Of a stretch of DNA of 24,865 bases, positions 1 through 24,865 are shown piece after piece. This DNA is from an uncultured Gammaproteobacteria bacterium. GTDB taxonomy: Bacteria; Patescibacteriota; Patescibacteriia; Patescibacteriales; UBA12465. The stretch is from contig CAZERN010000001.1 of assembly GCA_964514675.1 (NCBI GenBank), positions 1 through 24,865 of the forward strand, read 5' to 3'. The translations under genes were made by a program, and so were the position numbers. Within the stretch, counting starts at the first letter, position 1; each line of letters starts with the position of its first letter. The notes under the pieces were generated by a model. That model made no database searches and had not been told where the DNA came from. It saw only the letters and a program-made list of their open reading frames with translations.

Positions 1-1
1 A

Positions 2-1027
2 AGAAGCCGTTCCTGGCCGCGGACTATAACGAGAGATATAGGCTAAATCAAAATTTAACTCAGTAAATAATTTGAAAGTATTATTAAACTGAGCTTCAGT
101 TTCTCCTGGAAAACCAACGATAACATCAGTGGTGATTGCTATGCCTGGACGAGCAGCGCGCAGGCGAGAAATTAAATCTTTAAAATGAGCCACCGTATAA
201 TTACGGTTCATTGCTTTTAAAATTTCGTCATCACCAGATTGAACAGCTAAATGCAGGTGATTAACTACTTTTTCCGAAGTGGCAATCACACTAATTAAAT
301 CAGGGCTTAAATCTTTGGGGTGGCTGGAAGAAAAACGAACCCAAAAATTTCCCGGAAAACTAGCTACTTCTTTTAAAAGCCGGGGAAAATTATAATCACC
401 ACTGCGATAACTATTTACATTCTGGGCAATTAAATTTATTTCTTTATAACCCATGGCCAAGAGTTTCTTTACCTCGGCGAGAATTTCGTCTGCCGGGCGA
501 TAAACTTCACGTCCACGAGCATAAGGAACAACGCAATAAGAACAAAAATTATCACAGCCATTACCAATCGGGATGTGAGCCCGATAACTACTTTCATAAC
601 GAGCGGGAATCTTTAGATACTCTTCCCCGCGCTCTTGGCGCTCAGTCTCATAGAGTTTGCCGGCATCCGCTTGATCTGGGACAGTTTTTGCCGCTAATAG
701 TTCCACTAATTTAGGCAAACGATTAATATTTACAAACAAATCAACCTGACCCTTAAGGCGGCGCTTAACATCAGGACGATAAGCTAGACAGCCCGTAATA
801 ACAATTAAGGCTTGAGGATTTTTCTTACGCAACTGGTTAACACGACCATAAACCCGGTCTTCAGCGGACTGACGGATGCCACAGGTAACAAAAACAACCA
901 AATGGGCACTTTCTGGCTGCTTAGTTTCAATATAACCAGCCTGGTCCAAGTAAGAGGCCAGGCGTTCGCTATCGGCTTTATTCATTTGGCAGCCAAGGGT
1001 AATTAAATGGTAAGTGGCTTTATTCAT
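2..1027 (-). CDS. miaB: tRNA-2-methylthio-N6-isopentenyladenosine(37) synthase MiaB, 3' end runs off the window
   Basis: Manual translation from ATG 1027: MNKATYHLITLGCQMNKADSERL, VFVTCGIRQSAEDR, radical-SAM motif GCDNFCSYCVVPYARG, SSSHPKD, HLAVQSGDDEILKAMNR, TTDVIVGFPGETE, YSPRPGT. GCQMN marks MiaB rather than RimO (GCPKN). Absent from the ORF track because there is no stop in the window. Confidence 0.93.
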   Translation of the reverse strand, partial: MNKATYHLITLGCQMNKADSERLASYLDQAGYIETKQPESAHLVVFVTCGIRQSAEDRVYGRVNQLRKKNPQALIVITGCLAYRPDVKRRLKGQVDLFVNINRLPKLVELLAAKTVPDQADAGKLYETERQERGEEYLKIPARYESSYRAHIPIGNGCDNFCSYCVVPYARGREVYRPADEILAEVKKLLAMGYKEINLIAQNVNSYRSGDYNFPRLLKEVASFPGNFWVRFSSSHPKDLSPDLISVIATSEKVVNHLHLAVQSGDDEILKAMNRNYTVAHFKDLISRLRAARPGIAITTDVIVGFPGETEAQFNNTFKLFTELNFDLAYISRYSPRPGTAS

Positions 1028-2780
1028 TGGTTAAAGATTTTATTTGGTAGAGAGTGAAGTCGCGACCGATAAATTTTTGCGGCTCTAATTGTAAGCCAAA
1101 CTCCGGCAAACGGCTAGCATTTAAATATTCTAAATCAATTTCCGAATAAGTAAAGTTTAGGTAATAAACAGGATAATGATTAAGTAATTTTTTCAAAAAA
1201 GGATAGTAAGGCGGTTCGTGCATCAGCCCCATAATCACCCGACGCTCTGGAAACAAAACCTTATCATGATACTGGGTTAAGATAATCGCCTCAGTCGGAG
1301 TCAAACTTAAAACTGTGCGCCCAATCTGACGGTCGGCGGCCATATTGTAAGAGAGATTGTTAAGACTCTCTTCACCAGAAAAAAGTAAAAAATTAAAAGA
1401 TTGAAAAGCAACGATTAGAAAGGCTAAAGCTAAAGAACCACTAACTAGATAACGATAGACTAAGTGACGGCGGCAAAAATAGAATAAACCGCGGGCAATT
1501 AATTCCCAAGTTAAAGCCACTAAAGGTAGGGCCATTAAATAAATCGGCAACCAATAACGAGTGTAAGAATTGCCAATGGTATGACTAGCCGCATTGGGGT
1601 TATCGGTAAAGCGCCAGGAGCCATAATATAAAATCAAAACACCCGACAAAAAAATCCAACTCAAAAGATAGACTAAATATTTTTTAGCTGGTTTTTTTAA
1701 ATTTAAAAGGAGTAAAATTAAAAATCCCAGAGCACCAAAAGCTGTTAACCAAGGAAACATTTCAACTACATAATAGTTAAACATGGCCAAAGACTGCCGC
1801 GGCTTAAAACCAAAATAGAAAACTGTATCCTTAACCGTTGTCACTAAAGCCGAAAAAGCACTTTTTAGAGATTCTCCAGATTGAAAAACAAAATTATTTC
1901 CGGCTGCCGAAATAGTTTCTAAAGAACGATTCATCTCATTATAACCGCCGTAAAAAGGAGAATTATACAACAACTGATTATAATAAAGGGTGGGCAAAAG
2001 AGCGAAAAAGAGACCAGCTAAAAAAAGTAAAATTCGGCTAAAACCAAGACGACGCCAATAGAAAAGTGCCACCAACCCCAAGACCGGTAAGAGCCAGATT
2101 ATTTCTGAAGTCCGAACCGCAATCGCCCAACCAAAGAAAAAACCAGCAAAAATTATCAACAAAGAGCCTTTAACTGTGGCCGCGCGCGGACAATCTTTAA
2201 AAAAGTTTTGCTTAATTGGCTTAAAACGACGATTAAGAGCAGTCGCCAAAAAATAAGCACCAATAATCAGCATTACCAAAAACAGAACATTATGGAACAT
2301 GCTGCGCATTGAATAATAAAAGTAGACTGGAAAAACTGCTAATAGCGCCGCAGAAATAGCGGCAATCCGCTCAGAAAAAAGGCGGCGCAAGAAAAGGAAA
2401 AAAAAGATAATTCCCAGAGCGCCGAAAAAGGGCGTTAAATAAGGAATAATAGCCGGGCTAATCCAAGCCCCTAAATAACCGTATAATAAAATTAAACCTA
2501 AAAAACTAACTGGTTTGAGCCAGCCACTATCACTTCGCATACTTCGAGGCATCACCAAATCAGAGGCGAGAATATTTGCTTCTTCAAATTGAGCAACAAC
2601 CCCTTCGGTAGCCAAACGATTAGAGAAAAAATAATTAGCCGTTTCATCAGGCGAATTCCACTTGACTAAATCTTGGTGTTGAGTGCTAAAATTAAAATAA
2701 GCTGTGCCTACAAAAAAAGCGACCGCCACAAGGAAGACGGCAATAAAATAAAGACTGGGAGCTTTTAGTCGACTATTCAT
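1020..2780 (-). CDS. Polytopic membrane protein, probable GT-C-fold glycosyltransferase (ArnT/PMT-like)
   Basis: ORF 1020..2918; likely start is ATG 2780 (MNSRLK), which removes the overlap with the divergent gene. Many hydrophobic helices, an acidic PDETANY motif in the first loop after TM1, a late TRYWLP motif and a soluble C-terminal domain. Confidence 0.7.
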   Translation of the reverse strand: MNSRLKAPSLYFIAVFLVAVAFFVGTAYFNFSTQHQDLVKWNSPDETANYFFSNRLATEGVVAQFEEANILASDLVMPRSMRSDSGWLKPVSFLGLILLYGYLGAWISPAIIPYLTPFFGALGIIFFFLFLRRLFSERIAAISAALLAVFPVYFYYSMRSMFHNVLFLVMLIIGAYFLATALNRRFKPIKQNFFKDCPRAATVKGSLLIIFAGFFFGWAIAVRTSEIIWLLPVLGLVALFYWRRLGFSRILLFLAGLFFALLPTLYYNQLLYNSPFYGGYNEMNRSLETISAAGNNFVFQSGESLKSAFSALVTTVKDTVFYFGFKPRQSLAMFNYYVVEMFPWLTAFGALGFLILLLLNLKKPAKKYLVYLLSWIFLSGVLILYYGSWRFTDNPNAASHTIGNSYTRYWLPIYLMALPLVALTWELIARGLFYFCRRHLVYRYLVSGSLALAFLIVAFQSFNFLLFSGEESLNNLSYNMAADRQIGRTVLSLTPTEAIILTQYHDKVLFPERRVIMGLMHEPPYYPFLKKLLNHYPVYYLNFTYSEIDLEYLNASRLPEFGLQLEPQKFIGRDFTLYQIKSLTNE

Positions 2781-2856
2781 ACTCTCAAATCTTATAGAAA
2801 AATACCCTTTTAAGCAAGAATTTGCTATATTTAATTTTAGACCCTCTTTGTTATCT

Positions 2857-4761
2857 ATGATCAATAAAAAAATCTTTATTACTGAAGAAGATTTTCTGGC
2901 CGGACTAAGCTTGGTCATGATTTTTGGCAGCCTGGTTTATTTTTTTTACCGACTTGATTGGCCGGGCGTGATTTTAACTTTAATTTTTAGTGCCGGAACT
3001 TTTTATTTTATTCGCCCTTATTTAAAAAAGGAACTAATGATAACTGGTAGCCGGGAGCCAGAAACAAAAATTGACTATATTTTACTAGCCTTTTTCTTGA
3101 TTGCCAGCGCTGCGGCTTGGGCGCTTTTAATTGCTGGCCGAAGTGGGGCCGCTTTAATTTCTCCTTGGCAAACAATTTCCGGTTGGTTCTTTGCCGCTTA
3201 TGCGGCGGCTACTTTTTCCCTCTTAACCCTACTATTTCGGGCTAAACTAAACAATCGCAACCGTTGGCTTTTGGGGGCGCACTACGCCCTCTCCTTTAGC
3301 GTTGCGGCTGTAGTTTATAAATTAGGTTACGGCTTTGATCCTTTTATCCATCAAGCGAGCATGGAGATGATTATTGATCAAGGCTTTATTCTGCCAAAAA
3401 CCCCTACTTACTTAGGAGAATATTCTTTAGTAACCATTATTTCCCGCTTTAGTGGTTTAAGTATTTATAGTCTAAATAAATTTTTAGTACCAATTAGCGC
3501 CGCCTTATTACTACCGGGGGCAATTAAAACTTTAGGCGCTAGTCGCGGTCGAACAACTTCAGTTTTACTAGCTGGAATATTAATACTTATTCTTCCCTTC
3601 ACCTTTTTAATTGTCAGCACTCCTCAAAATTTTGCTTATCTATTTTTACTTTTAGCGCTACTTTATTCTTTATCGGGACAGCGCGTCTTAGCACTCTTGC
3701 TAAGCCTAGCCACTTTCGCCATCCATCCCATCGCCGGCCTACCCGCTTTAAGTTTTTGGGCCTTTAGAGAGCTTGATTATCGCCACCCTTTAAAAAATAA
3801 AAGAAATTACAGAAGGAGACGTAATTTTATTTTCTTAGGAAGTCTAATTTCCCTGCCGCTAGCTTTTGCTCTAATCAACAAGCAGTCACTTCTAAATTTG
3901 CGTTTCTCGCTAAACGGCTTTAACGCTTTAACTTTTTGGCCCAATCACGGCGCTAATCTTGGCCCCTTCTATCTCAATTTTCCCTATCTTTTTTCTTTCC
4001 TTATCTGGCCAGCCTTCATCTCTCTGGCAATTTATGGCGCTTTAAAATGGCGTAATTTTGAAAATGAAAAACTGGCCACCTGGAGAACAATCGCCGCTTT
4101 AATTGGAGCCTGGATGTTAACCGCTTCCCTCTCTTTTGATTTTTTAATTGACTACGAACAGGCTGATTATTTAAAACGTTTAATTTTAATAATCGCCCTT
4201 TACCTGACTCCTTGGCTTATTTCGGCTTTAGGTGAACTGGCCTCAAGAGCACGAGAAAAAAATCTAAAGGGCAAATTTGTCTTTATCCTAGCCGGGACTC
4301 TAATTATTACTAGCAGCCTTTATCTCTCTTATCCCCGCCATGATTTATTTGTAAATTCTCGAGGTTATAGTGTTTCTGAATCTGATTTAGAAGCGGTTCG
4401 TCTAATCGATCAAGATGCCGGCGGCGCTGATTATGTGGTTTTAGCTAACCAACAGACAAGCGTGGCCGCCTTAAAAGACTCTGGTTTTGGGCGTTATTTT
4501 GAAACTGAGGCTGGGTCAGTCTTCTTTTACTCTATTCCCACCGGAGGCCCTCTTTATCAATATTATTTAAGTTGGGTTAATGAAGGCCCGCAAGAACAAT
4601 TAGTTGAAGATGTAAAAGAATTAACACAAGCGCAAAGAGTTTACTTAGTCATTAACCGCTATTGGTATCGGAGTGATCGACTAATTAGCGAAACGCGCCT
4701 TCAGGCACTTAACTCCTGGGTAACCGATGACCAGGAAGTTTATATTTTTAGACTCAATTAA
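2857..4761 (+). CDS. Polytopic membrane protein, possible GT-C-fold glycosyltransferase
   Basis: ORF 2848..4761; likely start ATG 2857. More than 10 hydrophobic segments, a GFDPFIHQA loop motif (DPxxH, seen in GT-C first-loop motifs), DYEQADYLKR and a soluble C-terminal domain. Confidence 0.55.
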   Translation: MINKKIFITEEDFLAGLSLVMIFGSLVYFFYRLDWPGVILTLIFSAGTFYFIRPYLKKELMITGSREPETKIDYILLAFFLIASAAAWALLIAGRSGAALISPWQTISGWFFAAYAAATFSLLTLLFRAKLNNRNRWLLGAHYALSFSVAAVVYKLGYGFDPFIHQASMEMIIDQGFILPKTPTYLGEYSLVTIISRFSGLSIYSLNKFLVPISAALLLPGAIKTLGASRGRTTSVLLAGILILILPFTFLIVSTPQNFAYLFLLLALLYSLSGQRVLALLLSLATFAIHPIAGLPALSFWAFRELDYRHPLKNKRNYRRRRNFIFLGSLISLPLAFALINKQSLLNLRFSLNGFNALTFWPNHGANLGPFYLNFPYLFSFLIWPAFISLAIYGALKWRNFENEKLATWRTIAALIGAWMLTASLSFDFLIDYEQADYLKRLILIIALYLTPWLISALGELASRAREKNLKGKFVFILAGTLIITSSLYLSYPRHDLFVNSRGYSVSESDLEAVRLIDQDAGGADYVVLANQQTSVAALKDSGFGRYFETEAGSVFFYSIPTGGPLYQYYLSWVNEGPQEQLVEDVKELTQAQRVYLVINRYWYRSDRLISETRLQALNSWVTDDQEVYIFRLN

Positions 4762-4775
4762 AAAAATTTACTAAC

Positions 4776-4810
4776 AAAAAAACAACGCCCATTCAGGCGT
4801 TGTTTTTTTT
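4776..4810. terminator. Bidirectional intrinsic terminator
   Basis: AAAAAAACAACGCC-cattca-GGCGTTGTTTTTTT perfect stem with A/T tracts on both sides, between convergent genes. Confidence 0.9.
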
Positions 4811-4825
4811 ATTAGAGAAAAAATC

Positions 4826-7222
4826 TTAATGACGACTTTCCTGGTAAGAAAAGACTGGACCGACTGCTAAATATTTACCGGAATTAAGCTCATAAACCAA
4901 GGCCATAAGATTAATACCAGTGGTTTGGACCAAAGAATGATTAGGAACTTTAAGCCGAAGTAAATTCTCATTCGGTTCTGTCAATTTATATTGCTTAGCA
5001 AAGGAGCTGATAAAATCTTGATCATTGCCACTTAAAGCTTCATTATTTAATTCCTTTTTAATAATTTCAGCAATTTGATTTAACTTGATATTTTCATCTC
5101 TTAAGGTAACTCCTACCGAGGGAACCTTTTTATTAATCCCCATTCCTAGAAATAAGCCGTTAATCATTTCGTTATCAGCGATAATTTTTTTAACCAAAGA
5201 ATAATTAGGCTCTATGTAAAAGTTATCATTTAAAACAACGTCCGTATTTAAACCGTTACGGTTTTCCGATAACCCGGCCGGGGCAAGGTTGGCCAACGGA
5301 AGCTGCAAATCAACCCAAGATCCAGCCGCAGTATCAACCAAACGTTGCGACCAAGTAGGTGTGCTGGCGTAAATTTGCATCTGCTTATTATTGGTAGAGA
5401 AAAGCGTTTCAATGGTACCGAGGGTGGACCAATAATTAGTATCATGCCAAACCGGCCAAGACTGTAAATCACTCTGGAGCTTGGCTAATTGAGTCGGGTA
5501 TTTTTCATATTGCGAATTGATTTGCCAGTGCGTAGACAGAGCTACTTTATCAGCAACTAGAGCAATTACATCTAAACCGCTACCGTTACAACGCTCGCCG
5601 CCTTCACGACACAAGGTAACATTATTTTTATCATTATTACTTCTAAATCCTTCTTCTCCAGTAAAAACTCCCAATTCAGACCCACTTAGACGCTTAAAAA
5701 TATAATCATTAGGCCAATAATAATCAGCTAACAGTTTAAACCCTAACTGGGACTTATCTTCCCCCTTATCTAAAGCCCCTAAAGATGGATTAAATTTCAA
5801 AGCTAAAAGTTCCTGACGCAATTTTTCTAAATTAGCCTCACTGTCAACATTTTCCCAAGCGAATAGAGTGGCGGGATCATAATCAGCGCCAAACAAATGC
5901 TGCATTGCCTCATCATATTGGCGATAAGTTAAATCATCACGCAGTCCGCGATAATAAGACAAAAGCTTATAAACTAAGGCCCAACGATTTTTTAATTCTT
6001 GATCATTGGAAAAATCTTTAGTAATAAAAGTGGTCGCAGTTAAACTAATTCGGGCATCATCTTTATCAAGCAAACAATCGGGACACTTTTCGTCTTTAAC
6101 GGCCAACGGAAAGACGGAATTAAGCCAACGGCTAGCTAAATAGAAATTTTTTAATTTTTCAGTGCGCTGATATTCAGCCGGAATTTCAAATTCTCGGTAA
6201 TCGCGCTCGTAAAGAAGAACTGGCGATTTAGTTTTCTCCCGGCCACTACGGATTAACTCTACCTCCCGAGCAGCATCTTTTTGTAGATACGGCAGAATAG
6301 TAAAATAAAAGGTGTTTGCTTCACTAGCCCCAAACTTGGTCATACTTTTACTATCCGGATCAATTTGATCAGCCCTCGGCTCCAAAAGTTCTAGGGCAAC
6401 AGCAAAATAGGCCATTGCTAAGCGCTGAGATTCTAAAATGGGATCATTAATATTACCAATCTCTGCCAAACGATTTTCATAACGATAACGCGCTTGTTCA
6501 TAAAGAGAGCGTGAGATTTCGTGAATATTGTTATAAAAAATTGTCTCTTCAATGTCTTTAAAAACCTGTTTAATTGTATTTTGGTGATAGTGTAATAAGA
6601 AATCGCTAGTAATTAAAAGGGGGATGCCTTTACCTGATAACCAAGAATAGGCTCCATAAAAATCAGTTATTTCTTTAGAATCAGGGTTTTGTAAAACTGA
6701 AAAACCGTCCTTGTTTAAATTTTCTAAATACTGATCCAATTCAAGACGACGGGAAAGATCGTAGTAATTTAAAACATCGATTTTTATATTAAGCGGCAAA
6801 GAATAATCAACAAAAGAAAATTCTGGAACTCCTGGCGGGGCTTCATAAAAATCCCGAAAATTATATTTTTCTAATTCGCCAGAAAGTAAAGATTGGTCCC
6901 AATTATCAATACTGGTTGTCGCTTGATCAGTCGGCAAATGCACATCCGTACTAGTCGCCCCTTCTAAGGGGGCTTCGTTTACTGGATCAATAATTACCGG
7001 CTGGGTTGGCGATTTAGGGGGCATTAAGATTCTTACCGAAATCCAAATAGCTAAAGCGAAAATAAGCAAAACGGCTAAGCCGATAAAAATTTTGCGCTTA
7101 TTTTTCTCCCAAAAAGACAGGGGCGCTTCTTCGCTTGAAACCCGAGGAGACAAACCGTTAATAGGCGTCCCGACATCAGGCTTAGGTCTTGAAGTGGCAA
7201 TAGGATCTAAATCAGAAAACAT
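4826..7222 (-). CDS. DUF3160-like membrane-anchored protein
   Basis: 798 aa; one N-terminal TM (IFIGLAVLLIFALAIWISV) and a Pro-rich linker; segments PLLITSDFLLHYHQ..FKDIEE, AAGSWVDLQ, FYIEPN and LAVGPVFSYQE resemble DUF3160 conserved blocks as recalled. Confidence 0.7.
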   Translation of the reverse strand: MFSDLDPIATSRPKPDVGTPINGLSPRVSSEEAPLSFWEKNKRKIFIGLAVLLIFALAIWISVRILMPPKSPTQPVIIDPVNEAPLEGATSTDVHLPTDQATTSIDNWDQSLLSGELEKYNFRDFYEAPPGVPEFSFVDYSLPLNIKIDVLNYYDLSRRLELDQYLENLNKDGFSVLQNPDSKEITDFYGAYSWLSGKGIPLLITSDFLLHYHQNTIKQVFKDIEETIFYNNIHEISRSLYEQARYRYENRLAEIGNINDPILESQRLAMAYFAVALELLEPRADQIDPDSKSMTKFGASEANTFYFTILPYLQKDAAREVELIRSGREKTKSPVLLYERDYREFEIPAEYQRTEKLKNFYLASRWLNSVFPLAVKDEKCPDCLLDKDDARISLTATTFITKDFSNDQELKNRWALVYKLLSYYRGLRDDLTYRQYDEAMQHLFGADYDPATLFAWENVDSEANLEKLRQELLALKFNPSLGALDKGEDKSQLGFKLLADYYWPNDYIFKRLSGSELGVFTGEEGFRSNNDKNNVTLCREGGERCNGSGLDVIALVADKVALSTHWQINSQYEKYPTQLAKLQSDLQSWPVWHDTNYWSTLGTIETLFSTNNKQMQIYASTPTWSQRLVDTAAGSWVDLQLPLANLAPAGLSENRNGLNTDVVLNDNFYIEPNYSLVKKIIADNEMINGLFLGMGINKKVPSVGVTLRDENIKLNQIAEIIKKELNNEALSGNDQDFISSFAKQYKLTEPNENLLRLKVPNHSLVQTTGINLMALVYELNSGKYLAVGPVFSYQESRH

Positions 7223-7225
7223 AGA

Positions 7226-8086
7226 TTAATTAGGTAAGTATTTATTCTTATTAACTAGGTGTTCCTCATAGGTAGCAGCGTAAACCATGCTCCGACTACC
7301 AGCTGGAGTCAAAAAATAATTATAATTTGTTGGTGTCGGGTAAATAGCTGCCTCAAGTGCTAAATAACCAGGATTAGCAATTGGGCTGGGTGTTAAGCCG
7401 CGATTAAGATAAGTATTAAATGGCGAGGGTATTTGTGTATCAGCGGTACTGTATTGAGGCTTATTAACTCCGAGAATATAAGCCAAAGAAGCGCAGGACT
7501 GCAAAGCTTGATTATTCCTAAGACGGCGCCAAAAAATTCCAGAAACAATTTTAGCATCAGTATTATCTTTTTGAGCGTAAAAAATCGGCGCCTCCTTTTC
7601 AACCAAAGAAGCCATAATTACTATTTCACTAATTGTTTTTCCTTGAGCAGCAATTTCGGCGCGCAAGTCTGGAGTCAACTTTTTATCAAAGTTGTTTAAC
7701 ATTTTGTCCAAAATTTCCTCAGGAGTACTAGAGGCAAAAAAGCGATAAGTGTCGGGATAAAGATAGCCCTCAAGGTCAGTCCCGGCAGGACGGTCAGCTA
7801 AAAAATCAAACCGTTCACTTGGATAATCTTCCTGAGCCTTCAAAAATTCTTCCTCATCTAATAAGCCGGCAGCGGCGAAAAGCTTAGCTACCTCCTTGTT
7901 ATTAGAACCTTCGGGAATACGAACAGTAATTTCATCTTGATAGACAATTGGCTCAGGCTCTGGTTCGCGGCCTAAAATTTTATCTAAAAAGACTTGCGAC
8001 CGCGTCGGAGCGACTTTATAAACAAGAAAACCACCAATAGTTAATAAAGCGATTAAAATTAAAATTATTTTACCAATTAAATTCAT
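7226..8086 (-). CDS. mltG: Endolytic transglycosylase MltG (YceG family)
   Basis: N-terminal TM; LEGYLYPDTYRF, IMASLVEKEA, LQSCASLAY, SPFNTYLNRGLTPSPIANPG. Confidence 0.93.
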   Translation of the reverse strand: MNLIGKIILILIALLTIGGFLVYKVAPTRSQVFLDKILGREPEPEPIVYQDEITVRIPEGSNNKEVAKLFAAAGLLDEEEFLKAQEDYPSERFDFLADRPAGTDLEGYLYPDTYRFFASSTPEEILDKMLNNFDKKLTPDLRAEIAAQGKTISEIVIMASLVEKEAPIFYAQKDNTDAKIVSGIFWRRLRNNQALQSCASLAYILGVNKPQYSTADTQIPSPFNTYLNRGLTPSPIANPGYLALEAAIYPTPTNYNYFLTPAGSRSMVYAATYEEHLVNKNKYLPN

Positions 8087-8106
8087 ATTTTTAGAAGGCT
8101 GTCTTC

Positions 8107-8583
8107 TTAAGATTTGGCCGCCTTAGCCGCCGCTTGTTGAATAAGCTTTGAGCTAGCTCGAATTTTTTTACCCAGACCGTCAACCATAGTAATGCCCAAA
8201 TCCTGACAAATTGGATACTCTGGAACATCGCCTAAGCTTTTTCGGTCGCCGCCATTAGCAAAAATATCCGGCTTAACCTTGGCTAAAGAGCGACAAACAG
8301 TTGCATCCCGATCAACAGAAACGAAAACTTCATCTACCGCTTTCAGGGCGCTAATGATTTTTACACGATCCGCTAAGCTCATAAAAGGAACACTACCTTT
8401 TAGTTTTACCTGGTAATCATTATTAACAATTACCACTAATTTATCGCCCAACTTCTTCGCCCGCTCTATCATTTCCAAGTGCCCAACATGCAGAGGGTTA
8501 AAATAGCCAGAGACAGCGACAATGGTTTTTTTTCTGGAGCCGGTAGGTCTTTTTTTCCTCATAACTTTCTTAGATACAGCCAT
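8107..8583 (-). CDS. Stand-alone HxGH cytidylyl/adenylyltransferase (TagD / RfaE domain II / RibL-like)
   Basis: VAVSGYFNPLHVGH, VVIVNNDYQ, RVKIISALKAVDEV, KPDIFANGGDR. Likely start ATG 8583 (ORF track starts at 8631). Substrate cannot be determined from sequence. Confidence 0.8.
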   Translation of the reverse strand: MAVSKKVMRKKRPTGSRKKTIVAVSGYFNPLHVGHLEMIERAKKLGDKLVVIVNNDYQVKLKGSVPFMSLADRVKIISALKAVDEVFVSVDRDATVCRSLAKVKPDIFANGGDRKSLGDVPEYPICQDLGITMVDGLGKKIRASSKLIQQAAAKAAKS

Positions 8584-8607
8584 ATTAATTTTTATTAAAC
8601 TGCTTTT

Positions 8608-8616
8608 ATTATACCA
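8608..8616 (-). promoter_or_regulatory. Extended -10 promoter (TGGTATAAT) for the cytidylyltransferase-mltG-DUF3160 unit
   Basis: Reverse complement of attatacca is TGnTATAAT, 24 nt upstream of ATG 8583; no clear -35. Confidence 0.55.
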
Positions 8617-8657
8617 AAAACCGAGTGACATTAAAAATCCTTTATTTTTTTGAAAGA

Positions 8658-8676
8658 TACCCTTATAATAAGGGTA
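8658..8676 (+). promoter_or_regulatory. Perfect 9-1-9 inverted repeat centred on the probable uppP -10 box
   Basis: TACCCTTAT-A-ATAAGGGTA; TATAAT at 8664-8669, 30 nt before the uppP ATG. Confidence 0.5.
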
Positions 8677-8699
8677 ATAATAAACTATATTAATCAGAT

Positions 8700-9482
8700 A
8701 TGACTATTTGGCAAAGTTTAATCATGGGCATTGTTGAGGGCTTAACAGAGTTTCTGCCTATCTCATCTACGGCCCATTTAATTATTACTGGCGAACTCTT
8801 AAAAATTCCAGATCCGGATTTTTTTAAAACTTTTACTATCTCAATTCAACTGGGAGCCATTCTGGCGGTTGTAATTCTCTATTGGAAAAAAATTTGGTCT
8901 TCCTGGAATTTAATTGGCAAAATCATTGCCGCCGCCATCCCCACGGCTATTATCGGTGTTGCCTTACATAAGATTGTCAAAGAGTATTTAATGGAGAATT
9001 TACCACTAATTGCCAGTTCTTTGCTTATTGGCGGAATTATAATTATCTTATTTGAACGCTGGTATACACGTAAAAAAATGACATCAGCTAGTCAATCTAA
9101 GGAGGTAAATGAGATCACCTACAAACAAGCAGTTATTTTAGGGACTACCCAATCTTTAGCAATGGTTCCTGGAGTTTCTCGTTCCGGAGCGACTATTATT
9201 GGGGGTCTAGCTCTGGGCATTAGCCGTCACAATATTGTGGAATTTTCTTTTCTTCTAGCAATTCCAACAATGATTGGCGCTACCGCTCTAGATATCTATA
9301 AAAACCCAACTTTATTTACCAGTAGTCAGCTCACCGTCTGGCTAGTTGGCTTTATTACGGCTTTTATAACCGCTATTATTGGAGTAAAATTTTTAATCCG
9401 CTATGTTCAGAAAAATGATTTTCAAGGCTTCGGCTGGTATCGGATTGTTTTAGGAGCTCTAATTTTTCTATTTTTAATTTAA
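8700..9482 (+). CDS. uppP: Undecaprenyl-diphosphatase UppP (BacA)
   Basis: GIVEGLTEFLPISSTAHL, IQLGAILAV, PGVSRSGATIIGG, EFSFLLAIP; polytopic. Confidence 0.96.
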   Translation: MTIWQSLIMGIVEGLTEFLPISSTAHLIITGELLKIPDPDFFKTFTISIQLGAILAVVILYWKKIWSSWNLIGKIIAAAIPTAIIGVALHKIVKEYLMENLPLIASSLLIGGIIIILFERWYTRKKMTSASQSKEVNEITYKQAVILGTTQSLAMVPGVSRSGATIIGGLALGISRHNIVEFSFLLAIPTMIGATALDIYKNPTLFTSSQLTVWLVGFITAFITAIIGVKFLIRYVQKNDFQGFGWYRIVLGALIFLFLI

Positions 9483-9499
9483 CCCCCATCTCTTTCCCA

Positions 9500-9530
9500 A
9501 AAAAAACTGGCTAAGATGGCCAGTTTTTTT
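9500..9530. terminator. Bidirectional intrinsic terminator
   Basis: AAAAAAACTGGC-taagatg-GCCAGTTTTTTT between convergent uppP and tatD. Confidence 0.88.
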
Positions 9531-10380
9531 AAATCCGGAAAAACTTCCGAGCGGTTTCAGTGGTAATTTCCGCCACCCGCTCCACTTTCATGTTTTTAAT
9601 TTCCGCAATTCTCTGAGCGACATATTGGACTAAAACTGGTTCATTGCGCTGCCCACGATAGGGCTCAGGAGTCATATAAGGAGAATCGGTCTCAATCATG
9701 ATTCTATCAATCGGAACTTTACGGATTAGCGAATCCCAAGTCTGACTAAAGGTGATTAAGCCGGTAAAAGAGATTATCAAACCTAGATTAAAATATTTCC
9801 ACGCTAAATCTTCGTCACCAGAAAAACAATGAAGAACGCCCCAGGATTTGTTATTCGGAATTAAACTAGCATAAACTTTACGAAACTCCTGAAGAAGGGC
9901 TAAAAGATCATCGTGAGCTTGCCGGCAATGAATAATCACCGGTAAATCTAGCTGCCGAGCTAATAATAATTGCTGCAAGAGGACGGCCTGTTGCCTTTCT
10001 TTGACTGTTTTTTGATCCTCGTTTGGGGGTAAATGGTAATAATCCAGACCTATCTCCCCGATAGCAACCACTTTTTCAAACTTAGCCAACTTTTCGTAAT
10101 TATCGTAGTAAAATTCTTCACTGCGTATGGAAAAGTCATAAACACCCTCATTACTATTATTACTCACGCGGCCACTTGATAAATGAACCGGATGCAAGCC
10201 CACAGCCGCATACACACCTTTTTGATATTTATTGGCATAATTTAAGGCCCGAGTAGAGGTTTTATAATCAGAGCCTACCAAAATCATCCAAGTATCATTA
10301 TCTAAAGCCCGGCGGATTACTTCATCAGAATCCTCCTTAAAATCCGAAAAATTAACATGAGCATGAGTATCAATCAACAT
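9529..10380 (-). CDS. tatD: TatD-family metal-dependent DNase
   Basis: MLIDTHAH, AVGLHP, VAIGEIGLDYY, PVIIHCR, VLHCFSG, MIETDSPYMTPEPYRGQRNEP. Likely start ATG 10380. Confidence 0.93.
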   Translation of the reverse strand: MLIDTHAHVNFSDFKEDSDEVIRRALDNDTWMILVGSDYKTSTRALNYANKYQKGVYAAVGLHPVHLSSGRVSNNSNEGVYDFSIRSEEFYYDNYEKLAKFEKVVAIGEIGLDYYHLPPNEDQKTVKERQQAVLLQQLLLARQLDLPVIIHCRQAHDDLLALLQEFRKVYASLIPNNKSWGVLHCFSGDEDLAWKYFNLGLIISFTGLITFSQTWDSLIRKVPIDRIMIETDSPYMTPEPYRGQRNEPVLVQYVAQRIAEIKNMKVERVAEITTETARKFFRI

Positions 10381-10389
10381 TTTTTCCAA

Positions 10390-10412
10390 AAAGACACGCG
10401 ACGCGTGTCTTT
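10390..10412 (-). terminator. Perfect 11-1-11 inverted repeat, probable terminator of the upstream gene
   Basis: AAAGACACGCG-A-CGCGTGTCTTT; on the minus strand the stem ends in a T run. It lies only 9 nt before the tatD ATG, so an operator or translation role is also possible. Confidence 0.55.
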
Positions 10413-10456
10413 AAAATTAGTATAATTACTTTTAAAGAGAAGCGCCTATAATCCTT

Positions 10457-10918
10457 TTATTCTTCTTTAGACGCAGGCTGGTCAGTTTTTTCCTTCTTTT
10501 CTCCAGCAATCACCGCACCCGCTTCGCTTACCCGATCCTTTAGGTCAGTGGCCGCTTCTTGAATACTGTTTTTTATATCAACGCCGGCTTCTAAAACTTC
10601 TTCTTTTAAATTATTTAATTTATTCTTAGTTTCCTCCCAGGTCTCGCTAATTTTTTCACTACTATCAGCCCAAGTTTCATCAGACTCTTCTTTAACCCCT
10701 TCCCAGGCTTCTTTTAAGTGTTCTTTAGCCTTTTCTAGACCTTCAATAACCTCTTCTTTAACCTCAGAGATTGATTCGCTAATTTTCTCCTTAATCTCAG
10801 AAGCTGTTTCCTTAGTAGCCAGAGCGGCAGCATCTAAATGTTCTACTGGCGTCTTTTTTTCATCACAATGACAAGCGCCAAATAATTTTTTGTACCAAGA
10901 GCAATTGCACTTTGACAT
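10457..10918 (-). CDS. Hypothetical acidic protein with 11-mer amphipathic repeats and an N-terminal CxC-x9-CxC motif
   Basis: 153 aa; ATG in AAAAATATG context; W72/W83/W94 and E37/48/59/70/81/92 are spaced by exactly 11 residues. Confidence 0.8.
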   Translation of the reverse strand: MSKCNCSWYKKLFGACHCDEKKTPVEHLDAAALATKETASEIKEKISESISEVKEEVIEGLEKAKEHLKEAWEGVKEESDETWADSSEKISETWEETKNKLNNLKEEVLEAGVDIKNSIQEAATDLKDRVSEAGAVIAGEKKEKTDQPASKEE

Positions 10919-10949
10919 ATTTTTTAGATTTTATTATAAAAACATTTAA

Positions 10950-10977
10950 ATTATACCACTTTCGGAGAACTTTTCAA
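10950..10977 (-). promoter_or_regulatory. Sigma70-type promoter for the 11-mer-repeat gene
   Basis: TTGAAA (10977-10972), 16 nt spacer, TATAAT (10955-10950) preceded by TG (TGGTATAAT). Confidence 0.6.
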
Positions 10978-11017
10978 TTGACACTTTATCTAAAAAGTGT
11001 TTATTGCTGACCTAGTT

Positions 11018-12076
11018 TTAAATTTCCAACTGTTTAATTGCTTTTTCATCATGGCGACTAATATTTTTAGGAATTTCCACCCTAACAGTCACAAATTGCT
11101 CCCCCTGACCAAAGCCATTTAAACGCAAGAATCCTTTGTTGCGAAGTTTAAAAACGGTTCCTGACTGAGTACCGGCTGGAATTTTTAAAGTTACTGGTCC
11201 GTAAACAGTCTCCACATCCACTTTATCCCCTAAGATTGCCTGTTTAATATTAATCGTCAACTCGGTTCTAATATCATAACCATCTCTTTTGAAAATTTTA
11301 TCGGGAGCTACCTTAATCTGCAAATACAAATCACCAGCTGGACCACCTAAGAAACCATCATCTCCGTAACCTGAGAGACGAATTGTTTCCCCATCAGCAA
11401 TCCCAGCGGGAACACGAACTTTAATTTTAGTAGATTTTTTTACCAAACCGTCGCCGTTACATTTGGAACATTTCTGACTATAAATTTTGCCTTCGCCTTG
11501 ACACTGCGGACAAATATTCTTTGTTTGGATATTCCCTAAAATCGTCCGAGAAACACCAATTACATAACCAGCTCCTTGGCAAGTATTGCAAGTCTCGACT
11601 TTTGAGCCTGGCTCAGCCCCATCACCGTGGCAATGGACACAAGTCGTTTGCTTACTAAAAGAAATCTCTTTTTCTAAACCAAAAACTGATTCCTTAAAAC
11701 TTAAATCAAGACTTAACTCTAAATCTCTGCCTCGGCGTGCTTGTTTTCCTTCCCGGCCACGAGCACTACCAAAACCAAAAATATCAGAAAAACCACCAAA
11801 CAAATCATCCATGTTAATGCCGCCTTGAAAATTTGACCAATCGAATCCAGCTCCACCGGCGCCACCACTAAAAGCCGCCTCACCAAATTGGTCGTATTTC
11901 TTCCGCTTATCATCACTGCCTAAAACCTGATAAGCCTCATTAATCTCTTTGAATTTTTCTTCATCGCCACCTTTATCAGGGTGATGCTCATGAGCTTTTT
12001 TGCGAAAAGAACTTTTAATTTCCGCAGCGCTAGCATTTTTATCAACCCCTAAAATTTTGTAATAGTCTTTTGCCAT
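11018..12076 (-). CDS. dnaJ: Chaperone DnaJ (class A)
   Basis: MAKDYYKILGV, HPD motif, G/F region, four CxxCxGxG repeats, C-terminal domains. Start ATG 12076 (ORF track starts at 12136). Confidence 0.97.
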   Translation of the reverse strand: MAKDYYKILGVDKNASAAEIKSSFRKKAHEHHPDKGGDEEKFKEINEAYQVLGSDDKRKKYDQFGEAAFSGGAGGAGFDWSNFQGGINMDDLFGGFSDIFGFGSARGREGKQARRGRDLELSLDLSFKESVFGLEKEISFSKQTTCVHCHGDGAEPGSKVETCNTCQGAGYVIGVSRTILGNIQTKNICPQCQGEGKIYSQKCSKCNGDGLVKKSTKIKVRVPAGIADGETIRLSGYGDDGFLGGPAGDLYLQIKVAPDKIFKRDGYDIRTELTINIKQAILGDKVDVETVYGPVTLKIPAGTQSGTVFKLRNKGFLRLNGFGQGEQFVTVRVEIPKNISRHDEKAIKQLEI

Positions 12077-12080
12077 AAAT

Positions 12081-12139
12081 TTCTTTAGCGAATAAAGCGC
12101 CCCAGCACGTGGAGGCTGCGGCGCTCTAACGCTCAAGAA
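12081..12139 (-). promoter_or_regulatory. Long imperfect RNA hairpin filling the dnaK-dnaJ spacer
   Basis: mRNA UUCUUGAGCG-UUAGAGCGCCGCAGC-CUCCACGU-GCUGGGGCGCUUUAUU-CGCUAAAGAA pairs over about 23 positions by hand folding; it ends 4 nt before the dnaJ AUG. Confidence 0.65.
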
Positions 12140-12142
12140 TAA

Positions 12143-14041
12143 TTATTTTTTTTCTTCAACTTCACCCTCAACAACCGGCTCATCACCATCAGTTTTATTT
12201 TCATCATCGCCTTTTTTATCTTCAGGCTTAGCTTCAGCGGCAGCTTTTTCATACATCGCTGCCCCGATTTTCTGAGCAGCCTGATTAACCGCCTCTAATT
12301 GTTTTTTAACGCCTTCTAAGTCGTTGGCTTCCTTAACCTTTTTAAGTTCAGCTATTTCCTTCTCTAGCTCTGCCTTATCTTCGGCTTTCATTTTATCACC
12401 TGATTCTTTTAACATCTTCTCGGTAGAAAAAATTACCGCTTCAGCCTGATTAGCTAGCTCAACACTTTCTTTTTTCTTTTTGTCATCTTCAGCATAAATC
12501 TCAGCATCATGTTTCATTTTCTCCACCTCTTCTTTTGATAAACCAGAAGAAGCAGTAATGGTAATTTTCTGCTGTTTACTGGTTGCTTTATCAGTCGCGC
12601 TAACATTTAAAATGCCGTTAGCGTCAAGATCAAATTTAACTTCAATCTGAGGAACGCCTCGGGGTGAGGTTGGGATACCATCAAGAATAAAGCGCCCTAG
12701 AGTCTTATTATCGGCAGCCATTGGCCGCTCACCTTGGACAATATGAATTTCAACACTTGTCTGACCATCAGACGCCGTTGAAAAAATTTGTGACTTGGAG
12801 GTAGGAATAGTTGTGTTCCGATCAATTAAAGGAGTAGCCACACCGCCCATAGTTTCAATCCCTAAAGTAAGCGGAGTAACATCTAAGAGTAAGACATCTT
12901 TGACATCACCCTGTAAGACGCCGGCTTGAACAGCCGCCCCTAAAGCAACTACTTCATCAGGGTTAACACTTAAATTTGGCTCCTTGCCAAAAAATTCCTT
13001 AACTTTTTGCATTACTAAAGGCATGCGTGTCATTCCGCCAACTAGAATCACTTCTTCAATGTCATCAACCTTAAAACCAGCATCAGCTAAAGATTTTCGA
13101 CAAGGCTCTAAAGTTTTTTCAACCAAATCCGTAACCAAAGACTCAAGCTTAGCGCGGGTAATTTTCTTAACTAAGTGCTTGGGGCCATTTTCGTCAGTAG
13201 CGATAAAAGGTTGATTAATTTCGGTTTCTTGAGCTGTTGATAGTTCAATCTTAGCTTTTTCAGCCGATTCTTTAATCCGTTGTAAAGCGAGGGTGTCCTT
13301 AGAGAGATCAATCCCTTCATCTTTTTTAAACTCTTCAATAATCCAATCTATAATTCGCTTATCAAAGTCTTCGCCGCCTAAGTGAGTATCACCATTAGTC
13401 GCTTTTACCTCCACGGTATCAGCGGAAATATCAAGGACGGAGACATCAAAGGTACCGCCACCTAAATCATAAACGACTACTTGTTGACCTTGTTTTTTGT
13501 CAAAACCATAAGCTAAAGCGGCTGCTGTTGGTTCATTGATAATCCGTTTTACCTCTAAACCAGCAATTGTCCCTGCGTCTTTTGTGGCTTGACGTTGAGC
13601 GTCATCAAAATAGGCCGGCACCGTAATAATTGCTTCAGTGATTTTTTCACCAAGCTTAGCTTCGGCATCCGCTTTCAGCTTACTTAAAATCATCGCTGAA
13701 ATTTCTTGAGGGGTATACTCTTGATCATTAATTTTAACTTTGACACCAGTACCTGATTGAATAATTTTATAAGAATTATTCTCTAAATCACCCTTAGCGC
13801 TGACATCATTAAAATTCCGACCAATTAAACGCTTAACTGCATAAATCGTGTTCTCCGGGTTAATCACCGCCTGCCGTTTAGCAGCCGAGCCAACCAAGCG
13901 TTCCCCGGATTTAGAAGTAGCGACAACAGAGGGAGTTGTCCGCAAACCTTCAATGTTTTCTAAGATTTTAGGACTGCCGCCCTCCATAATCGCCATCGCG
14001 CTATTGGTAGTACCTAAATCAATTCCTAATATTTTACTCAT
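12143..14041 (-). CDS. dnaK: Chaperone DnaK (Hsp70)
   Basis: [67 protein letters not shown]. Confidence 0.99.
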
Positions 14042-14082
14042 ATTTTTCTAGTCATCAGTCCTAAAAAGAACCGAATTACAAA

Positions 14083-14514
14083 TTATTTTTTAGTTTCAAT
14101 TTTAATATTTTTAGCTTCACCGCTTTCTGCTTTCGGGATGGTAATCTTTAAAACACCACTCTCTGCTAAAGCTTTAGCATTAGCGCCGTTAACTTTTGCT
14201 GGTAAAGAGATTGCTCGATAAAAAGAGCCCCGACGAATTTCCTTACGATAATAATTTTTATCATCCACTTCGCTGCGCTTTTCACTTTGCCCTTTAATAC
14301 AAAGGGTGTCGTTTTCAATAGAGACATTTACTTGCTCCGGATCAATCCCCGCTAACTGAGCTTCTACGATAATATTATCTTCGTCTTCATAGATATCAAC
14401 CGCTGGCGTAAATCCTTCTTGTTGACTACGAGTTGCGGGTAAGAACTCACCGAACGCCTTATCAAAATCATCAAAGGGGTCGGCAAATAAGGGGGTCCAT
14501 TTTATTAATGACAT
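14083..14514 (-). CDS. Small heat-shock protein (Hsp20 / alpha-crystallin family)
   Basis: PAVDIYEDEDNIIVEAQLAG, YYRKEIRRGSFYRAISLP, GVLKITIPK, terminal IxI motif (IKIE). Confidence 0.95.
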   Translation of the reverse strand: MSLIKWTPLFADPFDDFDKAFGEFLPATRSQQEGFTPAVDIYEDEDNIIVEAQLAGIDPEQVNVSIENDTLCIKGQSEKRSEVDDKNYYRKEIRRGSFYRAISLPAKVNGANAKALAESGVLKITIPKAESGEAKNIKIETKK

Positions 14515-14524
14515 ATTTTTAAGG

Positions 14525-14561
14525 GGGCGGTACTGAAGACTTGCGGCTCCAGCCCTGGCCC
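14525..14561 (-). promoter_or_regulatory. GC-rich hairpin with C(GCAA)G tetraloop upstream of hsp20
   Basis: mRNA GGGC-CA-GG-GCUGGAG-C-C-GCAA-G-U-CUUCAGU-A-CC-GCCC; a GC island in an AT-rich spacer, ending 10 nt before the AUG. Confidence 0.5.
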
Positions 14562-14579
14562 ATTTAATTATTTTTATTT

Positions 14580-15419
14580 TTAAACTTCTTTATTTTCTGG
14601 TTGGCTTTGACCAACGATTACCTTAGCGGCGCGAATTAAACGACCATTTAATTTATACCCGGGCATCACCTCCTTTATCACTAAATCACCAGCGCCTTCA
14701 ATTGCCTCCATCGTATTTAAATCAAAAGGCTGATTAACGGTAACAACTTCTTCAACGCCTTCAGTATTTAATAATTCTTTAAATTGCTTGAGAACATGCT
14801 GGACACCAATCACCCAGGCATTTTTAACTTCAGTTTCCGGTAGATTAAATAAAGACAATTTTAGATGATCATAAACCGGCAACAATTCTTCAAGTAAGCG
14901 CCCATTAGCGTATTTAATAAATTCGGTTTTTTCTTGGGCTGTTTGCTTAATTAAATTTTGATAATCCGCTAAAGAGCGATGATATTTATCTTTATACTGA
15001 CTCTGCTCTAAATAATTATGTGCCTTCAAGGAGACGGCAATCACTAAGGGGCAAATATTTTTTTTCGCCGTCATTTCATCCTTAGAAAACCACTTCACTT
15101 CACTATACTTTTCAGAAACTAATTTTGTTTCTCCGGAAAAATCACTTATCAAAAAGCGAAGCAAATAAACATCCTCTATTAAATCTCCAGCGATAAGTTG
15201 TGGGGACTCAATATTTAAATTTAAAACACTTTTTACTTTAGCGCTTAATTGCGCCTCCGGAATATTGGAATCTCGTAATGAAAAGGAAGGGGCGCGCCAT
15301 TGTTGGCTTCTTTTATCTTTAACTAATAAAATCTTTTCTTCCTCATTAATAATTAAGGCACTGACCGCCAGCTTAGGGGCATCTTTTTCGATGTTTTGCG
15401 AATTAACTGTTTTAGACAT
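14580..15419 (-). CDS. grpE: Nucleotide exchange factor GrpE with an N-terminal degenerate Nudix domain
   Basis: C-terminal half is GrpE (YHRSLADYQN, LEELLPVYDHL, FDLNTMEA, PGYKLNGRLIRAAKVIV). Residues ~15-135 follow a Nudix pattern (AVSALIINEEEKILLVK, WRAP, EVKWFSKDE). Likely start ATG 15419. Confidence 0.9.
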   Translation of the reverse strand: MSKTVNSQNIEKDAPKLAVSALIINEEEKILLVKDKRSQQWRAPSFSLRDSNIPEAQLSAKVKSVLNLNIESPQLIAGDLIEDVYLLRFLISDFSGETKLVSEKYSEVKWFSKDEMTAKKNICPLVIAVSLKAHNYLEQSQYKDKYHRSLADYQNLIKQTAQEKTEFIKYANGRLLEELLPVYDHLKLSLFNLPETEVKNAWVIGVQHVLKQFKELLNTEGVEEVVTVNQPFDLNTMEAIEGAGDLVIKEVMPGYKLNGRLIRAAKVIVGQSQPENKEV

Positions 15420-15433
15420 AAAGACAAAAGAAC

Positions 15434-16123
15434 TTAACAATTAAATTTATTCTTTAAATAAGAAACTAAAGCCAAATTACGATCATAATCCATGCGCAAA
15501 GGACCAATTAGGCCAAAAACACCAACCGTGTTTTGATCTTTATATTTCACTAGAACTGTACTTAAAAAAGAACCAAACGGATTTTTTGAGCCGATTAAAA
15601 CATGCTCACTGTAATCTAAGCGCTCAAAGATTTGAGCAATAATCTCTTCTAACTGATCAATTATTACCGAGATATCATAAACAGCTTCTAGTTGTTTAAA
15701 TTCTGGATGCGAAAAAAGATTGGCTAGTCCGGTGTGGTAAACATTATTCTTACTAAAAGCCCAAAAAACAGCGTTATTAGATAACTCAGCCATTTGTTTG
15801 GCAAGAGCTCGGTAAGCCTCATCATCTCTAGAAAAAAGCTGGTCCAGTTGCGCTTCCTCAGTGGTTTTTAAGCGGGGAGGATTATCCTTTAAATCAGAAA
15901 GCCATAACTCGTAAGCAGACTCTGTCGGAATTCGTCCAGAGGAAGTGTGGGGCTGCATTATATAGCCCGCCTCTTCTAGTTCAGCCATCTCATTTCTAAT
16001 CGTGGCTGAGGAAACACCTATTCGCGAGGTTTTGGCCAACATCCCTGAAGAGACCGGCTGAGCAGTCTTTAGATATTCTTTAATGAGCGCTTTTAAAAGC
16101 GTGAGCTTGCGAGAATCTAACAT
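15434..16123 (-). CDS. hrcA: Heat-inducible transcription repressor HrcA (short form, 229 aa)
   Basis: LLKALIKEYLKTAQPVSSG, VSSATIRNEMAELEEAGYIMQPHTSSGRIPT, C-terminal GVFGLIGPLRMDY. Start ATG 16123 lies downstream of the promoter. Confidence 0.93.
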   Translation of the reverse strand: MLDSRKLTLLKALIKEYLKTAQPVSSGMLAKTSRIGVSSATIRNEMAELEEAGYIMQPHTSSGRIPTESAYELWLSDLKDNPPRLKTTEEAQLDQLFSRDDEAYRALAKQMAELSNNAVFWAFSKNNVYHTGLANLFSHPEFKQLEAVYDISVIIDQLEEIIAQIFERLDYSEHVLIGSKNPFGSFLSTVLVKYKDQNTVGVFGLIGPLRMDYDRNLALVSYLKNKFNC

Positions 16124-16142
16124 AAAATTTATTACAACCCTT

Positions 16143-16171
16143 ATTATATAAAAGCTTAGCAGTCTTGTCAA
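16143..16171 (-). promoter_or_regulatory. Consensus sigma70/sigmaA promoter of the heat-shock operon
   Basis: TTGACA (16171-16166), 17 nt spacer, TATAAT (16148-16143). Confidence 0.9.
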
Positions 16172-16182
16172 TAGACTGCTAA
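16156..16182. promoter_or_regulatory. CIRCE operator, variant
   Basis: TTAGCAGTC-TTGTCAATA-GACTGCTAA versus the canonical TTAGCACTC-N9-GAGTGCTAA; perfect inverted repeat upstream of hrcA. Confidence 0.92.
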
Positions 16183-16224
16183 GATAGATTGGAAATCCTA
16201 AATTTTAGGCTAACTTATAAAAAA

Positions 16225-18336
16225 TTAATCCTGTTCATTAGACTGGTCTAAATGCTCACCAAAATACCAAGTTAAAATCTCTCGAGCAACAGCTGCACCC
16301 ACAACACTCCCCTCTTCACCCTCTTCAACTAAAACGGTTAAGACAATCGTCGGCTCCTCAAAAGGGCCAAAGCTAGTAAACCAAGCATGAGGCGCTTTCT
16401 GGGTGGACCATTGAGCAGTGCCGGTTTTGGCAGCCATCGAGACCGGAACAACCTGCAAACTCCGAGCCGAGCCACTAGTAACTGTCTGGCGCATTCCTTC
16501 GCGAACAATTTCTATATTTTTTTGATCAATAAAATCTTGCCGAATAAGTTCCGGTTCAATCTTTTTAAGTACTTCATTATTAGAATCCAATAAGGCGCTA
16601 ACTAAGTGAGGTTTATAGAAATGACCGCCATTAGCAATCGTTGCCGTATAATTAGCTACTTGTAAAGGCGTGACAACGACATCACCCTGACCAATTGAAG
16701 CATGATAGGTATCACCGATATACCAGCGTTCCCCCTTAGCCTTTAGTTTCCAATCAGCGCTAGGGAAAAATCCAGGCACCTCGCCCGGCAAATCAATACC
16801 ACTAATTTCTCCTAAGCCGAAAAGACGCGCATATTTTGATAAGCGATCAATCCCTAAGCCGGTAAAATTATCATAGCCGCCACCAATATAATAAAAGAAA
16901 GTGTTAACCGAATCGGAGATTGCTTTTTTAACATTAGTAGTACCATGACCACCGCTACGCCAATCAGGAAAGAACCACTGTCCGACTTGTAAGCCACCAG
17001 TTGATAAAAAGCTAGTTGTTTCACTAATAATTTTTTCTTGCAAAGCAGCCGCCGCGACTACAATTTTAAAAGTGGAACCGCTCGGGAACCCACCACCTAC
17101 GATACGGTTAAGGAGGGGGCGATCGGGGTCATTTAAATACTTCTCATAATCAGTCTGACTGATTCCAGTGGCAAATAAACGATTATCATAAGCCGGCAAA
17201 GAAACTAGTGCTAAGACTTCGCCACTTCGGGGATCTAAGGCAACGACAGCGCCTCGACTTAAATTCATCGCCTCTAGATGTTTACTTAAAACCTGCTCAG
17301 CGTAACCTTGAAGAGCGACATCTAAAGACAGAAGTAAACTAGCGCCGTCTTCAGCTGGAAGCTCACTAATAATTTTTTTCTGCCGACCTAAAGCATCAAC
17401 TTCAATATTTTTTTGACCCGAAACACCTCTTAATTCTTTTTCCCAAGAAGACTCCAGGCCGGTTTTACCTAAATAATCAATTAAAGAATATTCTTTACCC
17501 CATTTTGTAAGTTCGGCCTGATTAATTTTTCCAGTGTAACCTAAAAGGTGAGATAAGCTGAGTATCGGCTCCTCACTATTTAAAGACTGGGGCGGAAAAA
17601 CATACTCACGTCTAATCTTATTAGAAAGGAAAACCCCAGGAACCTCTTGTAATTTAAGAGCGAGAAGAAGAGCCCGATCGTAATCCAAATTATCCTTAAC
17701 AAATAAGGGCTGATAAGACTCCAGCGAACCAATAACCACCCCATCTAAGAGATTCTTAATTAAAAAATAAGAGGGTGAATCGGTAACTAGAGTTAACCCG
17801 CCCAATTTCTCAACAGAAACATTTTCCTCGCCACGGCTAAGCATCTCTAAATCACCATCTAACCAATAAGCAACCCGCCGGATTAGCTCATCCCGAGTTT
17901 CCTCATCACGCGGCAATTCAATTGGGCGTAAATATAAAACGAAGTTCGCCGCGTTATTAACCAATTGCGTCATTTCTCGGTCGTAAATAATACCCCGCCG
18001 CGCCTCAACAACTTCGGTCCGCAAACGATTACCTTCGGCTAAAGAATAATAGTAGTCCCCTTTAACAACTTGGAGCCAAAAAGAGCGCCCAATTAAAATA
18101 AAAATAAATATCAGAAAAAAGGCAACAATAATCGGCAACTTAGCTAAATCAAAAGTCTTACCAACAAACTCTTTATTACTGCTATCAGCCAAAAAAGACC
18201 GCTCCGTCCAATCAGAGTAGTAATAAGCGTCTTCTAGGTGACCGTAGGAATACTCACCCTCTTTAACAACAAAGGGGTCACCTCCAGCTGACACTCCTCT
18301 TTTTTTAGCACCTCGATGGTGTCGCAAAAACCTCAT
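16225..18336 (-). CDS. mrdA: Penicillin-binding protein 2 (class B PBP)
   Basis: TM, RRGIIYDR, GKTGLE, active-site PSGSTFK (SxxK), SVN (SxN), KTG triad, HAWF. Confidence 0.92.
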   Translation of the reverse strand: MRFLRHHRGAKKRGVSAGGDPFVVKEGEYSYGHLEDAYYYSDWTERSFLADSSNKEFVGKTFDLAKLPIIVAFFLIFIFILIGRSFWLQVVKGDYYYSLAEGNRLRTEVVEARRGIIYDREMTQLVNNAANFVLYLRPIELPRDEETRDELIRRVAYWLDGDLEMLSRGEENVSVEKLGGLTLVTDSPSYFLIKNLLDGVVIGSLESYQPLFVKDNLDYDRALLLALKLQEVPGVFLSNKIRREYVFPPQSLNSEEPILSLSHLLGYTGKINQAELTKWGKEYSLIDYLGKTGLESSWEKELRGVSGQKNIEVDALGRQKKIISELPAEDGASLLLSLDVALQGYAEQVLSKHLEAMNLSRGAVVALDPRSGEVLALVSLPAYDNRLFATGISQTDYEKYLNDPDRPLLNRIVGGGFPSGSTFKIVVAAAALQEKIISETTSFLSTGGLQVGQWFFPDWRSGGHGTTNVKKAISDSVNTFFYYIGGGYDNFTGLGIDRLSKYARLFGLGEISGIDLPGEVPGFFPSADWKLKAKGERWYIGDTYHASIGQGDVVVTPLQVANYTATIANGGHFYKPHLVSALLDSNNEVLKKIEPELIRQDFIDQKNIEIVREGMRQTVTSGSARSLQVVPVSMAAKTGTAQWSTQKAPHAWFTSFGPFEEPTIVLTVLVEEGEEGSVVGAAVAREILTWYFGEHLDQSNEQD

Positions 18337-18465
18337 AAGTCTTATAATAATAGCGAGAGCTTTTTAAAAAAGCAATTAATCGGAAAGTCAAAAAAGCTAA
18401 TCTTCAAGTTTTTTTAAGCTTAATTGTTTTATAATAAAAGTAGCGTTTAAATTATTAGCGAGCCT

Positions 18466-19167
18466 ATGAAACTACTCTTAATTGAAGACGATTTTTTTAT
18501 TGCAAAAAATTTGATTTTATTTTTAAAAAAACGGGGACATTTAATTAATTGGGCTAAAGATGGAAAAACGGGTTTAGAACTCGCCCAAAAAGAAAATTAT
18601 CATTTAATCATTACTGACTATTTGCTCCCAAAACTAAATGGCCAAGAGATTATTAACCATTTACGAGCCTGGGGCTACGATAAACCAATTCTTGCCATCT
18701 CTGTTTGTCAGGAGGTAGAGAAAAAAGTGGCCCTTCTTAATGAAGGAGCTGATGACTACCTGAGCAAACCTTTTTTCTTAGATGAACTGCAAGCGCGAAT
18801 AGAAGCCTTAGTTAGGCGACAACCGGCGATAGAAGCTAATCTCTACTATGATTCAGATTTGGAATTAAGCTCTGCTAAAAGAGAGCTGCTCTACCAAAAT
18901 AAAACAATTCCTTTAACAAACAAAGAATTCCTTCTACTTAAATTGTTAATGACTAACCCCGGTCGAATTTTATCTTGTCAGGAAATCTGCGAACGCGCCT
19001 GGGAAGAGGAGGATTTTTGCCGTCGGAATATAGTTGAAGTTTATATTCTAAAATTACGCGAGAAATTAAAATTTAAAAAACCGTCTCCAATTGAAACAGT
19101 TCCTAGTTGCGGTTATCGTTGGCGAGCGAAAAATTCAAAAATCATTGACCACTTCCCCTCTTACTGA
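18466..19167 (+). CDS. OmpR/PhoB-family response regulator with an intact receiver
   Basis: LIEDD, phosphoacceptor D51 (IITDYLLP), S79, GADDYLSKPF, winged-helix LTNKEFLLL and IETVPSCGYR. Confidence 0.92.
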   Translation: MKLLLIEDDFFIAKNLILFLKKRGHLINWAKDGKTGLELAQKENYHLIITDYLLPKLNGQEIINHLRAWGYDKPILAISVCQEVEKKVALLNEGADDYLSKPFFLDELQARIEALVRRQPAIEANLYYDSDLELSSAKRELLYQNKTIPLTNKEFLLLKLLMTNPGRILSCQEICERAWEEEDFCRRNIVEVYILKLREKLKFKKPSPIETVPSCGYRWRAKNSKIIDHFPSY

Positions 19168-20114
19168 CAATCTAAGCCCAACCGTAACGATTGTAAGTTG
19201 TTGCGCATCAAACTCAAAAATGTGATTCCGGAAATGGTATCAAAACGACCAACATTGTGAGCAGCGTTAAGGGCTAATAATTCAACCCCCGCCCCGCGGC
19301 GAATTAAAGAACCTAAATAAGGCATAATCAGTTCTTCAAAAAAAACATAAGGCTGACCACTTTCCTTTAAATTATCACTAAGAAGAAGGATTTTTTCAGT
19401 ATCGACGCTATCATCTGGAACAAAACCCTGTAAAGACTGGTAATCTAAATCGTAACGCCGCGCTAGATAAGCAAAAGTATTATGACCGGCGATGATAAGT
19501 TCCCGCCACTGACAATTAGCTAGTCCGGCCTCAAATTCTTGATCTAATAAGCGCAACTCTTCTTGATAAGCAGTGGCCCGATTCTGATAAGCATCTTTGT
19601 TACTAGGATCAATTTCTTGATAAGCAAGACTGATAACTTCAACCATTTGAGACGCTAGAGAAAAATCTAGCCAAACATGAGGATCACCATCTTCGCTCGC
19701 TAAATCATTAGCGGTCGCCATTTTATTAGCGATTTCTAATTCGGCTGCCCAGGGCTCTAAAATATCCGAAGTATAGAAAAAGAGAGCTGATTTATTTATC
19801 TCCTGAAGTGTTTCCGTAGTTGGCACAAATTGATGGAGCTCAACACTTGGCGGCAAAATTAGACTAACAGCCGCTTGGTCACCGCCAACAATTCGCGCAA
19901 ATTCAAAAACTGGGAATGAGGCAGTCGCCACCAATAAGCGCCCCGAAGAATCCCGAGACGGCAGCGCCTCCTCAGACGGAGTATTAACTGTTTTTAAAAA
20001 AAATAAATAGAAAGAAAGAATTACTAAAACCAATAAAAGGCCCCCTAAAGAATAGCAAAACCAACGCTTCATTTTATTTTTACCAATTTTAGTCAGCATA
20101 TTATTTAAGATCAA
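19161..20114 (-). CDS. ZnuA/AdcA-like (cluster A-I) metal-binding solute-binding protein, TM-anchored
   Basis: VATASFPVFEF, LPPSVELHQFVP, DPHVWLD, GHNTFAYLARRY, VFFEE. Start uncertain (20114, 20099 or 20072). Confidence 0.85.
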   Translation of the reverse strand: MILNNMLTKIGKNKMKRWFCYSLGGLLLVLVILSFYLFFLKTVNTPSEEALPSRDSSGRLLVATASFPVFEFARIVGGDQAAVSLILPPSVELHQFVPTTETLQEINKSALFFYTSDILEPWAAELEIANKMATANDLASEDGDPHVWLDFSLASQMVEVISLAYQEIDPSNKDAYQNRATAYQEELRLLDQEFEAGLANCQWRELIIAGHNTFAYLARRYDLDYQSLQGFVPDDSVDTEKILLLSDNLKESGQPYVFFEELIMPYLGSLIRRGAGVELLALNAAHNVGRFDTISGITFLSLMRNNLQSLRLGLDCQ

Positions 20115-21186
20115 AAACTGGAATTTCAGACCGGTTGAAAGTTCTAAGTGGCGGCCCCCAAGTTCCTACGCCAGAGGTGGTATAAAGCTTTAAATCGCCA
20201 ACTTGATGCCAGCCATAATGGTAAGGGCCAAAGATTAAACGAGTCAGTACACTCAAAGGGAAAAGTTGACCTCTGTGAGTGTGTCCAGAAAGCTGCAAAT
20301 CAACCCCGAGGGCCTCAGCCGCTTCAATATCCTCTGGTACATGTTTTAGCAACAAGCGCGGCTGCCCCTCATCAGGACTCAAATTAGCTATCTCTGGACG
20401 CAGATAAACATCACCTTCTTCTTGATAATCCCAACCAATCAATTCTAGACCGTCCAACATGACCGCCCGATCATTTAAAACAACAATCCCTTCTGCACGA
20501 AGCATTTTTTCCAAAGCCGATGCATCTAAATAATATTCATGATTCCCAAAGACATAAAAAACGCCATCCGTGGCCTCAAATTTACCCAACTGTTTAACCA
20601 TAGAAGCAACGTCATTCGACTTACCGTCAAAAACATCACCAGTTAAAACTAACAAATCGGGCTCTAAATTATTAACGCGTTGAATTAAATTATTTAAAAA
20701 CTTTACCCCATAAACACCACCATCTAAGTGGATATCGGACAACTGAACAATTCTTTTTCCTTGCCAATATGGAGGTAAATTGTCTAATTCTAGTGAAAAT
20801 TGAACTACTTTCGGCGAAAGAGCTTGAAACAGGCCAATTAGAAAAAGAATCAGGGCCAGCAAAAAACCAAGGCCTGCCAATAAGCGCGGGCTGGATTTTA
20901 AAGGAGTTTTTTTCAAGATAGGTAAAATAATAGCCGCCCCCAGTAAGTAAAAGAGTAACCCCGACCAAAGTGAGCAAAAAAGGGATAACCATTGGATTAA
21001 ATAGCCTCCATTTAAACGAGATAGCGGCAAGAAAATAAAAAAACCAGAAATTAGAAGGAAAATAAGGGCCGCAACAATAATCTTCCCTAATCGGGATAAT
21101 TTCAATAAATCAGCCAACAAAAGCACAACCAGATAAACACCCAGAAAAATAAGAATTCCAAATAAAGCTAAGAATTGGAAAGGCAT
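20101..21186 (-). CDS. Membrane-bound calcineurin-like metallophosphoesterase (YkuE/YaeI-like)
   Basis: N-terminal TMs, then QLSDIH, LTGDVFD, FGNHEYY, LLKHVP, LQLSGHTHRGQ. Confidence 0.88.
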   Translation of the reverse strand: MPFQFLALFGILIFLGVYLVVLLLADLLKLSRLGKIIVAALIFLLISGFFIFLPLSRLNGGYLIQWLSLFCSLWSGLLFYLLGAAIILPILKKTPLKSSPRLLAGLGFLLALILFLIGLFQALSPKVVQFSLELDNLPPYWQGKRIVQLSDIHLDGGVYGVKFLNNLIQRVNNLEPDLLVLTGDVFDGKSNDVASMVKQLGKFEATDGVFYVFGNHEYYLDASALEKMLRAEGIVVLNDRAVMLDGLELIGWDYQEEGDVYLRPEIANLSPDEGQPRLLLKHVPEDIEAAEALGVDLQLSGHTHRGQLFPLSVLTRLIFGPYHYGWHQVGDLKLYTTSGVGTWGPPLRTFNRSEIPVFDLK

Positions 21187-21250
21187 AAAAAAACCAAAAT
21201 AATTGATAGTAATAAGTTTATTATAACAAAATCCTTAAATAATAACATCT

Positions 21251-21895
21251 ATGCATTTAACGATTTTTAATTTTGGTAAAATACCCCAGTCTATAGAAGG
21301 AGTAAATTTCACTTTTGAATTGGGGAACGTGAGCAAGGGCGAGATTTCTATTTCGCCAAAAAGCGAGCTTCTGCTTATTTTCCCAGAAAATAATACTACT
21401 CTCGCTAAAAATCTCTGTCGCCAGTTAAGAAAACAGGGAGTTTTTTTACCAATGATTGTGGTTGGGGAAAAAATCAGCCCCACTCAAGGAAAAATCTTTC
21501 TCAATCAGGGGGCAGATGATTGCTTGCGCGGGGAGTGGAAGATTATTGAACTCCAAGCCCGCCTAGAAGCCCTCCTTCGCCGGCCCGAAATTTTTGTTAA
21601 TTCCCCTTTAAAAATAAAAAACTTAATTATTGACTTCTTCAAACGCCAGGCCTGGATTAATAAAAAAGAATTATTTTTAACGCCCCGAGAATTTGATATT
21701 CTAGAATACTTAAGCAAAAACCAGCAGCGCCTAGTTACCCGCGATGAATTAAGTTTAGAGCTTTGGAATAGTGATTTTAACGATCTTTCTCTGACTGTTA
21801 ATAGTCACCTTTATAATCTTCGTACCAAATTAAAAAAGAGTGGTTCCTTAATATCAATAGCAACGGTTTCCGGAGGAGGCTATTTTTTAAAGTAA
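21251..21895 (+). CDS. OmpR-type winged-helix regulator with a degenerate (pseudo-)receiver
   Basis: C-terminal LTPREFDILEYL, VNSHLYNLRTKL, IATVSGGGY; receiver remnants GADDC and ELQARLEALLRRP but no acidic pocket, phospho-Asp or Lys. Confidence 0.85.
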   Translation: MHLTIFNFGKIPQSIEGVNFTFELGNVSKGEISISPKSELLLIFPENNTTLAKNLCRQLRKQGVFLPMIVVGEKISPTQGKIFLNQGADDCLRGEWKIIELQARLEALLRRPEIFVNSPLKIKNLIIDFFKRQAWINKKELFLTPREFDILEYLSKNQQRLVTRDELSLELWNSDFNDLSLTVNSHLYNLRTKLKKSGSLISIATVSGGGYFLK

Positions 21896-21906
21896 TTTTT
21901 AAAAAT

Positions 21907-22806
21907 ATGAAAATTTTTGTTCTTTTCTTTTTTTTAAGCGCCCCAATCTTAATCGCTGCTCTATTTTTCCAATATTATTATTTTAAGAAAAAACTTTCCC
22001 AAAAGAACAAACTTCTAGCCAGTCAAACCCAGCAAGTTTTAGCTGATTTTAAAAAAAGCCAAGCCAAGGAATTAGAAAAATATCACTGCCTAGTTGAAGC
22101 TGGCCGTCTTGCCGGCGGCATTATCCACGACTTTGCTAACCCCCTAACTGCCCTGGTTTTGAACCTAGAACAAATTCGTTTTCGCGATTTAAGTGAGATT
22201 AAAACGGCAGAGTGGGAACAAAAAATAAATGAGGCAAGCCTCCTCTGTCAAAGAATGACTCATCTCTTAAAAGCAGCTAGTAAGCAATTAAGTTTTCAAA
22301 CAGAAACCAAAGAACTCTTTTCGGTTAACGAAGAGATAGATAATGTTTTAAATCTTTTAGACTGCAAAGCCCGATCTTATAAAGTTAGCCTGCGCAGCAA
22401 TCTCGAGAAAGAAATACTCTTAAATAACAATGCTTTAAAATTCAGTCGAATTATCTGTAACCTTGTCAGCAACGCAATTGAAGCTGTGGATTCACAAAAA
22501 AAGAACTCTTGGGTGGAAATTAAAGCCCGTTTGATTAATGGGCGTCTAATAATGTCGATTACTGATAACGGGCTAGGCCTACCAGAAGACTTAAAAGAAA
22601 AATTATTTGCCCCCTTCTTCAGCACAAAAAAGAAAAAAGGCAATTTAGGTTTAGGGCTAGCGATTGTCTCAGATTTAGTAAGCAAAGATTTTTACGGAAA
22701 AATACGCGTTAGCAGTCAGATTCGAAAATTCACCGCCTTTACAATTGAACTGCCCCTTGAGATTAAAGATATAAAAATCCCAGAAGAGAGCGGGGCTTTA
22801 GGCTAG
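21907..22806 (+). CDS. Sensor-less membrane-anchored histidine kinase
   Basis: One N-terminal TM; H-box AGGIIHDFANPL, N-box NLVSNAIEA, G1 ITDNGLGL, F-box LFAPFFSTK, G2 GNLGLGL. Confidence 0.9.
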   Translation: MKIFVLFFFLSAPILIAALFFQYYYFKKKLSQKNKLLASQTQQVLADFKKSQAKELEKYHCLVEAGRLAGGIIHDFANPLTALVLNLEQIRFRDLSEIKTAEWEQKINEASLLCQRMTHLLKAASKQLSFQTETKELFSVNEEIDNVLNLLDCKARSYKVSLRSNLEKEILLNNNALKFSRIICNLVSNAIEAVDSQKKNSWVEIKARLINGRLIMSITDNGLGLPEDLKEKLFAPFFSTKKKKGNLGLGLAIVSDLVSKDFYGKIRVSSQIRKFTAFTIELPLEIKDIKIPEESGALG

Positions 22807-22821
22807 GATATTTTCTAAACA

Positions 22822-22849
22822 AAAAAACGAGTTTTTAACCTCGTTTTTT
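22822..22849. terminator. Bidirectional intrinsic terminator
   Basis: AAAAAACGAG-tttttaac-CTCGTTTTTT between convergent genes. Confidence 0.85.
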
Positions 22850-22876
22850 AAATTAACTAAAGACTATTAAGTTCAC

Positions 22877-23611
22877 TTAATTAAAAAAATGAAAAGAGTC
22901 AGCTATTTTTAAATCAAAACAATTGCCAGCCGTAAAACCTAAGCCGACATTACATTCTTGCCCCAAACTCCAAAAAGCTACTTTTTTTGCTATCGGGCTA
23001 TAAACTATATAATTGGCGTAATTTACCGGGCAAAGAGTTTCGCCTAAATCTTTCCCACCCCCATTAATCTCAACTCTATAATTCCCCTCAAAACTTGTGT
23101 CTGTTTTTCCTTTATAGCGGCAACCAGCACCAAGCTTATCCTTAATTAATGAATCTAAATCTGACTCGACTTCAGTATCAAAAATAACAATGTGCCAAGG
23201 CAGGGGGTAGGAATTATCATTTTCTTTATATTCAGGGACAAAAGTGTTTTCTATTTTTATTAATTCTCCGGTTTGCAAATCAACTTCAACATTGTATTTT
23301 TGCGTTAAATAAAAATTATTATTTTTATTTAAAACCTGATTAGGAAGGAGTAAATTGAGAATAGCTTTTTCTTCGCTTATATTGCCCCACCATTTATTAT
23401 TAATTGAAGTAATGGGGTAATTAAAACTAAAGCCATATTCTTCATTTTTATATTTTATCCATTCTATTGAATCTCTAACATTTCTTGGCTCGCCTATTGT
23501 CCAAATAAAATAAAAACGGGAATATTGTTTTTTAGTTGCCACTAATATATCTAAATTATCATTTCTAAATAAATACCCCGAGCCCAATTGCTCAATGAAG
23601 CGATAATTATT
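22877..23611 (-). pseudogene. Probably 5'-truncated gene for an extracytoplasmic hypothetical protein
   Basis: No in-frame ATG; the frame stays open up to the IS end (NNYRFIEQLGSGY). Contains WIKYKNEEYGFSFNYP and four Cys but no signal peptide or TM. Confidence 0.55.
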
Positions 23612-24548
23612 TGTGACATTGCAGCGAAAGGTTTACACTTTGGGCCTCACATAACTTTTGCATAGGTGTTAGGCCGTCCATACCAAGTCCTCGATATTTT
23701 TTCTCATAATTATAATAGTGCATAAACAGATTTAGTCTGTATTGCATTTCTTCAAGTGACAATCTGGGCGGAAACCCATATCGCAAGGCCTTCTGGTTTA
23801 GGGTTTTGTGGAAGCGCTCAATCTTGCCGTTTTCTTCTGGCCAGTATGGAGTGTTCTTTCGGTGAACGATATTATATTCCTCTAGTAACAATTTTAGTTT
23901 GCCATTTAGAAATTCGGTGCCCTGATCGGTTCTGATTTTTTGAATTGTAAATGGAGCTCGTTGTAATACCTTTCTAAAAAAATCAACTGTGTTGTCTGCG
24001 TTAGCGGTTGAGTAACTCCAGACAAAGGCCCATCTAGTAGCATCATCAATAATCGTATAGATTACTTTGCCCTGCTTGTAACCGTGTGGATATTTAGTAT
24101 CCATTTGTAGCTCATATCCTGGTATTTTGTGGGCAAATAACTGTTTCTTCCATCTCTTTTTGGTGTCTATATAATAATCAGTATATCTGACTTTGTTTCT
24201 TTTTAAAATGCGATAAATGGTGGTGGGGTGTAAAGTAATATTATGTTCGTGTTGTAATCTGTCAGCGAGCGCCTCTGAGCCATCGAAACGATATTTCTTA
24301 GCTAGCTCAATGACACATAATTCTAGAGCCTCAGTCGTTCGGTTGTGGGCGGGCCCGCTTCTTCTCTTGCTTTGGGCTTCAATGATTCCGGACTCACCAA
24401 AGCGGCGATATCTGAGCAGATGTTTGTGGACGCTTTGCCTTGAGAGGTTCATTTCTTTGGCGACCGAAACAACTGTTTGCTCTTTAGAAACGATATTGTC
24501 TAATTTGGATATTAGTAACTGTATATACTTGGGGTCAAATCGATTCAT
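23607..24548 (-). CDS. IS481-family transposase
   Basis: N-terminal HTH (VAKEMNLSRQSVHKHLLRY), HPTTIYRILKR, DDE motifs LQMDTK, IRTDQGTEF and NGKIERFHKTL; single ORF with no IS3-type frameshift. Confidence 0.92.
   Translation of the reverse strand: MNRFDPKYIQLLISKLDNIVSKEQTVVSVAKEMNLSRQSVHKHLLRYRRFGESGIIEAQSKRRSGPAHNRTTEALELCVIELAKKYRFDGSEALADRLQHEHNITLHPTTIYRILKRNKVRYTDYYIDTKKRWKKQLFAHKIPGYELQMDTKYPHGYKQGKVIYTIIDDATRWAFVWSYSTANADNTVDFFRKVLQRAPFTIQKIRTDQGTEFLNGKLKLLLEEYNIVHRKNTPYWPEENGKIERFHKTLNQKALRYGFPPRLSLEEMQYRLNLFMHYYNYEKKYRGLGMDGLTPMQKLCEAQSVNLSLQCHK
23612..23640. repeat. IS terminal inverted repeat at the transposase 3' end
   Basis: Aligns with the reverse complement of 24601-24631 with two 1-nt gaps and four mismatches. 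Confidence 0.85.
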
Positions 24549-24581
24549 ATTGGCTAGAATATAGTAAATAGATAACTATTT

Positions 24582-24609
24582 ATTATATTTTAGTTCCAGA
24601 AAGTGTAAA
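24582..24609 (-). promoter_or_regulatory. Transposase promoter with the -35 box inside the terminal IR
   Basis: TTTACA (24609-24604), 16 nt spacer, TATAAT (24587-24582). Confidence 0.6.
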
Positions 24610-24631
24610 CCCCTTTGCTGCAGTGTTAACA
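24601..24631. repeat. IS terminal inverted repeat at the transposase 5' end
   Basis: AAGTGTAAACCCCTTTGCTGCAGTGTTAACA, partner of 23612-23640. Confidence 0.85.
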
Positions 24632-24659
24632 ATGATTTCTAGGCTGAGTTCAAGAAACA

Positions 24660-24690
24660 CTGGGGCGGGATTCGAACCAATATGGACCAA
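24660..24690 (-). other. tRNA 3'-half-like remnant, not a foldable tRNA
   Basis: Minus strand TTGGTCCATATTGGTTCGAATCCCGCCCCAG has the T-loop consensus GGTTCGAATCC, but the T-stem pairs over only 2 bp. Confidence 0.55.
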
Positions 24691-24772
24691 TGAAATCAAG
24701 GGTTTTCTATAAAATACCATTAATATCCCAAAAAGTTAGAACCGCTTTAAAACTTGAAATGTGTCTAATATT

Positions 24773-24799
24773 AAAACAAAAACAGGCCTTAAAAGCCTG
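24773..24799 (-). terminator. Probable intrinsic terminator
   Basis: Minus strand CAGGC-TTTTAAG-GCCTG-TTTTTGTTTT, directly after the second tRNA-like remnant. Confidence 0.55.
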
Positions 24800-24810
24800 A
24801 TTTTGCGTTT

Positions 24811-24839
24811 TGCTCGGGGTCGTGGACGAAGTTCGAACT
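24811..24839 (-). other. Second degenerate tRNA 3'-end-like / att-like sequence
   Basis: Minus strand AGTTCGAACTTCGTCCACGACCCCGAGCA has GTTCGAA plus an acceptor-like ACCCCGAGCA end, followed by a terminator. Confidence 0.4.
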
Positions 24840-24865
24840 AGTGTGGCTAAGACTAGGTAAGAATT

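Follow-up and report, generated by a model that had tools for sequence, protein, structure and literature searches.

The window analyzed in this study, a stretch of 24,865 nucleotides, carries on its minus strand the genes hrcA, grpE, hsp20, dnaK, and dnaJ. The grpE gene (14580..15419; ATG at 15419, stop codon at 14580-14582) is a complete open reading frame encoding a protein of 279 amino acids, a fusion of a Nudix-fold pseudoenzyme domain with GrpE; its single uninterrupted frame contains both PSFSLRDSNIPEAQLSAKVKSVLNL (residues 44-68) and YKDKYHRSLADYQN (residues 142-155). It is preceded by hrcA (15434..16123, minus strand), which encodes 229 amino acids from ATG 16123 and matches the Pfam families HrcA and HrcA_DNA-bdg; the same 229-amino-acid call is found in L081. 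The hrcA stop codon and the grpE start codon at 15419 are separated by 14 nt, in which no Shine-Dalgarno-like sequence is visible. Downstream of grpE lie hsp20 (14083..14514, minus strand; Pfam HSP20), encoding a small heat-shock protein and located between grpE and dnaK also in most related loci, dnaK (12143..14041, minus strand; PF00012), encoding the Hsp70 partner of the fusion GrpE, and dnaJ (11018..12136, minus strand; Pfam DnaJ, DnaJ_CXXCXGXG, and DnaJ_C).

Upstream of hrcA we found a CIRCE-like inverted repeat, TTAGCAGTC-N9-GACTGCTAA (16156..16182), with two mismatches compared to the CIRCE consensus (0.03 chance matches expected), which is the putative HrcA operator of the operon. The loop of this repeat contains the -35 hexamer of a sigma-70-type promoter, TTGACA-17-TATAAT (16143..16171, minus strand), matching the consensus sequence at 12/12 positions. 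The hrcA-grpE-hsp20-dnaK-dnaJ cluster is a typical heat-shock operon of a Patescibacteria (Parcubacteria-group) bacterium, with predicted CIRCE/HrcA control.

GrpE domain and its junction with the N-terminal domain

Judged by sequence, the C-terminal 140 residues are an ordinary GrpE. Pfam PF01025 covers residues 138-270 (14610..15008, minus strand), comprising the long helix, the helical bundle, and the C-terminal beta domain, with E=1e-30 and 107.1 bits (cut-off 25.8). Twenty-five NCBIfam GrpE equivalog models were also matched, all with scores under the cut-off (70.6 vs 194 bits for the best one), which we ascribe to the divergence of the lineage; such scores are common in very divergent lineages. 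The AF2 model contains helices at residues 124-191 and 201-219 and beta strands at residues 222-270. In Foldseek searches, the full-length model (pLDDT 86.7) matched the GrpE structures 1dkg_B (TMt 0.76), 4ani_B (TMt 0.81), and 9bls_C (0.73), and it also matched Nudix hydrolases. Pairwise alignment to 1DKG showed that the equivalents of E. coli R183, R186, and V192 are retained and that F86 is replaced by tyrosine, whereas the equivalents of R73, R74, and K82 are not retained.

The initial annotation gave no strand, which is minus, and placed the start of the GrpE helix immediately after the Nudix-like region. The reading frame is indeed unbroken at this site, but a simple domain boundary is not present, as one helix spans both parts: according to DSSP applied to the AF2 model, it begins at P124 and continues without a break to residue 191 (14847..15050, minus strand; pLDDT 85-93), combining the last Nudix helix with the long (dimer/thermosensor) helix of GrpE. 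The alignment to E. coli GrpE spans residues 51-195 of the latter; given this starting point, the helix would be approximately as long as its E. coli counterpart, with the Nudix domain standing in for the disordered residues 1-33. In E. coli, the tails formed by residues 1-33 bind to the DnaK substrate groove via an IIM motif, and this effect declines upon melting of the coiled coil (PMC12915176). In M. tuberculosis, substrate release requires the disordered N-terminus of GrpE (PMC10803776). Extrapolating from these proteins, we would expect the parallel dimer to carry its two pseudo-Nudix domains next to each other, at the end directed towards the DnaK substrate-binding domain (SBD).

Nudix ancestry of the N-terminal domain

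The N-terminal part of the protein consists of a short, probably disordered leader (residues 1-14; 15378..15419, minus strand; pLDDT <50 for residues 1-11), whose length differs among homologues, and of a domain comprising residues ~15-135 (15015..15377, minus strand), assigned to the Nudix fold by alignment, profile, and AF2/Foldseek analyses. Single-sequence searches gave weak results: Pfam NUDIX scored 19.0 bits on the query protein, just under the threshold of 21.1 bits, and phmmer comparison of the N-domain with the PDB yielded E=0.32 at best. Family alignments and profiles were used instead. In a MAFFT alignment with full-length homologues, query residues 46-68 (FSLRDSNIPEAQLSAKVKSVLNL; 15216..15284, minus strand) fall without gaps on intact Nudix boxes, such as PGGHIELNEPAEEALRREIKEETGL, and none of the seven key residues is kept (G to F46, E to N52, R to A60, E to K61, E to S64, E to V65, and G to N67).

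A profile built from 31 degenerate-box N-domains (alignment A2, which contains only such domains) matched 24 PDB chains at E≤1, all of them Nudix proteins, with the best E=6.5e-4. To avoid circularity, the N-domain was remodeled from the alignment of the degenerate clade only; the resulting AF2 model reached a pLDDT of 90.1 and a pTM of 0.83, and its top 50 Foldseek hits in the PDB were all Nudix proteins (TMq 0.65-0.82). Among 82 aligned family members, Pfam detected GrpE in all 82, NUDIX (PF00293) in 64 at E<=1e-3, and DUF1653 in 26. Both the Nudix-like character of residues ~15-135 and the gap-free alignment of a box with every catalytic G, E, and R replaced, as proposed in the initial annotation, were thus borne out.

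On the basis of these alignments and models, residues ~15-135 are a Nudix-fold domain devoid of any key box residue. In the Nudix mechanism, the glutamates of the REUXEE motif hold the catalytic metals, and we infer from this established mechanism that hydrolysis of the Nudix type would be excluded for the query domain. With 0/7 box residues, the protein is not classed as a Nudix hydrolase.

Occurrence of the fusion

The fusion is genuine, common in this Patescibacteria lineage, and no artefact. An identical 279-amino-acid product, with the same neighbors, is called in the independent Logan assembly DRR784975. A search of 5.8 billion proteins identified 448 relatives, the full-length ones sharing 36-73% identity with the query and being named in their sources as GrpE of Parcubacteria, Falkowbacteria, or the 'Patescibacteria group'. 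A scan in which each GTDB species was covered by one genome revealed an orthologue with 89% identity in a Patescibacteria MAG (L002), the corresponding region of which is collinear with the window over 12 kb at 85.4% nucleotide identity overall; more distant orthologues are many. The same unbroken fusion architecture is present in dozens of species at 36-89% identity, and the PBP2-hrcA-grpE-hsp20-dnaK-dnaJ position is common to full-length homologues from many Patescibacteria MAGs. An assembly chimera was rejected based on the independent assembly and the numerous orthologues. An internal start at M116 was also rejected: in the MAFFT alignment this methionine is not conserved among relatives, whereas the domain upstream of it is conserved at the protein level down to ~30% identity.

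The central claim of the earlier reading, that GrpE is fused here to a catalytically dead Nudix domain, is in agreement with the Pfam GrpE match, the Nudix fold, and the absence of all seven box residues. The three ways in which that claim could have failed, an N-terminal region lacking a Nudix fold, a fusion confined to one assembly, or translation from M116, do not apply: the fold is Nudix, numerous species and independent assemblies carry the fusion, and M116 lies within a conserved domain without being conserved itself.

Conservation of the degenerate domain

When 1.84 billion representatives were searched with the degenerate-domain profile, six representatives (clustered at 50% identity) were matched at E<1e-30, all being GrpE fusions or fragments. 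The remaining matches were two short fragments (E about 1e-11) and otherwise generic Nudix domains, none with an E-value below 4e-10; hence, no free-standing copy of the dead domain was found in this search. Short top matches of 133-200 amino acids were considered as stand-alone copies and rejected, as they are truncated or frameshifted fragments of fusions.

Compared with the 89% identical orthologue, residues 1-137 show a dN/dS of 0.26 and the GrpE part one of 0.06, which indicates that the dead domain is under purifying selection. The degenerate clade has its own invariant residues (R88, G96, L100, K104, Y105, W110, C123, and V126), and P124 is conserved in 98% of members. In contrast, residues that are invariant or nearly so in the active clade (E52, R60, E61, E64, E65, H83, A91, and E104) are lost. 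Several of these differences change the charge: E61, present in 97% of active-clade members, is replaced by lysine, as is the invariant E104, and N88 is replaced by arginine. E64 is replaced by lysine in most degenerate members, while the query carries S64 and K63 instead.

Conservation is not uniform along the domain. In the N-terminal half of the gene, DNA identity between the window and L002 is unusually high, at 92-100% per 60-nt bin, except for the segment encoding amino acids 41-60. This segment, corresponding to the former box loop and helix start (the 5' half of the box), shows 75% DNA identity and 6/13 changed residues, which makes it the most divergent stretch of the domain between the two closest genomes. 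Box positions also vary freely within the degenerate clade. Protein identity is ~30-69% for the N-domain vs ~60% for the GrpE part, and the N-domain evolves faster.

Architectures of related GrpE proteins

More distant full-length homologues (P0058-P0113, ~38-43% identity) possess a canonical intact box, for example GHIELNEPAEEALRREIKEETGL, fused to GrpE. We classified the best 80 GTDB species loci with home-made HMMs and found plain GrpE with a short charged tail in 29, DUF1653-GrpE in 25, intact-box Nudix-GrpE in 17, DUF1653-Nudix-GrpE in four, and degenerate Nudix-GrpE in five. A sixth form, degenerate Nudix-DUF1653-GrpE (327-329 amino acids), came from the protein search. All of the best 80 loci show grpE-hsp20-dnaK-dnaJ synteny downstream of the PBP2 gene, and because of this common operon position the architectures are regarded as orthologues rather than paralogues.

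In the neighbor-joining tree, the degenerate-box proteins group together as the sister clade of the intact-box proteins, with two outliers (P0056 and P0086) that look like independent degenerations. The query belongs to the most eroded sub-clade, in which 0-1 of the seven box residues remain. Intact-box relatives together with a single degenerate clade form an enzyme-to-pseudoenzyme series. The dead domain goes back to an apparently active Nudix-GrpE fusion that is widespread in Patescibacteria, and the ancestral box has been retained intact in sister lineages. The intact-box relatives are probably active hydrolases. Compared with NCBIfam and the PDB, their Nudix domains show only generic MutT/NudI/Ndx1-like similarity, all far under the equivalog cut-offs, and assignment of a specific substrate class to them was abandoned, as no Nudix equivalog was matched in this comparison.

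In one sub-clade, an inserted DUF1653 separates the Nudix helix from the GrpE helix precisely at their junction, so a rigid Nudix-GrpE connection is not a general requirement of the family. Likewise, since many orthologues have no Nudix domain, the module is dispensable for the basic function of GrpE. The N-terminus of GrpE in this lineage takes other modules, notably DUF1653, which makes a generic accessory module as likely as a sensor.

Discussion

GrpE is among the best-studied co-chaperones, and the pseudo-Nudix-GrpE protein described here is an uncharacterized variant of this very well-known protein rather than a new kind of system. With canonical GrpE proteins (E. coli 1DKG, G. kaustophilus 4ANI, and M. 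tuberculosis GrpE in the GrpE-DnaK cryo-EM structure, PMC10803776), it shares the long helix, bundle, and beta domain in residues 124-279, the R183/R186-equivalent arginines, and the operon context with hrcA, dnaK, and dnaJ under predicted CIRCE control. It differs from them in that the disordered, substrate-mimicking tail gives way to a folded 120-residue Nudix-type domain placed on a continuous helix, with only ~14 disordered N-terminal residues left.

The N-domain shares the alpha/beta/alpha fold (TM 0.7-0.8) and a profile-detectable homology with small MutT/Ndx1/NudI hydrolases (T. thermophilus Ndx1 1VC8, E. coli MutT 3A6S, and BdRppH 3EES). Unlike them, it retains none of the seven key GX5EX7REUXEEXGU residues, and no free-standing form of it was found among the 1.84 billion representatives. 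It can also be compared with the likewise uncharacterized intact-box Nudix-GrpE and DUF1653-Nudix-GrpE proteins (e.g., P0110, P0059, and L006-L009), which occupy the orthologous position, share 38-43% full-length identity with the query, and have the same domain order. They keep a canonical box, for example GHIELNETAEEALKREILEETGL, whereas the query does not, and E52, H83, and E104 of these presumably active relatives are lost or charge-reversed in the query.

Non-hydrolytic Nudix-fold binding modules with a degenerate box occur in other larger proteins, including the NrtR effector domain, TRPM2 NUDT9-H, the MutY C-terminal domain, and CFIm25/NUDT21. No specific relationship between the query domain and these modules was detectable, and the partner of the query domain is a chaperone co-factor, in contrast to the DNA-binding domain, channel, or glycosylase found as partners of non-catalytic Nudix modules. 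The NrtR-type fusion to a winged-helix DNA-binding domain is absent from the query, in which GrpE is the sole other domain. Literature on GrpE-Nudix fusions, GrpE in Patescibacteria, and DUF1653 yielded nothing on the query architecture, in line with the initial statement that no characterized example was known. In databases, these proteins are simply named 'nucleotide exchange factor GrpE', so that the additional domain is invisible in public annotation; a single JGI entry is named 'GrpE/8-oxo-dGTP pyrophosphatase MutT'.

We consider it reasonably probable that the protein is a GrpE in which the tail is replaced by a rigid, non-catalytic Nudix module with a partly basic surface, tuning substrate release and/or coiled-coil stability. 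We are highly confident in the identity component of this reading, while its mechanistic component is put forward tentatively. As a dimer, the GrpE part would open the DnaK nucleotide-binding domain and free ADP. The pseudo-Nudix domain, which would not hydrolyze nucleotides by the Nudix mechanism, may be kept as a folded module, which the continuous helix would anchor rigidly at the N-terminal end of the coiled coil, at the site from which the disordered tail of E. coli or M. tuberculosis GrpE reaches the DnaK SBD. With two copies adjacent in the parallel dimer, it could act there as a binding or scaffold module and so adjust the release of substrate, the stability of the thermosensing coiled coil, or both. 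The functional surface would be formed by the clade-specific R88, K104, and Y105 together with C123-P124. Candidate partners are DnaK, via its SBD or lid, the second protomer of the dimer, and a small anionic ligand.

Other explanations were weighed against this one. A Nudix gene and grpE might have been joined by a sequencing or assembly error, or M116 might be the true start, with the upstream frame left untranslated. Although the 14 nt before ATG 15419 contain no Shine-Dalgarno-like sequence and Pfam NUDIX is under threshold for the query alone, such an artefact is scarcely credible: it is effectively refuted by the identical open reading frame in the independent assembly, the unbroken architecture in dozens of species (36-89% identity), the lack of conservation of M116, the protein-level purifying selection acting on the N-domain, and the lack of a stand-alone copy among 1.84 billion representatives. 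It is also rather improbable that the domain is a remnant which lost its enzymatic role, has no function of its own, and is kept only since its removal would disturb the folding or expression of an essential GrpE. Orthologous GrpEs free of Nudix are common in the lineage (29 + 25 of the best 80 loci), the sub-clade of the query is the most degenerate one (0-1/7 box residues), and dN/dS is higher in the N-domain than in the GrpE part (0.26 vs 0.06), all of which would suit a remnant. However, the dN/dS of the N-domain is well below 1; the degenerate clade is deep (~30% domain identity), retains the complete fold in models of high predicted confidence, and has invariant residues distinct from those of the active clade; and tiny streamlined genomes would be expected to delete a useless domain of 120 residues.

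A ligand sensor, as suggested in the initial annotation, in which the dead Nudix domain would recognize but not cleave a metabolite or alarmone of the nucleotide type (such as ADP-ribose, Ap4A, or NAD(H)) and thereby alter the geometry or stability of the GrpE dimer and the DnaK cycle, seems unlikely to us, even though several observations are compatible with it. Precedents are inactive Nudix domains with ligand binding but no cleavage, as in NrtR, the TRPM2 NUDT9-H domain, and the MutY C-terminal domain. Acidic metal ligands are replaced by the invariant or near-invariant K61, K104, and R88, which could bind phosphates without metal. The intact, presumably active box on GrpE of sister lineages makes an ancestral link between nucleotides and the chaperone probable, and Ap4A has been reported to be cross-linked to DnaK, GroEL, and ClpB in E. 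coli (reviewed in PMC10148737). On the other hand, the former box region (amino acids 41-60) is the least conserved between the closest orthologues (6/13 residues changed), and box positions are free to vary across the degenerate clade; the fastest divergence being in the former active-site loop argues against a conserved ligand pocket there, and hence against a sensor. In addition, the active-clade invariant and probably substrate-binding Y24, K34, K37, H83, and A91 are all lost. The sequence does not point to a particular ligand, and no specific Nudix equivalog is matched by the active relatives. The replacement of the tail by a rigid, non-catalytic module remains our preferred reading.

A more far-reaching idea, which we regard as speculative and decidedly improbable, is that the Nudix-GrpE family directly links the Hsp70 cycle to a stress nucleotide. 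In such a scheme, members with an intact box would destroy a dinucleotide or an ADP-derived alarmone, for example Ap4A, at the chaperone, whereas dead-box members would have turned into non-hydrolyzing receptors, and either binding of the ligand or oxidation of the invariant C123 would reset the GrpE thermosensor and thereby substrate release from DnaK. C123 is placed in this scheme at the base of the coiled coil. If true, the link would be a new regulatory input to the bacterial Hsp70 system.

Direct action of the GrpE tail on the DnaK substrate-binding domain has been shown only recently, and the lineage described here has swapped or supplemented this tail with folded modules, namely Nudix domains, either active or dead, and DUF1653. 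Such modular tails are natural experiments on the role of the GrpE N-terminus, and an enzyme-to-pseudoenzyme series inside one orthologous gene is useful for studying the repurposing of catalytic domains. The lineage-wide N-terminal additions to GrpE may be of greater interest than the single gene analyzed here, and they bear on the regulation of the only Hsp70 in ultra-small, host-dependent bacteria with minimal proteostasis networks.

Transcriptional control and gene order of the operon

Directly 5' of hrcA, the first gene of the minus-strand hrcA-grpE-hsp20-dnaK-dnaJ operon, lies a CIRCE-like inverted repeat (TTAGCAGTC-N9-GACTGCTAA) overlapped by a perfect sigma-70 promoter (TTGACA-17-TATAAT), the two elements together occupying window positions 16143-16182. 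The TTG codon at 16171, at which the longest hrcA open reading frame begins, therefore falls within the operator, and the true start is probably the ATG at 16123. The resulting HrcA of 229 aa is short for the family, and of the Pfam HrcA model it matches the C-terminal part only. The hsp20 gene (14083-14514) is located between grpE and dnaK, and this grpE-hsp20-dnaK order is retained in nearly all of 80 related Patescibacteria loci.

The titles of several related contig records (L001, L003, L006, and L013-L015, among others) seem incorrect: one contig of 2.7 kb, which shares 99% identity with the window, carries the label Acholeplasmataceae, and many TPA MAGs named 'uncultured Gammaproteobacteria' contain the Patescibacteria-type operon. 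These labels probably stem from contaminated bins or from placeholder taxonomy.

Other genes in the window

Three large open reading frames whose function is unclear occupy positions 1020-7222. One of them encodes a DUF3160 protein (798 aa), the second (632 aa) shows a weak match to the PMT_2 glycosyltransferase family, and the third (637 aa), for which no Pfam match was found, lies on the strand opposite to the second and overlaps it by approximately 70 nt. A complete response regulator is encoded at 18466-19167. Positions 21251-22806 encode a 214-aa protein in which only the OmpR-type DNA-binding domain (Trans_reg_C) and no receiver domain was detected, followed by a 299-aa HATPase_c protein without a HisKA match. 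Close to the window end, a 313-aa frame with HTH and rve integrase-core domains (23607-24548) corresponds to an IS-type transposase; the adjoining 236-aa frame (22877-23587) gave no matches in a Pfam search.

N-terminal modules and divergence of the GrpE fusion

Orthologous GrpE proteins are also fused to DUF1653 (PF07866), a domain of approximately 70 aa and unknown function that is hardly mentioned in the literature searched. Three arrangements were identified (loci L007, L009, and L011-L031, among others; proteins P0026-P0055, P0059, and P0099): DUF1653-GrpE, DUF1653-Nudix-GrpE, and Nudix-DUF1653-GrpE, the last with DUF1653 inserted exactly at the junction between the Nudix and GrpE helices.

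Comparison of the window fusion gene (14580-15419) with its orthologue in the collinear region L002 (6001-6840), from a genome 85% identical overall, gave a dS of 0.19 in the pseudo-Nudix half versus 1.08 in the GrpE half, an approximately 6-fold difference. Within the otherwise conserved pseudo-Nudix half, residues 41-60, the former Nudix-box loop, form a divergence hot spot (75% nucleotide identity). Recombination or selection acting on the mRNA could account for this uneven pattern, as could diversifying selection on the loop.

In the family alignment, the long helix of the degenerate-box clade opens with a Cys-Pro pair (C 100%, P 98%; C123 codon at 15050-15052). The pair is not conserved in the active clade, which carries serine or other residues there. 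The two C123 residues might lie close together in the parallel GrpE dimer, where they could constitute a putative redox-sensitive site.

Follow-up and report, generated by a model that had tools for sequence, protein, structure and literature searches.

Genes and spacers of the locus

The stretch examined (the window) is 24.9 kb long and was compared with the loci of relatives in other Patescibacteria assemblies. A sequence-only reading had described five of its genes as encoding an intact response regulator (RR), a metal-binding protein (SBP), a phosphoesterase (PE), a pseudo-RR and a sensor-less histidine kinase (HK). All five ORFs were confirmed at the coordinates and strands listed below and are intact, and Pfam domains and motif inspection of all five genes agreed with these identities. 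The described geometry, namely the strands, a 64-bp divergent spacer and an RR located 2.7 kb away from the kinase, was also correct.

16225-18336, minus strand: PBP2, divergent from RR1
18337-18465: divergent intergenic region between PBP2 and RR1, 129 bp, presumed to hold the promoters of both genes
18466-19167, plus strand: RR1, OmpR/PhoB-type response regulator of 233 aa (Pfam Response_reg and Trans_reg_C)
19161-20114, minus strand: SBP, membrane-anchored ZnuA/AdcA-type zinc-binding protein of 317 aa (PF01297, E=1e-49)
20101-21186, minus strand: PE, metallophosphoesterase of 361 aa with four TM helices (PF00149, calcineurin-like)
21187-21250: divergent spacer between PE and pseudo-RR, 64 bp
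21251-21895, plus strand: pseudo-RR, aspartate-less pseudo-receiver with OmpR-type winged helix, 214 aa (Pfam Trans_reg_C only)
21907-22806, plus strand: HK, truncated histidine kinase of 299 aa (HATPase_c; DHp and complete CA domain)

The end of RR1 is separated from the start of HK by 2.74 kb. The convergent RR1 and SBP genes overlap by 7 bp; PE and SBP, the first and second genes of an operon, overlap by 14 bp, and the pseudo-RR gene lies 11 bp upstream of HK. Among the ORFs scanned in the window no further HK or RR was detected, and RR1 is the sole intact receiver in the locus.

About 15 independent assemblies of Patescibacteria contain the same block (the arrangement was found in L001-L009, L013, L014, L015 and L093), and this recurrence ruled out an assembly artefact. 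Co-conservation, which the sequence-only reading had proposed to check, was observed: the five genes are together in every genome examined that has an SBP orthologue (43-90% identity) or a pseudo-RR. Comparison of dN/dS within the window clade indicated that all five genes are under purifying selection.

Conserved and degenerate parts of the encoded proteins

In RR1 the receiver residues D8/D9, D51, S79 and K101 are all present, and dN/dS is 0.05-0.08. The kinase's direct neighbour had been said to lack the phospho-Asp, and the alignment confirmed this; in fact, all five receiver active-site residues (the DD pair, the phospho-Asp, Thr/Ser and Lys) are missing from the pseudo-RR, KPF is replaced by G-x-W, and a 5-residue deletion at beta1-alpha1 shortens alpha1, the canonical kinase-docking helix. 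Models of full-length RRs match the protein from residue ~54 onwards only. The AF2 model (pLDDT 84.5) has the (beta-alpha)5 fold, in which alpha1 is short and alpha2 vestigial, and a Foldseek search with it matched full-length OmpR-family RRs, including the atypical GlnR, RitR, CosR and HP1043. The dN/dS values were 0.12-0.29 in the N-terminal half and 0.07-0.10 in the C-terminal half. A role in DNA binding or as a heterodimer is plausible for the pseudo-RR, because its alpha4-beta5-alpha5 face is conserved in the alignment and CmrR/CmrT provides a precedent (PMC12548384).

The 3′ 34 bp of the divergent spacer (21217-21250, TTTATTATAACAAAATCCTTAAATAATAACATCT) are nearly invariant in the window clade and presumably represent the core promoter and 5′-UTR of pseudo-RR-HK. 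The TATTATA(A/G/C)C element of the spacer is also found in L015, L023 and L016. Promoter-like matches around the spacer were no more frequent than expected from shuffling, and clade alignment and motif scan established no operator repeat within the 64 bp.

That the kinase is sensor-less was borne out as well, since it has one TM helix and no sensor domain. This helix is a predicted anchor (residues 3-21) that leaves 2 residues on the outer side of the membrane; every relative that does not belong to the window clade has a 4-6-TM input domain, which is missing here. The catalytic residues H74, N185/N189, D220-G222-G224, the F box and G248/G250 are kept; the catalytic motifs are invariant, and dN/dS of the core is about 0.10 in the window clade, with residues 1-60 relaxed (up to 0.5).

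The SBP has an N-terminal anchor (residues 15-33) and, like the cluster A-I metal SBPs (ZnuA, AdcA, Lmb), a PF01297 fold with three Zn-type His ligand motifs, here H94, H146 and H211; among solved structures AdcA, YcdH and Lmb are its best relatives, and dN/dS is 0.11-0.13. Unlike those proteins, it is translationally coupled to a membrane metallophosphoesterase, and no ABC permease or ATPase was found beside it in any of at least 12 orthologous loci examined. Orthologues at 43% identity or more (43-90%) are always within this locus, and a relative at 39% identity sits in a ZnuABC operon. In PE the motifs DIH151, GDVFD183, GNHE214 and GHTH301 are intact and dN/dS is 0.06-0.11. Its catalytic domain is YaeI/LpxG-like, although the NCBIfam LpxG and YaeI matches were far below the cut-offs, and positive-inside loops at 25-35 and 92-101 predict that residues 121-361 are outside, so that by topology prediction both this domain and the SBP face outward. 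The SBP-PE pair never occurs away from TCS genes in this lineage. From the sequences, PE and SBP look more like divergently transcribed, regulated, Zn-dependent and outward-facing outputs than like sensors.

Relatives and the stepwise origin of the locus

In most relatives a classical module consisting of an OmpR-type RR, a peptide gene, a 4-6-TM HK and gene Z is divergent from PBP2, and about 45 classical loci have HrcA, PBP2 and then the divergent RR and HK. The peptide gene encodes 25-57 aa, is secreted-peptide-like and ends with G-x-P-W. The PBP2-adjacent slot, which is the promoter of this module in those ~45 relatives, is the 129-bp region of the window, and it is largely conserved across the window clade despite near-saturated synonymous sites. 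In a subgroup, the RR (RR1) is all that remains of the classical module; these genomes have a second complete module of a sister type, RR2-peptide-HK-Y, whose transcription diverges from that of a phosphoesterase-SBP(-CapA) operon. This non-classical type comprises RR2, a peptide (MxKLIKEVLTN...VGQPWG), the HK N-terminal domain and a long Y; neither Y nor Z matched the polyprenyl-synthase family or any other family.

The subgroup presents three states. L023 and L094-L097 have RR1, CapA, SBP and PE, followed by divergent intact RR2, which occupies the pseudo-RR slot, the peptide gene, a full HK and Y. L015 and L093 have the same arrangement except that RR2 is Asp-less, with the full-length HK, the peptide gene and Y present. 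In the window clade the HK is truncated, and the peptide gene and Y are absent.

RR1 nests within the classical RR clade in the tree (bootstrap of the RR1 clade, 0.67), and we infer from the sequences that it is orthologous to the RR found beside PBP2 in the classical module and survives from a sister module whose own kinase is gone. The possibility that RR1 is the displaced partner of the window HK was rejected on the same grounds. Judged by position, the pseudo-RR descends by decay from RR2, with which the kinase was originally paired; a clade of pseudo-RR and RR2 was not recovered in the tree (0.04). Similarly, the NJ tree of the HK core did not join the window, L015 and L093 kinases with the L023-type kinases (bootstrap 0.02), which we attribute to long-branch attraction to the truncated sequence. 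The homologies of HK and of pseudo-RR/RR2 are based on position, mean distances and the similarity of the N-terminal domain, which in the full-length orthologue of L015 (451 aa) is closest to those of L016 and L023 (bootstrap 0.58). Between L015 and L093, for which dS is saturated, HK dN was 0.21 with a TM-domain dN/dS of 0.075, dN/dS of the peptide gene was 0.21 and dN of Y was 0.31. These comparisons show the order of events: loss of all phospho-acceptor residues in RR2 came first, and the peptide gene, the kinase membrane sensor and Y disappeared together later, in the window clade only.

Likely substrate, outputs and alternative explanations

The proposal that HK phosphorylates the distal RR found circumstantial support. 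RR1 is the likely substrate of HK, because the kinase keeps its catalytic motifs under constraint even in genomes whose adjacent regulator is Asp-less, including L015 and L093, in which HK is full length. RR1 itself is intact and constrained in every genome with an Asp-less pseudo-RR, and it stays at the locus in all ~15 genomes. In work on PhoQ, the specificity positions of DHp alpha1 are reportedly His+7, +8, +11 and +12; these are T-A-L-N both in the window HK and in the classical kinases partnering RR1 orthologues. A relative-rate test detected no acceleration of RR1 or HK at the decay of RR2, therefore no positive signature of a partner switch is seen, and since alpha1 differs between RR1 and RR2, recognition of both by one kinase is not self-evident.

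These last points would fit two independent units, in which RR1 is served by a kinase elsewhere or by small-molecule phosphodonors, or acts unphosphorylated, and the pseudo-RR and HK make up an atypical pair of their own, HK either controlling the pseudo-RR by binding or sequestration rather than Asp phosphorylation or slowly decaying as a relic. In L023-type genomes RR1 had no kinase even though HK has its own intact RR2 there, residues 1-60 of HK are relaxed, and, according to a review of pseudo-receivers, orphan RR genes mostly code for typical receivers (PMC12632262). However, strong purifying selection on the HK catalytic core in all pseudo-RR genomes is hard to explain without a phospho-acceptor, the kinase-docking helix of the pseudo-RR is truncated, and RR1 has persisted at the locus throughout; we consider two units rather unlikely, though a serious competitor.

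The sequence-only reading had also taken the SBP or phosphoesterase as the signal source, so that sensing of metal or phosphoester is passed through HK to RR1 and the pseudo-RR modulates DNA binding. Some intramembrane-sensing kinases, such as BceS and LiaS, depend on accessory membrane proteins, the TM helices of PE and the anchor of SBP could contact the single helix of HK, and this SBP lineage is invariably found together with PE and the TCS genes and has no adjacent ABC partner. Nevertheless, docking in the manner of HptA-HptS is impossible for a kinase exposing just 2 residues. Moreover, PE and SBP already occupied this position when the kinase was still equipped with a multi-TM sensor of its own and a peptide gene; the association is older than the loss of the sensor, and therefore neither was recruited to replace it. 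A divergent operon beside a TCS is also the classic layout of regulator and target, and a sensory role of SBP or PE seems improbable. The genes could, finally, be mere neighbours through genome-wide synteny in reduced Patescibacteria genomes, as every locus, classical or not, shows the flanking dnaK-hsp20-grpE-hrcA-PBP2 block conserved to the same degree. We judge this to be just as improbable: synteny ends immediately past Y or HK, giving way to ProRS, a cation ATPase, TspO, a MarR-like gene or an IS element depending on the genome, the SBP-PE pair is not seen apart from TCS genes, and joint loss of the peptide gene, kinase TM domain and Y indicates that at least the TCS side is a functional unit.

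The explanation we prefer, to which we give an even chance as a whole, combines the sister-module history with HK acting on RR1, the pseudo-RR at the promoter and PE/SBP as outputs. The membrane-tethered HK would still autophosphorylate on H74 and serve as kinase and/or phosphatase for D51 of RR1, the only phosphorylatable receiver nearby, with an input that may now be cytoplasmic, intramembrane or constitutive. The pseudo-RR would bind DNA independently of phosphorylation at the conserved divergent promoter, regulating its own gene and the PE-SBP operon, possibly as a homodimer or, as in CmrR/CmrT, as a heterodimer with RR1~P through alpha4-beta5-alpha5. PE and the transporter-less zinc SBP would be regulated outputs rather than sensors, namely a Zn-dependent exo-phosphoesterase and its dedicated metal-binding partner.

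The closest known analogue is CmrRST of C. difficile, which consists of the typical OmpR-family RR CmrR, the kinase CmrS and the pseudo-receiver OmpR-family RR CmrT (PMC12548384, PMC12632262). Both systems have one kinase with one phosphorylatable and one aspartate-less OmpR-type RR, the pseudo-receiver is non-orphan in both, which a review reports for just CmrT and FrzS out of the 20 atypical RRs it describes (PMC12632262), and the alpha4-beta5-alpha5 dimer face is kept, making homo- or heterodimers plausible (PMC12548384). In contrast to CmrRST, the three genes of the window are not in one operon, RR1 being 2.7 kb off with the PE-SBP operon between, the pseudo-receiver retains none of the five active-site residues, compared with a D-to-E change in CmrT, the sensor of the kinase is gone, and there is no sequence orthology. 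The atypical OmpR/PhoB regulators (H. pylori HP1043/HsrA, Chlamydia ChxR, actinobacterial GlnR, streptococcal RitR and Campylobacter CosR) resemble the pseudo-RR in their degenerate receiver and intact winged helix, from which phosphorylation-independent DNA binding is expected, but they are mostly orphans, whereas the pseudo-RR adjoins a conserved, catalytically intact kinase. S. aureus HptA-HptS, BceS-BceAB and LiaS-LiaF share a kinase without its own sensing domain beside membrane or extracytoplasmic proteins; the window differs in having no extracytoplasmic loop on HK for SBP docking, no transporter and an SBP/PE association older than sensor loss.

Comparison with Bacillus ComQXPA applies to the ancestral module of the relatives, not to the window, which has lost the peptide gene, TM domain and Y. 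What the two share is a short peptide gene whose conserved Trp lies within 1-3 residues of the C-terminus, together with a multi-TM kinase, an RR and a neighbouring gene of ~280 aa that has two Asp-rich motifs, and ComP variants without the TM domain are recorded in a census (PMC4008528). However, Y/Z has no polyprenyl-synthase family match, the kinase does not belong to the HisKA_3 type, the RR belongs to the OmpR and not the NarL type, and the gene order differs. The origin of the locus can be traced, from gene order and sequence, to a merger of two sister modules, and we think it about as probable as not that the locus represents a late, streamlined stage of a signalling neighbourhood specific to Patescibacteria.

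Composition of the locus

The five genes lie on a low-GC (~39%) genome fragment of Patescibacteria/Parcubacteria type, and matching DNA comes from landfill, wastewater, bioreactor and sediment metagenomes. The sequences compared are MAG-derived, genes were called by ORF extension, and the trees are distance-based. The genes are as follows.

18466-19167, plus strand: RR1, response regulator with PF00072 (E=7e-22) and the winged helix Trans_reg_C, PF00486 (E=7e-21)
19161-20114, minus strand: SBP, of the ZnuA family (PF01297, E=1e-49)
20101-21186, minus strand: PE, four-TM calcineurin-like metallophosphoesterase (PF00149, E=5e-15)
21251-21895, plus strand: pseudo-RR, in which Pfam detects the winged helix only
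21907-22806, plus strand: HK, kinase with PF02518 (E=1e-20), a complete CA domain, one TM helix and nothing else

The sequence-only reading of this DNA was correct on all five ORFs, on the 64-bp divergent spacer between PE and the pseudo-RR, on the 2.7-kb distance between RR1 and HK, and on D51 of RR1. Alignment indicated that the receiver active site of RR1 is complete (D8, D9, D51, S79, K101). SBP has AdcA, YcdH and Lmb as its best solved relatives and carries three His-ligand motifs, and the catalytic motifs of PE are all present (DIH151, GDVFD183, GNHE214, GHTH301); assignment of PE as LpxG or YaeI was rejected because its scores lie below the NCBIfam cut-offs (83 vs 350 bits and 74 vs 188 bits, respectively). 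Upstream of RR1 is dnaJ-dnaK-hsp20-grpE-hrcA-PBP2, downstream of HK are a family-less ORF and an IS transposase, and no further kinase or receiver was detected among the scanned ORFs of the window.

Over 16 homologues, HK keeps H74 (HDFANPL), N185/N189, D220-G222-G224, F234/F237 and G248/G250 invariant. Pfam HisKA was undetected, but the DHp is spanned by alignments to NCBIfam kinase models, and the H box is HisKA/NtrB-like. The window kinase is devoid of a signal-input domain, having a single TM helix (residues 3-21) with 2 residues outside the membrane, and the kinases of relatives have an input domain of ~190 aa with 4-6 TM helices; the window-clade kinases align with this ancestral domain at its last TM helix only.

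In the pseudo-RR, the DD pair, the phospho-Asp, the Thr/Ser and the Lys are all substituted in 8/8 aligned sequences, KPF is changed to G-x-W, and five residues are deleted at beta1-alpha1; the alpha4-beta5-alpha5 face is kept (GADDxL.G.W..EL.ARL.AL.RRP). PF00072 was not detected in it by Pfam search, and its alignment to NCBIfam full-length RR models starts at residue ~54. The AF2 model (pLDDT 84.5), made from an alignment that contained normal RRs, has a (beta-alpha)5 fold with clear beta1-5 and alpha3-5, a short alpha1 and a vestigial alpha2. Foldseek matched this model to structures of full-length OmpR-family regulators, among them the atypical GlnR, RitR, CosR and HP1043. Between window-clade genomes, dN/dS of the pseudo-RR is 0.10-0.17 for the whole gene and is lower in its DNA-binding half (0.07-0.10) than in its receiver half (0.12-0.29); these values indicate a gene that is still functional rather than a pseudogene. 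The corresponding values are 0.05-0.08 for RR1, 0.11-0.13 for SBP, 0.06-0.11 for PE, and 0.09-0.16 for HK (catalytic core ~0.10), and all five genes are judged to be alive.

Elsewhere in the window, the mechanical ORF of HrcA (15434-16171, minus strand, 245 aa) begins with TTG and is 16 residues longer than the 229-230 aa of relatives; the true start is probably an internal Met (MLDSRKL...). A 637-aa ORF without Pfam family (2848-4761, plus strand) shares ~70 bp with the 5' end of an ORF for a PMT_2-like glycosyltransferase, and a 798-aa DUF3160 protein is encoded beside it (4826-7222, minus strand).

Synteny and the peptide module of relatives

Loci of relatives are designated L001-L098, and the window clade consists of the window with L001-L009, L013 and L014. 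Close relatives, in which the pseudo-RR has 61-78% identity, keep the five genes but the entire flank as well, which makes them uninformative. In ~45 classical loci from species-representative genomes, an RR divergent from PBP2 is followed by an HK of ~460 aa, whose N-terminal domain has 4-6 TM helices, and then by a conserved gene Z (~280 aa). The order in L023 and L094-L097 is PBP2, a divergent RR1, a convergent CapA-SBP-PE, a divergent intact RR2 (the counterpart of the pseudo-RR), a full-length HK and a gene Y. L015 and L093 have this layout minus CapA, with an Asp-less RR2, an HK of 443-451 aa and Y present; in the window clade, RR2 is Asp-less, HK is 290-299 aa and Y is absent. PBP2 and HrcA identity to the window is ~75% for L015, 60-65% for L023-type and 50-64% for classical loci, ranking the locus groups as would be expected. 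The kinase, a typical OmpR RR and the pseudo-receiver RR lie within 4.3 kb and are co-conserved, RR1 being a separate transcription unit. Co-conservation of the five genes holds in the genomes examined that carry the SBP orthologue or the pseudo-RR.

L016 was considered as an independent cassette of PE divergent from RR-HK, and this was rejected because its contig starts inside the PE gene; it is probably an L023-type locus. A PGA_cap/CapA-family gene follows SBP in L023 (4415-5449, minus strand) and, on the plus strand, in L094 (8946-10004), L095 (8936-9988), L096 (8921-9991) and L097 (8924-9976). CapA, which has a metallophosphatase fold, belongs to the older form of the operon; L015, L093 and the window clade lack it, which indicates that the output operon was streamlined too. 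In the window, the slot of Y in relatives is occupied by a 236-aa ORF without family (22877-23587, minus strand), for which no homologue was found in any fetched locus, and then by an IS-type transposase with rve and HTH domains (23607-24548, minus strand). Other window-clade genomes carry different small ORFs downstream of HK, so that this boundary appears rearranged.

Between RR and HK, 49/98 loci have a micro-ORF of 25-57 aa, for example L010:6842-6925(+), L012:6846-6956(+), L015:8314-8421(+), L023:8240-8347(+) and L095:5929-6036(-). The window is without it, 11 bp separating 21895 and 21907. Codon-position entropy of 0.04/0.09/1.41 bits indicates that the micro-ORF is translated, and its C-terminus is an invariant G-x-P-W followed by 0-2 residues. 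The classical peptide has a basic N-terminus, then a hydrophobic and an A-x-A-like stretch, and ends with (S/L)NPGTPWR(D/N/Y); the non-classical peptide, MxKLIKEVLTN...VGQPWG, is found in L023, L015, L016 and L093-L097. The product resembles a peptide-pheromone precursor exported by Sec, or else a small membrane protein that partners the kinase. The gene directly after HK (Y or Z) is conserved in >60 loci, at ~280 aa in classical modules and 420-700 aa elsewhere, examples being L010:8367-9218(+) (Z, 283 aa), L015:9782-11035(+) (Y, 417 aa) and L023:9775-11265(+) (496 aa). It has two invariant Asp-rich motifs, IYDDFxD and QLxDDAxDWxxDLxxG, plus LPxAN...R, and no match to Pfam, NCBIfam or PDB sequences. 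Its identification as ComQ or a polyprenyl synthase was rejected, the best match, to octaprenyl-diphosphate synthase, having E=0.94 and covering no more than the DDxxD segment; that Y/Z might be prenyltransferase- or terpene-synthase-like is a motif-level guess. The window clade lost the micro-ORF along with the TM domain of the kinase and Y.

Proposed partners and output of the kinase

RR1 nests within the clade of classical, PBP2-adjacent RRs (RR1 clade bootstrap 0.67) and carries signatures of the classical type, for instance D-Y following the phospho-Asp. RR2 of L023 and L016 groups outside this clade with non-classical RRs, and Y of L015 is of the long, non-classical type. Since the types of RR2, HK, Y and peptide track one split, RR2, the peptide gene, HK and Y form one co-inherited non-classical module, and RR1 is the surviving regulator of a classical module that lost its peptide gene, kinase and Z.

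By position, the pseudo-RR is read as a decayed RR2, and RR2 is the group nearest to it by mean distance (RR2 1.34, classical RRs 1.46, RR1 1.68). The NJ tree of RRs did not recover a clade of pseudo-RR and RR2 (bootstrap 0.04, or 0.01 with residues 60 onward), the long branch of the pseudo-RR being attracted by a different divergent RR. Similarly, the HK-core NJ tree did not join the clade of window, L015 and L093 kinases (bootstrap 1.0) to the L023-type kinases (0.02), and drew it to L040, a truncated sequence. Both unrecovered groupings are long branches attracted to aberrant sequences. Because the HK-core tree fails, we relied on position, N-terminal-domain similarity, peptide type and Y type: the L015 kinase's N-terminal domain is closest to L016 and L023 (40% and 35%, others ~31%), and the tree of this domain joined it to L023-type kinases with a bootstrap of 0.58.

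The sequence-only reading had proposed that SBP or PE supplies the signal, that HK phosphorylates D51 of RR1 and that the pseudo-RR modulates DNA binding. Co-conservation held and the link from HK to RR1 is favored, but by position the ancestral partner of the kinase is the pseudo-RR, not RR1, and a sensor role of SBP or PE is not supported. Comparison of L015 with L093, whose synonymous sites are saturated, gave a dN of 0.21 for HK with dN/dS of 0.075 in its TM domain, dN/dS of 0.21 for the peptide gene and dN of 0.31 for Y. A sensing module under selection beside a neighbor incapable of taking phosphate means that another output must exist. RR1 has no kinase next to it and is the sole intact receiver of the locus; its catalytic residues are complete in every genome with an Asp-less RR2, and it is never off the locus. 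At His+7, +8, +11 and +12 of DHp alpha1, the positions that dominate partner choice in the PhoQ/EnvZ work, the window HK and the classical kinases partnering orthologues of RR1 share T-A-L-N, which makes cross-recognition of RR1 by HK plausible; this motif is family-wide, however, and alpha1 differs between RR1 and RR2. Such cross-recognition could account for the classical kinase becoming dispensable. Retuning of the DHp was also considered, the window LNLEQIR resembling the classical LNLEQIK as opposed to LNINKVK of L023, and was rejected because LNLEQ is the family-wide ancestral state. In relative-rate tests, neither RR1 (from 2.7x to 1.6-2.2x the PBP2 rate) nor HK (2.2-2.5x throughout) was accelerated as RR2 decayed, and RR2 alone accelerates, from 2.3x to 3.0-3.5x. 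A branch of one kinase and two regulators that already existed at the L023 stage would fit these sequences best. The link from HK to RR1 is the best-supported wiring, and we give it roughly an even chance.

According to the positive-inside rule, the catalytic domain of PE (residues 121-361) and the body of SBP are outside the membrane. HK has only 2 extracytoplasmic residues, and the SBP/PE association is older than the loss of the sensor. TM-TM input from SBP or PE to the kinase is conceivable, but nothing supports it. RR2 and the SBP-PE(-CapA) operon were divergent already while the kinase kept its membrane sensor and the peptide gene, and since this position predates the sensor loss, regulator-and-target is the simplest reading. 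The output would then be a Zn-dependent exo-phosphoesterase with a dedicated metal-binding protein, to which the older state added a CapA-type enzyme. Every SBP orthologue with 43-90% identity is in the locus, downstream of the PE gene, no ABC permease or ATPase adjoins SBP in the window, L015, L023 or L093-L097, and the nearest outgroup (39% identity) is in a canonical ZnuA-ZnuC-ZnuB operon of a diderm (L098:8001-10529). Members of the SBP lineage with at least 43% identity are translationally coupled to the membrane metallophosphoesterase, and SBP may be a metallochaperone for exo-enzymes.

The 3' 34 bp of the spacer between PE and the pseudo-RR (21217-21250) is near-invariant across the window clade, although synonymous change there is close to saturation, and contains a TATTATA(A/G/C)C element found also in L015, L023 and L016. 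We read this stretch as a putative core promoter and 5'-UTR. Search for operator repeats common to both intergenic regions gave AT-rich near-matches only (AATAATARC-like), and promoter-like matches were at chance (18 vs 13.3 +/- 4.3 in shuffled sequence). At the other end of the locus, the RR is divergent from the PBP2 transpeptidase gene near hrcA-grpE-hsp20-dnaK-dnaJ, in the window (18337-18465) as well as in ~45 classical loci, thus over much of Patescibacteria, and this arrangement suggests that the PBP2-adjacent module may control either the synthesis of the cell wall or the heat-shock cluster.

Taken jointly, these observations allow a tentative reading, which we hold to be possible but rather less probable than the HK to RR1 link: the window locus would be a stripped remnant of an undescribed, Patescibacteria-wide peptide-signalling module that was rewired after loss. 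Besides an RR and a multi-TM receptor kinase, the ancestral module would comprise a Sec-exported 8-9-mer (...NPGTPWRD or ...VGQPWG) and Y/Z, the latter as a Trp-modifying or peptide-processing enzyme. The window lineage would have given up signal production and reception together with the peptide gene, receptor domain and Y, the leftover kinase would have been rewired onto the orphaned RR of the sister module, and the old partner would be retained as a phosphorylation-independent co-regulator.

Relation to known systems

The closest functional analogue is CmrRST of C. difficile, in which a kinase is combined with two OmpR-type RRs, one typical and one with a pseudo-receiver; homo- and heterodimers are reported (PMC12548384). 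Unlike CmrRST, the window system is in separate transcription units, has lost the whole receiver active site in its pseudo-RR, has a sensor-less kinase, and has an origin traceable to module merger. The HptA-HptS type is excluded for the window because the extracytoplasmic docking region that defines it is absent, HK having 2 residues outside. The ancestral module in relatives follows a ComQXPA-like logic: the peptide has a C-terminal Trp, the kinase is multi-TM and the ~280-aa neighbor gene carries two Asp-rich motifs; a ComX-like prepeptide with C-terminal Trp is found in relatives only. However, Y/Z is without a match to PF00348 (ComQ isoprenyl transferase), and whereas ComQXPA has a HisKA_3 ComP and a NarL-type ComA, the relatives have a HisKA/NtrB-like kinase and OmpR-type RRs. 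ComP variants without TM domain are recorded in the ComQXPA census (PMC4008528). Our literature search on two-component systems in Patescibacteria found nothing specific.

Among 20 pseudo-receiver regulators in a review, only CmrT and FrzS are encoded beside a kinase (PMC12632262). On how kinase-adjacent pseudo-receivers are integrated into pathways, this locus supplies natural intermediates in sequenced relatives: an intact partner, then an Asp-less partner with a full kinase, then an Asp-less partner with a sensor-less kinase. The prediction is that the kinase now serves the orphaned regulator of the sister module, and the proteins are small and expressible though the organisms are uncultivated. 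If the remnant reading is true, the locus would be a natural stepwise case of two-component pathway rewiring following module merger. A transporter-less lineage of ZnuA-like SBPs, coupled to a metallophosphoesterase that faces outward, is a further product of the comparison, which also reveals a conserved, translated micro-peptide gene with a putative partner enzyme (Y/Z) in a Patescibacteria-wide two-component module. If this module is a pheromone system, it would bear on the communication of ultra-small, often episymbiotic bacteria.
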